Shown here in pieces: positions 1 to 64,000 of a stretch of DNA of 64,000 nt. The stretch's first letter is position 1. Each line of letters opens with the position of its first letter. Position numbers and translations under genes: made by a program. The notes under the pieces are model-generated. The model was not told the DNA's origin, did not search any database, and saw only the letters and a program-made list of their open reading frames with translations. Origin of the DNA: Spirulina sp. (GTDB lineage: Bacteria; Cyanobacteriota; Cyanobacteriia; Phormidesmidales; Phormidesmidaceae); NCBI GenBank assembly GCA_044070495.1, contig JBIPSI010000027.1, positions 1 to 64,000 of the forward strand, written 5' to 3'.

Positions 1-510
1 GTCAGAGAAGGAGCCTTGACCGATGGGGTAGATCAGGAACACAGCGGTGGCAGCAGCCACAGGAGCGGAGTAGGCCACGCAGATCCAGGGGCGCATACCG
101 AGGCGGTAGCTCAGTTCCCACTCACGACCCATGTAGCAGAAAACGCCAATGAGGAAGTGGAAAATCACCAACTGGTAGGGGCCACCGTTGTACAGCCACT
201 CATCTAGGGAAGCCGCTTCCCAGATGGGGTAGAAGTGCAGACCGATAGCATTAGAGGAAGGAACAACCGCACCGGAGATGATGTTGTTGCCGTACATCAG
301 GGAGCCAGCCACGGGCTCACGGATGCCGTCGATGTCCACGGGGGGAGCAGCGACGAAGGCGATGACGTAGCAAGCGGTTGCAGCCAGGAGAGTGGGGATC
401 ATCAGCACGCCGAACCAGCCAATGTACAGGCGGTTTTCGGTGCTGGTTACCCACTGACAGAACTGCTCCCACAGGTTGGCGCTTTCGCGCCGCTGTAGAG
501 TCGTTGTCAT
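1..510 (-). CDS. psbA: Photosystem II D1 protein, N-terminal 170 codons (runs off the window edge)
   Basis: Manual reverse-strand translation from ATG at 510 gives [39 protein letters not shown]...[17 protein letters not shown]...GQGSFSD. It is absent from the ORF track because its stop lies outside the window. Confidence 0.99.
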
Positions 511-1008
511 GATGTATTAGTCCGTAGGTTAATTGAATGTATGCCTAATGGAGATGAGAATCTCTTTAGGTGTCTTTACAATAGCACACAAAACTAAATT
601 TTGCCACAGCTATTTTTAGGGGCTACGGGCAAGGGAACCCCATGGATAGCCTTTGATTGTGGGAAATGTAACCATTGTGTGAGCTTTGTGAATGACATGA
701 TGCTCAGATGAGAGGTAGCCCGTTTAGGGGCTGAGGAGGGCTAAATCACCAATCGGTCAATGTTGTATGAATTGAGGCTCTACGGGATTGGATGACTACG
801 TAGACCGCCGAGCTATAACTATAAGTAGAAGTACTGGCCCTAGGGCAAGAGGCAGTTCCATTTTCGATAGGACTTGGGTTATCTTGCCGATGGCACCCTA
901 GATTGGCGCTCTGTAGGATGAAGCTACGGTAAATACGCCTTAACCAGCGTCAAGGTTTATCCTGCTGGTTTTCCTGTGTTGTCGTTGCTATCAATCAGAG
1001 TGCGAGCC

Positions 1009-1185
1009 ATGTCTACCCTTGAACGAGCCATTGAGCACATGTTTGCCACGCGCCGCCTAACCCGCCGTGACCAACAGATGATTATGGCCATGTTTTCTAA
1101 GCCAGACTTAAGCCCCAACGATGCAGATTTGATTAATCGGGTTTATGAAGCTCTCAGCCAAGGCCGACTCAGGGTCGTGGATTGA
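1009..1185 (+). CDS. Small conserved cyanobacterial hypothetical protein (58 aa)
   Basis: ATG at 1009. The ..LINRVYEALSQGRLRVVD C-terminus resembles a small-protein family I recognise from cyanobacteria. Confidence 0.7.
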   Translation: MSTLERAIEHMFATRRLTRRDQQMIMAMFSKPDLSPNDADLINRVYEALSQGRLRVVD

Positions 1186-1197
1186 TGCTTTAGGGTG

Positions 1198-2274
1198 CTA
1201 GAGAGGCTGTAGCCATGCCGTGAAGATCCACATGTTGCCCTGGATTTCTGACCAATTTCCAGACACTCGGCCTGTGGTCGTTACGATGTCACCGTTGCGG
1301 TAGCGGGTGACCTCGCCGTACTCTGGCCCTGGCCCGGATCGAGCTTCAGCATAGTCTTTATCGTCGGCATTGACCCGCCTTTGGCGAGATTCTGGTCTGG
1401 GAGGTTGGGGTTGCGTGGCATTGTAGATGGTTTGCCACGTTGCCGCATCGACAATGCCATTTTCGGGTAGACCATTGACCCGCTGAAAGGTGCGCACCGC
1501 CGCCTGGGTTTCGGCGTCATAGATGCCGTTGATGGCAAAATTGGGCGGCAAATAGCCCAACTGCTTGAGCCGTCGCTGCAAGTCCTGTACGTAGGGATCG
1601 GGGGTTGGGATTGGCGTTGGCGTTGGGATCGGCGTGGGGCGAACGGATGGGCCTTGACCAGGGGGAAATTGGAGGAAACTGCCGTCTACCCAGGTGCCAT
1701 CAGTGAGTTCTGTCCAGCTTCCGTTGAAGCGTCCGGTAAAGGGTAGGCGGGTGCCATGGACGTACTGACCAACTCGGGCGTAGCCTGTGCCAGGGCCAGT
1801 TCGGATGTTCAATGCATAGCCTGGGGGCGTGGCGACAATGGCGACGGATTGGGTGGTGGGGTTCGTGATGCAGGCGATGCGTTCGCGGGGAGCGCTGGCG
1901 ACCCAGTTGCCAGCGACCCAGGTGCCATTCGTGAGCTGTAGCCAGCCCCGACGACTTACCCCAGATAACTCTAGGGGGCAGCCTCGACGGTTCTTCGTGT
2001 GAATGCCAAAGTTAGTGCCTGGCCCCCATCGGCTGTTGAGCGCGTAGCCTGGGGGAGTATTGACGTAGACTACGGTACCCCAACGGGAGTTTGCCCAGGC
2101 TAGGGGACTAGCCACAATTCCTAGGGTCAGTACAGTGGCAAGGGCAATTCCCTGTCGCTGCCAAGCTTCCAGTCGAGGTCTAGACCGGATCAAGGGAAAT
2201 GCGGAAGCCCATCGCCCTAGGGGTTGCCGGGAGCCATCCGTGGCCATGGTAAGTCGTACACAATGATGCTCCAA
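1198..2274 (-). CDS. Secreted SH3b-repeat plus peptidoglycan-binding domain protein
   Basis: Three LNxRxGPG-like SH3b motifs, a PT linker, a PG_binding_1 motif (LQRRLKQLGY..GIYDAETQAAVRTFQ) and a signal-like hydrophobic stretch. Start uncertain. Confidence 0.85.
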   Translation of the reverse strand: MEHHCVRLTMATDGSRQPLGRWASAFPLIRSRPRLEAWQRQGIALATVLTLGIVASPLAWANSRWGTVVYVNTPPGYALNSRWGPGTNFGIHTKNRRGCPLELSGVSRRGWLQLTNGTWVAGNWVASAPRERIACITNPTTQSVAIVATPPGYALNIRTGPGTGYARVGQYVHGTRLPFTGRFNGSWTELTDGTWVDGSFLQFPPGQGPSVRPTPIPTPTPIPTPDPYVQDLQRRLKQLGYLPPNFAINGIYDAETQAAVRTFQRVNGLPENGIVDAATWQTIYNATQPQPPRPESRQRRVNADDKDYAEARSGPGPEYGEVTRYRNGDIVTTTGRVSGNWSEIQGNMWIFTAWLQPL

Positions 2275-2351
2275 TCATAGCCGTTTTTGCTGGAGCTTAA
2301 CCCCCTAAGGTCAGTCATTGTCGGTGTTTTAGCTTGAGGATCAACGATGGT

Positions 2352-2579
2352 CTAGGCGGGCCTCACCAGTAGGGTTAGCCCCTGTCGCCCAATCACCACC
2401 ACCCAGCTAGAGACCTCTAGGGCATGATCGGTCAAGGCTAGGCTGCGACTGGTGTAAATCTGGGCGGGCCAGTAGGTGCCCTCAAAAAATACTCGCCCCT
2501 TTTGGTGGCGGGTAATCGGGTGTTCAACCCGGGCAGGTTTTTGAGCTGTGAAAATCTCAATGCTGGGAGCCCAATCCAT
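2352..2579 (-). CDS. NfeD-like OB-fold protein
   Basis: KGRVFFEGTYWPA...VVVIGRQGLTLLV pattern. Confidence 0.75.
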   Translation of the reverse strand: MDWAPSIEIFTAQKPARVEHPITRHQKGRVFFEGTYWPAQIYTSRSLALTDHALEVSSWVVVIGRQGLTLLVRPA

Positions 2580-2953
2580 AGCGTTTCTCCCCGTTGCTAG
2601 GTTTGTGGTTGTGAATTCGTTCGTGTGTTGGTTTTCTCAGACGGCACGATAAAGAGGAAAGGGCTAGCCTTAGTCCAGATTGTCAGGTGGCTATGGAGTC
2701 GTCTTCCCAGAGGGGTAAGTTTTGGTGTAAGCAGCCTACAAAGAGGAACTCACTTTTATAGTAAAAAACCAAAATCCAGGCTGGCCATCTGCCAGGGCTG
2801 TGCGTTTTCTATTGGATCTACGTCGCCGCATTAAATTAAGGAAAAAGTCTCAAACCTAAAAATCTCAATGATCTTTCGCTATCCAATCAGGGGCGATGCT
2901 AGCAAGGTTGTCAGTCATGACATTGGGTTACGCCATCTAGACATCCTTGTTAT

Positions 2954-2974
2954 TTATGGTGCAAAATACTATAA
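2954..2974 (+). promoter_or_regulatory. NrtR operator
   Basis: TTATGGT-N7-ACTATAA, a 21-bp imperfect palindrome 20 bp upstream of pncB; the operon encodes NrtR. Confidence 0.8.
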
Positions 2975-2994
2975 GTGTTTGAGTCGCCATCGCC

Positions 2995-4362
2995 ATGTCC
3001 CAGCCAGCGTTGTCTGTGTCTCCTGCCGACTACGGTTTGCTAACCGATCTCTATCAGCTCACGATGGCCGCTTGCTACGTGGGTGAGAATCTGGATCAGC
3101 GATGGGCGAGTTTTGAGTTGTTTACCCGTCGGCTGCCAGACAATTACGGCTATCTGGTGGCGATGGGGTTGGCCCAGGCGGTGGATTACTTGGTAAATCT
3201 ACGCTTTTCGGCGGAGCAGGTGGCGGCGTTACAAAATACCGGACTGTTTCAGCAGGTACCAGATCGTTACTGGCAGTTGCTTCAGTCGGAGGGATTTACT
3301 GGCGATCTGTGGGCGGTACCGGAAGGGACGGCGGTGTTTGCCAATGAGCCGCTGCTGCGGGTGGAAGCGCCTCTGTGGCAGGCCCAAATTGCCGAAACCT
3401 ACCTGCTCAATGCCCTCAATTATCAAACCCTGGTGGCTACACGGGCGGCGCGGCTGCGGGATGTGGCGGGGCCAACCACTAAGCTGCTGGAGTTTGGCAG
3501 TCGGCGGGCCTTTAGCCCCCAGGGGGCGGTGTGGGCGGCGCGGGCGGCATTGGCGGCGGGGCTAGATGCTACGTCCAACGTACTAGCCGCGTTGCAATTG
3601 GGGCAAAAACCCGCCGGGACGATGGCCCATGCCCTCGTGATGGCGATTACGGCGATTGAGGGCAGTGAAGACGATGCGTTTGCAGCGTTTCAGCGCTACT
3701 TTCCCACGGCAACACTATTAATTGACACCTATGACCCAGAAGCAGCGGCAGTCCGGTTAGCCGCTGCCGCACAGCGAGGTGAAACCCAGGTGGCCTCGGT
3801 GCGGCTGGATTCTGGGGATTTGCTCAGTCTCTCCCAATCGGTACGGCGGCACTTGCCCCAGGCGCAAATTTTTGTCAGCGGCGATTTAGACGAGTACGCT
3901 GTCCAACGTCTGCAACGGCAGGGGGCGGCGATTGATGGCTATGGCCTGGGCACCAAGCTGGTGACGGGGGAGCCTGTGAACGGTGTCTATAAATTAGTAG
4001 ACATCGATGGCATTCCGGTGATGAAGGAATCGGCCAGTAAGGCCACCTATCCGGGCCGCAAGCAGATTTTTCGGCGGTTTGAGAACGGGCAAGCGGTGGG
4101 GGATCGCCTGGGTTTAATGACCGAGGTTGCCACCCCAGATGAGCAACCCCTTTTAGAATGGGTGATACGTCAAGGACAGGTCATGCATCCGCCCGAAGCC
4201 CTGGCGCAGATTGCCGAACGTACGGCTTCCTCCGTAGCCCGATTGCCCGCTGATGTCCGTTCCCTGAAGCATCCAGCCCTTTACCCCGTCGAAATTTCGT
4301 CCGATCTCCAGGCCCTTACCGAGGCAACCCGCCAACGACGAGCGGTTGCCGCAGAGATCTAG
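2995..4362 (+). CDS. pncB: Nicotinate phosphoribosyltransferase
   Basis: LLTDLYQLTM, EFGSRR, GTMAH, LIDTYD and VRLDSGD motifs. Confidence 0.95.
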   Translation: MSQPALSVSPADYGLLTDLYQLTMAACYVGENLDQRWASFELFTRRLPDNYGYLVAMGLAQAVDYLVNLRFSAEQVAALQNTGLFQQVPDRYWQLLQSEGFTGDLWAVPEGTAVFANEPLLRVEAPLWQAQIAETYLLNALNYQTLVATRAARLRDVAGPTTKLLEFGSRRAFSPQGAVWAARAALAAGLDATSNVLAALQLGQKPAGTMAHALVMAITAIEGSEDDAFAAFQRYFPTATLLIDTYDPEAAAVRLAAAAQRGETQVASVRLDSGDLLSLSQSVRRHLPQAQIFVSGDLDEYAVQRLQRQGAAIDGYGLGTKLVTGEPVNGVYKLVDIDGIPVMKESASKATYPGRKQIFRRFENGQAVGDRLGLMTEVATPDEQPLLEWVIRQGQVMHPPEALAQIAERTASSVARLPADVRSLKHPALYPVEISSDLQALTEATRQRRAVAAEI

Positions 4363-4447
4363 CCATCTCAGCCGCCCGAGGCATCCAGTCATCCCATCTG
4401 CTCGACTTCCGACTCCCGATTAATACCCTTTCTTTACTCCCAACGCC

Positions 4448-5062
4448 ATGACCCGCATTGCTTTGTTTGGTACCAGTGCCGACCCACCCCATCGGGGTCA
4501 TGCCTCTGTGCTGTCTTGGCTGGCTACCCAATTTGATCATGTGGCGGTGTGGACTTCGAACAATCCCTTTAAGGAACACCAAACGCCCCTCAGTGATCGC
4601 TTCCAAATGTTGGAACTGCTGATCGACGACCTGAACGCCCCCGCTGGAAGGGTACAGGTGCATCCTGAACTCAGTCATTTGCGATCCATCGTCAGCATTG
4701 AACGCGCCCAGCAGCGATGGCCCCAGGCGCGATTGGCTTTGGTGATCGGGGCCGATCTTGTCACCCAACTGCCCACCTGGTATCGGGCGGAGGCTATATT
4801 TGCGGCGGTGGAAATCGTCGTTATCCCACGTCCTGGCTATGCCCTAACCGAGGCCGTGCTGAAAGACCTGCGTCAGCATACCCAAGTAACGGTGGCCGAC
4901 TTCCCCCAGCCTGTGGATGTGGCTTCCTCGGAGTATCGCCAAACCTGCGATGACATTGCCCTCACCCCCGCCGTGCAAGCCTATATTGATCAACATCACC
5001 TCTACCCATGTCCGGAAAACTCCAGAAAAACCTTAATCACCTCCTCGCAAAACCTGACCTAG
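4448..5062 (+). CDS. nadD: Nicotinate-nucleotide adenylyltransferase
   Basis: GTSADPPHRGH (HxGH) motif, IGAD, xSSxxYR; operon context. Confidence 0.92.
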   Translation: MTRIALFGTSADPPHRGHASVLSWLATQFDHVAVWTSNNPFKEHQTPLSDRFQMLELLIDDLNAPAGRVQVHPELSHLRSIVSIERAQQRWPQARLALVIGADLVTQLPTWYRAEAIFAAVEIVVIPRPGYALTEAVLKDLRQHTQVTVADFPQPVDVASSEYRQTCDDIALTPAVQAYIDQHHLYPCPENSRKTLITSSQNLT

Positions 5063-5754
5063 CCGACTTTAAGGTGGGTGTCGATAACGTCATTTTTTCC
5101 GTGGATACCCACCAAAATCGGCTGCTGGTGCTTGTGGTGATGCGCCACCAAGATCCTTACATGGGCCGCTGGAGTTTGCCGGGAACCTTGGTGCGCCAGG
5201 GCGAATCCTTAGAAGATGCGGCCTATCGAGTCTTGGCGGAAAAAATTCGGGTCAACACTCTGTATTTAGAACAGCTCTATACCTTTGGTGGCCCCCATCG
5301 CGATCCTCGCGAAGACCCTACGGCCTACGATGTGCGCTATCTTTCGGTGAGCCACTTTGCCCTAGTGCGCTTTGAAGACGCTGAACTGATTGCCGATGGG
5401 GTGAGCGGCATTGCTTGGTATCCCCTCGCCCAGGTGCCCCAGCTTGCCTTCGACCACAATGAAATTTTGGCCTACGGCTATCGGCGGCTACGCAACAAGC
5501 TGGAATATAGCCCCATTGCCTTTGATGTACTGCCCGAACTGTTCACCTTAGGGGATCTCTATCAGTTATATGTCACTGTTTTAGGGGAAGGATTTTCCGA
5601 TTACTCCAACTTCCGCACCCGCCTTTTAAAACTCGGTTTTTTGCAAGATACAGGCCAAAAAACCTCCCGTGGGGCCGGACGACCCGCCAGCCTTTATCGC
5701 TTTGATGCCGCCGCCTTTGAACCCCTAAAAGACAAACCTGTGGTGTTTATCTAA
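5008..5754 (+). CDS. nrtR: NUDIX plus winged-helix NAD regulator NrtR
   Basis: Degenerate NUDIX box, LAFDH, C-terminal GAGRPASLYRF; NAD operon context. Confidence 0.9.
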   Translation: MSGKLQKNLNHLLAKPDLADFKVGVDNVIFSVDTHQNRLLVLVVMRHQDPYMGRWSLPGTLVRQGESLEDAAYRVLAEKIRVNTLYLEQLYTFGGPHRDPREDPTAYDVRYLSVSHFALVRFEDAELIADGVSGIAWYPLAQVPQLAFDHNEILAYGYRRLRNKLEYSPIAFDVLPELFTLGDLYQLYVTVLGEGFSDYSNFRTRLLKLGFLQDTGQKTSRGAGRPASLYRFDAAAFEPLKDKPVVFI

Positions 5755-5814
5755 GGGAGGTAAACACTAACCTGTACGCCTTATCTTATCCCCTGAATGA
5801 CATTCAGCATGGGG

Positions 5815-5909
5815 TATAGTCGTTTCGCATAAGCATGAGACAAGCTAGCCACTGAAAACCTCATTTAAGTAGGCTTTTCAGGTTCTCAAGCTTAGCTGGA
5901 GTAACTATA
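5815..5909. mobile_element. Degenerate TATAG-ended MITE-like element
   Basis: Imperfect terminal inverted repeats TATAGT..TAAGCATGAGA and TCTCAAGCTTAG..ACTATA, with an internal hairpin. Confidence 0.45.
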
Positions 5910-6005
5910 ACGGTGTTTCCCCTGGCTTTTCAGGTACCCTAAGGCTGAAGGATTGAAAGCCTGGACGTGGTCAACAGCTATGGCAACACCATCAGACAAA
6001 GCATC

Positions 6006-6938
6006 ATGAAAAATCGATCTCCCCGCAACCGCACTTTAGAACTAACGGATGCTGAACGTGGGGAATTGTCCCAGCGACTTCAGCAACTTCATCAGAAGGT
6101 TGAACCAGGTGTAATTCTCAATCAAATTATTTGGCAAGATCTGTTTGAGGCGATTGGCTATCTGCCTACTAAATTTGTTGACTTACTCATTGTTGATCCA
6201 CCCTATAACCTGACCAAGGATTTTAACGGAACTGCTTTTAGACGGCAGGAGGATCGGGATTATACACGCTGGCTAGAAATCTGGATTAGCCAGGTCAAAC
6301 GCCTATTAAAACCCACTGCTTCGGCTTACTTCTGTGCCGATTGGCTGACCTCTACCCTGCTTTATCCCATCCTTGCAAAACATTTTATTGTGCGAAATCG
6401 CATTACTTGGGAACGCGAGAAAGGTCGAGGGGCACAAAAAAACTGGAAGAATGCCAGCGAAGATATTTGGTTTTGCACCGTTTCAAATGATTACTTTTTT
6501 GATGTGGAAGCGGTTAAGTTAAAACGCCAGGTGATGGCCCCCTATCGCACCCAAGACGGCCAGCCCAAGGACTGGGAAGATGGCCCTAAGAAGTATCGCC
6601 TTACCCATCCCTCTAACCTCTGGACCGATCTTACAGTTCCCTTTTGGTCGATGCCGGAAAACACCGACCACCCCACCCAAAAACCCGAAAAACTGATTGC
6701 TAAACTTATTTTGGCCAGCTCTAAACTGGGTAATGTGGTGTTTGATCCCTTTTTGGGCAGTGGGACGACGGCGGTGGTGGCCAAAAAATTGGGGCGTCAA
6801 TACGTCGGTATTGAGCAGAATTTAGACTACTGCTGCCTAGCCGAAAAACGATTAGCCATGGCCGACCAACACCCCACCATCCAGGGCTATGTCGATGGCG
6901 TCTTTTGGGAGCGCAATACCCGGACAGAATCTCCCTAA
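6006..6938 (+). CDS. Orphan DNA amino-methyltransferase (N4/N6, beta class)
   Basis: DPPY precedes HPTQKP and DPFLGSGTT; no adjacent endonuclease. Confidence 0.92.
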   Translation: MKNRSPRNRTLELTDAERGELSQRLQQLHQKVEPGVILNQIIWQDLFEAIGYLPTKFVDLLIVDPPYNLTKDFNGTAFRRQEDRDYTRWLEIWISQVKRLLKPTASAYFCADWLTSTLLYPILAKHFIVRNRITWEREKGRGAQKNWKNASEDIWFCTVSNDYFFDVEAVKLKRQVMAPYRTQDGQPKDWEDGPKKYRLTHPSNLWTDLTVPFWSMPENTDHPTQKPEKLIAKLILASSKLGNVVFDPFLGSGTTAVVAKKLGRQYVGIEQNLDYCCLAEKRLAMADQHPTIQGYVDGVFWERNTRTESP

Positions 6939-6991
6939 GAGACTCCATTCAGATTCTAGGTATCCATGGCGACGGCTCATAGGATCTACCT

Positions 6992-7219
6992 TTACTCATC
7001 CGTCTTTACGGGGGTCAGGTATTGGCTGTCGATTAAAAAGGATCCCCTATCAAAGCGGATGCCCCAGTAGCCGCCCGGACGTCGATCTAGCACCAGCCCT
7101 TCATCCCCTACGTGTAGCAGTTCTGGAGATCGCAGCATCGGCATGGGGTCGGCGGTTTTGAGGTAGGGCGGCAATGCCACCAACTGCACCCGATCTCCAA
7201 CGGAAAACGTATTGGCCAT
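6992..7219 (-). CDS. sipA: SipA (DUF3148), NblS/Hik33-interacting protein
   Basis: LPPYLKTADPMPMLR..DRRPGGYWGIRF signature; start taken as ATG at 7219. Confidence 0.88.
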   Translation of the reverse strand: MANTFSVGDRVQLVALPPYLKTADPMPMLRSPELLHVGDEGLVLDRRPGGYWGIRFDRGSFLIDSQYLTPVKTDE

Positions 7220-7404
7220 AGCAACCTTCTCGAAACAAAATGCTAGACGACATCTTCTAGCTGATACCTTGGGGCAATCCATGCCTCCATAGCTTGAGTG
7301 TAGGGCAAGGTTGGGGATTACCCGTAGCCAGTTTGATGGAGAAAAGGCTAGGCTGACAATAGTCTGTGTAACCGCCTTTGCCAAAGGCTTTTCCGAGGCC
7401 AGCT

Positions 7405-8100
7405 ATGACCTTAGACGACGCTGAATTGCAAGCCAAACTTCGCCGTATTGAAGCCGAATTGGGGGCAGCGCCCCCTACTTCTCGGTCTTCTGAGTCGGCA
7501 AACCGCACCCCAAGCGAACGATCTACACCCCCTACCACTGATGGATGGCTAGATCGGTGGAAGGCCAATGCGCTGCTGCCGTTTCAGTTGTTGGCGCTGC
7601 CCTGGGCGCAGGAAATTATTGACCAGGTGGTTTTTGGCGGGCAATGGAACTTACCTGTTCATCCGCGTACCTTGGCGGGCGTCCCCGGTATTTTTCTGTC
7701 GGCGATTTCCCACAGCGGCTTTGCCCATCTGATCGGCAACAGCATTGGGTTTGTCATCTTTAGCTGGCTAATTTTGGCCAAAAGTCGGCGCGACTATTGG
7801 ATGGTGCTGTTGCTGGGCTGGCTGGGGGGTGGTGTGGCGTCCTGGCTGCTTGGCCCCAATAGTGTCCATGGCCTCAGCGGTGTGGTGTATACGCTGTTTG
7901 GCTACCTTCTGTTCATCGGCTGGCTAGAACGTCGCCTGGTGCCGCTGCTGATTTCGGTCTTTGTGCTGGTGAACTACAGCTACTTTATTTGGGGTATTTT
8001 CCCGACCCATCCCATGGTGGCCTGGTGGGGGCACTTATTTGGCTTTTTGATTGGCATCTTTGCCGCCTACGGCGTCTACCGCGAACCCCACGCTTCCTAG
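7405..8100 (+). CDS. Rhomboid intramembrane serine protease
   Basis: HxxxxHLIGN, GLSG and GHLFG motifs; several TM segments. Confidence 0.9.
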   Translation: MTLDDAELQAKLRRIEAELGAAPPTSRSSESANRTPSERSTPPTTDGWLDRWKANALLPFQLLALPWAQEIIDQVVFGGQWNLPVHPRTLAGVPGIFLSAISHSGFAHLIGNSIGFVIFSWLILAKSRRDYWMVLLLGWLGGGVASWLLGPNSVHGLSGVVYTLFGYLLFIGWLERRLVPLLISVFVLVNYSYFIWGIFPTHPMVAWWGHLFGFLIGIFAAYGVYREPHAS

Positions 8101-8116
8101 GGATTTGACAATACCT

Positions 8117-8184
8117 AAAACCCCGGTTTCTGGCTCGGCAGGCTGACCATAGGATCAGTGTAGCGACCTAGAAACCGGGGTTTT
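8117..8184. repeat. 15-bp inverted repeat pair with 38-bp interior (REP/SDR-like, possible terminator)
   Basis: AAAACCCCGGTTTCT (8117-8131) and AGAAACCGGGGTTTT (8170-8184) between convergent genes. Confidence 0.8.
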
Positions 8185-8205
8185 CTGTCAGGGGTTTTCT
8201 CTAAC

Positions 8206-8505
8206 CTACAGCCCGTCCCAGAAGGTTCCTACATCAATTAGGGCTTCGTAGCGTTCCAGTTGCTCAAAGGAAAAGTCCACCATGGTGGGCACCAGCAGAG
8301 CGCGGGCCGGATTTTGGCGGCTGACAAACAACTGGCCATCCCGGTCGTACAAGAATAAGGACACATGCTCGTCGTCCTCAAATTCAGCCACTAGACCATA
8401 CTCAAACCCAGGCCAGTCGGTGGGCTGCTGGGTCGCCCAGTCCTCAGGGCGGTAGGGTTGGGCGAGCTTAACCACATCTCCGGCGTTAATGGCGTACTCA
8501 GACAC
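8206..8505 (-). CDS. Hypothetical protein
   Basis: GTG at 8505 preceded by an AGAGGAG ribosome-binding site. Confidence 0.6.
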   Translation of the reverse strand: MSEYAINAGDVVKLAQPYRPEDWATQQPTDWPGFEYGLVAEFEDDEHVSLFLYDRDGQLFVSRQNPARALLVPTMVDFSFEQLERYEALIDVGTFWDGL

Positions 8506-8836
8506 GATGGATCTCCTCTGGGCGTGATAGTTGAAGGGAGGGCAACAGGGGCGTGGGAGATGGGTAACCAAAGGGCGGCCAGGGGTCTGATAGGAGTCTG
8601 GGCCAATAGTATCCATCGATACTTTTCTGGTGCCGTTTAGCCAGCTTACCGTAATCTTGCTGGGGATGGAATTTTTCTGTATTCAAAAACACGGTTTTTA
8701 AGAAAATCTTCCGTTCACCAGGGAATTGGGGAGGTCTTGCCGCCAATCTTGCGCCAGATCCAGTATTCGATCCTAATATTCATAACTAAGGAGCGGGTGC
8801 ATCCCGGCATAGCAAGGTATTTCACGAGGATTGACC

Positions 8837-10378
8837 ATGGGTACCTGGGTTAAGGAAACCGATGAAGCCATCTATCTCATGCAGGGCAATCAATGGATTT
8901 CCCGCATTCAGAAAAAACCGTCCTCCAACAACCCTAGGGAGCAGGTGCTCAATATCGAGGGAATGCGCCAGTGGTTTCTGAGGGCTGATGCTCCCCTGGC
9001 GATGACGGTGGCGGTGGGGGCAGATGGCACAGAGCCAGATCGTATCGGTAGTGCTAGTACCGGGGACACGGTTCCGGGGGAGAAACCCGGGGGAGAGACC
9101 GATCCCGATGACGCGCCCGCTGGAGAGGATCGTCCTAGCCTGGGGGCTAAGCTGCGGGTGAAAAAGACGACCTACGCTAGGCGACAGCCCCAGCCCGCCG
9201 AGCAACTGGCCGAAGCCGATAAGGTGCTAATAACTCAGGGGAGTGTGCTGGATCTTCAATATTATGTAGACCTTGGCAATAACCAATGGCAGATCGAACT
9301 GCGGGAGCCGACCCTCGGTAGCCAGCCCCAAACCACCTGGTGGGTATCGGCGGTTGATGTGGAAATGATTACCGATATCACCCTGACGGTGGTACGCAAT
9401 ACGCTGTTCAAACAGGAACCTAAGGATTCCTCCCAACTGCCGCAGACCAGTGTCGTTCCGGTTCAGCAGGGCACACGCTTTCACCTGATTAATAACAAGC
9501 CCGCCGCTGGCGACCACGGGGAAATTGAGCTGGCCGAGGCGCTATCGGATCAGGAAACGCGGCGTCAGTGGTTTGTCTATAAACCGGACGTAAAAATTGA
9601 GGGCCGACGGGAACTATTGCGGGTGAAGGGGGATACGGTTTTCAAAACCCAGCCCGTGCAGTCTAGTCAGCTTGCTAGCGACGACAAGGTGTTGGTGAAA
9701 AAGGGCACCGTGTTTCTGCTCAATTCCTACGCCCAGCCCGCCGACAACCATGTGCGGCTGGCCCTCCAGGGGGCGTTTCTGGGGCCAAAGAACCTCACCA
9801 CCTGGTATGCCTACGTCCCAGACATCGAAATTGAAGGCAACAGCATCGGCAATAACCCCAATGATCGCGGCATCGCCGATCCGGCTAGGGCAGCGGCCAT
9901 GCCTGTGGATCGGGGCATTCGCATCCAGCTACCGGGGTTCAAAGGCACCTACTATTCCAACGACCCCATCTATCCCGTCAACCAGTATGGCCAACGGGGC
10001 AATTTCACCTGGGGCGAGGCACTGCACGTGAATCGGGCCACGGGCCACTACCGCAAACCCGCCAACGCCAGGGTGGTGCAGGGCATCCTCAAAGTAGCGC
10101 GGGCGATGGAGGAGATTCGCCGCATGTATGGGGATCGACCCATTCGCATCAACTCCTGGTACCGTGATCCGGCCACCAATGCCGCCGTGGGAGGTGCCCG
10201 TTTTTCCCGCCACCTGTCCGGCGATGCGGTGGACTTCGTGATTTCTGGGGTCAGTTGCTTTAACGTCTATGCCCGCCTCAATCCTTGGTGGGGCAATCGG
10301 GGCGGCTTAGCCAGCTCCTCGGTGTTCACCCACATTGATGTACGGGGCTATCGGGCTAGGTGGGATTACGGCTACTGA
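8837..10378 (+). CDS. Peptidase M15A (D-Ala-D-Ala carboxypeptidase-like) with N-terminal repeats
   Basis: C-terminal INSWYR..N..VGGA..SRH..GDAVD..FTHIDVRG; three internal T.FK.QP..SSQL-like repeats. Confidence 0.9.
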   Translation: MGTWVKETDEAIYLMQGNQWISRIQKKPSSNNPREQVLNIEGMRQWFLRADAPLAMTVAVGADGTEPDRIGSASTGDTVPGEKPGGETDPDDAPAGEDRPSLGAKLRVKKTTYARRQPQPAEQLAEADKVLITQGSVLDLQYYVDLGNNQWQIELREPTLGSQPQTTWWVSAVDVEMITDITLTVVRNTLFKQEPKDSSQLPQTSVVPVQQGTRFHLINNKPAAGDHGEIELAEALSDQETRRQWFVYKPDVKIEGRRELLRVKGDTVFKTQPVQSSQLASDDKVLVKKGTVFLLNSYAQPADNHVRLALQGAFLGPKNLTTWYAYVPDIEIEGNSIGNNPNDRGIADPARAAAMPVDRGIRIQLPGFKGTYYSNDPIYPVNQYGQRGNFTWGEALHVNRATGHYRKPANARVVQGILKVARAMEEIRRMYGDRPIRINSWYRDPATNAAVGGARFSRHLSGDAVDFVISGVSCFNVYARLNPWWGNRGGLASSSVFTHIDVRGYRARWDYGY

Positions 10379-10500
10379 GGGGCTTGCTGGATTGATTCAA
10401 TACAAAGAGAAGATAATTTGTTCGGAGGGATTCTCCCCAATACCTAAAGAATGGGGGTAGAATTTAGCTTGGTTTTTTAAGCGTTGAAACAATTTCTACC

Positions 10501-10782
10501 ATGGCGGATTCCGGTGCTTCCCTGACTAGCGAAAATTCTGAACTATTGCCCCGTCAAGAAAGGGTAGAAACGCTGCGTAATGCCCTAGAAACCCTGCAAA
10601 TTGCCGACGAAATTGCCAAGCAGGGCTACCTGATCACCAGTTCCGAACTGGCGGACTTGATGGATGTGAACGCCAGCGCCGTCACCAGCCGGGGCGAACT
10701 GTGGCATTGGCGCAATTGGTCTGTCTCCCGCGTGCGCCGCGAAGGCAACCAAATTCTCTGGCAAATCGAGCGTATCGATTAA
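10501..10782 (+). CDS. Conserved cyanobacterial hypothetical protein (HTH-like)
   Basis: ITSSELADLMDVNASAVTSRG pattern; clean ORF followed by a hairpin and T-run. Confidence 0.75.
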   Translation: MADSGASLTSENSELLPRQERVETLRNALETLQIADEIAKQGYLITSSELADLMDVNASAVTSRGELWHWRNWSVSRVRREGNQILWQIERID

Positions 10783-10937
10783 CCGCTTGTGATTGCTTTC
10801 CATGGAATGGGCCGGGGTTTCCTGTGCCCATTTTTTAAGTGCGCCTAGCGATAGTGAGGCCGAGGCCGTCCTAGGATCTGCCGATAGGTGGGTTGTATGG
10901 CCGACCGCCGCCCTTTCTGCTAACCCAACCTGTGAGC

Positions 10938-12257
10938 TTACAGTCCTCCCACAAAGCGGCCTGGGCTGAGTTTCTGTTCGGGGTCAAACTGGGTTTTGAT
11001 GGCCTTCATCAGGGCGATGGCTGGGCCAACGTCGCCCCAAACATCGCAGGCTTGCTTGAGATCGGGGGACGCTTCCAGCAGCACCAGGTAGCCCTGGGAT
11101 TCCGTACAAATCGAACGCAGCTTTTGCAGCAGGTCGGGGGTAGCGGTTTCTGCATTCAGGCATACCGTACCGATGCCGCTGCTGGCGTGGAGGCGGGTGA
11201 GGGGGCTGGGAGAAATCTTCTGGAGTTGGGCCAACAGGTCGCAGGCGGCGGTGGGCAGCAGGCCAACCTTGGCTTTCACGGTGGCGGATACGATAGTCTC
11301 CGGGGGGAAGAGGTGGTGATTCGCCTGACCCCAGAACGCTTGATCCTCGGTTTCCGCCAATTCTTGGATTTCTAGTCCGGCGGGAATAATTTGGCGCAGG
11401 ACGGTCAACTGTTCTTCCACCCCAGGGGCAATGGACTGGAACCTGGCCGCTAGGGTGAAGGCTTCTGGGCTACCCAAGGCAGCGGCGAGGGCAGGGGAGA
11501 GCAGATCCAGGGCCACGGGGGTCAGCGATGAACGACGCACGGCGGCGGTGAGGGCCTGGATTTCGGCAATATTCCCGGAAATCACCAGGGTTTTCGAGGT
11601 TTCCTGCACTGGAAACAGGCGGAAGGTGAGTTGGGAAATCACGCCCAAGCTGCCGTAGGACCCTGTGAACAGCTTCATCAGGTCATATCCGGCCACGTTT
11701 TTTACCACGCGGCCCCCGGCCTTGGCGATTTGGCCGTCGTAGCGCACCAAGGAAAGGCCAATCAGCATATCCCGTACGCCGCCGTAGCGCTGCCGCAGAG
11801 AACCCGCATCCCCCGTGGCCACCATGCCGCCCAGGGTGGCCCGGTGTGGATAGGCCGGATCCAGTGCGAGGAACTGGTTAACGGCGGCGAGTTTGGGGGC
11901 CAATTCCGCCAAAGTCACCCCTGCCTGGGCGGTGAGGGTCATATCTCCCACGGCATGGTCAATAATCTGGTTGAGGCGGGCGGTGCTAATCACCAGGTCA
12001 ATGCCTTGGGCCAACCCGCCCCAGGTGAGCTTGCTGCCACTGCCACAGGGCAACACTCGCCATTGGTTTTGGTGGGCACAGGCCATCACCTCCGCCAGTT
12101 GTGCTTCGCTGGTGGGGTACACCACGGCTTGGGGCAGGGTGCGATCCGCCACCGTCACCTGGGTTAGGGATGTCCCCAACTCAGCGGCGATTTGGTCTTG
12201 AGGGACAACGGATTCCGCCCCAAGCAGGGCGGTGAGGGTGCTAACGAGGTCGGCCAT
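10938..12257 (-). CDS. glcE: FAD-binding oxidoreductase, glycolate dehydrogenase GlcE-like
   Basis: GGRVVKNVAGYDLMKLFTGSYGSLG and FDP..LSPGRF motifs; start taken as ATG at 12257. Confidence 0.85.
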   Translation of the reverse strand: MADLVSTLTALLGAESVVPQDQIAAELGTSLTQVTVADRTLPQAVVYPTSEAQLAEVMACAHQNQWRVLPCGSGSKLTWGGLAQGIDLVISTARLNQIIDHAVGDMTLTAQAGVTLAELAPKLAAVNQFLALDPAYPHRATLGGMVATGDAGSLRQRYGGVRDMLIGLSLVRYDGQIAKAGGRVVKNVAGYDLMKLFTGSYGSLGVISQLTFRLFPVQETSKTLVISGNIAEIQALTAAVRRSSLTPVALDLLSPALAAALGSPEAFTLAARFQSIAPGVEEQLTVLRQIIPAGLEIQELAETEDQAFWGQANHHLFPPETIVSATVKAKVGLLPTAACDLLAQLQKISPSPLTRLHASSGIGTVCLNAETATPDLLQKLRSICTESQGYLVLLEASPDLKQACDVWGDVGPAIALMKAIKTQFDPEQKLSPGRFVGGL

Positions 12258-12262
12258 GGGCG

Positions 12263-13066
12263 CTAGTCGATGCTGATGGGGGTGGGGCCGCTGGCGCTGG
12301 AGGCCGAGGGGGGCGGTACGTCGGTGCGGGGGGTGCGGAACTCGCTGTAGAGCCGATCTCGCCAGTCGAAGAAGGCTTGGTATTCCGGCACATCGGCCAA
12401 ACCGGGTACGCCCTTGCCGCAAATGCCCTCCGGCAGATCGACGTACTGACGGTCGGGGAATTTGAGGTACATGGTAGCGGAGGCCACGGCGAAATCCGCC
12501 AGGGTGGGCTGGTTGCCCAGTAGGTAGGGGCTGTTTTCCAGCATCAGACACAGCGCCTCTAGGTCGTGCTTGAGGGCGGTGGCGGCAACCTTAATATCAT
12601 CTGGCCCAAAGCCAACCCCGGTGCCGACGAGGTTCAGAATGTCCCCCGGTAGGGCACCCACCAGGTTCCGCAGCAGGTCAGGGGTGGCGGTGGGTAATAA
12701 TGCGGTGCGGAAGTTGGGGTGCTGCTTAAAGGCTCCGATCATCACCTTGCGGGCGTTGGGCACAATCGCCTCGTCGGCCCAGCTTTCCATGGCGAGGCAC
12801 AGCCCCCGCTGCTTCGGATCGGTGGGCAGAATGGGGCGGTCGGGGTAGGTGCGCTCTAGGTGCAGGGCAATGGCGGTGGAATCGGGAATGATCTGGTCGC
12901 CATCCTTGAGTACGGGCACCTGGCGCTGGCCCGACATTTGGAAAATTTCAACCTGGCCCACGCCGGGGGTGACTTCTACCTTTTGGTAGGGCAGTTGCTT
13001 GTAATCGAGGATGAGACGAACTTTCTCCGCGTAGGTGGAGGCTTCAAACTGGTACAGCGCTAGCAT
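12263..13066 (-). CDS. Glutathione S-transferase family protein
   Basis: QVPVL..DSTAI and PTLADFAV motifs. Confidence 0.9.
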   Translation of the reverse strand: MLALYQFEASTYAEKVRLILDYKQLPYQKVEVTPGVGQVEIFQMSGQRQVPVLKDGDQIIPDSTAIALHLERTYPDRPILPTDPKQRGLCLAMESWADEAIVPNARKVMIGAFKQHPNFRTALLPTATPDLLRNLVGALPGDILNLVGTGVGFGPDDIKVAATALKHDLEALCLMLENSPYLLGNQPTLADFAVASATMYLKFPDRQYVDLPEGICGKGVPGLADVPEYQAFFDWRDRLYSEFRTPRTDVPPPSASSASGPTPISID

Positions 13067-13099
13067 GGTTGTCCTCTTAGCAGCCTTGGATATCGGGGA

Positions 13100-14092
13100 T
13101 CAGTTCTGACCCGGTATCACTGTATCGCTATTTGCGGGGTCTGCACAGGCAGAGGTGGCTGGCGGTTGGGTGACCACGGTGACCGACCCAAACCCAGCGG
13201 TGGATAACAGTTGGCCCACGGTGATCTCGGCGCGGCGGTTGGCTTCATCTAGCAAGCCCGTGGTACAGGCGGCGGCTTCGATTTTCTGTAGCGCTTCCTG
13301 CTGGGCCAGGGTTTGCAGTTGGGGGGCATTATCTGGCCCTAGGCCCAGCCAGCCCCGGTCATAGTCGTAGACGGTGGATTTGCTCACATCCAGCTTGCTG
13401 TCTAACACCTGCGGCGGCGGCAGGGTCACGCGAATGGCGGATTCGCCCTCAATCTGCACGTTATCCACGGTAATTTGCGACAGATCCACCCCAGCCCGCA
13501 CCTCCCCATAGGCCAGGTAGAGCAGGTTGGTAGAGCCGATCACATAGCCCGCCAGGGTTCGATCACTCTGGGCCGGGACGACCGCCTCCATGGCAAAAAT
13601 CGCCGTGGTCAGTTCGCTGGCCCCTCGAAGTTGCTGCACCACCACGGTACGCACATCCACCTCCGGCTCCGTCACCGCCGGAATAAACAGCGTGGGAACG
13701 GCCTGCAAAAACTGTTGCCCCGTCCGCAAAACCCCAATTCCCAGCACCAGACCCACCGCTACGGTGCCGCCGATCACCATTTGCCCCAGGGGCCACAGCC
13801 AACGCCAGGGTTTCATTTTCGGCCTCGGTTGATGCGGGGACTCAAGGTTGTAGGCGGGAACAGCGTCAGGGGAATCCAGCCCAACCCCAGAATTGACATC
13901 AAAAGATCCATGCCCTGACCAATCGGATTCACTCGTCCAACCGGAGCCATAGATGCTTCCTCCTGCCCCGTCGCCTGGTTCATGATTAGAAGATCCTTGA
14001 AGTCTGGACGGTTCCCTCTCCGCTGATGGCAGGATGGCCATGGCTGACAAACGGCGATCTACGGCATCGGAATCGGCAGGAACATGGCCCAT
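13100..14092 (-). CDS. DUF4230 membrane-anchored protein
   Basis: One TM segment, then GEVRAGVDLS..VTLPPPQV. Confidence 0.8.
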   Translation of the reverse strand: MGHVPADSDAVDRRLSAMAILPSAEREPSRLQGSSNHEPGDGAGGSIYGSGWTSESDWSGHGSFDVNSGVGLDSPDAVPAYNLESPHQPRPKMKPWRWLWPLGQMVIGGTVAVGLVLGIGVLRTGQQFLQAVPTLFIPAVTEPEVDVRTVVVQQLRGASELTTAIFAMEAVVPAQSDRTLAGYVIGSTNLLYLAYGEVRAGVDLSQITVDNVQIEGESAIRVTLPPPQVLDSKLDVSKSTVYDYDRGWLGLGPDNAPQLQTLAQQEALQKIEAAACTTGLLDEANRRAEITVGQLLSTAGFGSVTVVTQPPATSACADPANSDTVIPGQN

Positions 14093-14551
14093 AGCTAACC
14101 TCAAGGGGCGAACGTGAATGGTAAACGTGACGATACGAGGCTAGCAAATTCCCCTCCTCGTCGGGGGAAGGGCTGTGCAACTTTGATTGGGCAACTTTAG
14201 ATACCAAGGTCATCGCAGCCATACGCTAGGCGACCGGGGAAATCCTGGGTATAAGTTCCACGATCATGAATATGACTCCGTCAGAAATAGAGAAACAGGT
14301 CGGAACAGAGGGAGGTGGAATGGATTACGGTCAGGAGATCTCGTCGTCAGGATCCTAGGTCAATATCCTAGGTCAAGCGTCCCAATGCCCCTAGGGGCAA
14401 CCCAACATCAGGCTAGATCAAAGTTTGTGAAACAGAGATCAAATTGTAAGCTAGACTACTGAACTGTCCTAGAGGCTTTCTTAACCTAAGGAGCCGATCA
14501 CCTGCCTGGGGATCGGGGAAAATGACATAAAACCCTACATAAATACCGCAG

Positions 14552-14701
14552 TTTTCCACAGGCACATCTTTTGTTAAGATGATTTAACTTTTTCTGGAAG
14601 CCCTTCTGTTCAGCAGGTTACGAGGGGCTAAGGATCCTAGATACCCATATTCCACACACTTATCCACAGCTTTGCCCAGGGCTGTGGATAACTTGTCCTC
14701 A
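14552..14701. promoter_or_regulatory. DnaA-box cluster
   Basis: TTTTCCACA at 14552, TATTCCACA at 14648, TTATCCACA at 14660, TGTGGATAA at 14683, and a weak TTGTCCTCA-like copy near 14693. Confidence 0.6.
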
Positions 14702-14806
14702 GGAATGAATTTGTGCCAAGGAAGTTAACGAAAGGCTAAGTTTGGCCTCTTCCGATAGGCCGCCTATTCTTTATAGAAGTCCGTTTTAAGGAGATTGCGT
14801 TGCCCT

Positions 14807-15586
14807 ATGGCTGTATCCATGCGTCAAAAAACCGTCCTCATCACCGGAGCCAGTAGCGGCATTGGGGCCGCCTGTGCGCGGTTGTTGGCTAAGGATGGGG
14901 CACGGCTGATCTTAGCGGCTCGTCGTACCGAAAAAATTCAGACCCTCGCCTCAGAATTGCAGGCCCAGTACGGCATCGAAGTATGGCCCCTGCCCCTGGA
15001 TGTGTGTGATGCCCAGGCGGTGCAGGCGGCGATTGACGGCCTACCGACGGAATGGCAGGCCATTGATGTGCTAATCAATAATGCGGGCCTGAGTCGAGGG
15101 ATGGATAAACAGTACGAAGCCCCCCTGCAAGACTGGGAGGAAATGATCGACACCAACGTCAAAGGCTTGCTTTATATGAGCCGCGCCGTGGTGCCGGGGA
15201 TGGTGGCACGGGGCCAGGGCCATGTGGTGAATGTGGGATCTATTGCTGGACGACAGACCTATCCGGGCGGTAGCGTGTATTGTGCCACCAAGGCGGCGGT
15301 GAAGGCGCTTTCGGAAGGGCTAAAACTCGACCTGCTGGGTACCGCCGTCCGGGTCACCAACATTGAACCGGGGTTTGTGGAAACGGAATTTAGCGATGTG
15401 CGCTTCCATGGCGACACCGAACGGGCCAAGCAGGTCTACAAGGGCATGGTTCCCCTCACCGGAGAGGACATTGCCGACAGCATCGTCTTTGCCATCACCC
15501 GCCCGCCCCACATCAACATCAGCGAAATTTTTCTCATGCCCACCGACCAATCCTCGGTGTTCCACGTTCACCGCCGCCTAGAATAG
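14807..15586 (+). CDS. SDR family NADP-dependent oxidoreductase (YdfG-like)
   Basis: [12 protein letters not shown] and YCATK motifs. Confidence 0.93.
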
Positions 15587-15612
15587 CCCTGAATCCCTCA
15601 ACCTATCGACCC

Positions 15613-16269
15613 ATGGCTAAGGCTCAACCCTCTACCCATCCTCCCCGCATTCTGTTTCTGTATGGATCCCTGCGAGAGCGATCCTACAGCCGTCTGCTGG
15701 CTGAAGAAGCGGCCCGGATTATCGAAGACTTTGGGGCCGAGGTGAAATTCTTTGATCCCCGTGGCTTACCCCTCTACGGTGCCGAGCCCGACACTCACCC
15801 CAAGGTGCAGGAACTGCGGGAACTCTCCCAATGGTCGGAGGGGCAGGTGTGGTCTAGCCCAGAACTACACGGCAACATCTCTGGGCTAATGAAAACCCAA
15901 ATCGACTGGATTCCCCTCTCCATCGGAGCCGTTCGCCCCACCCAGGGCCGCACCCTGGCGGTGATGCAGGTATCGGGCGGTTCCCAGTCCTTTAATGCGG
16001 TCAACACGATGCGAATCCTGGGCCGCTGGATGCGGATGTTCACCATTCCTAACCAGTCCTCGGTGCCCAAGGCCTATCAGGAATTCCACGAAGACGGCAC
16101 CATGAAGGACTCCGCCTACCGCGACCGGGTGGTGGATGTGATGGAAGAACTCTACCGCTTTACCCTACTGCTGCGGGACCAGGTGGACGAACTCACCGAC
16201 CGCTACAGCGAGCGCAAGGCCGCCGCTGCCAAGGAAGTCGAACAAACGGCTCAAAAAGCCATTCAGTAA
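15613..16269 (+). CDS. arsH: Arsenical resistance flavoprotein ArsH
   Basis: [25 protein letters not shown] and DRYSER motifs. Confidence 0.95.
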
Positions 16270-16357
16270 CTTCTGTTCGGGATCAGAAAAGTTTCTGTCA
16301 AAGCAGGTTTGCTTTCCCCGCCTGGGAGGGGTACTGGAGACACGGCTATTTCCTTCT

Positions 16358-16747
16358 TTAGCAAATGGTTGACAACCATTCGGCTGCTGTCAGGTGGGTA
16401 TCGACAGTCGCCAGTTGGAAGCCATAACGCAGAGCTGTTGCTGCAATAAAACGATCGGCTGGATCTTGATGGGGCAAGTCGATTTGGCGGCTTAAGATAG
16501 CGATTTCGCCGGTTAACGGAGCTTCAAGAATTTGCAATGCATCCAGAGACTTCTCGATCCACGCGGCAGGGTCATCTGACAGTGCAATTTTTCCCTTTTC
16601 ATCCAGAAGCATGACCTCCCACAGGCTGATGGGACTAACCCACAATTCTGTATCCGTTTGAGGAATGAGAGATCTGAGAGTATCCGAAAGCTGGTCATCG
16701 CCCAGTGTGTACCAGAGCCAGATATGGGTATCGAGCAGGAGTTTCAC
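16358..16747 (-). CDS. PIN-domain VapC toxin
   Basis: LLDTHIW..ISLWE..HQDPADRFI; the GTG start overlaps the upstream stop (GTGA). Confidence 0.9.
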   Translation of the reverse strand: MKLLLDTHIWLWYTLGDDQLSDTLRSLIPQTDTELWVSPISLWEVMLLDEKGKIALSDDPAAWIEKSLDALQILEAPLTGEIAILSRQIDLPHQDPADRFIAATALRYGFQLATVDTHLTAAEWLSTIC

Positions 16748-17100
16748 TGAAAGGCTTCCCAATCACTTTCAGGTATGACTGGGGACACAACATCACCAAG
16801 AATGGTGCCGGTGTCTTTCATAAAACCAAAGGCTGGACGTTGGGGCTGCTCTACTGAGGTGTAGGGGCCTGAATAATGGCGCACTGTGCCACGAGAAAGA
16901 TGTTCATCGGCACTATTGGATGCGTCTGTTAACGGTTGGGCGGGCATTGGATAGATTGAATAGCGCTGGCCTGCCGGGGTCTGGGCTGCCGTGCTGGTGC
17001 TAAGTTCAACTTTTAAGGATTGTAGGATCACCTCAATCATGGCAATGCGATCTTCAAGAGAGGCGGCTTGCATTTTTTGAAGAATTTCAGCGTCGATCAT
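16744..17100 (-). CDS. Putative antitoxin partner of VapC
   Basis: Coupled to the PIN gene; C-terminal FG.MKDTG.ILGDVVSP..DWE motif. Confidence 0.7.
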   Translation of the reverse strand: MIDAEILQKMQAASLEDRIAMIEVILQSLKVELSTSTAAQTPAGQRYSIYPMPAQPLTDASNSADEHLSRGTVRHYSGPYTSVEQPQRPAFGFMKDTGTILGDVVSPVIPESDWEAFQ

Positions 17101-17272
17101 GACGTTATTTCGAGGGATGAACGACCTTAACTCAGGCGGTGGCACAGGCTCAATACAAGACCCACTGTAGGATGAGTTCGCCAAGCGTCATCCATTCGGG
17201 GAAGCCTTTTCATGGGTTACGGCGGAGCCTAACCACATCCTACACAAGGTTCCACCGACCGACTTAACCTCA

Positions 17273-17403
17273 GAGGGCGTTTGAAAAGGGTTGCCTCAGG
17301 TGCGATTGGTCGCTAGATCGGTGCAAATTTACGGGATTTTTGACGCCTGAGGCTGACCTCATCGGTATAACTTGGGACAAGCTTCGGCTTTTCAAATGTC
17401 CTC
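17273..17403. mobile_element. 131-bp MITE (IS5/IS1031-like ends)
   Basis: TIRs GAGGGCGTTTGAAAAG and CTTTTCAAATGTCCTC, flanked by a TCA direct repeat. Confidence 0.75.
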
Positions 17404-17582
17404 TCAGGTCGAGATCAGAAACGTCTCTGTCAAATCAGGTTTGCTTGCCCTCCTGGGAGGACGCTATCCCAAACTCAGGTTCCAAGAGGCAGGCATCCTC
17501 TCGAATCCGCCTTCTATCCCCCGCGTCTTAACCCACCAAAACCTAGAGGTGGGCTTGGCCTTGGGATGGGTTTTGTTGAGGC

Positions 17583-18899
17583 TTACCCCCCCACCGCGCC
17601 GTAGACAATCCCCGACAGCGTGGCCATCACCACCACCAGGGCCACGAAGACCACGGTTTTCTTCGTGCCCATAATGCTGCGGATCACCAGCATGTTTGGC
17701 AACGATAGGGCGGGGCCAGCTAACAACAGCGCCAGGGCGGGGCCTTGGCCCATACCGTTGCCAATCAACCCTTGCAGAATTGGCACTTCGGTGAGGGTGG
17801 CGAAGTACATGAAGGCCCCGGCGAGGGCGGCGAAGAAGTTGGAAAACAGAGAATTGCCCCCCACCGCCCAGGTAATCCACTGGGAGGGGATCAGCGCCTC
17901 TTGGCCGGGGCGACCGAGCAATGCCCCCGCCACCAGCACGCCAAAGAACAGCAGCGGCAGAATTTGCTTGGCGTAGTCCCAGGAGGACTGGAACCACTCG
18001 CCTGCTTCGTCCTTATCCGTACTGGTGAGCCAGGAGAGGCCGATCACCGCTGCCCCAAAGGCCACCATGGGCTGGGCCACAAACTGGAAGGCCAGCACCG
18101 TGGTCACCCCCGCCACCAGGGCTACTTTGCCGGGGTTCAGGTTCAGCCAGCGAATTAGCATCACCGCCAAGGCTACCCCCAAGGCTCCGGTGATCCACCA
18201 CTTGGCAGCGTAGATCGCCGCCCAGGGGCCAACGGTTGACGCTGGGGCCGCCCAGTTGGCAAACACTAGAATGCCCACCATCACCCCAAAGAACAGGGCA
18301 TTTTGCCACAGGGGGCGAGCGACTTCCGGCTCCGACAACCCGGCCTGGGCTTCGATTTTTTCCAGTTCTTCCTGCCGGAAAATGAAGGCCATCAGCAGGC
18401 CAATCACCACGCTAAAAACAATTGCCCCCACCGCCCGCGCAAGGCCCAGCTTTAGCCCCAGCACCCGCGCCGTCAGGATAATCGCCAGCACGTTGATGGC
18501 GGGGCCAGAGTAGAGAAACGCCGTGGCAGGGCCGAGGCCAGCCCCCATGCGGTAAATGCCCGCAAACAGGGGCAGCACCGTGCAGGAACACACCGCCAAA
18601 ATCGTGCCCGACACCGAGGCCACACTGTAGGCCAAAACCTTGTTGGCGTGGGCCCCCAGGTATTTCATCACCGCATCCTGGGAGATGAACACCGCAATGG
18701 CCCCGGCAATGAAGAAGGCCGGAATCAAACACAGCAGCACATGCTCCTGGGCATACCAGCGCACCAAGTGAAGCGACTCAAACACCGCATTACGCAAGCG
18801 TTCTGAGTTCTGAATCGCCTCCACGGGCAGGTAAAAACAGGCCAGGAACCCCGCCAAAATCCACAGCAGCGGCTTCCATTCCGATTTCCAAAAATGCAT
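17583..18899 (-). CDS. ArsP/DUF318-family permease
   Basis: LAVCSCTVLPLF, FLYSGPAIN and MYFATLTEVP motifs; many TM segments. Confidence 0.88.
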   Translation of the reverse strand: MHFWKSEWKPLLWILAGFLACFYLPVEAIQNSERLRNAVFESLHLVRWYAQEHVLLCLIPAFFIAGAIAVFISQDAVMKYLGAHANKVLAYSVASVSGTILAVCSCTVLPLFAGIYRMGAGLGPATAFLYSGPAINVLAIILTARVLGLKLGLARAVGAIVFSVVIGLLMAFIFRQEELEKIEAQAGLSEPEVARPLWQNALFFGVMVGILVFANWAAPASTVGPWAAIYAAKWWITGALGVALAVMLIRWLNLNPGKVALVAGVTTVLAFQFVAQPMVAFGAAVIGLSWLTSTDKDEAGEWFQSSWDYAKQILPLLFFGVLVAGALLGRPGQEALIPSQWITWAVGGNSLFSNFFAALAGAFMYFATLTEVPILQGLIGNGMGQGPALALLLAGPALSLPNMLVIRSIMGTKKTVVFVALVVVMATLSGIVYGAVGG

Positions 18900-18962
18900 A
18901 GACAACCTTCCTCCCCAAGCTGGCTGGGGATCCTGTGGTGTAAACAATGGGTGAGTCAGGAA

Positions 18963-19027
18963 AGATCCCAGGGTTCTGTCTGGGGCTGTATTAGCTATCG
19001 CTGGTTAGATCAAGAACCCTGGGATCT
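18963..19027. repeat. Inverted repeat pair with 35-bp interior (REP-like)
   Basis: AGATCCCAGGGTTCT...AGAACCCTGGGATCT; the same arms recur at 22923-23059. Confidence 0.8.
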
Positions 19028-19034
19028 GATTGCC

Positions 19035-19277
19035 CTATCTGGGCAGTAGGGCGGCGATGGCGGCGGGTTCTAGGAGTTTGCCCTGGCTGAGGACTTGGCC
19101 GTTCACCACTAGGGCCGGGGTTTTCATCACGCCGCGCTTGACGATTTCCATGGTGTCGGTAATGTGGGACACCTCGGCCTCTAGCTGCCGATTGTCAATG
19201 GCCATCTTGGCGTTGGCCTCTAGTTGGTGGCACTTCTTGCAGCCTGTGCCTAGAATTTCAACCTTTAGGGTAGTCAT
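19035..19277 (-). CDS. Small thioredoxin-like redox-active disulfide protein
   Basis: ILGTGCKKC..GVMKTPALVVNG. Confidence 0.9.
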   Translation of the reverse strand: MTTLKVEILGTGCKKCHQLEANAKMAIDNRQLEAEVSHITDTMEIVKRGVMKTPALVVNGQVLSQGKLLEPAAIAALLPR

Positions 19278-19359
19278 GGCCGTTACCATTCCTTCAATGG
19301 AGTGAAATAGAAATAAATGGGGTGAAATCTGGGTTCAGTGGAAAAGGATCCGTGGGCAA

Positions 19360-19794
19360 TCAGTCCCTGGACTCTAGGGATGCCGCCGCCGTCAGCGAAT
19401 GGGCTTGAAACACCACACACTGCTTCCCCTCGTCAGGTTGGGCCGCGCCTCGCTGACACTGTTCCAACAGGGGACGGAGTTGGGCCTTCAGGGCTTGCAG
19501 GTTGCGGATGGTTTCGTCGATCTGCGCCATTTTCCTCAGCAGCCGATCCTGCACCTCCCGGCAAGACAGGCGTTGGCCATCCTGGAGGGCCAGCAGTTCC
19601 TTAATGTCATCCAGGCTTAGCCCTAGGGTTTTGGCCTGGGTGATGAAGGTGAGCCGATCCAGATCCGTCTGGTCGTAGAGCCGATAGCCTGCCGCCGTGC
19701 GCTGGGGGCTGGGCATGAGACCAATGCGCTCATAGAAATAGAGGGTCTGGGGGTTCAGCCCTAGGCGACGGGAGACTTCACCAACCTGAAACAT
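19360..19794 (-). CDS. MerR-family heavy-metal-responsive regulator
   Basis: TLYFYERIGL..R...GYRLY, LGLSLDDI and three Cys residues; start taken as ATG at 19794. Confidence 0.9.
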   Translation of the reverse strand: MFQVGEVSRRLGLNPQTLYFYERIGLMPSPQRTAAGYRLYDQTDLDRLTFITQAKTLGLSLDDIKELLALQDGQRLSCREVQDRLLRKMAQIDETIRNLQALKAQLRPLLEQCQRGAAQPDEGKQCVVFQAHSLTAAASLESRD

Positions 19795-19836
19795 GGAGCG
19801 ACCTCGCAGTGGCCTGACACGGGATTCCACCCCCAA

Positions 19837-19868
19837 AGCCTACCCCTTATACCCACGTATAAGGTCAA
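19837..19868 (-). promoter_or_regulatory. MerR-type promoter/operator
   Basis: Minus strand TTGACC-20 bp-TAGGCT, with the dyad CCTTATAC-N4-GTATAAGG (19845-19864) in the spacer. Confidence 0.85.
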
Positions 19869-19922
19869 GGGTTTAGGGTAAATATTGCAGAATCCGCCCC
19901 ATCGTTTGCCCCAGTTCCGCAG

Positions 19923-19940
19923 GTTACGTTAAATTAAGTA
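19923..19940 (+). promoter_or_regulatory. Possible HLR1 (RpaB) site upstream of ftsH2
   Basis: GTTACGTT-aa-ATTAAGTA imperfect direct repeat. Confidence 0.35.
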
Positions 19941-20138
19941 AAGATTTCGTCTCATACTTTTTACTTTAGACGGTAGTTTGGCAACTTCCTTGGCAACGAT
20001 TCCTTGCTTCCCAGGCATGATGGACATATCTGTTAACCCCGCGAATCGGGAACTTGGAGCCGGGGCTTGGTAGCTGCCTAACGCTGCTTTAGTCAACGCC
20101 GATAAATCTGTGCAAGTCGTGAATAGAGGCCATTGGTT

Positions 20139-22025
20139 ATGAAATTTTCTTGGCGAGTTGTCCTACTCTGGACCCTGCCGCTTTTGGTTGTAGGGTTCTT
20201 TCTGTGGCAAGGGGCCTTTGCTGGCGCTCCTGCCGATATGGGTCGCAACGCGGCCAGCACCCGCATGACCTATGGCCGCTTTCTAGACTATCTGGATGCT
20301 GGACGGGTGACAGCGGTGGATCTCTACGACGGGGGCCGCACCGCTATTATCGAAGCGGTGGATCCTGAGCTAGACAATCGCCTACAGCGCTGGCGGGTGG
20401 ATCTCCCCGGCAACTCCCCTGAATTGGTCAGTCGTCTGCGGGAGTCCAACATCAGCCTAGATTCCCACCCCCCCCGCAACGATGGGGCGTTGGTGGGTGC
20501 CCTGGGCAATCTGCTATTCCCCCTGCTATTGATTGGTGGATTGTTCTTTTTGTTCCGTCGCTCCGGTGGTGGTGCGGGTGGCCCTGGCCAAGCCATGAGC
20601 TTTGGTAAGTCTAAGGCCCGCTTCATGATGGAAGCCAAGACCGGGGTGATGTTCGATGACGTGGCCGGGATTGACGAAGCCAAGGAAGAATTGCAAGAAG
20701 TCGTCACCTTCCTGAAAAAGCCTGAGCGCTTCACCGCCATCGGTGCCCGCATTCCCAAGGGCGTGCTGCTGGTTGGCCCTCCCGGAACCGGAAAAACCCT
20801 GCTGGCTAAGGCTATCGCTGGGGAAGCTGGGGTGCCCTTCTTCTCCATCTCCGGTTCTGAGTTTGTGGAAATGTTCGTCGGGGTAGGGGCCTCCCGCGTC
20901 CGCGACCTGTTCAAAAAAGCTAAGGACAACGCCCCCTGCATCATCTTTATTGATGAAATTGATGCCGTGGGTCGTCAGCGGGGCGCAGGCATCGGCGGCG
21001 GCAACGACGAGCGGGAACAAACCCTCAACCAATTGCTGACCGAAATGGACGGCTTTGAGGGCAACACTGGGATTATTATTATCGCCGCCACCAACCGCGT
21101 CGATGTGCTAGATTCCGCCCTGCTGCGTCCCGGTCGCTTCGACCGTCAGGTGATGGTGGATCCCCCGGATATCAAAGGTCGGGTGGAAATTCTGGAAGTC
21201 CACGCCCGCAACAAAAAGCTGGCCGAGGAAATCTCCCTGGAGGCCATCGCCCGCCGCACCCCTGGCTTTACTGGGGCCGATCTGGCGAACCTGCTCAACG
21301 AAGCCGCCATCCTCACCGCCCGCCGCCGCAAAGAAGCCATGACCATGGCCGAGGTGGATGACGCCGTAGACCGGGTGATTGCCGGAATGGAAGGCACCCC
21401 CCTGGTAGATAGCAAGAGCAAGCGCCTGATTGCTTATCACGAAGTGGGCCATGCCATCGTGGGTACGCTGGTCAAAGATCACGACCCCGTGCAGAAAGTC
21501 ACCCTAATTCCTCGCGGACAGGCCCAGGGTCTCACCTGGTTTACCCCCAGCGAAGATCAAATGCTGATCTCCCGCGCCCAAATCCTGGCCCGCATCACCG
21601 GAGCCTTGGGGGGGCGTGCCGCTGAGGATGTGATTTTTGGCGATGCCGAAGTGACCACCGGAGCCGGAAACGACCTCCAGCAGGTGTCTAACATGGCCCG
21701 TCAGATGGTCACCCGCTTCGGGATGTCCGACCTGGGGCCGCTGTCCTTGGAAAGCTCCCAGGGCGAAGTGTTCCTCGGTCGTGATTGGCTTTCCCGCTCG
21801 GAATACTCCGAGGAAGTGTCCTCCCGCATTGACGCCCAGGTGCGTGTCATCGTAGACCAGTGCTATGAAGACGCCAAACGCATCATGCGCGACAACCGAG
21901 CGCTGATCGACCGCCTAGTGGATCTGCTGGTGGAACGGGAAACCATCGATGGCGACGAATTCCGCCAAATCGTCTCGGAATACACCGTCGTTCCTGACAA
22001 GCAGCAGTTTGTGCCCCAACTGTAG
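20139..22025 (+). CDS. ftsH2: ATP-dependent zinc metalloprotease FtsH2
   Basis: MKFSWR N-terminus, GPPGTGKT Walker A, HEVGH zinc motif. Confidence 0.95.
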
Positions 22026-22076
22026 GGTATCTAGGCTGACTCGGTAAGGCATACCCAGTAAGGCCGATTAATCACT

Positions 22077-22109
22077 AGAAAGGCTCGTCTACCCAGGCGG
22101 GCCTTTTCT
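22077..22109 (+). terminator. Intrinsic terminator after ftsH2
   Basis: AAGGCTCGTCT..AGGCGGGCCTT hairpin followed by T residues. Confidence 0.7.
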
Positions 22110-22183
22110 ATGAAGGCTTTTTAGCATTGTGTCAGGCAGATAGCCTTCAGCCTCTTATCGGAAAGGATGGTTATGGGCCATCG

Positions 22184-22210
22184 GTAGGAGCGAGGAGTTC
22201 TCGTCCCTAC
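22184..22210. repeat. GTAG-type REP
   Basis: GTAGGAGCGAG..CTCGTCCCTAC; a related copy lies at about 60598-60620. Confidence 0.55.
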
Positions 22211-22444
22211 CGACGGCTGTACGGGTTAGGAATCGTGTGTATGAAGTTCAGAATTGCCTCAAAGAGCGACTTCCATTGCAGTTCATGGGATCACGATGTG
22301 GTGGGCCGCAGCATCTCTAACAAGCCTTCATATATAAAGAAATGTTAACAGCCACTTAAGCTTTCCTATACTTTTGTTGCGCCACGTTGAGAAATCCCCG
22401 GCACCTAGACCAAGCTAAGGATAGTTATTTTCCCTGAGAAAGCC

Positions 22445-22888
22445 ATGTTCTCCCAACTCTCCCTAGCGCCTCGGTACCGCCTGGATGATGAGTCTGCCTG
22501 GTTGCAAGGCATTGATCCCTTGCGGCGCTACTGGGTGATGGTGAATGGCGAAGAAACCCTGGTGCGTCGGCTTCCTGGCCTCAGTACCCAGAACTTTGAC
22601 AACTTCAAGCAGGCCATTCGCGGCTTTCGGTCGTTGGATATTGGCCAAGAACTGACTTTGCCCGCCGAACTGGGCGAACAGTTGACCATCTTTTGCGTTG
22701 CGGAAAACACTTACGCCGTCGCCGATCATTCCTCTGCCCCGGTATGGCACCTGTTTGATCGAGAATCCCTCGAATCGCTTCTGATGACGGCCCATCCCGA
22801 CTGGCAATGTGCGTCCCAACATTTGCTTCTAGGGCAATCTGTTCTTACCGCCGCCTGGGGGCAACCTGTCGCGGCCAAAGCTGCCTAA
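22445..22888 (+). CDS. Conserved cyanobacterial hypothetical protein
   Basis: APRYRLDDE..WL.GIDPLRRYW and ESLLMTAHPDWQC motifs. Confidence 0.75.
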   Translation: MFSQLSLAPRYRLDDESAWLQGIDPLRRYWVMVNGEETLVRRLPGLSTQNFDNFKQAIRGFRSLDIGQELTLPAELGEQLTIFCVAENTYAVADHSSAPVWHLFDRESLESLLMTAHPDWQCASQHLLLGQSVLTAAWGQPVAAKAA

Positions 22889-22931
22889 GCCTCTAAATCT
22901 TAAGATTCCAGGATTATCCCACGATCCCAGG

Positions 22932-23044
22932 GTTCTACTGGGCCTTAGCCTAGGGCTATTGCACTGGCGTAAGCGACTATCGACCGGGAACGCAACCAAC
23001 TCGCCGCGTTCTACTGGGCCTTAGCCTAGGGCTATTGCACTGGC
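22932..23044. CRISPR. Orphan CRISPR-like repeat-spacer-repeat unit (37/39/37 bp) inside a REP-like hairpin
   Basis: GTTCTACTGGGCCTTAGCCTAGGGCTATTGCACTGGC is identical at 22932-22968 and 23008-23044. No cas genes occur in the window. Confidence 0.45.
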
Positions 23045-23078
23045 CCAAGAACCCTGGGACTAACTACGTATAAGCAAC

Positions 23079-23474
23079 CTATCCCCGGTTAAATTGCAGT
23101 AACTCTTGCAGAGAGGCCAGCAGTTTAATTTCGGTGCGTTGAATGTGGTCGGCGGTGGAAATGTCAAAAATCCATTGCACATTCACGGTAAAGAGGGGTG
23201 TTTTGACGCGACCCTTCACTGTCACTTGGCGACCACTATCAATGGGTTGCGTGTGGCTTTCTTTCGGGATTGCCCGCATTCCAGCCGCTTCCTGGGCTAG
23301 GTAGGTGGCAATGGCGGGTGGCCCCACAATGGCTTCCTCGAAGGGTGGGCATAGGCAACCTTCATCGCTGAATAGCGTGGCCACAGCGGCGTAGTTGCCC
23401 TGGTTGAAATGCTGGAAATAGCGCTCCGTAACCGGGTCTAGGGTGGGGGTAGTTTGGGAAAGGGTTTGAACCAT
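23079..23474 (-). CDS. NTF2-like OCP C-terminal domain homolog (CTDH)
   Basis: YFQHFNQG..LF..PPFE..G.VKTPLFTVNV.W..LLASLQELL; adjacent to an HCP gene. Confidence 0.88.
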   Translation of the reverse strand: MVQTLSQTTPTLDPVTERYFQHFNQGNYAAVATLFSDEGCLCPPFEEAIVGPPAIATYLAQEAAGMRAIPKESHTQPIDSGRQVTVKGRVKTPLFTVNVQWIFDISTADHIQRTEIKLLASLQELLQFNRG

Positions 23475-23519
23475 GGGGAGTAGGGGGTTGGGGGATGAAC
23501 TGAGACAGGGTGTAGGGTG

Positions 23520-23640
23520 GGAAGGTGCAAGGTGGGGGGGGTGAAGGTGGGAGGGGTGAAGGGGGGAGGGGTGAAGGTGGGAGGGGTGAAGGTGGGAAGG
23601 TTGAAGGTGGGGGGGGTGAAGGTGGGAGGGGTGAAGGTGC
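23520..23640. repeat. 15-bp G-rich tandem repeat (about 8 copies)
   Basis: GGGGTGAAGGTGGGA-like units in the HCP-CTDH intergenic region. Confidence 0.85.
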
Positions 23641-23747
23641 TCTGTATTGCCTAGATATGAAAAAGGGATGGCTACCCTGTTGGAGGCCGTGGGGCGCTCT
23701 CGGATAACCATCCCAATGTCACAATTTAGCCATCATAGGCTAGGAAA

Positions 23748-24245
23748 CTAGGCCAGAGGATCGACGCCCATGGTGACGACGGACTGGCGCATGATGGTGA
23801 TTTGCTGGTTGAAGTCGAGCTTGGAGATTTGGCCAAAGACGGTTTGACCGTCGGCCCCTAGCTTGTAGGTGATGGGAACAGGAACGACGGTTCCGGCACG
23901 CATTTCTTCCGCCAGTTGGAACCAGAAGGCCAGCTTGGTGTTGTTGGTCAACACGCCGTAGGCACGGGTGAGGGGGGTGCTGGTGCGGTTCACCAGGTCA
24001 CGCATGAACTGGAGTTGTTCGTTGTGGGACAGCGCCTTCACTTGGGCGAGTAGTCCCTCAGCAAACTGAAGACGGGCAGCCCCAGGAGCGGCGGGCGTAA
24101 TCGAACGGCCCATGTTGTCGTACAGAACCCAGAGCAGGCCGAGTTGCTCATCGGTGGTCAAGCCTTTGAAGGCAGAAATCGCGTTCGATACCGGAGCGGC
24201 CAAGCCAGCGGAAACGGTAGCAGGAGCGTTGAGTGTGTAGGTCAT
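23748..24245 (-). CDS. Helical carotenoid protein (OCP N-terminal domain homolog)
   Basis: QLGLLW..MG.SITPAAPGAA, NTKLAFWFQL and QQIT..MGVDP motifs. Confidence 0.92.
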   Translation of the reverse strand: MTYTLNAPATVSAGLAAPVSNAISAFKGLTTDEQLGLLWVLYDNMGRSITPAAPGAARLQFAEGLLAQVKALSHNEQLQFMRDLVNRTSTPLTRAYGVLTNNTKLAFWFQLAEEMRAGTVVPVPITYKLGADGQTVFGQISKLDFNQQITIMRQSVVTMGVDPLA

Positions 24246-24556
24246 GGGGACCTCCATGTAATGAGTGGTGAGCCTTCACAAGTACTAAAGTAACAAAATA
24301 TTACGTTTCGTGTAACGAATAATCATTCACAAAGCTTATGTGCATGGTGGGGTTGACTCAATGTATCAATTCTGTCGAATGGCTCTGTTCCTTTGTGGGT
24401 AAAGCTTTCGGCTGTTTGCAGAACCCAGGGCTTGATGAGTATTATTGCTTATTTCGACGAAATTCTCTGGGGTAAAGGAATGGGGTAGCATGGCACAGGG
24501 CCGGTTGCTGTCTTTCCCCGGCTGCTGTTTTTCCCGGCCATACATCGGATAAATCT

Positions 24557-24997
24557 ATGTTGACCTCCTCCGACGGACTCTCTTTGGCAAATCAGTATGG
24601 GGATCGCGCCATTGCCCAAACCCGCGAAGCCCCGCTGGAAAAATGGCCTAGCCCCAGCCAAAACCGCTATACCATCCACCTAGAACACCCGGAATTCACG
24701 GCCCTCTGCCCTCGCTCAGGCTATCCCGACTTTGGCACCATTGTGGTGGACTACTGCCCCGGCGAATGGGTGGTGGAACTGAAGGCTTTTAAGCTGTTCA
24801 TCAATGCCTTCCGTAACGAGCGCATTAGCCACGAGGCCGTCACCAACGCCATCCTCGACCGTCTCTGGGAGGAACTAGCGCCCCAGGGCATTCGCGTGAT
24901 TGGGGATTTCACCCGTCGCGGCGGCGTCAAAACGGTGATTACCGTCAAAAAAGGGGACTGCGGCGACTTCGATCCCTACCAGGCCAATCCCCTTTAA
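24557..24997 (+). CDS. queF: preQ0 reductase
   Basis: PEFTALCP.SGYPDFG, VELKAFKL and SHE motifs. Confidence 0.95.
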   Translation: MLTSSDGLSLANQYGDRAIAQTREAPLEKWPSPSQNRYTIHLEHPEFTALCPRSGYPDFGTIVVDYCPGEWVVELKAFKLFINAFRNERISHEAVTNAILDRLWEELAPQGIRVIGDFTRRGGVKTVITVKKGDCGDFDPYQANPL

Positions 24998-25025
24998 TTT
25001 CCAAATCACAGCACCAGACAGGATC

Positions 25026-25496
25026 CTACGGATGTTTGGGGCAGAGGCCGAATTCTTGCAGGGCGGGCAGAAAATTGTGGTTTTCGTGGCTGGGGCGGCT
25101 GAGCTTAATCAGCGCAAACCGCTGTAGGGGGCTAAGTTGCTGCCACTGTGGCAAGGTCAAAGGACAATCTACCTCCTCAGACCGCTGCTGAACGGTTGGG
25201 GGGATGGTGCCTGCCTGCATCCAGGGAGGATTGGGATCCACATCCAGGGTTTTGAGGGGGCCGTTGTGGTGCTGGACGATCAGGGTCGCTAGCCTGTCTC
25301 GGTAAGTGGTGATGGTGTCTGGCGAATCGCAGGGCTGCTCTATAAGCTGCTGCCGTTCCGCCCGGTCAAACTGATTCCACTGGGCTAAGGAAAGCTTGAT
25401 GCCGCAGGTATCTAACTTCATCCGCACCCCCATGGGCACGCAGTGCAAGGTATCGGCGAAGTCTAATTCAAACTGAAAGAGCGTGTGGTCAGTCAT
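25026..25496 (-). CDS. narM: Nitrate reductase-associated protein
   Basis: FQFE.DF..L.CVPM.VRMKLD.CGIKL..LQRFALIKLSRPSHEN.NF; start at ATG 25496. Confidence 0.88.
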   Translation of the reverse strand: MTDHTLFQFELDFADTLHCVPMGVRMKLDTCGIKLSLAQWNQFDRAERQQLIEQPCDSPDTITTYRDRLATLIVQHHNGPLKTLDVDPNPPWMQAGTIPPTVQQRSEEVDCPLTLPQWQQLSPLQRFALIKLSRPSHENHNFLPALQEFGLCPKHP

Positions 25497-25605
25497 GGGT
25501 CGCCCACCTTGGGGAACGATTGCGGCTATGGGGATCTCATCACTGGATCGGTAACGCAGGGGATTGAGGTACCTGAGATCTGCGGTTGTCTCCCTTCCCC
25601 ATGGC

Positions 25606-26922
25606 CTAGCGGGCCTGCACCTGGAGTTGATAATACTGGCCATTGTGGGTGACCAGCAGAGGATCGGTGGAATGATTGGGTTGGACGGGGGTGGGGCGAG
25701 GATTAGCGGCGGGGGGCGGCACTGGGGTCAAAATAATGCGATCCACCTGGGCACCCCTGGGCAGGGTGAAGACTTGGGCGAGACGGCTGTCTTGCTCTAG
25801 TTGGTCGGTGAGGGAAACCAGGGTGCCGAGGCCGTTGATCAGGTTGCGGATGTTGTTACGCAGGGCTGGGTCTCCCGTGAGTTCGTCCACATCGGCAATG
25901 ACCTTTTGGGCACTTTGGAAAACGATACGCGCCGAGTCTAGGGTCTGTTGCAGCATGACCAGGTTTTCGGGGGTGTTGGCGGCGGCGGTGAGGGCGCGAA
26001 TATCGGCCACGGCGTCACTGGCATCGGTGGAGAGGCGGTTGAGGTTGGCGATGAACTGGCTATCTTGCACCTCTGGGGCCAGGGTGGCCATGATGGTTTC
26101 GAGGTGGGCGCTACTGCGGCTGAGGCTGTCGAGGGTGGTCACCAGGCTGCTGCGGTTGCGGTTGATCAGGCCGTTGACCTCGCTGCCGGTGATTTCAAAC
26201 TGGTTGGCCGCCGAGCTAACCGCCGTGGCGGTATTGCCAATTTCGGTGAGGGTGCCGTCTAGATTATCGGTGGCGCGGTTGGCCGAGGCCATCAATGGCC
26301 CTAGGTCGGATTGCACCTGCTGAGTCAGGCGGGTTAACTCCTCGGAGAGCGCCGTGGCGTTGGCAGTAAATGCTGAGGTATTTTGCAGGGTGAGGTTGAG
26401 ATTGGCGGTCAGTTGTGGGTCGGCAAAGGTTTTCGCGAGATCCTCAGCGGATCGGATCAACGATTCGTAGCTGGCCCCCACCTCACCTAGGCGCTGGTCG
26501 CCATCGCAGAGGATCTGTTCGCTGTTGCAATTGGGTTGAAAGGGCGTGAGGCTGGCCGTAGCCACTTCCAGATTTTGTCGGGGCGTAATGTCCACGGTGG
26601 TTTCGCCAATCAGGCCCGACTGGTTCACGGCAATCAGCGAATCGCTGGGAATCAGCAGGGTGGGTTGGCTAATTTCCACCTCCACTTCCACCTGATTCGA
26701 TCCTGGTCGAATGGCCAGTACGCGCCCCACCCGCACCCCGCGAAAACGCACGGCGGTACCCTCCTGCATCCCCAGGGTGTTGGTGAAGACGAAGGTGGCT
26801 CGGTAGCTTTGCTGTCGGGGGTTATATCCACGCAGCCACAGTACTAGGCCGCCAAATAGGCCAACGGCCAGTAAAATGAGCAACCCGACTGAACCTTCTC
26901 GAATGGCCCGTTCCCGCATCAT
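25606..26922 (-). CDS. mlaD: MlaD/MCE family protein (Ycf22-like)
   Basis: N-terminal TM segment, G..V.FRGV.VG.V, QSGLIGE, coiled-coil tail. Confidence 0.88.
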   Translation of the reverse strand: MMRERAIREGSVGLLILLAVGLFGGLVLWLRGYNPRQQSYRATFVFTNTLGMQEGTAVRFRGVRVGRVLAIRPGSNQVEVEVEISQPTLLIPSDSLIAVNQSGLIGETTVDITPRQNLEVATASLTPFQPNCNSEQILCDGDQRLGEVGASYESLIRSAEDLAKTFADPQLTANLNLTLQNTSAFTANATALSEELTRLTQQVQSDLGPLMASANRATDNLDGTLTEIGNTATAVSSAANQFEITGSEVNGLINRNRSSLVTTLDSLSRSSAHLETIMATLAPEVQDSQFIANLNRLSTDASDAVADIRALTAAANTPENLVMLQQTLDSARIVFQSAQKVIADVDELTGDPALRNNIRNLINGLGTLVSLTDQLEQDSRLAQVFTLPRGAQVDRIILTPVPPPAANPRPTPVQPNHSTDPLLVTHNGQYYQLQVQAR

Positions 26923-26990
26923 CGTTCCTCAGTTCGTCCAACGGTGCGCCCTTGCCCATGGTTTCGATTTACCATGACCGCGCTCTCCAA

Positions 26991-27860
26991 CTATTGCACC
27001 ATCTGAATCGGCCCTTGCACCTGGCCGCTAAAAAACTGACGCACATAGGGATTATCGGTTTCATCAATGGCGGCAATGGGGCCGCTCCACTGAATTTTGC
27101 CACGGTGTAGAAAAATAACCCGGTCGGCGGTGCGGCGGATAGTGCTGTCTTGGTGAGTGACGATGAGATAGGATCCGCAGCCATGGCCCCGCTGGATGTC
27201 GCGAATCAGATCCTCAATGACGGTGGACGCGATGGGATCGAGTCCAGCGGTAGGTTCATCGTACAGCAGTAGGGCAGGCCGATCCTGAGGATTTTCGGGG
27301 TTACTGATGATCGCCCTAGCAAAGCTCACTCGCTTGCGCATCCCCCCCGATAGTTCCGCCGGATAGCGCTTGCCAATGCCCGGAAGCCCCACCATTTCTA
27401 GCACCTCCTCCACCAGTTGCCCAATTTGACGCGGGGGCAGGGTGGAATGTTGGTAGAGCAAAAAACCCACATTTTCTGCCACCGTTAGCGAGTCGAACAG
27501 GGCCGCCTGCTGAAAGACCATGCCGATACCGACCGGATCGTGGGCGTCTTCAATCAAACCTTCCCGCCGTTGACCCGCCACGTAAATCTCCCCCGCATCG
27601 GCGGCTAGCAGCCCTGCAATGATGCGAAGAATGGTTGATTTTCCGGTGCCCGATGGGCCAATGATGGCTACGGCCTCTCCAGGGTATACCGTTAGGTCCA
27701 CCTGATCGAGCACCTGATTGGATCCAAATCGTTTAGAAATGCCGTGCAAATACAGTAGCTCCTGATGCCCACACCCCGCCATGGGTGTCGCGCCTCCTAG
27801 CCTAGGTTGAGCCCCTAGGGGATCCGTGGCATCCGTTGATAGCTCGCGAGGATCATCCAT
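26991..27860 (-). CDS. mlaF: ABC ATP-binding protein, MlaF/Mkl-type
   Basis: GPSGTGKS, LSGGMRKRV and YDEPTAGLDP motifs; next to mlaD. Start uncertain. Confidence 0.88.
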   Translation of the reverse strand: MDDPRELSTDATDPLGAQPRLGGATPMAGCGHQELLYLHGISKRFGSNQVLDQVDLTVYPGEAVAIIGPSGTGKSTILRIIAGLLAADAGEIYVAGQRREGLIEDAHDPVGIGMVFQQAALFDSLTVAENVGFLLYQHSTLPPRQIGQLVEEVLEMVGLPGIGKRYPAELSGGMRKRVSFARAIISNPENPQDRPALLLYDEPTAGLDPIASTVIEDLIRDIQRGHGCGSYLIVTHQDSTIRRTADRVIFLHRGKIQWSGPIAAIDETDNPYVRQFFSGQVQGPIQMVQ

Positions 27861-28151
27861 CGTTTGAACAGCAATAGTTCGGTGCTGGAACCCTGGGATA
27901 GGGTCTCAGGGGAGGGACTGCGGCGGTGTAGAGGCCCCGACCCGCCACGCTGATCGTAGCATCAAACCCCTCAAAGCCACGGCAACCCCCTGCCTCTGGC
28001 TGTTTTCCGGCCCGCGTATGGGGGCATGTCGTCGGGGGACGAGCGATGCGGCCAGGGTGGCTAGGCGGTGGCTTTCGTATCCTACCGTTAAGCGATGCCC
28101 ACCGTGCTGGGGCCACCGAGGGATACTAGAGGAGATAACCTGCCCCTGGCG

Positions 28152-28856
28152 ATGGAAATCAGCCCTGACAGCTTAATTTATTTCGAGCGAGCCCCCCTAG
28201 TGGTCAATGCCACCCTGGTGTTTACCTGGGTCACCATGGCGCTGGTGGTGGTGGGGGCGGCGGTGGTGACCCGACGGTTGACGGTGGTGCCGCCGCTACC
28301 GACCTGGCAAAACCTGCTGGAAATGGTGGTGGAGGGCATCTACGACCAAATTCGTGACATTACCCAACAGGATCCAGAGCCCTACTTTGATTTTGTGGGC
28401 ACCTTGTTTTTGTTCATCGTTACCTCCAATGTGCTGGCGGCGGTGCCTGGTTACCAAGCCCCCACGGGGTCACTGTCTACCACTACGGCCTTGGCAATCT
28501 GCGTGTTTGTGGCGGTGCCCATCTTCGGCATTCGCAGCCAGGGGCTAGGCCGCTACCTCAAAAGCTATTTGGAACCGACACCCATTATGCTGCCGTTCCA
28601 AATTATTGGAGAATTTTCCCGAACTTTGGCCCTGGCGGTGCGGCTCTTTGGCAACATTATGAGCGGCAATTTGCTGGTGGCCATTTTGTTATCCCTAGTG
28701 CCCCTGTTTGTGCCCGTGGTGATGCAGATTTTGGGGCTTGTATTTGGCCTCATCCAAGCCTACGTGTTTGCGGTATTGGCCTTGGTCTATTTGGCATCGG
28801 CCACCGCTGTTCAGCAAGGCCATCCCCGTTCTACCCAGGAGATATCCCATGACTGA
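28152..28856 (+). CDS. atpB: N-ATPase subunit a
   Basis: SRTLALAVRLFGNIMSG and IQAYVF motifs. Confidence 0.93.
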   Translation: MEISPDSLIYFERAPLVVNATLVFTWVTMALVVVGAAVVTRRLTVVPPLPTWQNLLEMVVEGIYDQIRDITQQDPEPYFDFVGTLFLFIVTSNVLAAVPGYQAPTGSLSTTTALAICVFVAVPIFGIRSQGLGRYLKSYLEPTPIMLPFQIIGEFSRTLALAVRLFGNIMSGNLLVAILLSLVPLFVPVVMQILGLVFGLIQAYVFAVLALVYLASATAVQQGHPRSTQEISHD

Positions 28857-29118
28857 TCTCGCGTTAATTGGAGCAGTATCCATCGCCACGGCAGGAATCA
28901 CCATCGCCATTGGAGCCATTGGCCCTGCCATTGGGGAGGGCATGGCCGTGGCCCGCGCATTAGGAGCTATTGCCCAGCAGCCCGATAAAACCAATACCAT
29001 CACCCGTACCCTATTTGTAGGGTTGGCCATGGTAGAATCCACCGCTATTTACTGTCTGGTAGTATCGATGATTTTGCTGTTTGTGAATCCATTCTGGAAC
29101 TACTTTTTGGGGAACTAA
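28849..29118 (+). CDS. atpE: N-ATPase subunit c with Na+-binding motif
   Basis: IGPAIGEG...LAMVESTAIY; start at ATG 28849. Confidence 0.93.
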   Translation: MTDLALIGAVSIATAGITIAIGAIGPAIGEGMAVARALGAIAQQPDKTNTITRTLFVGLAMVESTAIYCLVVSMILLFVNPFWNYFLGN

Positions 29119-29120
29119 CG

Positions 29121-29945
29121 GTGTTAATTAATGGGTTCACGGTGTTTGCCCAAATTGTCAATTTTCTCATCCTAGTAGCGCTGCTGCGCTGGGTGCTCTA
29201 CAAGCCCATTTTTAAGGTCTTAAATCAGCGACAAAAGGGGCTAGAGGAACGCTGGCAAGGGGCAGAACAGCTTCAAATGGAGGCCCAACAGGCGCTCTTG
29301 ACCTATCAACAGCAGCAGCAGGATTTGGTAGACCAGCGGCAGACCCTACTGGCGGCGGCGCGGGCCGAGGCGGAACAGGAACGGCAGCGGCAGATCACCC
29401 AAATTCGCCAGGAGGCCGCTGACCAACGGGCCAATTGGCGGGCGGATCTACACCAGGCCCAGCAGGCTTTTTTGCTCAACCTGCGCCAACAGGTGATGCA
29501 GCAAACCACAGCCATTGCCCGTCGAGCCTTGGCAGACCTGGCCAATGCGGATTTGGAGCGGCAAATGGTGACGGTGTTTTGCGACCATCTGCGCCACCTG
29601 CCCGCTAATCAACACCAAACCCTGACTCAAACCCTGGCCCAAACCCTCGCCGAACCCATCGCAGTACGCAGCAGCTTTGGCCTCGCCACCGACCTCCAAC
29701 AGCAGATAATCGACACCCTCCAGGCCACCTTTGGACAGGTTCCCCCGGTAGAGTTCGCCATCGTTTCCGACCTGATCTGCGGCATTGAACTACGACTAGC
29801 GGGGCAGGAAGTCATCTGGAGCCTCGACACCTACCTCACCACCCTAGAACAACACCTGGCCGCCGCCCTCACCCAAACAGACCTAGCCGAGAAGCCCCTC
29901 ACCAATCCAGGACTCACGACAGAAGATCTGTCCCCACCTTCCTAA
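29121..29945 (+). CDS. atpF: N-ATPase subunit b (extended, delta-like C-terminus)
   Basis: FTVFAQIVNFLIL..LYKP, coiled coil, DLICGIEL..WSLD.YL. Confidence 0.9.
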   Translation: MLINGFTVFAQIVNFLILVALLRWVLYKPIFKVLNQRQKGLEERWQGAEQLQMEAQQALLTYQQQQQDLVDQRQTLLAAARAEAEQERQRQITQIRQEAADQRANWRADLHQAQQAFLLNLRQQVMQQTTAIARRALADLANADLERQMVTVFCDHLRHLPANQHQTLTQTLAQTLAEPIAVRSSFGLATDLQQQIIDTLQATFGQVPPVEFAIVSDLICGIELRLAGQEVIWSLDTYLTTLEQHLAAALTQTDLAEKPLTNPGLTTEDLSPPS

Positions 29946-30005
29946 CCCTCCCAACCTCCCAACCTCCCAACCTCCCAACCTTCTGACCTCCTAACCTTCC
30001 AACCC
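29943..30005. repeat. 8-bp tandem repeat (CTCCCAAC-like)
   Basis: Degenerate tandem copies between atpF and atpA. Confidence 0.75.
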
Positions 30006-30042
30006 CTTAAAACCATCCCCCACCCCAGAGGGAACCCCCGCC

Positions 30043-31611
30043 ATGACCACCGCCCAGTCCATCCAATCCACCTGCACCAACGCCCAGGCCATCGTTGATC
30101 AAGTCTTGGCCGACTATCACCCTGGCCTCACCCTGCGGGAAACGGGACAGGTGCAGTCCGTCCGTCCCGGCATTGCCCGTGTGACGGGGTTGCCGGGGGT
30201 GCGGGCCGATGAACTAGTAAGTTTTCCCGGTGCGGGGCCAGGGCAACCACCGCTGTTGGGCATTGCCTTTAACTTAGATCCCGACGAGGTGGGGGTAATT
30301 TTGCTGGGCGACAGTCCCGACCTTCAGGCGGGGGATACGGTCTACCGCACCGAGCGGGTGATGGATGTGCCCGTGGGAGATGGGTTGCTGGGGCGGGTGG
30401 TGACGGTGATGGGCGAACCCCTGGATGGTCGAGGGCCGTTGAATTTGGCCGAACGGCGTCCGGTGGAACGGGAGGCTCCGGCGATTCTTGACCGTGCTCC
30501 GGTGACGGTGCCCCTGCAAACTGGGCTGAAGGTGGTGGATGCGCTGATTCCCATTGGTCGGGGCCAGCGGGAGTTGATCATTGGCGACCGTCAAACCGGA
30601 AAAACCGCCATTGCTGTAGATACCATCCTCAACCAAAAGGACACGGGGGTGATCTGCATCTACTGCGCCATTGGCCAGCGATCCGCCGCCATCGCTAAGG
30701 TGATTGCCACTCTGCGAGATCAGGGGGCCATGGACTACACCATCGTCGTCGTTGCCGCCGGACAGGATCCCCTCGGTCTGCAATACATCACCCCCTACGG
30801 AGCCACCACCATGGGGGAATATTTCATGGCCCAGGGCCGCGATGTGCTGGTAATCTACGACGACCTCACCCACCACGCCCGCACCTATCGGGAACTCTCC
30901 CTGCTGCTGCGTCGCCCTCCCGGTCGGGAAGCCTATCCCGGCGACATTTTCTACCTCCACTCCCGCCTGCTGGAACGGGCCACCCACCTCAGCCCAGACC
31001 TGGGCGGCGGATCCCTCACCGCCCTACCGATCATCGAAACCCAGGCCCAAAACCTTTCGGCCTACATTCCCACCAACCTGATCTCCATCACCGATGGCCA
31101 GATTTACCTGTCCCCCGATCTGTTCCAAAAAAGCATTTTCCCCGCCGTGGATGTGGGTAAATCCGTCTCCCGCGTGGGCGGAAAAACCCAACTGCCCGCC
31201 TACCAATCCGTGGCCGGAGACCTGCGCCTCGCCTACGCCCAATTCCAAGAGGTGGAAGTCTTCGCCCGCTTTGGCACCCAGCTCGATGACCAAACCCGCC
31301 GCACCCTAGAACGAGGCCGCCGCATCCGGGCCGTCCTCAAACAGCGCCAGTCCCAACCCCTGGCCGCCGCCGAACAGATTGCCATCCTCTTTGCCGTCAC
31401 CAGCGGCCTCCTCGATGCCGTCCCCCTCGACCAGATCGACGAGGCCCAACAATGCCTTGCCGCCGCCATCGCCCAAGACCTCCCTGAACTTTGGGCCACC
31501 ATCCACCGGGGCCAACCCCTCACCCCCGCCGACCTCAATGCCCTCACCGAGATACTCTCCCAAGCCATTGATCCCCTGATTCCAGCCACCAGTACCGAGT
31601 CTGTTCCCTAG
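30043..31611 (+). CDS. atpA: N-ATPase (alternate F1F0) subunit alpha
   Basis: [20 protein letters not shown] and SVSRVGG motifs. Confidence 0.95.
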
Positions 31612-31729
31612 GGCGGCAGGATCTTCCTAAGGCGGCAAGATCCGACACATCAAAGCCCCTGTCCCAAAAAGAACAGGGGCTTAGGCGTTCTACCCGTCGG
31701 GGAGTACAGAAACCGTAGGGATGCTTGAC

Positions 31730-32899
31730 CTAACGGCCAAACCCTTTGCCTCGGCTGACGGTGGGTACGCAGAGGCAGTGATTGAGCTGCTCTCGCAGGG
31801 TGTCGTGGTCGAGGTTTTGGCCGATCAGCACCAGTTGATTTTTGGGTGCGCCTTTCCAATCGTCGTCATCCAAGGAAAAGCGCTTGCCGCTGAGGTGGAA
31901 GATGTGGCGCTTGGGGCTTTCGTCGAACCAGAGGAGGCCCTTGGCCCGGAAGACCGCTTCGGGCAGTTGGTTATCTAAAAAGTACTGAAACTTGCGAATG
32001 GCAAAGGGGCGGTCGCTGGCAAAGGAGAGGGACGTAAACCCATCAATGGCCAGGTGGTCGGAATGGTGGTGCCCGTGGTGATCATGCCCGTGGTGGTCGT
32101 GATCGTCCCCGTGATCATGCTCGCAGTGGCCATGATCGTGGTCGCAATGGCTGTGGTCGTGGTGGTCGTGCCCGTGATCGTGGTCGTGCCCCTGGTGGTC
32201 ATGCCCGTGATCGTGGCCATCGCTGGGGGCAAAGTATTGGTCGGTTTCAAACAGACCCACGCTGAGAATGAGGGGCAGCGGCACCTGGGACTTCACGGTT
32301 CTCAGAATTCGCGCCCCTTCCTTTACATCGCGAATTTTGACTTCTAGCAAATCTAAGTCGGCCTCATCCACGAGGTCGGTCTTGTTCAGCAGAATGATGT
32401 CGCCGTAGGCAATTTGGTTGTGGGCCGCTTGGCTGTTGAACAAATCGAGGCTGTAGTTCTCGGCATCCACTACTGTCACAATGGAATCTAGCCGAGTCAA
32501 GTCCCGCAGTTCCGTCCCCAAAAAGGTGAGGGCAATGGGTAGCGGATCGGCTAGTCCCGTGGTCTCCACCACTAGGTAATCAATCTTGTCCTGGCGTTCT
32601 AGCACCTTATACACCGCCTCCATCAGGTCGTTGTTGATGGTGCAGCAGATGCAGCCGTTGCTGAGTTCCACCATGGTGTCGTCGCCCGTGTCGGCGGTGA
32701 TCAGCAGGTCGTTATCAATGCCGATTTCCCCAAATTCGTTGACCAAAACGGCGGTCTTTAGTCCCTCTTGGTTAGACAGAATGTGGTTGAGCAGGGTGGT
32801 TTTGCCGCTGCCGAGAAAACCAGTGATGATGGTGACGGGTAACCCATGTTTGGTGTCATCCATCGTCGAAGACGACAGGGGAGGAGCAACGGTAGACAT
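31730..32899 (-). CDS. CobW/COG0523 metallochaperone GTPase with His-rich insert
   Basis: GFLGSGKTT, GCICC, ETTGLADP, NKTD motifs and a poly-His/Asp tract. Confidence 0.93.
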   Translation of the reverse strand: MSTVAPPLSSSTMDDTKHGLPVTIITGFLGSGKTTLLNHILSNQEGLKTAVLVNEFGEIGIDNDLLITADTGDDTMVELSNGCICCTINNDLMEAVYKVLERQDKIDYLVVETTGLADPLPIALTFLGTELRDLTRLDSIVTVVDAENYSLDLFNSQAAHNQIAYGDIILLNKTDLVDEADLDLLEVKIRDVKEGARILRTVKSQVPLPLILSVGLFETDQYFAPSDGHDHGHDHQGHDHDHGHDHHDHSHCDHDHGHCEHDHGDDHDHHGHDHHGHHHSDHLAIDGFTSLSFASDRPFAIRKFQYFLDNQLPEAVFRAKGLLWFDESPKRHIFHLSGKRFSLDDDDWKGAPKNQLVLIGQNLDHDTLREQLNHCLCVPTVSRGKGFGR

Positions 32900-33021
32900 G
32901 ACAGATCGCGCAACGGAGAACATTCTCCATACTAGCGATCAATCTCAAGGAATGCGTCCCCTATCGGGATGCACCCTAGGGCAATGCTAGACTGCATGGG
33001 TAAGCCTTGGGCCATGGCACG

Positions 33022-34098
33022 ATGGCACAAACCACCGCCTTGAAAGATTTTCCCCATTCCGTCCCGATCCCTAGTGAGGGCGCAACCCCCACCATTGAGG
33101 TGCACCTCAGCCTTGCGCCGATGATGGATCGCACGGATCGGCACTACCGCTACTTCATGCGGCAGATTAGCCGTCGTACCCTGCTATATACCGAAATGGT
33201 GACGGCCCAGGCGATTCACTACGGAGATCGGGATCATCTGCTGGGCTTTACGCCGGACGAGCGGCCCCTGGTGTTGCAGGTGGGCGGCGACGATCCGGCC
33301 CTTTTGGTAGAAGCCACTAGGGCAGCGGCGGACTTTGGCTACGATGCCATTAACCTGAATGTGGGTTGCCCCAGCGACCGGGTGCAGAGCGGCAACTTTG
33401 GGGCCTGTTTGATGACCCAACCCCAGCGGGTGGCCGAGGCGGTGGCAGCGATGAGGGCCGCGAGTTCCCTACCCGTGAGCGTGAAGCACCGCATTGGAGT
33501 AGACGACCTGGATCGCTACGAGGACATGGTGAATTTTGTGAACACCGTGGCCCAAACGGGCTGTCGGCATTTTACGGTTCATGCCCGCAAGGCGTGGCTC
33601 CAGGGCCTTAGCCCAAAAGATAACCGCACCGTGCCGCCCCTGCGCTACGGGGATGTGTACCGCCTCAAACAAGACTTTCCCCACCTGTGGATTGAAATTA
33701 ACGGCGGCATTGTCACGCTCGATCAGGCTGCTGACCATCTCAAACACGTAGACGCTGTGATGATTGGCCGCGCCGCCTACGACAATCCCTACCTGTTTGC
33801 CGAGGTGGATCGGCGCTTCTTTGGGGCCACGGAAGATCCCCTGACTCGATTTCAGGTGGTCGAAACCCTACTGCCCTACATCGACCACTGGACGAGCCGG
33901 GGGCTGAAACTGAACAAAATCACCCGCCATCTGCTGATGCTCTTTGCCGGACAACCGGGCAGCCGCCACTGGAAGCGCATTCTGACGGAGGAATCCTGCA
34001 AACCCAATGCCGGGGTGGAGGTGGTACAACGCGCCCTCCAGGTGGTTCAGCAGTCAGCCGCCCAGCAGGCCGAAATCGAAGCCCTAAACAAGCCTTAA
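33022..34098 (+). CDS. dusA: tRNA dihydrouridine(20/20a) synthase
   Basis: APMMDRTD, INLNVGCPSDRV and HARKAWLQGLSPK motifs. Confidence 0.95.
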   Translation: MAQTTALKDFPHSVPIPSEGATPTIEVHLSLAPMMDRTDRHYRYFMRQISRRTLLYTEMVTAQAIHYGDRDHLLGFTPDERPLVLQVGGDDPALLVEATRAAADFGYDAINLNVGCPSDRVQSGNFGACLMTQPQRVAEAVAAMRAASSLPVSVKHRIGVDDLDRYEDMVNFVNTVAQTGCRHFTVHARKAWLQGLSPKDNRTVPPLRYGDVYRLKQDFPHLWIEINGGIVTLDQAADHLKHVDAVMIGRAAYDNPYLFAEVDRRFFGATEDPLTRFQVVETLLPYIDHWTSRGLKLNKITRHLLMLFAGQPGSRHWKRILTEESCKPNAGVEVVQRALQVVQQSAAQQAEIEALNKP

Positions 34099-34157
34099 AA
34101 TAGGACTTTTAAGACCTAGCTGCCCAATCTTAGCTTCTCATCCTAGACGCTCCACCT

Positions 34158-34874
34158 ATGACAAAACAAGCAACGGCACCCTACCAGCCCTTTTTGCTGC
34201 GGGTTTTGCACGGCGTTACTGCCCTGTGCCTGATTGCCGCCATCTTCACCGCCTATTGGACCTACGACACCTACGATGGCCGCTGGGGTGGCCCTTCTTT
34301 GCCTAAGTTTCCAGACATTGAGGGCATTCACGGCACCTTTGGGCTGTGGACGCTGCTGATTTTTCCTGCCTTTGTGGTCTATGCCTTCCACCGAGGACAG
34401 CGGCGGCTGATGCAGCCCGACACCCTCGATAAACTCGCCCAGGTCGGCAAACCCGTTTGGTGGTACACCCTCAACCGCATCACCAATACCCTGGCCCTGC
34501 TGGCCCTCACCTTTGCCCTGTTCAGCGGCAAAATGATGGGATCCACTTGGCTGCCCGATGGCGAACTCTACCACGCCTGGTACTACGCCCACCTAATTTC
34601 CTGGGTGGTGATGGTGCTGGCCACGGCCCTTCACCTGTTGATGAGCGCCAGGGTCGGAGGTTCTCCGCTGCTGCTCTCCATGCTGAACTGGCAGTTTCGA
34701 GAAAAAGACAGCCCCGCCCACTGGCCGAATCATCTGTCGCAATGGTGGGCTGCAACGCAGCAGGGAGCCTGGAAAGGCTGGTTTCAGCCGATGACGGCCA
34801 TGATTGCCCTAGAAATCGCCATTTTGGTCAGCATCGTCGCCGCCTGGATTATCCCGCTATTTAAGGTGAAGTAA
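34158..34874 (+). CDS. Cytochrome b/b6 domain membrane protein
   Basis: TM helices carrying His residues (LRVLHG, GIHG, AHL..ALHL). Confidence 0.8.
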   Translation: MTKQATAPYQPFLLRVLHGVTALCLIAAIFTAYWTYDTYDGRWGGPSLPKFPDIEGIHGTFGLWTLLIFPAFVVYAFHRGQRRLMQPDTLDKLAQVGKPVWWYTLNRITNTLALLALTFALFSGKMMGSTWLPDGELYHAWYYAHLISWVVMVLATALHLLMSARVGGSPLLLSMLNWQFREKDSPAHWPNHLSQWWAATQQGAWKGWFQPMTAMIALEIAILVSIVAAWIIPLFKVK

Positions 34875-34969
34875 TCCTGAGTTTGGGTTAAGCCAGCTCT
34901 GACATCAGTCTCTATCGGAGAGGTTTTTAGCGGACTAACTAACATAACGCCGAAAAGCATTGAGATCTC

Positions 34970-35053
34970 GTAGGTTGGGTGGCGCGATAGCAGAACCCAA
35001 CACTCGCCGAGGATTTCGGGCTTGTTGGGTTCCGCTCCTCTGCACCCAACCTA
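34970..35053. repeat. REP doublet (GTAGGTTGGGT..AACCCAAC family)
   Basis: Two inverted REP copies; a single related copy lies at about 46018-46050. Confidence 0.7.
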
Positions 35054-35164
35054 GTTTGGAGATGTGTCAGGCAATCAGGGTTTTTAGTCGGCTTCAGCAG
35101 ACGTTTGCACTGAGCTAGGGAATGCATTCCCCGACGATGGTTGACCTTAGGTGTGGTCAGTCCA

Positions 35165-35857
35165 TTAGACCGATGGGGGAAGGCTTTCGGGGGAAGCGGT
35201 GCCATTACCCAATCGGGCTTTCATAGCCGCTAATTCTTGATCTACGGGGGTTTTCTGGCTCTCTAGAGCGGCAAACTGGCGTTCTAGGGGATCGCCGCTG
35301 AGTTCTTCCATCGCCTCGGAACGGGCTTCTAGATCAAGCACCTGCTGTTCTACTCGGTCGAAGGCCGCCGTGGTGCTGCCGTTGCCGCCGATCATCTCCT
35401 GCAAACGTCGGGATGCCTCGGCGGAACGGGCGCGGGCAATGTAGAGATCCTTTTGGGTTTTGGCCTCGGCAATTTTGGTCTCCAGGCGGTGCATGTTTTC
35501 CTTCATAGAAGTCACCACCTGCCGCTGTTGGCTCAGTTGATTGTCCATCACTAAGGCCGATTCTAGGGCCGTTTGGCGGCGGGTGAGAGCTTGTCGGGCC
35601 GACTCCTCATCGCCCTTTTTCAGGGCTAGTTCGGCCCGGTTGTACCACTCTTGGGCGGTGGTCTTGGCCTGGGCACTCTGCCGTTCCGTGCGCTTTTGGG
35701 TGGCAATGGCCTGGGCTACGGCCTGCCGCAGTTGCAGCAGATTGCTCTCCATTTCCATTAGCGCCTGTTCCAGGATTTTCTCCGGATCCTCGGCTTGATT
35801 CACCAGGCCGTTAAGGTTGGCACGCAGGGCACGAAAGGTACGATCAAACAGCCCCAT
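35165..35857 (-). CDS. pspA: PspA/IM30 family protein
   Basis: MGLFDR..AEDPEKILEQ..LERQFAALE; about 230 aa, lacking an evident long Vipp1 tail. Confidence 0.85.
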   Translation of the reverse strand: MGLFDRTFRALRANLNGLVNQAEDPEKILEQALMEMESNLLQLRQAVAQAIATQKRTERQSAQAKTTAQEWYNRAELALKKGDEESARQALTRRQTALESALVMDNQLSQQRQVVTSMKENMHRLETKIAEAKTQKDLYIARARSAEASRRLQEMIGGNGSTTAAFDRVEQQVLDLEARSEAMEELSGDPLERQFAALESQKTPVDQELAAMKARLGNGTASPESLPPSV

Positions 35858-36054
35858 AGATCTCTCCAGGTCTCCCAAACAAAACGGGTTGCATTGGTGT
35901 CTTGGTTCAGCATAACAGCCTGACCCAGGGTCGGGGGCAGATCCTAGAACCGCTCGATCCTATCGCTATCCAGCGGTAACGCTAACCGGTATTCAGGGAG
36001 ATTCAGTAGATCGCAAAGCCCCCGCAGCCCTCACCCTAAATCCCTCTCCCCAAG

Positions 36055-36223
36055 GGCTACTAAGTACACACAAGTCCCAGATATAGCCCATGCTCTGGAA
36101 AGATCCCCCCTAGCCCCCCTTAAAAAGGGGGGAACCGGAGTCAAAGTCCCCCTTTTTAAGGGGGATTTAGGGGGATCTCCAAGGACTTGCGGGATGAAAG
36201 CAAGATGTGTGTACTTAGTAGCC
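36055..36223. mobile_element. 169-bp MITE nested in a hairpin repeat and carrying another repeat
   Basis: Perfect 18-bp TIR GGCTACTAAGTACACACA with a 5-bp target duplication CCAAG. Confidence 0.85.
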
Positions 36224-36275
36224 CCAAGGGAGAGGGACTTTGAGGATCGTTTGTGATCTACTGAGATTGGATGGC

Positions 36276-37793
36276 CTAGGGCGTGCTGAGAACCTGGGCT
36301 GGAATGCCCTGCTGCTGGAGTTGTTGCACCAGATCGCGGGCCGAGGATTCCTGGGAAAAGGCCCCCATCTGAATTTTGGATCCACCCTGAAAATCGCGCA
36401 CGTAAGCATCGCCCACCACACTACGGGCCGACTCTAGGGACGGGTTGCCCGTGTACTCGGTGACCACGTAGTAATTGGGCCGAGCGGCGGGGGCTAGGGG
36501 GGCCGGGGGCGATACCGAAGGGGTCGGCGTGGGTGCGGTGGTTACGGTGCCGAGGGGCTGGGGTGGTTGAACACTGGCCGGGGGCGGCGCAACCGGAGCC
36601 TGGAGGGCCGGGGGCGGTGCTTGGGGGGGCGCTGGGGGAGCGCTGCGCGGGGCGGAGGGCTGGGGCGCAGCGGGACGGGCCGCACCAGGGGATACCGCAC
36701 TCGGAGCCACCGTGGTGGGGGCCGACCGACTGGGGGTGAGGGGCACCACAGGCTCGGTACGCAGGGTTCCCGCCGGACGCAGAGCCTCCGTTGACCGAGG
36801 CCGATCCTGGGTAGCTGCCTCCCCTGGCTCTGGATCGGCATCGGCACCCCTGGCATCGGTTTCTGCGGGAACCACGGGGGAAACCTGGCCCGTTCTAGAA
36901 GACTCCGCCGGGAGCCGACTGACGCGATCTAGATCGAGGGGGCCAAATTCTTGGCCAGAGAGATCGGGGCCAATGCCCTGAAGCCCCGTGGGCAGAGGGA
37001 TTGGTTCTGATGCGGTGGTTGGATCATCCGTTCCGCCAGCAGAATCACCCATCTCCGACTCTGCATCTCCCTGAAAACGCTGTACCCAGGCATGGTTGCG
37101 GAGGTGATCAATCGCCGTGGGAGAGGTGACTAGGTAGCCAAAGCCCGCACTGCCCACCAGCAGCAGCAACAGCACCCCCATCCCCAGGGGCGTAGAGAGG
37201 CGTTGCGCCAGGGATGGCTCGTAGTGCTCCTCGTCTGAGTAGTACGTGTCTGGGTAGAAGGTGTCTAGATAGTCGTTAGAGTCGGGGTAAGCGGAATTGG
37301 AGGGCGCACTGTTGAGCAGGGCCTCTGTGCTTTCCAGGTAGGCGTCTGGGGTGGCGGCATAGGGCACCAGGGTGTTGCCCAGGAAGAGGTTGGGTTGGCC
37401 TGCTTCAGCGGCGGCGGGCACCTGACCAGGAGGCATGGATCCAGATCCGGCAGGATGGGATTGTCCGTGGCTCACCGCCCCTGGGGTCGCGGTTTGGCCT
37501 GGAGTTTGGCCTGGAGTTTGACGTGAGCCTTGGCCCGAACGACGGGGTGACGCTGGCTGCTGTAGCGTAATCAGATTCAGAGAAGATCGGTTGGCCTTGG
37601 GCCGAAAGGTGAGGGGCCGCTGGGAACGGGGGCGTGGCCCTTGGCCCGTGCGGCTGTGGCGATAGCGCAACAGCTCATCGTCTAGGTCAACCATCAGGCC
37701 AGTCAGGGCGCGATGCAGGATTGGAGCGGGAGCCGCCCCCCCTGGCTGGGAACGGGTAGGATTGGGGTTAGAACCGACCGACGGATGAACCAT
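36276..37793 (-). CDS. Single-TM Pro-rich protein with C-terminal SPOR-like domain
   Basis: LDDELLRYR N-terminal motif, a TM segment, and IQMGAFS..A..LVQQLQQQGI. Confidence 0.75.
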   Translation of the reverse strand: MVHPSVGSNPNPTRSQPGGAAPAPILHRALTGLMVDLDDELLRYRHSRTGQGPRPRSQRPLTFRPKANRSSLNLITLQQPASPRRSGQGSRQTPGQTPGQTATPGAVSHGQSHPAGSGSMPPGQVPAAAEAGQPNLFLGNTLVPYAATPDAYLESTEALLNSAPSNSAYPDSNDYLDTFYPDTYYSDEEHYEPSLAQRLSTPLGMGVLLLLLVGSAGFGYLVTSPTAIDHLRNHAWVQRFQGDAESEMGDSAGGTDDPTTASEPIPLPTGLQGIGPDLSGQEFGPLDLDRVSRLPAESSRTGQVSPVVPAETDARGADADPEPGEAATQDRPRSTEALRPAGTLRTEPVVPLTPSRSAPTTVAPSAVSPGAARPAAPQPSAPRSAPPAPPQAPPPALQAPVAPPPASVQPPQPLGTVTTAPTPTPSVSPPAPLAPAARPNYYVVTEYTGNPSLESARSVVGDAYVRDFQGGSKIQMGAFSQESSARDLVQQLQQQGIPAQVLSTP

Positions 37794-37950
37794 GGTGTGA
37801 CGTGTCCTAGACGACCGAGCAAAGGAACACCCTAATAGTACTGATTTCTTCCCAGTTGACAACGTTAGTTACGGTCTGGTGCCATCCAATGACGGTCTGG
37901 TGACCCCAGGTTATGGTCTAGTTCTCCCTCGGCAACCCCCGGTGTTTTCC

Positions 37951-38577
37951 ATGCCCTTAGATGCCATTGGCCAAGTCTTTCAGCAGCTTGAGCGCCAGCC
38001 CGCCTGGCGTAGTCGGGGGCAGTTTCGACGCATTTTAGAGCACTGGTCAACGGTGGTTGGCCCAGCGGTGGCCCGACAGTCGAGACCCGTGCGGCTAGAT
38101 CAAAAAATTCTGTATGTGGCGGTGATTAACCCCATGTGGGCGCAAACCCTCACCCTAGAACGGCTCACGATTCTTAATAAACTCAATCAGCAGCTAGGGC
38201 TAGATCTCGCTGACCTACGGTTTTCTAGCGGCGATTGGTTCCGTCGCCCTAACCCCAAAGCGCCCCTCACCGAACCCGTGGTTGACAACCTGCCCGACTG
38301 GCTGCGGCAACACCCCAGCTTCGAGCCAGGGGCCATCTCCACCCCACCGCCCGCCGACCATCCCCTCAGCCCCCAAGAAAGCTTTCAACGGTGGGCCGCC
38401 CTAGCCCAGGGCATGGCCGCGAGTCGAATGCTGTGCCCAGACTGCCACTGCCCCACTCCACCGGGCGAGATTCAGCGCTGGTCACGCTGTAGCATCTGTG
38501 CCGCCAAACGCTTCAGCCAAAATGGGCAGGCCCAGGGCCACCGGGAAGCCCTGCCGCCATGGAAGCCCCAATCCTAA
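37951..38577 (+). CDS. dciA: DUF721/DciA family protein with Zn ribbon
   Basis: W..VVG..VA..RP..L.VAV..WAQ.L; CPDC..CSIC. Confidence 0.75.
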   Translation: MPLDAIGQVFQQLERQPAWRSRGQFRRILEHWSTVVGPAVARQSRPVRLDQKILYVAVINPMWAQTLTLERLTILNKLNQQLGLDLADLRFSSGDWFRRPNPKAPLTEPVVDNLPDWLRQHPSFEPGAISTPPPADHPLSPQESFQRWAALAQGMAASRMLCPDCHCPTPPGEIQRWSRCSICAAKRFSQNGQAQGHREALPPWKPQS

Positions 38578-38764
38578 TCTGAATTGCCTGAAATTGCCGA
38601 AACACTGTATCTAGGGTGATCGGATTCTATAGTTATTGGGTACTCGCTAGATGTAGCCCTTCAAATCCGCTACCCTTAGGGTCAGCAAGACTGCTTTAGG
38701 TGCCCTCTGATCTGGAAAACAGGGCGGCAAAGCAGTAAAATAGTACTACTTAAAATTTTCCGCC

Positions 38765-41365
38765 ATGACCTTCGTCGGCCTTCACATCCACAGCGCCTAC
38801 AGCCTGCTCGACGGGGCCAGTCAACTGCCTCAACTGGTAGAACGGGCCAAGGAATTGGGGATGCCCGCCATCGCCCTCACCGACCACGGGGTGATGTATG
38901 GCGCGATTGAACTCATCAAGGTGTGCAAAGGCTCGGATGTGAAGCCGATCATCGGCAACGAGATGTACATCATCAACGGCGACATCACCCAGCAGCAGCG
39001 TCGCCCCCGCTACCACCAGGTGGTTTTGGCGAAGAACACCCAGGGCTATAAGAATCTCGTCAAACTCACGACGATTTCCCACCTCCAGGGCGTCCAGGGT
39101 AAGGGGATTTTTTCGCGCCCCTGCATTAATAAGGAGTTGCTGGAGCAGTACCGGGAGGGGCTGATCGTCACCAGCGCTTGTTTGGGTGGGGAAGTCCCCC
39201 AGGCCATTTTGCAGAAGCGGCCCGATGTGGCGCGGCGGGTGGCCCAGTGGTACAAGGATCTGTTCGGCGAAGATTACTACCTAGAACTCCAGGATCACGG
39301 CTCCCCGGAAGACCGGGTGGTGAATGTGGAAATCCTCAAAATCGCCCGCGAACTCGACATCAAAATCATCTGCACCAACGATTCTCACTACATTTCCTGC
39401 AACGATGTGGAGGCCCACGACGCGCTGCTCTGCATCCAAACGGGCAAGCTGCTGACCGAAGACAAACGCCTGCGCTACAGCGGCACCGAGTACCTGAAAT
39501 CCGCCGACGAAATGCGGCTGCTGTTCCGCGACCACCTGGAACCGGAGGTGATTGAAGAGGCCATCGCCACCACCCTAGAAGTGGCCGACAAGGTGGAGGA
39601 ATACACCGGCATCCTCGGCCAACCCCGCATTCCCGACTTTCCCATTCCGCCCGAATTTAACGACGATGCCGGAGCCTACATGGCCCATGTGGCGCGGGAG
39701 GGGCTGGTCAAACGCATGAAGGCGACCGGCTACGACGAGATTTCCCAAGACTACCGAGATCGCCTCGAATACGAAATCGAGATGATGATTCAGATGGGGT
39801 TCCCCACCTATTTTCTGGTGGTGTGGGACTACATCCGCTTCGCCCGTGATAACAATATTCCCGTCGGCCCAGGGCGCGGTTCGGCGGCGGGTTCCCTGGT
39901 GGCCTACGCCATGGGCATCACCAACATCGACCCCATCCACCACGGACTGCTGTTCGAGCGATTTCTCAACCCCGAACGCAAGTCGATGCCGGATATTGAC
40001 ACCGACTTCTGCATCGACCGCCGCGAGGAAGTGATCCAATACGTCACCCGTCGCTACGGCGAAGAGCGGGTGGCCCAAATCATCACCTTCAACCGCATGA
40101 CCTCGAAGGCGGTGCTGAAGGATGTGGCCCGCGTGCTGGATATTCCCTACGCCGAATCCGACCGGATGGCGAAGCTGATCCCCGTCGCCCGTGGCAAGCC
40201 CACCAAACTGAAGGTGATGATCTCCGACGACACCCCCGCCCCGGAGTTCAAGGACAAGTACGACAACGATCCCCAAACCCGCCGCTGGATCGACATGGCC
40301 CTGCGCATCGAAGGCACCAACAAAACCTTCGGAATGCACGCCGCCGGGGTGGTGATTTCTAAGGATCCCCTAGACGAAATTGTGCCCCTCCAGCGCAACA
40401 ACGATGGCCAGGTGATCACCCAATACTACATGGAAGATGTGGAAGCCCTGGGCCTCCTAAAAATGGACTTTTTGGGTTTGCGAAACCTCACCATGATCCA
40501 AAAAACCTTGGATCTAATTGAGTCTACCCACGGCATCAAAATCGACCCCGATGATTTGCCCATGGACGATCCCGCCACCTTTAAGCTATTAGAAAAAGGC
40601 GACCTCGGTGGTGTCTTCCAGCTCGAATCTTCTGGGATGCGTCAAATCGTCCGCGACCTCAAACCTTCCGGTCTAGAGGATATTTCTTCAGTCCTCGCCC
40701 TCTACCGTCCCGGCCCACTAGATGCCGGACTGATCCCCAAATTCATCAACCGCAAACACGGGCGCGAAAAAATCGACTTCGCCGACGAAATCCTTAAGCC
40801 CATCCTCAGCGAAACCTACGGCATCATGGTCTACCAAGAGCAGATCATGAAAATTGCCCAGGATATGGGCGGCTACTCCCTCGGCCAAGCCGACCTGCTG
40901 CGGCGGGCCATGGGTAAAAAGAAAATGTCCGAAATGCTCAAGCACCAGGAAAACTTCGTCGGCGGTGCGATGCAGAAGGGCGTCGCCAAAAAGGTGGCCG
41001 AAGAACTCTGGGATCAAATGGTGAAGTTCGCCGAATACTGCCTCAGCGCCGACACCGAACTGCTGACCCTGGAATACGGCCCCCTCACCATCGGTGAAAT
41101 CGTCGCCAAACGTATCCCCTGTCAGGTCTTCAGCGTCGATGAGCAGGGTTTTGTCTACACCCAACCCATCGCCCAATGGCACAATCGTGGCCAGCAAGAG
41201 GTTTTTGAATACCACCTCGACGACGGCACCACCATCCGCGCCACCGCCGACCACCAATTTATGACCACCACCGGGGAAATGCTGCCCATCGACGAAATCT
41301 TTGAGCGTGGGCTAGAGTTGAAGCAGGTTGAAGCGCCCTGGCCCAAGGTGCTGCGATGTGCGTGA
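38765..41365 (+). CDS. dnaE-N: DNA polymerase III alpha N-terminal half with split intein N-fragment
   Basis: PHP domain, GRGSAAGS and PDIDTDF motifs; junction [12 protein letters not shown]; intein block B TADHQF. Confidence 0.97.
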
Positions 41366-41374
41366 GGCCATGTT

Positions 41375-41791
41375 ATGCCTAGGCTAGATATCATTCATGA
41401 TGCCGTCAAAAACGCCCTCATTCGGGATGGTTGGACAATTACCGATGATCCCTACGTCATTCAGTATCGAAGAACTACTCTCTATGCCGACCTTGGTGCT
41501 GAACGCCCAATTGCGGCTGAACGAAGTGGCCGACGACTGGTTGTAGAGGTCAGAAGTTTTGTCGGTGCCTCTAAAATCCAGGATTTGAAGGAAGCTCTGG
41601 GACAATATGATATTTATCGCTATCTTTTAGAGGAAATAGCCCCAGACCGTAAGCTATACATTGCCATTAGTACAGCAACACACAAAACCTTATTTACTCA
41701 AGATTTTGCCCAGCTTATTCTTCAAAAGCACCAACTACCTATCATCGTTGTAAACCTGGATGCGGAGGAAATCGAGCAATGGATAAACTAA
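41375..41791 (+). CDS. xisH: XisH family protein
   Basis: HDAVKNALIRDGWTITDDP..DLGAE..ALGQY. Confidence 0.9.
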   Translation: MPRLDIIHDAVKNALIRDGWTITDDPYVIQYRRTTLYADLGAERPIAAERSGRRLVVEVRSFVGASKIQDLKEALGQYDIYRYLLEEIAPDRKLYIAISTATHKTLFTQDFAQLILQKHQLPIIVVNLDAEEIEQWIN

Positions 41792-42123
41792 TCGAGTACC
41801 CTCAGATTCTTAAGGCGATTTTGACGAAACACGCGGAAATTTGCGATCATCATCCTGATCCTAACGTTGAGAAGTTTTTGATTTTTGATGAAGAAAGAGG
41901 TCACTATATTTGGATGACTTTGGGTTGGCAAAAGGCAGAACGAATTGCGGGTATGACCATCTATGTTCGTATCCACGATGGTAAATTCTGGATTGAAGAA
42001 GACTTAACTGAAGAAGGCATCGCAACGGACTTGATTCAAATGGGAGTTTCTAAAGAGGACATTATTTTGGCCTTTCATGAACCCAGAATGCGACAGTACA
42101 CAGACTTCGCAATAGCTTCCTAA
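41779..42123 (+). CDS. xisI: XisI family protein
   Basis: FDEERGHY..GW..GKFWIEED.TEEGIA..DIILAFH. Confidence 0.9.
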   Translation: MDKLIEYPQILKAILTKHAEICDHHPDPNVEKFLIFDEERGHYIWMTLGWQKAERIAGMTIYVRIHDGKFWIEEDLTEEGIATDLIQMGVSKEDIILAFHEPRMRQYTDFAIAS

Positions 42124-42232
42124 CTCAAGATTATAAGCATCTAAGTTGATTAATTGGTTAACCCTAAAAACGACTTGATGAGGTCGATCCTCATAGCCTA
42201 AAGCAGTAATCATTAACTTTCTTTACGAAGCC

Positions 42233-42478
42233 ATGAGTGTCACTATTCCCGATGACATCGTTCAGTCAACTCACATGACTGAAGACGAGCTAAAAATAGA
42301 GATTGCTGTCATGCTGTATAACCAGCAAAAAATCAGTAGTGGAAAAGCTCGTTCCTGGACTGGGTTAACGGTCATCGAGTTTCAACACGAATTGGCAAAG
42401 CGCGGGCTGTTTATCAACTACGATGTAGAAGATTTAGAGGCCGACATTAAAACCCTGCAATCTTTAGAACTATTGTGA
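42233..42478 (+). CDS. UPF0175 family antitoxin-like protein
   Basis: EIAVMLY..KISSGKA..FQHELAKRG..NYD..DL..D. Confidence 0.8.
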   Translation: MSVTIPDDIVQSTHMTEDELKIEIAVMLYNQQKISSGKARSWTGLTVIEFQHELAKRGLFINYDVEDLEADIKTLQSLELL

Positions 42479-43221
42479 TTGTAGTTAGTGACACCTCGCC
42501 AATCACTAATCTTGCTGCTATTGGTCAGCTAGATTTGTTACGCCAGCTTTACGACTATATTGTCATACCTGAAGCGGTTTACAGTGAAATGATAGCTGTA
42601 GGAAAGCCTGTTCCAGGTGCGATTGAAGTGCAGCAAACTCTAGCTTGGATTCAAGTTCAGAAAATCGAGGATTCTAAAACCGACATTCCGCAGGTTGACG
42701 TTTATTTTTTCTTGTGCATTACCTGAGTCAAGAGCTGAAAACCTTGCTATCAAAGGGTTTCAGAAATAGAGCAATTATCGCCCCAAAGCAGCGACTTAAC
42801 AATTCGCAATCATTCAGGCAACAGGTTCCGAAAACTGTGATCGCCATTTCCCAATGCTTTCGGGCAGCGTGAAAATCATGCACATCCAAAATTATTTGTC
42901 AACCTGCGGAATGTCGGCTAAAAGAGTTTTCGCCTTGCAAGCTAGCCAAAATAATATTGATCTGGGCGAAGCAGAAGCGATTACTCTAGCGCTGGAACTT
43001 AATGCGGATTTGCTTTTGATGGATGAGCGTCGAGGTAGAGCATTAGCTCAAAATTGTGGCCTTAATGTAACTGGACTGCTCGGTGTTTTATTACAGGCTA
43101 AACGTAAAGGACTTATTCCTTTGGTCAAACCTATCGTAGATTAGTTAATTGAGAAAGCTGATTTCCGTCTCAACAATCAGCTATACCTAACGATTATGAA
43201 ATCTGCCAATGAATCAGAATA
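42475..43221 (+). pseudogene. DUF3368 PIN-like toxin, disrupted
   Basis: VVSDTSPI..., LGEAEAI.LA..MDERRGR; split by a MITE at 42680-42917 and by an in-frame TAG at 43142-43144. Confidence 0.85.
42680..42917. mobile_element. 238-bp MITE (IS1634-like ends)
   Basis: Perfect 20-bp TIR CCGACATTCCGCAGGTTGAC with a 6-bp target duplication CTAAAA. Confidence 0.88.
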
Positions 43222-43302
43222 GAAATTCGGTGGAAGGACACTGCCTATCCTCTAAGGAAATCTGTACTGTTGGTGCGCTCAACAAAGGGAAACCGCTGGC
43301 TG

Positions 43303-43581
43303 TTAAGCATGGCTATCTTGCTTAGCAGCCACAATCAGATCCGCCAAGGTCTGAGCTGCCCCATAGGCATCGTAGGGCGACCACACCGTTGCTTCAGTAG
43401 AGGCTAGCTGGTTGAGCAACAGATTTTCTTGAGCCTGGATTTCGGTGGGTTGAAGTTCACAACCTTCTTCTCTGGCAACGGCCAGCAAGAGGAAATGAAT
43501 CAGGCGCAGCTTATCTTGGTGGGTGAGTTGACTAACGGCGGGGAGTAATTCGGCGAGGGGCATGGGTTGTGTGGGGTTCAA
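43303..43581 (-). CDS. Hypothetical antitoxin-like protein
   Basis: ELLP.V.QL...DKLRLI.FL and VWSPYDA..AA..L motifs. Confidence 0.65.
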   Translation of the reverse strand: MNPTQPMPLAELLPAVSQLTHQDKLRLIHFLLLAVAREEGCELQPTEIQAQENLLLNQLASTEATVWSPYDAYGAAQTLADLIVAAKQDSHA

Positions 43582-43621
43582 TAGCCACTAGGGTAGCTCA
43601 CGTAGGCTATGGATCGGCTAC

Positions 43622-43729
43622 TTTATGACCACCACCGGGGAAATGCTCCCCATCGACGAAATCTTTCAGCGTGGGCTAGACTTGAAGCAGGTTGAAGCAT
43701 CCTGGCCCAAGGTGCTGCGGTGCGCTTAA
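43622..43729 (+). repeat. 108-bp duplicate of the dnaE-N 3' end (41258-41365)
   Basis: Encodes [35 protein letters not shown], against [35 protein letters not shown] in the gene. Confidence 0.95.
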
Positions 43730-43963
43730 TAAGAAGCCTTAGTAGATCAGAGAAACACTACAGGGTAGTTATCCTATCTACCACGGAGACAAGCAAGATG
43801 ACTGTTTTACATTGGTTTTGTGACCTACTAAGCCTTGGAGTTAAAGATCTAAAGCCATCTTAATGATGTAGTGATGGATCAACACAGTACAAAATAAAGA
43901 GAATACTTTTGAGGCTAATGCTTCGCACTACATTTAGATAAACTGGAGGACTTTAAAAAAATC

Positions 43964-44980
43964 ATGCCTAAAAAAAGTGAATTAGAGTTCGCCAACTTTA
44001 TTTTGAGATTTGGACAGGATCGAGTTCTTATGGATTATCTAGAAGAAATTGTTATCCCTGCCTTTAGTTCAGGGCTAGAAAGAAGCTATGGCGAAACAAC
44101 GTATTTTTTTCATGATGTAGAAATATTGAATCTTGGAAGCTCAGAAATCCCTGTACTTTGTATAGCTGGACGATATATTAAGAACACGGTCGTCAAGAGA
44201 GAACAGATTTTCAATGAAGAAAATAATGAGTTAATAAAAGATAGTGGCTCACTTCACACGTCTCCTTCCGCTGTATTTATTCTCATTCTGAATAACCATA
44301 GACTTATTTATTTAAGTGAAACTTCACATGCTCCGAATTTATTGTCTTTTCAAGCAACTGCCGCAAAATTTATCAAAGATAAGTATCATGAATTTATTAG
44401 TGATCTGTACCAGCAAAATCGCCATAGGGGGGTGACAAAAGCTAGTCTGTACAGAGAGCATGAACCTCCCAGTCTCGAAGTCGTTTCCTTGACTAGCGAA
44501 GAAACAATTGGCGAATTTATAAGTCAATATAGTTTGCTTAAAACTGTAGAAATTAAGTTGCTGACCACAAATAATGAGCTCGATAATAATGACTTTTTTA
44601 GGCAGGCAAGACAAATCAAAGAAGAGGCTCATGCAAATACAACAACTATCACGCACAACAATGGTAAAGAAGGTCTTTCCAAAGGTGCGGTAACTCGACA
44701 ACTTGAGTCAGCATTGAGTCAAGGCAATTCAAGAGTCAAACTTAAAGGAAAGGATAGACAAGGTAATAAACTAGAGGGAAGCAATGAAAAATTCAAAATC
44801 AAATCTCAGATGCCAGAGATACCTCAAGCTATTGTAGGAATTGCTGGCAGAGGATATGCAATCTTTCAGAGCTTAGTAGATCAAGGAACTATTTGCTTGG
44901 GAGAAAATAGAGAGAATGTTACAGACAAGATAAAACAACTTTGGGACAAGCTGCATCAAGACTCCCAGGAAAATGAATAA
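43964..44980 (+). CDS. AT-rich hypothetical protein, possibly DUF4747-like
   Basis: 338-aa ORF with a GGAGG RBS; overlaps the downstream TM gene by 8 bp. Family resemblance is tentative. Confidence 0.8.
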   Translation: MPKKSELEFANFILRFGQDRVLMDYLEEIVIPAFSSGLERSYGETTYFFHDVEILNLGSSEIPVLCIAGRYIKNTVVKREQIFNEENNELIKDSGSLHTSPSAVFILILNNHRLIYLSETSHAPNLLSFQATAAKFIKDKYHEFISDLYQQNRHRGVTKASLYREHEPPSLEVVSLTSEETIGEFISQYSLLKTVEIKLLTTNNELDNNDFFRQARQIKEEAHANTTTITHNNGKEGLSKGAVTRQLESALSQGNSRVKLKGKDRQGNKLEGSNEKFKIKSQMPEIPQAIVGIAGRGYAIFQSLVDQGTICLGENRENVTDKIKQLWDKLHQDSQENE

Positions 44981-45596
44981 CTTCAATCCTGACGATATTA
45001 CTAAGGAAATTGGCCTGCTTGATATCTACAAAGCAAGTCGCTCTAAGTTGCCAAGAAATAAAATCAACATATTCTCAACATTGGCGGTCTTTTCAATGTT
45101 GACAGTTCATGCGATTTTCTCAAGTGAAGGCTCTATTTCATTACTAGAAAAAACCAGGGGCTGGGCAGAAATTGGGTTCAGCTTCTCTGCGGGAATATTA
45201 GGATTTCTTATTGCAGGATTTACAATTTTTGCTACTGTTAGTGATAAAAGCCTATTCATAACAATGGCAAAGGCAAGACATAAAAAAAGCGGATTAAGTT
45301 ATCTAAAATATAACTTCTTTGCGCTAATGTATGTTTTTATTGTTTATTTAGGGTTTGCCATATTATGTCTATTGATTCAGCTATTAGGAGACACTTCGGG
45401 CTTTGCATCAATAATGACAAGGTTAATTGTTGGGGACGACGACTTCCTGATAGCAAAGCGCTTTTTGGCAGGATTTAGCTTGGTTGTTGTAGGAACGTGG
45501 TTTTTTTACGTCCTAATGCTTCTTCAATCATTTATCTTCAATGTCTATCACATTGTAATGACTGCAATTCGATGGGAAGTTGAAAAAGAAAATTAA
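44973..45596 (+). CDS. AT-rich 4-TM membrane protein
   Basis: Four hydrophobic segments, including ILGFLIAGFTIFAT. Confidence 0.8.
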   Translation: MNNFNPDDITKEIGLLDIYKASRSKLPRNKINIFSTLAVFSMLTVHAIFSSEGSISLLEKTRGWAEIGFSFSAGILGFLIAGFTIFATVSDKSLFITMAKARHKKSGLSYLKYNFFALMYVFIVYLGFAILCLLIQLLGDTSGFASIMTRLIVGDDDFLIAKRFLAGFSLVVVGTWFFYVLMLLQSFIFNVYHIVMTAIRWEVEKEN

Positions 45597-45756
45597 GATT
45601 AGATGAATTCACTTCTGGATCGATAAGGTGAGAGAAATGATCTTTCTATATCGGAATAATAAGAGACTGAAAGTCTAATTGAATTGGCAGAATTCTTGTC
45701 CTTGCTGCGTTTGCGGACAACACGAGCTATGAAAGAACTGCAAGGAGATAAAAGTG

Positions 45757-46011
45757 ATGCTTCAAGCCATTGAAGGGATTTATCGTAACGGCAAAATAGA
45801 ACTACTTGAAGAACCGACCGCCTCTGAAGGGATGCGCGTAATTGTGACCTTCTTGAATAGTCCAGCAGAGCCAGTTGTGGCATCTGATTTATCAGTTAAT
45901 TTAGAAGACCGAGGAATTGATGTCGAACAGGCCGCAGATTTGCGAGCACGCCTGAGAACCTTCGCTGAAGACTGGGATAGCTCCGAAATGGATAGTTACG
46001 ATGAGCTATAG
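45757..46011 (+). CDS. Antitoxin-like protein (DUF104/AF2212-like)
   Basis: IEGIYRNGKIEL..VIVTFL..FAEDWDS.EMD.YD; AAGGAG RBS. Confidence 0.7.
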   Translation: MLQAIEGIYRNGKIELLEEPTASEGMRVIVTFLNSPAEPVVASDLSVNLEDRGIDVEQAADLRARLRTFAEDWDSSEMDSYDEL

Positions 46012-46304
46012 TCCAATTTAGGTTGGGTAGCGCGACGGGAGAACCCAACAAGCTCTAGACTAGCAGCTAGTGTTGACAACCTACAGTAGCTGACTGATTG
46101 TGCCAAAATAGCCGTATAGCCTTGGTAAGGTATGCAGATGACTACCTTCGAGACTATTGGGTGTGAGCTGGCGTCTGTACCAGAACCATTGCTTTTGCGG
46201 GTGCTGAGTTTTATTCGATTGGTAAAAGATAGTGCTACTTCAGCGAACTGGAACTCAGGACGACTGGCTCTAAAATGGTAGTTACTGTTCAACCACAGTT
46301 AGAA

Positions 46305-46556
46305 ATGATGACTGATAATGAGCTTCTAAACCGAATCACTGCCGATCCAAGAATCATGGTTGGTAAACCTGTGATTAGAGGGACTCGCCTTACCGTGGAA
46401 TATATTCTCAATCTGCTGGCCCACGGGGCAACGATAGCTGAAATTCTCGAAGAGTATGAAGGGTTGGCTAAAGATGATATCTTGGCCTGTCTTTTATTTG
46501 CCTCACGGTCTTTAGAAAGTGCGAGTTTTATGCCTCTAGAGAAGGAGATTGCTTAG
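46305..46556 (+). CDS. DUF433 antitoxin
   Basis: RIT.DP.I..GKPVIRGTR..V..IL..LA.G....EIL.EY..L...DI.A. Confidence 0.88.
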   Translation: MMTDNELLNRITADPRIMVGKPVIRGTRLTVEYILNLLAHGATIAEILEEYEGLAKDDILACLLFASRSLESASFMPLEKEIA

Positions 46557-46904
46557 TTGCGCTTTTTGGTTGATGAGAATACGGGAGTTGTCGTTTCCCG
46601 ATGGTTAAGGAGTTTGGGGTACGAGGTCTTTTCGGTATATGAAGAAGCACGGGGTGCCGACGACGACATAATTCTACAAAAAGCATTTGATGAAAACTGG
46701 ATTTTGATTACCAGCGATAAAGACTTTGGGGAAAAGGTCTACCGGGAAAGACAGCCTCACCGAGGGATTATCTTCCTGAGGCTTGAGGATGAACGATCTG
46801 CTAATAAGGTTGCAGTCCTAAAAAGCTTATTGGAAAATTATTCTGACCAGGTTTCTGACAATTTTGTGGTGGCCACTGAGAAACGAATTCGGTTTGCAAA
46901 ATAA
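46557..46904 (+). CDS. DUF5615 PIN-like toxin
   Basis: RFLVDEN..DD.IL..A..ILITSDKDFGE. Confidence 0.88.
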   Translation: MRFLVDENTGVVVSRWLRSLGYEVFSVYEEARGADDDIILQKAFDENWILITSDKDFGEKVYRERQPHRGIIFLRLEDERSANKVAVLKSLLENYSDQVSDNFVVATEKRIRFAK

Positions 46905-46959
46905 ATCATTGATACGGCATCTGGTGCAGCAGTACCTCGTATTGACGATGAGCTACGGA

Positions 46960-47448
46960 TCACTCCGTCTGCTCACAGGCCCCAATGCTGACCCAGGTGC
47001 TAGAAAGGGTGCCGTCTGGGCCTTGGTACCACTCTTTTTTCCAGATGGGGGCATTGTGCTTGAGGGTATCGATGGCGAACTGGCAGGCGGCGAAGGCTTC
47101 GGAACGGTGGGGGCAACCGACCGCCACAAGGACGCTGATTTCGCCCACGGACAATTTCCCGGTGCGGTGGTGGATCACGACACGGGTGGCATCGGGCCAG
47201 GTTTGGTGAATTTGATCGGCAATTTGGCGAAACACCTCCAGGGCCATGGGTTCGTAGGCTTGGTATTCCAGGGCAAGGACGGGAAAGCCATCGGTGTTGT
47301 TGCGCACCATGCCGCTCATCACCACGACAGCCCCATTGGCGGGATCGTCGGCGAGGGCGTAGACCTCCTCTAGGCTGAGGGGGGCAAAGGTGATGCGAAA
47401 GGCGTTGGTATCTGAGCTTACCGGGGCCGAACTGGAGGCAACAACCAT
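46960..47448 (-). CDS. moaE: Molybdopterin synthase catalytic subunit
   Basis: GAVVVMSGMVRN, HRTG.L.VGE, PHR.EAF and LK..APIWKKE motifs. Confidence 0.93.
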   Translation of the reverse strand: MVVASSSAPVSSDTNAFRITFAPLSLEEVYALADDPANGAVVVMSGMVRNNTDGFPVLALEYQAYEPMALEVFRQIADQIHQTWPDATRVVIHHRTGKLSVGEISVLVAVGCPHRSEAFAACQFAIDTLKHNAPIWKKEWYQGPDGTLSSTWVSIGACEQTE

Positions 47449-47581
47449 AGAAAACCGTACTCTACTGAGACCAAGATACCGTGCTCTTTTCCTTTGGGGG
47501 TGGCGGTCTGCGAGGCTGAGCCTATCGCGGTAGACTGAATACCTAACCGAGATGTATTAAAGGACGGCACCACACCACACC

Positions 47582-49132
47582 ATGGCTACTACTGGGTTGA
47601 TTTTGCTGGCGGCGATTGCGATTTTGGTTTGGGGCTACCGTCGCGCCCTGCCCTACGGCACCATCGGGATTTTGGCCTGGTTGCAGTCGGTGGTTTTGAT
47701 GGCTCCGTGGCTGTTGTTTTTTGGCCTATTTGCCCTGGGCATCTACATCAACCTAGCGGGGGTGCTGCTGCTGTTGTTGGTGTCCACGGGAGTTTATATC
47801 TACCTGGGCCGTCGCCTACGCACTTTGGGCCAAGAGGCGCTGATGGCGGAGCGAGCCGCCCAGTCCCTCAAGGCAGAGGCTTCCGAAAGTTTAGATCAAC
47901 CCAAACTAGATCAACCCACAGGCAATGTAGACCAGGGTGATGCCACCGAGCCTTTCCCCAACCAGTCAGACGTTACCGCACCAGCCAAGGCAGCCGCCAA
48001 GGCGGAGGCGGAGGCCAAAATCGTAATTCCTGCGGAGGATTTGACGCAAATTGAGGGAATTTTCGGCATCGATACCTACTTTCGTACCGAAACCATCCCC
48101 TACGATCAGGGCGCTATTTTTCGCGGCAATTTGCGCGGCAACCCCGCCGAAACCCAGGCCCGACTGAGTGCCATGCTGTCCGAGCGTTTGGGGGATCGCT
48201 ACCGCCTTTTCCTGGTGGAAAGCCTGGAGAAAAAGCCGACGGTGGTGGTGTTGCCCGCCTCGATGGATCCCGCCAAAACCACCCGCGCCCAGTGGGCCAT
48301 TGCCTTGGTGCTGGGCATCGCCACGGTGTTCACCAGCCTAGAAGCTGGGGCCATCCTTCAGGGGTTTGACCTCGTTCAAGAGTTCTCTCGCTGGACGGCG
48401 GCCCTACCCTTTTTGCTGGGGTTGGTGGTGGTGCTGGTCAGCCACGAAATCGGCCATTGGGTGCTGGCCAACCGCTACGGAGTGCGCCTCAGCCCGCCCT
48501 TTGTGTTGCCCACCTGGCAGATCGGATCCTTCGGCAGCCTCACCCGCTTCGAGTCGCTGTTGGCCAACCGCAGCGTGCTGTTTGACATTGCCCTGGCGGG
48601 GCCAGCGGCGGGGGGTTTGGTATCTTTAGGGATGCTGATTACCGGACTGGTGCTGTCTCACCCCGGCAGTCTGTTTCAGTTGCCCTCCACCTTTTTCCAG
48701 GGTTCCGTCCTGGTGGGCACCCTGGCCAAGGCGGTGCTGGGTTCTGCCCTCCAGGAACCCCTGGTGGATGTGCATCCCCTCACCATCTTTGGCTGGCTGG
48801 GCTTGGTGATTACCGCCCTGAACCTGATGCCCGCTGGTCAGTTAGACGGAGGCCGCATTGTGCAGGCGGTCTATGGTCGCAAAACCGCTGGCCGCACCAC
48901 GGTGATCACCCTGATTCTGCTGGCCCTGGTCACCCTAGCGAACCCCCTGGCGCTGTACTGGGCGGCGATTATCCTCATCCTCCAGCGCAACCTAGAGCGC
49001 CCCTGCCTAGACGACATCACCGAACCCGACGACGCCCGTGCCGCCCTGGGGCTACTAGCGCTGTTTTTGGCCCTAGCGGTGCTCATGCCCCTCACCCCCA
49101 GTTTGGCTGGACGCTTGGGCATTGGTGGCTAG
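47582..49132 (+). CDS. Site-2 protease (M50) family
   Basis: HEIGH and NLMPAGQLDGG motifs. Confidence 0.92.
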   Translation: MATTGLILLAAIAILVWGYRRALPYGTIGILAWLQSVVLMAPWLLFFGLFALGIYINLAGVLLLLLVSTGVYIYLGRRLRTLGQEALMAERAAQSLKAEASESLDQPKLDQPTGNVDQGDATEPFPNQSDVTAPAKAAAKAEAEAKIVIPAEDLTQIEGIFGIDTYFRTETIPYDQGAIFRGNLRGNPAETQARLSAMLSERLGDRYRLFLVESLEKKPTVVVLPASMDPAKTTRAQWAIALVLGIATVFTSLEAGAILQGFDLVQEFSRWTAALPFLLGLVVVLVSHEIGHWVLANRYGVRLSPPFVLPTWQIGSFGSLTRFESLLANRSVLFDIALAGPAAGGLVSLGMLITGLVLSHPGSLFQLPSTFFQGSVLVGTLAKAVLGSALQEPLVDVHPLTIFGWLGLVITALNLMPAGQLDGGRIVQAVYGRKTAGRTTVITLILLALVTLANPLALYWAAIILILQRNLERPCLDDITEPDDARAALGLLALFLALAVLMPLTPSLAGRLGIGG

Positions 49133-49324
49133 TTCGGCAGGAGAGCCAATCTTTAAGAATATGCCGAGCTAGGCGCGACAGAGAAACCTGTCGGCTAGGT
49201 TGGGGAATATTACAGACAAAGACCTGATGGAAGCACCAACTGGGCTATGGATTTGGCTGTGGGGCCAGGATCATCGTCTAGGTCGCTTTATGGGCCATTG
49301 TCCAGGTTGGCTAAGGAGGGAATC

Positions 49325-49837
49325 ATGGTATCCACAACGCTACGGGAATTGATCCAGCGATACTACCAAGCCGGGGCACGGGATTTGCACGGGCTGGATT
49401 TGCAGGGGTTAGATCTCAAGGGATGCCGCTTGGCGGACACCGATTTTCGTCGGGCAAACCTGACCAAGGCCAACCTGTTTCAGGCCGACCTCACCCATAT
49501 CAACGGCTACCAAGCCATCCTCAGCCAAGGCGATCTGCGAGAGGCTGCCCTAGCCGATGCGGTGTTGATTGAGGCGGATCTACACCGCACCCACTGCCAT
49601 CGGGCTACTTTGGTCAATGCCGATCTCCGCAAGGCCATCCTCACCCACAGCGATCTGAGCCACGCCAATCTAGAAGGGGCCAACTTAGAAGGGGCTGACC
49701 TCAGCCATGCCAATCTGTATTGGGCCAATCTGCGCCACGCCAACCTGAAGGGAGCTAATCTCAACGGTGCCGATCTGACGGGTGCAAAGTGGCAGGATAC
49801 CACCATGCCCGACGGTACTCTGCGGAGTAGTTCTTAG
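49325..49837 (+). CDS. Pentapeptide repeat protein
   Basis: A(N/D)Lxx repeats; ends MPDG. Confidence 0.92.
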   Translation: MVSTTLRELIQRYYQAGARDLHGLDLQGLDLKGCRLADTDFRRANLTKANLFQADLTHINGYQAILSQGDLREAALADAVLIEADLHRTHCHRATLVNADLRKAILTHSDLSHANLEGANLEGADLSHANLYWANLRHANLKGANLNGADLTGAKWQDTTMPDGTLRSSS

Positions 49838-49878
49838 AAGATGGTTATTAGTTATTAGAAGGTAGTTATTAGCAAGAC

Positions 49879-50781
49879 TCAGGGTTGTAGACCCACCTGA
49901 GGCAAAGCCAACTGGCCAGAGGGGGTCAGCCCGGTGACGGTGAGGGTGTATTCAATGAAGCTGCCACCATCGCCGCTCCAGCCCAGCAGTTGGCCATTGG
50001 GGCTGAGTTGGGGGCTGTTGTTAAAGGTGGTGACGGCAATGTAGTACAGTCCGCTGCTGGGTAAAAGAATGTTATCCAGGCGAGACTGCAAACCGTTGAA
50101 ATCGTCGTTGCTGGCGACGAGGTAGCCCTGGCTGTCAAATAAATAGAGTTGCGAATCGTCGTCGGTGAAGCGCAGCCCCGGCAAAATACGGGTGACGTTG
50201 AGATCCACCGTGACCCGATCCCCCTGTCCACCCACCACGGTAAACACCTCCACCCCAGCACTCACTTCTCCAGCAATCACACCCGATCCACGGGGCGTGC
50301 CCACCAGCAGGGCGGGGGACAGGGCGGGAATATCCGTGGGCTGCGGGTCTAACAATCCGGCTCGCCGGGTGGCATTGATCTGCTGAGCCAGTTGGTCGGG
50401 GGTGAGGTCGGGTTCGCCGAAGAACCGCAGCAAAGCACGATCTAGGAGGAGGGGTTGGCTAGGGGTAGGCACGGTCTCAAGGTACTGGGCTAGATGAGCC
50501 TCACAACCTGGGATGCCCGAAATTTCTAGGCGTTCCTCCTGATAGCGTTGCAGCGTATGGCGAAAGGTGACCAAATCTTGGCGATCCTGAGCCGACAGAT
50601 CGGGGGAGGCGATCATCGCACTGGTGCGATCCACAGCGGTATCCCAATCGTTGAGACACACCGCCGTTTTCATCTGCCGTTGCAGGGTGTCCAGGGGTAC
50701 GCTGGCCACAGTGGCAGATCCCCAAACGCCCCCCCAGCTCAGCGCCAGGGCAGACAGACTAAGCCAAACGCGCCGGGTCAT
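49879..50781 (-). CDS. Secreted protein with C-terminal PPC-like domain
   Basis: Signal peptide; DSQLYLFD..G.LVASNDD..SG.YYIAV. Confidence 0.75.
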   Translation of the reverse strand: MTRRVWLSLSALALSWGGVWGSATVASVPLDTLQRQMKTAVCLNDWDTAVDRTSAMIASPDLSAQDRQDLVTFRHTLQRYQEERLEISGIPGCEAHLAQYLETVPTPSQPLLLDRALLRFFGEPDLTPDQLAQQINATRRAGLLDPQPTDIPALSPALLVGTPRGSGVIAGEVSAGVEVFTVVGGQGDRVTVDLNVTRILPGLRFTDDDSQLYLFDSQGYLVASNDDFNGLQSRLDNILLPSSGLYYIAVTTFNNSPQLSPNGQLLGWSGDGGSFIEYTLTVTGLTPSGQLALPQVGLQP

Positions 50782-51005
50782 AGACTCCTCCGTTTCCACC
50801 AAGGCCGTGAATTAGCAGCCAATCACCGGGGCCAGGAAACGCCACCTAGCCTCAGCAGTGGGCTACCTCTAGGGTACCCGCTTTCCCAAAATCCCATCAC
50901 AGATGAACCTTCGCTCTAGATATCTGGCACTTGTCCTATCAGGATCCTGTTCTACGAGGATCTCTCGCCAAATGACAGGGCTAAATGGATCCCCACTCAT
51001 AGGCA

Positions 51006-51339
51006 TCAACAAAGCGAGATAAATGGCCAACATTGGTTGTGGCAATCAGTTTCGGCTTGCTCTTGTTCGTCCTCGTCGGCCATCCAGGTATCCAGGAGTT
51101 GACTCAGTGCCGCTTGTCGCTCTGGATTAGGGGCAGAAGCGGACTGTAATGCCTCGTTCCAGGCTTGTTCAGAGGCGCTTGGCTGAACCTCTAGCCCCTG
51201 CCGAAAGCGTCGAATTGCCTGGAGTAGGTCATCCCAATGCTGCGCTGGCGTCTGCTCAATTTCCTGCACTAGTTGCACCAACAGCGCGGCTGATACCGTC
51301 GCCGAGGAATCAGGGGGGGGGGGAACTCGGTTCTGCCAT
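51006..51339 (-). pseudogene. Frameshifted small antitoxin-like gene
   Basis: ATG at 51339 is out of frame with the gene body across a C11 run (51313-51323); C10 would restore the frame. Confidence 0.5.
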
Positions 51340-51423
51340 GGCTGTGACCAGTCCTATGCTTTAGACCCATTTTAGACGCTGCGACAACACAACCCTCAGG
51401 CTAACCAAGCCCAGCAACCCCGC

Positions 51424-52524
51424 TTACCCAGCGACCAATTCCCGCATCACCTCGGCCACGGGTACTAGCCGATCTCCTTGGCCGACGTGGCTGCCAGAAA
51501 ACACTAGGCCGTTCTCCACATCGCCCCGACAGGCCCGATCTAGGGCGCGGAGGATGCAGTAAGTTTCCCGTTTATCGCGGAATTTGCACACATGTAGGCA
51601 GTTGGCGAAGCACTGGTTTTTGGCCCCCGGCAGTTCCCCAGCAATCACCCGATCCACAAAGGGGGTGCGGAGGGCGCGTCCGGGTAAACCTACGGGACTG
51701 GGCACCAATACGACGTCCTCTGGATCGGCCTTGAGGTGAAATTCTTTGTAGCGGGGGTCGGCATCGCATTCCTCGGTGGTGATGAATCGGGTGCCAATTT
51801 GGACACCGCTGGCTCCTAGGGCAAGGGCCTTGACTAGGGTGTCATGGCTGTAGATGCCCCCGGCAGCAATCACGGGAATGGGGCGGTCGTAGGTGTCGGC
51901 GAGGTACTTGACCAGGGCGGGAATCACCGCTTCGGGGCTGATGGCGGGATCGCCCAATTCCTCGGCCTTGGCCCCCAAGTGCCCCCCGGCAGTCTGGGGA
52001 TTTTCCACCACAAAGGCATCGGGCAGGCGGTTAAAGTTGCGCTGCCACTTTTTGCAAACGACCTGGGCGGCCCGCACGCTGGAAATAATTGGTACTAGGG
52101 CCACATCGGGCCGATGGGCGGTGAAACCGGGTAGTCCTAGGGGTAGCCCTGCTCCAGAAATAATCAGGTTGGCTCCATGGTCGGCGGCGGTGGTGGCGAG
52201 GGTTTCGTAGTCTCGTGCCGCCACCATAATGTTGACGCCGATGATCCCCTGGGGACTGAGGGCGCGGGCCTTTTGCAGTTCGTCGATCAGGGCGAGGCGA
52301 TTGGCCTCGAAAAACTGTTCTTGGCGCTTTTTGGGGCTTTTCTCGTCAATATCAAAGTAGGGTGAGTTCATCCCTAGCCCCACCGCCGAAATAATGCCAA
52401 TTCCGCCAGCATTGGCCACTGCCGCTGCCAGGTTAGCACCAGAAATGCGGATACCCATACCGCCTTGGATAATCGGGAAAGGAACCGTGTGGACACCCAG
52501 GGTGAGCGAGGGAAGAGCAGTCAT
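51424..52524 (-). CDS. Nitronate monooxygenase family flavoprotein
   Basis: PIIQGGMG, AGGHLG, IAAGGI and GVQIGTRF motifs. Confidence 0.9.
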   Translation of the reverse strand: MTALPSLTLGVHTVPFPIIQGGMGIRISGANLAAAVANAGGIGIISAVGLGMNSPYFDIDEKSPKKRQEQFFEANRLALIDELQKARALSPQGIIGVNIMVAARDYETLATTAADHGANLIISGAGLPLGLPGFTAHRPDVALVPIISSVRAAQVVCKKWQRNFNRLPDAFVVENPQTAGGHLGAKAEELGDPAISPEAVIPALVKYLADTYDRPIPVIAAGGIYSHDTLVKALALGASGVQIGTRFITTEECDADPRYKEFHLKADPEDVVLVPSPVGLPGRALRTPFVDRVIAGELPGAKNQCFANCLHVCKFRDKRETYCILRALDRACRGDVENGLVFSGSHVGQGDRLVPVAEVMRELVAG

Positions 52525-52645
52525 ACGCAGTGGCAACCTCAAAAGACCGATAGGAACGTTGTAAAACGAAGTATTTATGGAGTTGGATGGGGTAAAGATC
52601 CCCTGCGGGAGCGACGCTGCCCACCCCAGTACAGCCGATGGTTAG

Positions 52646-52672
52646 AAAAAAGGGCACAAATCAATGTGCCCT
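52646..52672 (-). terminator. Intrinsic terminator upstream of the NMO gene
   Basis: AGGGCACA-loop-TGTGCCCT followed by a T-run on the minus strand. Confidence 0.65.
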
Positions 52673-52873
52673 ACGTAACCACGGAATGGGACTGACTGGA
52701 GGAGGGGGGTATGCGTATCCCCAAAGCCAATCAACTTTGTATAACTATTAAGCGATAAACCGATAAAAAGCAAGCCCCCTACTCAAAATGGGGAGTTACG
52801 TTTTTGGTAACCGTCCCGAATGGGGCAGAAATTTTGCGTAGGTTAGGGTCATAGAGCAGGGAGACCCCGAACG

Positions 52874-54265
52874 ATGAAATACCCACTCAGCCTTTGGTTA
52901 ACGCTTGGTACCGTCACCGCAACGTTGGCTCTGTCGGCGGCCAGTTTGCAAGCCATTGAACCGGGGGTGCCCCTGCCCGAAACGCCCCCCGCCGAGGCGG
53001 CACCTCCCTCCACCAGTCCCTCTAATCCGACGATTCCCCCGATGCCCCGACCACCGATAGATCCCTACGGCCAAGTGATTGAACGCACCAAGGCAATGGT
53101 GTCGGATCCCGTGGCCCAACGGCTGGCGGCGGCGCTGGATCTCAATATCCTCAACATCACCTGGGAGGACACGGGCCGTTTCTACGGGTCGGCGGTTGGC
53201 CCCAACATCAGCGACATGACCATTCAGGTGCAGCACCGAGATCCCCGTACTGGCGAATATCAGCTTCACCTCATGCCCGTGATTCGCCATCCCAACTTTG
53301 CCGATGTCACCGCCGATATCCCCCTGGAAAATTTCTTTGTGCGGGTGGGCAACGAAGATGGCCAAGCCCTGCGGCGGGTGGCCCTTTCCGAAGTATTGGG
53401 CAACCTGCGCGACTATCTGCACGAGCCGGACTCCTGGGAAGGGCGGCTGAATTCCCTCTTGTCACAGCGGGATAGCCATGTGTTGGTCAGTGCCCAGGCG
53501 GCGTTTCTGCCCATTCCCCAGGAAGGCAGCGCTACCTTCAACCCGGTGCTGTTCAACTACCAGTCCTACCCTGGCGACCCAGCTGTTCTCACCATTTTGG
53601 CCACACGGGAGGGCACCAGCATCACCGTCATCGACAACCAGCGCGACACCGTGGACGCAGGGCCAATGTGGGGGCAGCGCTTGTTTTTCAACCGCAACGG
53701 CGAACGAGCCAGCTTTACGGGCCAGCGATTGACCGACTTTGCAGCCCAGGCCGAAGCCTCTGGCCAGCGCGACCCCGACCTAGAAGCGGGCGGCGAAGGG
53801 ATGAACCTGGTGCTGCTGATTCAGGTGCCCCTCAAGCAACGGGAACCGATGAACCAATTTGGCGGCATCGGTCTGATGGACAACCTTTCCATGGCTGCAC
53901 CCCTACCCGCCCCCAGCATGGAGGCCTCCCGTGGCAGTAGCGATGTAGAGGCCGCCGTGATCGGCCATGGCCCTGTGGAAGGCCCTTTCACCGAAATTGA
54001 TGGCCTACCCATCGAGCGCGACCCCGATTATCCGATTCGGGTGACGGTACAGTTCTACAAAGCCACCAGCAACGGCGTCGTATCTGAGGCCGACATGGCC
54101 GAAATTCGCGACCAGATTGATCGCGTCTATGCCGAAGCTGATTACGTCGGTAGCCTAGTTGTCGATGGCCCCAGCGACCGCCCCACCGAACACGACGGCC
54201 CCCACCAAGAACCTGCCGACTGGTGGCAACGCTTCTGGGAACGCCAACGTCGCTGGTTGCGTTAG
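52874..54265 (+). CDS. Secreted conserved hypothetical protein
   Basis: 463-aa ORF with signal peptide and Pro-rich linker; host-like composition. Confidence 0.8.
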   Translation: MKYPLSLWLTLGTVTATLALSAASLQAIEPGVPLPETPPAEAAPPSTSPSNPTIPPMPRPPIDPYGQVIERTKAMVSDPVAQRLAAALDLNILNITWEDTGRFYGSAVGPNISDMTIQVQHRDPRTGEYQLHLMPVIRHPNFADVTADIPLENFFVRVGNEDGQALRRVALSEVLGNLRDYLHEPDSWEGRLNSLLSQRDSHVLVSAQAAFLPIPQEGSATFNPVLFNYQSYPGDPAVLTILATREGTSITVIDNQRDTVDAGPMWGQRLFFNRNGERASFTGQRLTDFAAQAEASGQRDPDLEAGGEGMNLVLLIQVPLKQREPMNQFGGIGLMDNLSMAAPLPAPSMEASRGSSDVEAAVIGHGPVEGPFTEIDGLPIERDPDYPIRVTVQFYKATSNGVVSEADMAEIRDQIDRVYAEADYVGSLVVDGPSDRPTEHDGPHQEPADWWQRFWERQRRWLR

Positions 54266-54396
54266 AAGCAGGTTCCGCTCAAGCCGGGACGCTACACTAG
54301 ACGCTAGAGCCATTGTCTCCCCTTTGCCCTAGCGTCTGGTTGCCTGGGGCGACTATCCTTGGACAAACTTTGGGCCAGTTATTCCTCGGTGAAATT

Positions 54397-55038
54397 GTGG
54401 TCAGCGTTATTCCCGCCAATCAAGTTTCAATCGGCCATCTGGAAGCGCGGTATGGCCTTCAAGAAGCCGCCCAGCCAGATTTTTTTACGGAATGGACGAC
54501 CGATCTGGCTTCCCTGACGGCATTAGAAACGCAGTATTTAGACCGGGTCAAAGCCCATTTCAAGCGTCTGCTCAAAAGCCCGCCCTTACTCGAAAACAGC
54601 GTCAAAATGGTGGTGCTCTCACCACTGTTAGATTTGGCCGGATTCTACGATGACCCGTTTCATCTGCAATCTGAGGTAGGGGTTGAGATCTTCACCGAGG
54701 AGAGCGGTGAGACGATTCGCGGCAGAATTGATGTGCTCGTCCTCAAAAATCGACTTTGGATTTTGGCCCTAGAAGCCAAACGCAGCGATTTTGATGTGAT
54801 GGTTGGAGTAGGGCAAGCACTGGCCTACCTGCTAGCGAATCCTGCGGCAGATCTTCCCGCCTTTGCTATGGTCAGCGATGGCCAGAATTTCCTATTTTTG
54901 AAACTCACCCAAACGCCCCAGCCCCAATACGCCCACTCTCGCCTATTTTCACTCATTAACCCCGGCAACGATCTCTATGCCGTGCTTCAGGTGATGAGGC
55001 GTCTTGGTCAGGTAATCATCGATGACGGGTGCGCCTAA
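54397..55038 (+). CDS. Stand-alone HsdR N-terminal-like PD-(D/E)xK protein
   Basis: PLLDLAGFY..GRIDVLVL..LEAKR..QALAY. Confidence 0.75.
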   Translation: MVSVIPANQVSIGHLEARYGLQEAAQPDFFTEWTTDLASLTALETQYLDRVKAHFKRLLKSPPLLENSVKMVVLSPLLDLAGFYDDPFHLQSEVGVEIFTEESGETIRGRIDVLVLKNRLWILALEAKRSDFDVMVGVGQALAYLLANPAADLPAFAMVSDGQNFLFLKLTQTPQPQYAHSRLFSLINPGNDLYAVLQVMRRLGQVIIDDGCA

Positions 55039-55057
55039 TCGATGTGATATTGCGCCG

Positions 55058-55285
55058 CTATTGAACTTGACTCAACTGCCCTAGCTCAACACTAACCGCA
55101 TCAAAGCGGTTGTCTCCGGGATGGTAGGAGAGAATTTCTATACCAATCGGCTCCCCGGTTGTTGAGTCTTTAATGAGAATAATGCCATCCCCAAGTTCGG
55201 CACTAATTTGCTCTTTGCGGGGTGGTTGCCAGAATACGGTAAGCAATTCTGTTTCTGGCTCGTAGAAAACTTTTACCTGTGCCAT
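55058..55285 (-). CDS. DUF2283-like antitoxin
   Basis: VKVFYEPE.ELL.V..GEPIGIEIL. Confidence 0.7.
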   Translation of the reverse strand: MAQVKVFYEPETELLTVFWQPPRKEQISAELGDGIILIKDSTTGEPIGIEILSYHPGDNRFDAVSVELGQLSQVQ

Positions 55286-55575
55286 ATCGACTCTCCTTCT
55301 TTGATTGCATCAGTTTGATAGGCCGTAATCAAAAATCCATCCCCATTTAATCGTCGTGCTACAGCTACAACCCAGCGTTTCTCGCTACGTGCTAGGTAGA
55401 ACAGCAGCACGCTATCATCTCGACTACTGCGGCGGATTTCATCGGGGTCTGCGAGGGCTTGCTGAACGAGTTCTTCCAGATCGGCGATGTCAGGATGCTT
55501 GATAAGTAGCCGCTGCCAGTAGTTTTCAGAGGTTCTAACGGTAAAGCCAAAAGGTGTAGCGATCTCGAACTTCAT
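55273..55575 (-). CDS. DUF4258/BrnT-like toxin
   Basis: KHP..L.DPDEIRRS..GFLITAY.TD.IKEG; overlaps the DUF2283-like gene. Confidence 0.65.
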   Translation of the reverse strand: MKFEIATPFGFTVRTSENYWQRLLIKHPDIADLEELVQQALADPDEIRRSSRDDSVLLFYLARSEKRWVVAVARRLNGDGFLITAYQTDAIKEGESIWHR

Positions 55576-55629
55576 GATCTCCTCCACCGCTTTACTCACA
55601 GGCTCTATACCTATTTTGTCTACTTTCAC

Positions 55630-56214
55630 TTAACTGTTTTCAAAATCGATATTCTCGTAAAGATCGGCGATTTGAATTTGTACGTCAATGGTGCTTAAGG
55701 TCAGAGTTACGGTTGGATCATCGTATTCCGAGAATAGCCACTGGTGGGCGTTGGTCTGCACGTAATGTTCTACATAAACTCGGTACTGATCGATTAATAG
55801 ATATTCACGAAAAGTAGGAATCGCACGATAGGCAACGAATTTTTCACTGCGATCATAATTCTGGGTTGATTTTGATAAAACTTCGGCAATAAAACAGGGA
55901 TTTATCACGGTATCTGTGCGGCCAGTTTGCAATTCTAGCGGTTTGGGTAGAACCATCACATCGGGATAGGTATAGATGTTTGCATCGGGAACCCAAAGTC
56001 TCTGATCTACATAGAACGTGCGATACTCTTTGCCTCTCAGGGCAGACTTTAAGAGGATATATAGATTGCCAGCAATATCATTATGATTAGGAGTACCGCC
56101 AGTCATCGGATTAATATCTCCATCTCGATATTCATTACGGATTTCTGAATTGACCTCAAGTTCAAGGTATTCTTCGGGTGCATAGATTTTCTTGGCTTCA
56201 GCTTGCATGATCAT
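55630..56214 (-). CDS. Uma2/DUF820 family endonuclease
   Basis: YTYPDVMV..EVLSKST..YDR.EKF..Y..IP...EY.LIDQ. Confidence 0.9.
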   Translation of the reverse strand: MIMQAEAKKIYAPEEYLELEVNSEIRNEYRDGDINPMTGGTPNHNDIAGNLYILLKSALRGKEYRTFYVDQRLWVPDANIYTYPDVMVLPKPLELQTGRTDTVINPCFIAEVLSKSTQNYDRSEKFVAYRAIPTFREYLLIDQYRVYVEHYVQTNAHQWLFSEYDDPTVTLTLSTIDVQIQIADLYENIDFENS

Positions 56215-56454
56215 GTTGGTCTTACCTCCAATGCCTCTAGCTGACTTTTAATCTAATCCGTTGCTGTCGCCTTGTCGGCCTCTACTGACTGTGCTACTTC
56301 TGCTTTCGCGATTTCTAGCTGTGGCTGTCACTGCTCTCTACAAGTATAGCCCTTAGCTTCTCGTTACCTAGAATGTTTGTGCGGCAAGCATTTTAATTAG
56401 TGTCCCACGTTAGAAGATCCATGCTATGGATTCAGTAGAACTTTCGTCTTAACG

Positions 56455-56543
56455 AGTTAACGTTCCCAATCACCCGCCGTAGATAACCTTGAATTCCCAA
56501 CAGATAACCTCTCGGCGGTCGGTATGCATTGGGGTTGTTATGC
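56455..56543 (-). other. Integron attC-like recombination site
   Basis: Minus strand GCATAAC-AACCCCAATGCATACCGACCGCCG...CGGCGGGTGATTGGGAAC-GTTAACT, just downstream of a TA pair. Confidence 0.7.
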
Positions 56544-56589
56544 CACGTTTCTCAACGGTGTAATCAAACAACCGCGTTATGATGCATCA

Positions 56590-56985
56590 TCACGGAATAA
56601 AAATCCGTCTTGCGCCCATATAGTTGGTAGTATAAATCGCAATTTCAACAATCCGATCAACACAACTATCTCGATAACTTGAATCGTTCAACACCCGATC
56701 AGCGTTGCCAATAGTCACCACTGGCAAAGAACCTGGAACATTTTCTTCGCGCATCACCTGCTCTAGCGAATCTTTATCTTTCATGCTGCGATTCGCGGTG
56801 AGCAGGATCATCTGGTTTTTCTGCGCTATCCTCCAAACAACTCTGTCGCTGCTGTCGATTGATAATCCCACCTCCTCAAACATAACGAAGCGAATGGGAA
56901 CAACATCAAGCCAACCTTGTCCAACAATGCTCCCAAGCAGAATCCGCGCATGTCCCTTCAAATTATGATCAATCAAAAAAATCAC
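56590..56985 (-). CDS. DUF5615-like PIN toxin
   Basis: FLIDHNL..SSDRVVWR.AQ..MILLTANR; GTG start overlaps the upstream stop. Confidence 0.75.
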   Translation of the reverse strand: MIFLIDHNLKGHARILLGSIVGQGWLDVVPIRFVMFEEVGLSIDSSDRVVWRIAQKNQMILLTANRSMKDKDSLEQVMREENVPGSLPVVTIGNADRVLNDSSYRDSCVDRIVEIAIYTTNYMGARRIFIP

Positions 56986-57356
56986 GACTGTAGCTGGTGA
57001 CGTGCCTTGGATGCCTGAAGCTTTTCCCATGCAGCTTCCAGCCCAGGCGGGGGAGGTAAGGTGGAAATTCGAGCAATACGCTCGCGATTCTGCTCTTCGT
57101 AGTATCGTCGAAGCTCTTCAGTTTCCTGGATCACTTGCTGATACTCAGCTTCGACTTCTGATCGGTGAGCCTCGATATAAGATAAGGCAGCGTTGAGCTG
57201 TTCTTCCGTAAGCTCGAACAGTCCCTGGATAAATTTAGGAGGGTATTGATCTATCACGTAGTCCATCACGTCATAAAGCGTGATCCGCGTGCCTACGATG
57301 GTCAGTCCCCGCTCTGTACGGATGATATCTGCTTGGCCGTTAGCCTCGGCAGTCAT
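56982..57356 (-). CDS. DUF433 antitoxin
   Basis: IIRTERGLTI.GTRITLYDVMDY..AL.YI..HR.EVEAEY. Confidence 0.85.
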   Translation of the reverse strand: MTAEANGQADIIRTERGLTIVGTRITLYDVMDYVIDQYPPKFIQGLFELTEEQLNAALSYIEAHRSEVEAEYQQVIQETEELRRYYEEQNRERIARISTLPPPPGLEAAWEKLQASKARHQLQS

Positions 57357-57575
57357 GGAACAGCCTCCTATAGCCTGCATTTATGATATCCCAAGCCGAA
57401 GTGAGGCGGCTCTTCTGGGTATATGGTGATAAGCCAAGCTGATATCTAGGCATGGCAAGGTTTTCCGCGCTTCTCAGGGTCGAAATCGTGTACTGTTATA
57501 CGGCTTCATTCATATATACGGCTTCATTCATAAACCCAGAGGAGCCCTACGGGGTAAGGCCCAAATCTTAAGGAA

Positions 57576-57641
57576 TTAACCCTCAAATCTGCTGGATAGT
57601 ACCCCAAAATTACGGTGTTATCCAGCAGATTTGAGGATTAA
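57576..57641. repeat. 28-bp inverted repeat hairpin with a third partial copy
   Basis: TTAACCCTCAAATCTGCTGGATAGTACC and GGTGTTATCCAGCAGATTTGAGGATTAA. Confidence 0.8.
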
Positions 57642-57795
57642 GCGTGGTAATTGAGGGTATTATCCAGCACTTTTGACGGAAAACACCCCTCCCATCGGGA
57701 TTATCTAGCACGAAGCTCAACCACTTGCTTAGTTAACGGTGGCCTAATTTCTTTCTTCAATCTCTGCACCTTAGATGTAGCGGTAGTAGGGTTTT

Positions 57796-58164
57796 CTAGG
57801 TGGTCGGTGCTGAGGCTAGGTCAATGCCTAACTCATCCAGCAGCCAGTTGGTCACCTGTTGCCGTTCGCCGGGGGTGAGGTAAAAGCGGCCTGTGTAGCG
57901 CAGGCGGTCGTTGATATCTTCTACGTCGGCCAGGGTAAACAGTCCGGCGGTGGTGGCGATGGTGCAAAGCACGTCATCCTGGCTTTGCTGGTCTAGCCCC
58001 CCGTGGCGATAGCGGGCGATGTGCTGGCCGAGTTTGTCGAAGTCGTAGCTTTCTTGGGCGAGGCGCTGTTTTTTGTGGTCGGGAATGGGTTCTCCGGCCA
58101 CAATTTTGGCGTAGTCCGTATCCAGCAGGTTGAGGTGGACGATCTTAGGGGGTTGCAAACTCAA
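57796..58164 (-). CDS. Conserved hypothetical protein
   Basis: AGAAGGAGG RBS before a TTG start; host-like composition. Confidence 0.7.
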   Translation of the reverse strand: MSLQPPKIVHLNLLDTDYAKIVAGEPIPDHKKQRLAQESYDFDKLGQHIARYRHGGLDQQSQDDVLCTIATTAGLFTLADVEDINDRLRYTGRFYLTPGERQQVTNWLLDELGIDLASAPTT

Positions 58165-58503
58165 ACGGCCTCCTTCTGCGTTAGGTATGTGGGCCGAACC
58201 CGCTTGGATGGGCGGCGGCGAGAGGTGCCCTAGGGAACGCGACGGGGTTTGATCTGGCTTGGGTATAGCATAGGCCAGGTTTTTCTGGAGGCTTTGATTC
58301 CGTTGGATATTTTTCAGAAAGGGATCGCTGCACGGGGATGGCTACGGTGCCGACTGTCCCAAGGCTCGGTGATCCCAGCCTTTAGCCGCCTCAAACCATA
58401 GATTCAGGGTGGGCCTAGGGATTCAATTTTCTCAACTAAAGATCCGTTGACAATCGGGCGAACAGCCTAGGGACTACTGCTAGAATTGGAAGACTGTCAA
58501 AAT

Positions 58504-58527
58504 AAAATGTTACGTAAATCACATTTT
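58504..58527. promoter_or_regulatory. CRP-family-like palindromic site upstream of ilvB
   Basis: AAAATGTTA-CGTAAA-TCACATTTT, a 9/10 match to TGTGA-N6-TCACA. Confidence 0.45.
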
Positions 58528-58582
58528 GATTCGATAATTTCTGCCTCTATCCCCTATCCTACATCCCCGATTCATCGCCGCC

Positions 58583-60430
58583 ATGACTACCCCTGTTGCG
58601 TCCCAAAGTGAAGTCCTTGTTCGCCGTGCTTCCGGGGCCTTTGCCCTGATTGATAGCCTAAAACGCCACGGGGTCAAGCATATTTTTGGCTATCCCGGTG
58701 GGGCTATCCTGCCCATTTACGACGAACTCTACCGGGCCGAAGCCGCTGGGGATATTGCCCACATTCTGGTGCGCCACGAGCAAGGGGCTGCCCACGCCGC
58801 CGATGGCTATGCCCGCGCTACGGGGCAGGTGGGGGTGTGCTTTGGCACCTCTGGGCCTGGGGCCACCAACTTGGTGACGGGCATTGCCACCGCCCAGATG
58901 GACTCGATTCCCCTGGTGGTGATCACGGGGCAGGTGCCGCGCCACGCCATCGGCAGCGATGCCTTCCAGGAAACCGATATCTACGGCATCACCCTGCCCA
59001 TTGTGAAGCATTCCTACGTGGCGCGGTCGCCCCAGCAGATTGCCCAAATGGTGGCCGAAGCCTTCTACATCGCCCGCACCGGACGCCCTGGCCCTGTGCT
59101 GGTGGATATTCCTAAGGATGTGGGCCTAGAGGAATTTGACTATATTCCCGTAGAGCCGGGTCGGGTGAACCTCACGGGCTATAAGCCCACCGTTAAGGGC
59201 AACCCTCGCCAAATTAATCCCGCCATTCGCCTACTGCGCCAGAGTGAGCGGCCTCTGCTCTATGTGGGCGGTGGGGCGATTACGGCGGGTGCCCACGCGG
59301 AAATTGCCAAGCTGGCGGAATATTTCCAAATTCCCGTCACCACGACCCTGATGGGCAAGGGAGCCTTCGACGAGCACCATCCCCTGTCGGTGGGCATGTT
59401 GGGGATGCACGGCACTGCCTACGCCAACTTTGCCGTCAGCGAGTGCGATCTGCTGATTGCGGTGGGTGCCCGCTTTGACGACCGAGTGACGGGCAAGCTG
59501 GATGAGTTTGCCTCCCGTGCCCAGGTGATTCACATTGATATTGACCCCGCCGAGGTGGGCAAAAACCGCACCCCCCAGGTGCCCATCGTGGGCGATGTGA
59601 AGCAGGTGTTGACGGATCTGCTGGAGCGTCTGGAAGCCGAGAACCAACTGCCTCCCCCCAACCAAACCGTGGCTTGGCGGGAGCGCATCAACCGCTGGCG
59701 GCAAGATTATCCCCTGGTGGTGCCCACCTACCCTGACATGCTGGCTCCCCAGGAAGTGATTACGGAACTCTGCCGTCAAGCGCCCCACGCCTATTACACC
59801 ACCGACGTGGGTCAGCACCAGATGTGGGCAGCGCAGTTCCTCAAAAATGGCCCCCGTCAGTGGGTGTCTAGTGCGGGCTTGGGCACCATGGGCTTTGGCA
59901 TGCCAGCGGCCATGGGCGTGCAGGTGGCGCTACCCAACGACACGGTAATCTGCATCAGTGGCGATGCCAGCTTCCAGATGAACCTGCAAGAACTCGGCAC
60001 CCTGGCCCAGTATCACATCCCCGTCAAAACCGTGATTGTGAACAATGGCTGGCAGGGGATGGTGCGCCAGTGGCAGCAAGCCTTCCACGGCGAGCGCTAC
60101 TCCTCTTCTAATATGGAAGTGGGGATGCCCGACTTTGAACTGCTGGCTCGCGCCTACGGCATTAAGGGCATCGTCGTCCACGACCGCAACCAACTCAGCG
60201 AAGCCGTGGCCACCATGCTGGCCCACGATGGCCCCGTGCTGATGGATGTGCATGTGCGCCGCGACGAAAACTGCTACCCCATGGTGGCCCCCGGCAAGGG
60301 CAACCACCAAATGCTCGGTTTGCCGGAGGTGGCTTCGGATGCTGCCGCTGCCGACCTGAAGTGTGGTCAGTGTGGCCATGAGAACGCCCAGGATAGCCAC
60401 TTCTGCTCCCAGTGCGGCACCAAGCTCTAG
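58583..60430 (+). CDS. ilvB: Acetolactate synthase large subunit
   Basis: [19 protein letters not shown] and [17 protein letters not shown] motifs; C-terminal Zn ribbon. Confidence 0.96.
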
Positions 60431-60742
60431 TTTGTTTAGGCAATCCCTCGAAGCCAACTGCTTCACACTAAGGACGTAATTTCCTAAGTCTCTGCCCCAG
60501 CCCGATCCCACTTGGATTGGGCTGGGGTTTAGCTATGGGCTGAGAGCGACGAATACCAAATCCGAATGCACCATCCTGATTGCCCATCCGACCAACCGTA
60601 GGGACGAGGTCTCCTCGCCCGCTGATACTGGGGCTAAGCAAGTCGCATTCAGGATAAGACGGGGGTTTTTGGCGAACCATAGCCCAGTTTTCAAAGAATG
60701 CAGTATCCTAGCCTCAGTTCTTTTCTGTGGTGTGGGTTGTCT

Positions 60743-61246
60743 ATGTCTGCCGCGCTGAAATCCTACGTTCCCCGGCCCTTACCCTCCTCGGCAGCTCACC
60801 CGTCCCAGCGACGTCCGACCGCCTCTGCCACCGTGGGGGTGTTGCGCCCCCTCAAAGCTGGATCGGTCAAAGCCCTACCCGTAGCCACAGCCCACAGCCC
60901 CCTGCGGCGCACCTTGGCGCAGATTCATTTGGTGTCCTCGGTGCTGGCGGCCTCCTTGGTGAGCCTCACTCTGGTGGGTTATGGCACGTCGGTATATGTG
61001 GATCGCCAGTTGGCTCAGGCCACGAATCGCCTCAGTCAACTTCAGCGCAGCGAGCAACAACTCACCACCGCCAACGCCATTTTGACCCGCCACATGGCCC
61101 AACAGGCCGAAGACCCCGCTGCTGGCCTCCAGCCCCCCAAGCCCGATCAGGTGATTTTCCTGCAACCCGCCCCCCAGCGTCCGGCCCAGGTAGTTGAAGA
61201 ACCCGCCGCTCCTCCAACCCAGGCCACCCGTCCCCTAGGCTATTGA
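60743..61246 (+). CDS. FtsL-like cell division protein
   Basis: TM segment plus short coiled coil directly upstream of ftsI. Confidence 0.6.
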   Translation: MSAALKSYVPRPLPSSAAHPSQRRPTASATVGVLRPLKAGSVKALPVATAHSPLRRTLAQIHLVSSVLAASLVSLTLVGYGTSVYVDRQLAQATNRLSQLQRSEQQLTTANAILTRHMAQQAEDPAAGLQPPKPDQVIFLQPAPQRPAQVVEEPAAPPTQATRPLGY

Positions 61247-61277
61247 TTCGGTTGCCCCTTCGCTGATCCGTTTTGCC

Positions 61278-63107
61278 ATGGCTAGTTCCTTTTCCTCCCC
61301 CACCCGTCCCCGTCGGCCTCGGCGGAATCGGTCGCGTGTCCTCGATCAGGGCCGCCCCCAGGGGCAGCGAACGGAACGCACCGCTCGGCAACCCGTGGCC
61401 CAAACGGTAAGCGATACCCGCCGTCGATTGGTGATCGTGTGGGCGCTGCTAATGGCGATGATGGCCCTGCTAACCGGACGGCTGGTGTGGCTCCAGCTCA
61501 TGCAGGGGGAAAGCCTCGGCCAGATGGCGGCTCAACAGCGGGTGCGGCCCCATCAGCCCCAGCCCCTGCGCTACCCCATCGTGGATCGCCAGGGCAACCT
61601 GCTGGCGGTGGATCGCATGGTGTATACCCTCTACAGCCACCCCAAGCTGTTTGATCGCCCCTTAGAGGAAGTGGCCAGCGCCCTCAGTCCTCTGTTAGAA
61701 AAACCTGCTGCCGAATTGCAGGAACAGTGGGGCACTCAGCCTACAGGCATTCGGGTGATGGATGGCCTCACTGCCGAAACCGCCGACCGCATTCGACAAC
61801 TGCGGCTAAACGGGGTGGAGTTGGTGCCTCAACAGCAGCGGTTTTACCCTCAGGAAGATTTGTTTGCCCCCGTAGTGGGCTTTGTGAACCTGGACGGTGC
61901 CGCCCAGGCGGGGCTAGAAATCGCCCAGGAAGACCACCTGCTATTGCCGGAGCGGGATCAGAGTGATCTGGCCTTGGCCCTGGTGAGGGGGCAGGCAGAG
62001 AAGGCCACCCTACAACTTACCCTAGACAGCCGCCTTCAGCGGGTGGCCCAAAACGCCCTAGAGCGCGTCGTGGCTGAGCGATCCGCTAAGGGAGGATCCA
62101 TCATGGTGATGAATGTGGAGACGGGGGAAATGCTGGCCATGGCGGTGGCTCCCACCTATAATCCCAACGAGTATTACCGGGCCGATATGGAGGCGTTCCG
62201 CAACTGGGCCATCAGCGACCTCTACGAGCCGGGGTCTACCTTCAAGCCCATTAACGTGGCCATTGCCCTGGAAGCAGGCGTGCTTCAGCCCGATGAAATG
62301 GTGAACGATAGTGGCCAAATTCAGTTTGGTAAATGGACGATTCGCAACAGCGACTACGCTACCTCCGGAGGTCGAGGCACTATTTCTATCACCGATGTGC
62401 TGAAGTACTCTAGCAACGTGGGCATGATTCGCATTATGCAAAAGCTGCCCCCCCAAGACTACTTCCAGTGGTTGCAAGAACTCGGCCTGGATCAGCCCTC
62501 CGGCATTGATCTGCCCAATGAGGCTACGGGGCAGATGAAGGATCGGGAGCAATTTATTCGCAGCCGCGTTGAGCCTGCGACCACGTCCTTTGGTCAGGGC
62601 TTTTCCATGACGCCGATCAAAATGATGCAGCTTCAGGCGGCGATTATGAACGGCGGACGTCTGGTGACGCCCCACGTCATCCGTGGCATGGTGGCCGAGG
62701 ACGGTACTTCGCTGTGGCAACCGTCGCGCCCCATGCCCAAACAGGTTTTTTCAGAACGCACCACCCAAGCCCTAATGCCCATGCTGGAGGCCGTCGTGGC
62801 TACGGGCACCGGGAAAGCGTCCCAAGTTCCGGGCTATCGCATCGGCGGCAAAACCGGAACCGCCCAAAAAGCCCTGCCCGGTGGTGGCTATGGCCCAGGC
62901 CGCATCACCAGCTTTGTGGGGGTGTTGCCCGTGGATAGCCCCCGCTACGTGATCATGGCCATCCTCGACGAACCCAAGGGCGACGACGCCTACGGAGGCA
63001 CCACCGCCGCACCCCTGGTTAAAGCGGTAGCCGAATCCCTGGTGGTGTTGGAGGGTATTCCCCCCAGCGACAGGGCAGCGGTATCCGAGGCGGCGAACCA
63101 GGAGTAG
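61278..63107 (+). CDS. ftsI: Class B penicillin-binding protein
   Basis: EPGSTFK, SSN and KTGTAQK motifs. Confidence 0.9.
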   Translation: MASSFSSPTRPRRPRRNRSRVLDQGRPQGQRTERTARQPVAQTVSDTRRRLVIVWALLMAMMALLTGRLVWLQLMQGESLGQMAAQQRVRPHQPQPLRYPIVDRQGNLLAVDRMVYTLYSHPKLFDRPLEEVASALSPLLEKPAAELQEQWGTQPTGIRVMDGLTAETADRIRQLRLNGVELVPQQQRFYPQEDLFAPVVGFVNLDGAAQAGLEIAQEDHLLLPERDQSDLALALVRGQAEKATLQLTLDSRLQRVAQNALERVVAERSAKGGSIMVMNVETGEMLAMAVAPTYNPNEYYRADMEAFRNWAISDLYEPGSTFKPINVAIALEAGVLQPDEMVNDSGQIQFGKWTIRNSDYATSGGRGTISITDVLKYSSNVGMIRIMQKLPPQDYFQWLQELGLDQPSGIDLPNEATGQMKDREQFIRSRVEPATTSFGQGFSMTPIKMMQLQAAIMNGGRLVTPHVIRGMVAEDGTSLWQPSRPMPKQVFSERTTQALMPMLEAVVATGTGKASQVPGYRIGGKTGTAQKALPGGGYGPGRITSFVGVLPVDSPRYVIMAILDEPKGDDAYGGTTAAPLVKAVAESLVVLEGIPPSDRAAVSEAANQE

Positions 63108-63287
63108 CCTGAGTCGATTACAACGTTCTACCCTTACCAACAGTTCTCGATAGCGTGAGATGCACCGCTGCTGAGGTCTAGATCCCCCCAGTACTTTGCT
63201 GTCCCCGCTTTACTCTGTACCCCCCTTGATAAGGGGGGCAGGGGGATCATCGCAATGGACTGCACCCACGGAAAAGCCGCTGTCGTA

Positions 63288-63932
63288 TTAGGCATCGACG
63301 CAGTCAAAAATAGCGGTTTCCAACTGCTGTAACGCGGTTTCTAGGTCGTCGTTGACGATCTGCACATCAAATTCGGGGGCGGCGTCTATTTCCACCTGGG
63401 CGCGGGCCATGCGGCGCACAATGGCTTCTTCAGAATCCTTGCCGCGCTGGCGGATGCGTTGTTCTAGTTCATCTAGCGATGGGGGCAGCACAAACAACTG
63501 AAGCGCCTGGGGAAAGGTTTCTCGCACCTGACGAGCACCCTCTAGCTCAATTTCTAAAATGATCCATTCGCCCTGATCGAGGTGCTGCTGTACGGCGGTT
63601 TTGGGGGTGCCGTAGCAGTTGCCCGCAAACTCGGCCCATTCCAGCAGGTCGCCGTTTTCTACCATGGTTTGAAACTGATCGCGGCTGACGAAGTAGTAGT
63701 CTTTGCCGTCCACTTCGCCGGGACGGGGTTGGCGGGTGGTGGCGGAAATTGAGAGCCGCAGATTGGGATAGCGATCCCTCAGCGCCTTGAGCAACGTCCC
63801 CTTGCCGACGCCGCTTGGCCCGGTAAACACAATCAGCCGTCCGATGCGGGGGGGAGTCAGACCGGGGAGTCGATCCAGGTTATTGAGGATCTGTTGGTCG
63901 AGGTCTGGGGAGGAAGGGGTGCTAACAGCCAT
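63288..63932 (-). CDS. gmk: Guanylate kinase
   Basis: [23 protein letters not shown] and YGT motifs. Confidence 0.96.
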
Positions 63933-64000
63933 GGCTACGGGGTTTGGATTAGAGAATGGCAGGGTTGGACGAATGGTAAGGGGGCTTTACTCTGTTGATT

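Follow-up and report, generated by a model that had tools for sequence, protein, structure and literature searches.

The closest described counterparts of the locus reported here are spacer integrations that take place outside CRISPR arrays. Nivala, Shipman and Church (2018, Nat Microbiol) reportedly found that off-target integration by Cas1-Cas2 gives rise to "neo-CRISPR" units, and a citing paper credits the same study with circumstantial evidence from two other species. To our knowledge, most demonstrations of off-target spacer integration have used over-expressed Cas1-Cas2 of E. coli, and the natural examples are few and circumstantial. E. coli Cas1-Cas2 is described as integrating beside a cruciform-prone inverted repeat on a plasmid lacking CRISPR, and Cas1 as binding cruciform DNA (PMC5389526), while a type III-A Cas1-Cas2 is described as promiscuous in vitro in the absence of HU (PMC13769266).

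We describe here a repeat-spacer-repeat unit in a window of 64,000 nucleotides of Spirulina sp. DNA, "the window" being the whole stretch analysed (contig 27, bases 1-64000). The assembly searched was the 5.31-Mb draft of 74 contigs (56.7% GC) to which this contig belongs. As in the E. coli in vitro off-target events, the target is an inverted repeat capable of forming a cruciform and one cut would lie in the stem; the events described in that report are mostly half-site integrations on plasmids, whereas the candidate would be complete, repaired and chromosomal (PMC5389526). The unit can also be set beside the REP/REPIN and MITE-like hairpin families: like them, the element that holds the candidate lies between genes, is present in many copies and forms a hairpin with conserved inverted arms of 15 nt, and unlike them, it is an element for which no associated transposase was found. 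With the neo-CRISPR units, as these are reported, the candidate shares a repeat-length duplication around a unique insert of spacer length, a location outside arrays and a genome with active-looking adaptation modules. The reported units reportedly came from an over-expressed E. coli type I-E system (28 nt), whereas the systems present here are natural cyanobacterial types I-D and III-D with a 37-nt ruler; the candidate differs further from what is reported in that the targeted site is part of a multicopy hairpin element and in that it is a single unit.

The repeat-spacer-repeat unit and its locus

The unit is located in an intergenic block between two convergent open reading frames. The features of the locus, together with an intact hairpin of the same type elsewhere in the window, are as follows.

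22445..22888, + strand: upstream ORF of 147 aa, ending 35 nt before the left arm; conserved in relatives
22892..23072, no strand: lineage-specific intergenic block containing the hairpin, defined by comparison with the two nearest species genomes
22923..22936, no strand: left hairpin arm GATCCCAGGGTTCT; the duplication starts between GG (22930-22931) and GTTCT (22932)
22932..22968, + strand: copy 1 of the 37-nt target (pseudo-repeat), made of 5 nt from the inner end of the left arm and 32 nt of the interior
22969..23007, + strand: spacer-like single-copy insert of 39 nt, GC 61.5%
23008..23044, + strand: copy 2 of the 37-nt target, 37/37 identical to copy 1
23045..23059, no strand: last 3 nt of the original interior (CCA) and right arm AGAACCCTGGGA
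23079..23711, - strand: downstream ORF of 210 aa, convergent, ending 20 nt after the right arm; conserved in relatives
18963..19027, no strand: intact sibling hairpin with 15-nt arms and a 35-nt interior, the reference for the "empty" architecture

The two direct copies of GTTCTACTGGGCCTTAGCCTAGGGCTATTGCACTGGC (22932-22968 and 23008-23044) are identical at all 37 positions, their identity stops at both ends without extending to either side, and the 39-nt segment GTAAGCGACTATCGACCGGGAACGCAACCAACTCGCCGC (22969-23007) separates them, thus confirming the 37-39-37 arrangement on which the earlier, sequence-only reading had been built. The locus is laid out as GATCCCAGG-R-S-R-CCAAGAACCCTGGGA, where R is the 37-nt repeat and S the 39-nt insert, and its junctions show no microhomology. 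Two matches of the 37-mer at ≤3 mismatches were obtained in 0 of 100 shuffles of the window. At ≤8 mismatches, the 37-nt repeat had no other occurrence in the 5.31-Mb assembly and the 39-mer proved to be single copy, so that it is not itself a multicopy repeat. The suggestion that the insert reads as plausible coding sequence was not borne out: the frame encoding ATIDRERNQLA is present and follows a stop codon, and with four of the six frames open the observation is uninformative.

The hairpin arms TCCCAGGGTTCT (22925-22936) and AGAACCCTGGGA (23048-23059) are complementary at 12 of 12 positions. Deleting one 37-nt copy together with the 39-mer (76 nt in all) brings these arms to either side of a 35-nt interior, as had been proposed from the comparison with 18963-19027, and the resulting length also falls within the 33- to 38-nt range of the 36 long members of the family described below. 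This agreement, both with the family range and with the sibling, argues that the 76 nt are the derived state, which, judged from the sequence, is a 39-nt insertion accompanied by a 37-nt target duplication.

A Logan contig, which was built separately, agrees with the window throughout 22947-23130 (0 differences). It is therefore unlikely that the assembly of this genome created the structure, and the repeat-spacer-repeat arrangement is confirmed as real. Of 13 public runs listed, none was an RNA run, and the contigs of four (X1 to X4) were compared with the locus. The filled form (22947-23130) was present in X1 and X2, which agree in size and in their contigs and show a word depth of ~2-3; the two are probably a single bioreactor-metagenome data set deposited twice, and probably the source sample. 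Among the contigs of these four runs, the filled form was the sole form seen (X1 and X2), X3 and X4 having no coverage of the locus, and a search for the empty allele in JGI metagenomes with a 32-nt interior string gave 0 matches. The two nearest species genomes, G005 and G019, are without the block at ~22892-23072, and in both the convergent flanking genes almost abut at this place; their sequences match the window at ~87% identity in the upstream gene and at 80-81% in the downstream one.

The hairpin family that hosts the unit

A script that paired left and right arms (CCCAGGGTTCT and AGAACCCTGGG, ≤1 mismatch each, ≤400 nt apart) retrieved 70 pairs in the genome, most of which took one of two forms. 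The short form (31/70 pairs) has a loop of 3-4 nt and constitutes a 33-nt palindrome, AGATCCCAGGGTTCT-NNN-AGAACCCTGGGATCT, while the long form (36/70) has an interior of 33-38 nt. The other three pairs were the candidate (111 nt), a 118-nt pair with both arms mismatched, which is probably a chance pair, and a 192-nt element with a nested repeat. The DNA fold of the sibling at 18963-19027 reached -17.2 kcal/mol (z -5.5), and the target element of the candidate is likewise a strong hairpin (DNA fold z -5.7).

Within this genome, the interiors of the long form resemble each other little, just 15 of 630 pairs scoring above the 99.5th percentile of a shuffle null. When exact arms are required, the long form is present in 40 of the 53 genomes of the genus; one of them, G004, carries 50 copies of it with an obvious interior consensus. 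This consensus indicates that the interiors are diverged homologues of a MITE/REP-like element, and it ruled out the idea that the interiors of 33-38 nt are captured spacers. Among the records listed, the short palindrome occurred in Nodosilinea, Leptolyngbya/Leptolyngbyaceae, Phormidesmidales, Phormidium, Shackletoniella and others. The host element is multicopy, has conserved inverted arms, lies between genes and is common to related genomes, and is in these respects MITE/REP-like. A scan of 18500-23500 against Rfam returned nothing at E ≤ 1, and a single full-text search returned nothing specific on this hairpin family in Nodosilinea or Leptolyngbya. As for a link to a RAYT or transposase, the genome contains two Y1_Tnp matches, neither of which is flanked by arms of the family; one Y1_Tnp-like gene adjoins a different REP sequence.

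Members of the family often stand in local tandem pairs or triplets, the periods of the tandem pairs being 79-100 nt. One other member (C9:157493-157692) contains a 100-bp tandem duplication with two differences between its copies, and this duplication starts at the same arm position, GG/GTTCT, as that of the candidate, with a 2-nt ambiguity (here and below, a slash marks the junction). Another member (C15:40101-40314) harbors a nested MITE of ~155 nt that is present in 82 copies and whose target duplication is ~6 nt.

The internal arrangement of the candidate was found nowhere else in the family. Across the 53 genus genomes, 20 forward-strand sites, spread over 11 genomes, had exact arms separated by 98-126 nt; 19 of these sites were two adjacent elements, and an internal repeat-spacer-repeat was present at the candidate only. 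Among perfect two-copy repeats of ≥24 nt in the genome, a 37-nt repeat with a spacer of 34-39 nt occurred, outside the three large arrays, at the candidate and at the C5 mini-array only. Of the 14 units that a scan tolerating mismatches (repeat 33-41 nt, spacer 30-48 nt) gave outside four arrays, 11 were of low complexity or tandem and one was a coding repeat, which leaves the candidate and the C20 mini-array.

Nor does the unit behave as a tandem repeat. Beyond copy 2, the next 39 nt agree with the insert at 32% of positions, as expected by chance, and the whole 76-nt unit is not present head to tail at the locus or elsewhere, so that a simple tandem duplication by slippage does not account for it. 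Aligning the insert to the flanks, the 37-mer, the arms and four host repeat types produced nothing significant, nor did aligning the pseudo-repeat to the flanks; the best alignment of the insert, to the right flank, covered 21/32 positions (p ~0.03, uncorrected for at least four comparisons), and 4% of random genomic windows scored as high.

Host CRISPR-Cas systems and the geometry of the unit

The genome encodes cas1 twice (312 and 288 bits) and cas2 twice (79 bits each), in all cases with no internal stops. According to NCBIfam, the first module is type I-D, with Cas3', Cas10d/Csc3, Csc2, Csc1, Cas6, Cas4 and Cas1d, and the second is type III-D, with Csx10, Csx19, RAMPs, a Cas10-like protein and Csx3, followed by Cas1 and Cas2, and without Cas4. 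Cas1-Cas2 of the I-D module map to C1:146239-148017, with Cas4 at C1:145410-145985, and those of the III-D module to C20:29641-30878. The arrays are the following.

C1:148290-152275: I-D array, repeat 37 nt; 54 spacers of 34-42 nt, mode 36; 39 nt in 1/54
C20:31275-33131: III-D array, repeat 37 nt; 24 spacers of 35-43 nt, mean 38.8; 39 nt in 3/24
C16:70096-74234: array without nearby cas1, in two blocks
C5:49046-49290: array without nearby cas1, with four repeats
C20:12743-12931: mini-array without nearby cas1; the 3' half of its repeat is common to the III-D repeat

The 37-nt duplication equals the repeat length of both cas1-linked arrays. The 39-nt insert is central among the III-D spacer lengths and lies in the tail of the I-D lengths, and the period of the candidate, 76 nt, compares with a mean III-D period of 75.8 nt. 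In its 37-nt repeat unit and its period, the candidate is thus like the bona fide arrays of the host. In contrast to them, its repeat is unrelated, is present in two copies only and lacks the conserved 3' handle (..GAAAC), and it has no leader and no adjacent cas genes. The sequence-only reading had likened the duplicated target to a CRISPR repeat; compared with four host repeat types (the repeat of the C20 mini-array being left out), the pseudo-repeat showed no significant similarity, and this likeness is not upheld. The ends of genuine spacers from both arrays showed no base bias, so they offer no yardstick for the insert.

The same reading had attributed the 37-nt duplication to Cas1-Cas2, and had named four findings that would speak against it: a host lacking cas1 and cas2, host repeats and spacers of other lengths, a multicopy 39-mer, and the 76-nt unit recurring as a tandem repeat. 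None of these was encountered. The genome encodes Cas1-Cas2 in two modules, the duplication has the host repeat length, and the insert is within the range of host spacers and is unique. The attribution thus came through every test it had set itself, and what carries it is geometry. The term "nascent array" went too far, since nothing shows the unit to be transcribed or used. By none of the criteria tested is the candidate a functional array, its repeat having no significant similarity to the four host types and leader homology being absent.

The left junction of the candidate bears some likeness to the leader end of the III-D array. The III-D leader ends CCAAGGCCGAGG and the repeat starts GTCAGA, and the left junction of the candidate is CGATCCCAGG/GTTCTA. 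From positions -6 to +2, CCGAGG/GT (III-D) and CCCAGG/GT (candidate) match at 7 of 8 positions, a likeness seen post hoc and by eye among ~8 array/orientation comparisons. The CCCAGG/GT motif is present in every one of the ~70 family elements. The III-D leader (last 200 nt plus first repeat) is 96% identical to that of G005, compared with 87% in the flanking coding DNA, indicating that this leader is under constraint. Beyond the last 6 nt that resemble the III-D leader, no leader homology was found at the candidate. We take the junction mimic as a hint in support of integration.

Palindromes of the hairpin family also occur in and near the arrays of the host. The 33-nt palindrome at C20:12786-12818 fills most of a 42-nt "spacer" just before the last repeat, a degenerate one, of the C20 mini-array; another (C16:70145-70177) lies inside a 48-nt spacer adjoining the degenerate repeat at the end of the C16 array, and a third (C16:70775-70807) is found 21 nt past the other end of that C16 block. 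A palindrome is also located 184 nt upstream of the III-D cas1, and the orthologous array end in species G004 has a family palindrome as well. At least 3 of the 31 short palindromes thus fall in ~9 kb of array DNA, which by arithmetic is far above their share of the genome. These palindromes could have been captured as spacers, but trailer ends may also be neutral ground for any small mobile element.

Candidate origins of the unit

The explanation that we favor, with modest confidence, is a one-off ectopic full-site spacer integration by the host's own Cas1-Cas2, the III-D-linked integrase being probably the likelier of the two. Cas1-Cas2 loaded with a 39-bp prespacer would attack the top strand at CCCAGG/GTTCT, in the left arm of the cruciform-prone hairpin, where this sequence may act as a mimic of the III-D leader-repeat junction CCGAGG/GTCAG. 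A second attack would then fall on the opposite strand, 37 bp away, that is, at one repeat length as fixed by the ruler of the enzyme, and gap repair would copy the 37 bp, giving pseudo-repeat, spacer and pseudo-repeat. We infer the enzyme, the order of attack and the role of the junction mimic. Integration as a whole is an argument from geometry. It has to be set against the GC content of the insert (61.5%), which exceeds the mean of both the III-D (49.5%) and the I-D spacers (54.7%), and against the fact that it concerns a single event in a draft genome of 74 contigs.

Neither a protospacer nor a PAM was found for the insert, but genuine spacers of this host fared no better, as 0 of 78 spacers from the I-D and III-D arrays matched the phage collection. 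The missing protospacer is therefore weak evidence. In a blastn search of 50,697 phage records and 72,556 plasmid records, the 39-mer gave partial, chance-level matches alone (E ≥ 0.6). IMG/VR contained 0 matches for the exact 39-mer or for its 22-nt core, the JGI metagenome contigs 0 matches for its 26-nt core, and 172 other genomes of the family 0 matches to it at ≤3 mismatches.

The foremost rival is a replication or repair error driven by the hairpin, in which a fork would have stalled or broken and ~39 nt would have been copied from another molecule or added as filler before re-priming 37 nt upstream, the CRISPR-like geometry being a coincidence. The target is indeed a strong hairpin, local tandem pairs and triplets are frequent in the family, and the 100-bp tandem duplication of the C9 member shares the position of its left edge with the candidate. 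This shared start suggests that the position may be a breakpoint specific to the hairpin and independent of Cas1-Cas2. A template for the 39-mer, however, was found neither in the assembled genome nor within ~10 kb on either side: between positions 12000 and 34000 there was no match of ≥10 nt, genome-wide there was none of ≥15 nt, and the longest exact match elsewhere in the genome was 14 nt, at two places, which is about the chance expectation. In addition, the absence of microhomology at the junctions and of any other internal duplication plus insert in the family across 53 genomes both count against a fork error, which would also have to leave the exact match to the host repeat length to coincidence. 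We regard this origin as unlikely, though it deserves to be taken seriously.

A second possibility is an old tandem duplication of the element together with its flank, after which copy 1 would have lost its right arm and the 37-nt stretches would have been homogenised by gene conversion, so that the 39-mer would be a decayed right flank. Tandem pairs with periods of 79-100 nt are common in the family, in line with such a history, and the weak alignment of the 39-mer with the right flank (21/32) might be read as its trace, but this similarity is not significant once corrected. Moreover, an identity of 37/37 beside a neighbor that is ~35% divergent needs special pleading, and a perfect canonical element remains once the 76 nt are removed. 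An old duplication thus seems very unlikely.

A small mobile element, or a non-CRISPR integrase making long target duplications, would be a further source of the 37-nt copies, in a genome rich in small mobile repeats such as the hairpin family and the 82-copy MITE. Against it, the insert is single copy, the MITE insertion inspected has a duplication of ~6 nt, and known transposases generate target duplications of 2-15 bp. We consider such an element highly improbable. An assembly or binning artefact is the least credible explanation of all and almost negligible: the draft is in 74 contigs and word depth is ~2-3 in the sole public runs with the locus, but the separately built Logan contig agrees over 22947-23130 with 0 differences, and the reads are longer than the 37-nt repeat, which is thus not a typical source of misassembly.

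Ectopic integration by the host's Cas1-Cas2, our preferred reading, raises a broader idea, namely, that the hairpin family and CRISPR adaptation interact systematically. The ~70 CCCAGG/GT mimics, each on a cruciform-prone scaffold, would then form a reservoir of ectopic sites and seeds of arrays, and the elements themselves would perhaps be captured as spacers, given the 33-nt palindromes found in spacer positions at the old ends of at least two host arrays and at the orthologous array end of another species. We hold this to be distinctly unlikely.

If the unit was not made by Cas1-Cas2, it would exemplify an insertion-duplication that is associated with a hairpin and mimics CRISPR geometry, which matters for calling "neo-CRISPR" units from sequence alone. 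A single genome here shows the integrases together with their arrays, the length of the ruler and the target in its unmodified state, and the empty hairpin, combined with the I-D and III-D Cas1-Cas2 of the host, makes a concrete and testable substrate. The locus thereby opens the questions of what a cyanobacterial integrase with a 37-nt ruler may recognize outside arrays, and whether new CRISPR loci may start on palindromic repeats.

The hairpin family in the genome and the genus

The candidate and its intact sibling belong to a genome-wide family of hairpins whose arms, AGATCCCAGGGTTCT and AGAACCCTGGGATCT, are 15 nt long, with these examples in the window:
18963-19027, intact long form
22923-23059, candidate

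In the source genome, the family comprised short forms with a 3-4-nt loop (n = 31) and long forms with an interior of 33-38 nt (n = 36), the long form being present in 40 of the 53 genomes of the genus. Interiors in the source genome were nearly randomised, although the arms were intact, in contrast to those of another species of the genus (G004), whose 50 copies displayed a clear consensus across their interiors. Tandem pairs or triplets with a period of 79-100 nt were frequent among the copies. A search of the source genome revealed no transposase for this family.

Rearranged hairpins and other repeats

Rearranged members were found on two other contigs of the source genome:
C9:157493-157692, 100-bp tandem duplication covering a hairpin element and 44 nt of flanking DNA, with 2 differences between the copies
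C15:40101-40314, hairpin element whose interior contains another type of repeat, about 155 nt long

The left edge of the C9 duplication falls at the arm position between GG and GTTCT, an edge shared with the duplication of the candidate. The repeat nested on C15, the core of which has 82 copies in the genome, is there associated with a target duplication of about 6 nt (CCTTAG). This repeat also interrupts the region of a Y1-transposase-like gene at C3:236260-236400. Another REP-like palindrome (GTAGGGTGGGCACTGCCCACC) was located at C3:236120-236150, C13:66513 and C19:9771. It lies beside a Y1-transposase-like gene and also forms small pairs in tandem, and may represent the REP that is associated with a RAYT in the source genome.

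Surroundings of the candidate

The lineage-specific intergenic block bearing the candidate is flanked by two imperfect copies of ancestral gene-end sequence (window 22870-22892 and 23068-23090; AAGCTGCCTAAGCC and AAGCAACCTATCCCC), of which relatives have one copy only (AAAGCGGCCTAGCCCC). These copies may represent an old target duplication dating from the arrival of the block. Further along, a 210-aa ORF on the minus strand starts with a run of PSHLH-type repeats (window 23525-23711) encoded by GGTGAAGG-like low-complexity DNA, and akin DNA is present again on other contigs.

Further CRISPR arrays and the hairpin palindrome

Additional arrays of the source genome were:
C20:12743-12931, minus strand, small array of two good repeats and one degenerate
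C5:49046-49290, four 37-nt repeats ending in GTTGAAAG, no nearby cas1
C16:70096-74234, two-block array, 36-nt repeat, spacers of 35-50 nt, no nearby cas1

The C20 mini-array sits upstream of the effector genes of the type III-D system, and the 3' half of its repeat, CCCCGCAAGGGGACGGAAAC, is common to the main III-D array. The C5 repeat may resemble type V-K/CAST repeats. Copies of the 33-nt palindrome of the hairpin family were found at spacer positions in degenerate (old) array ends and, in one case, upstream of a cas1:
C20:12786-12818, spacer position of the mini-array
C16:70145-70177 and C16:70775-70807, ends of a C16 array block
C20:29425-29457, upstream of the III-D cas1
L136 (G004:C113), about 480-560, orthologous array end in the other species

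The palindromes at array ends may have been either captured as spacers or inserted there.
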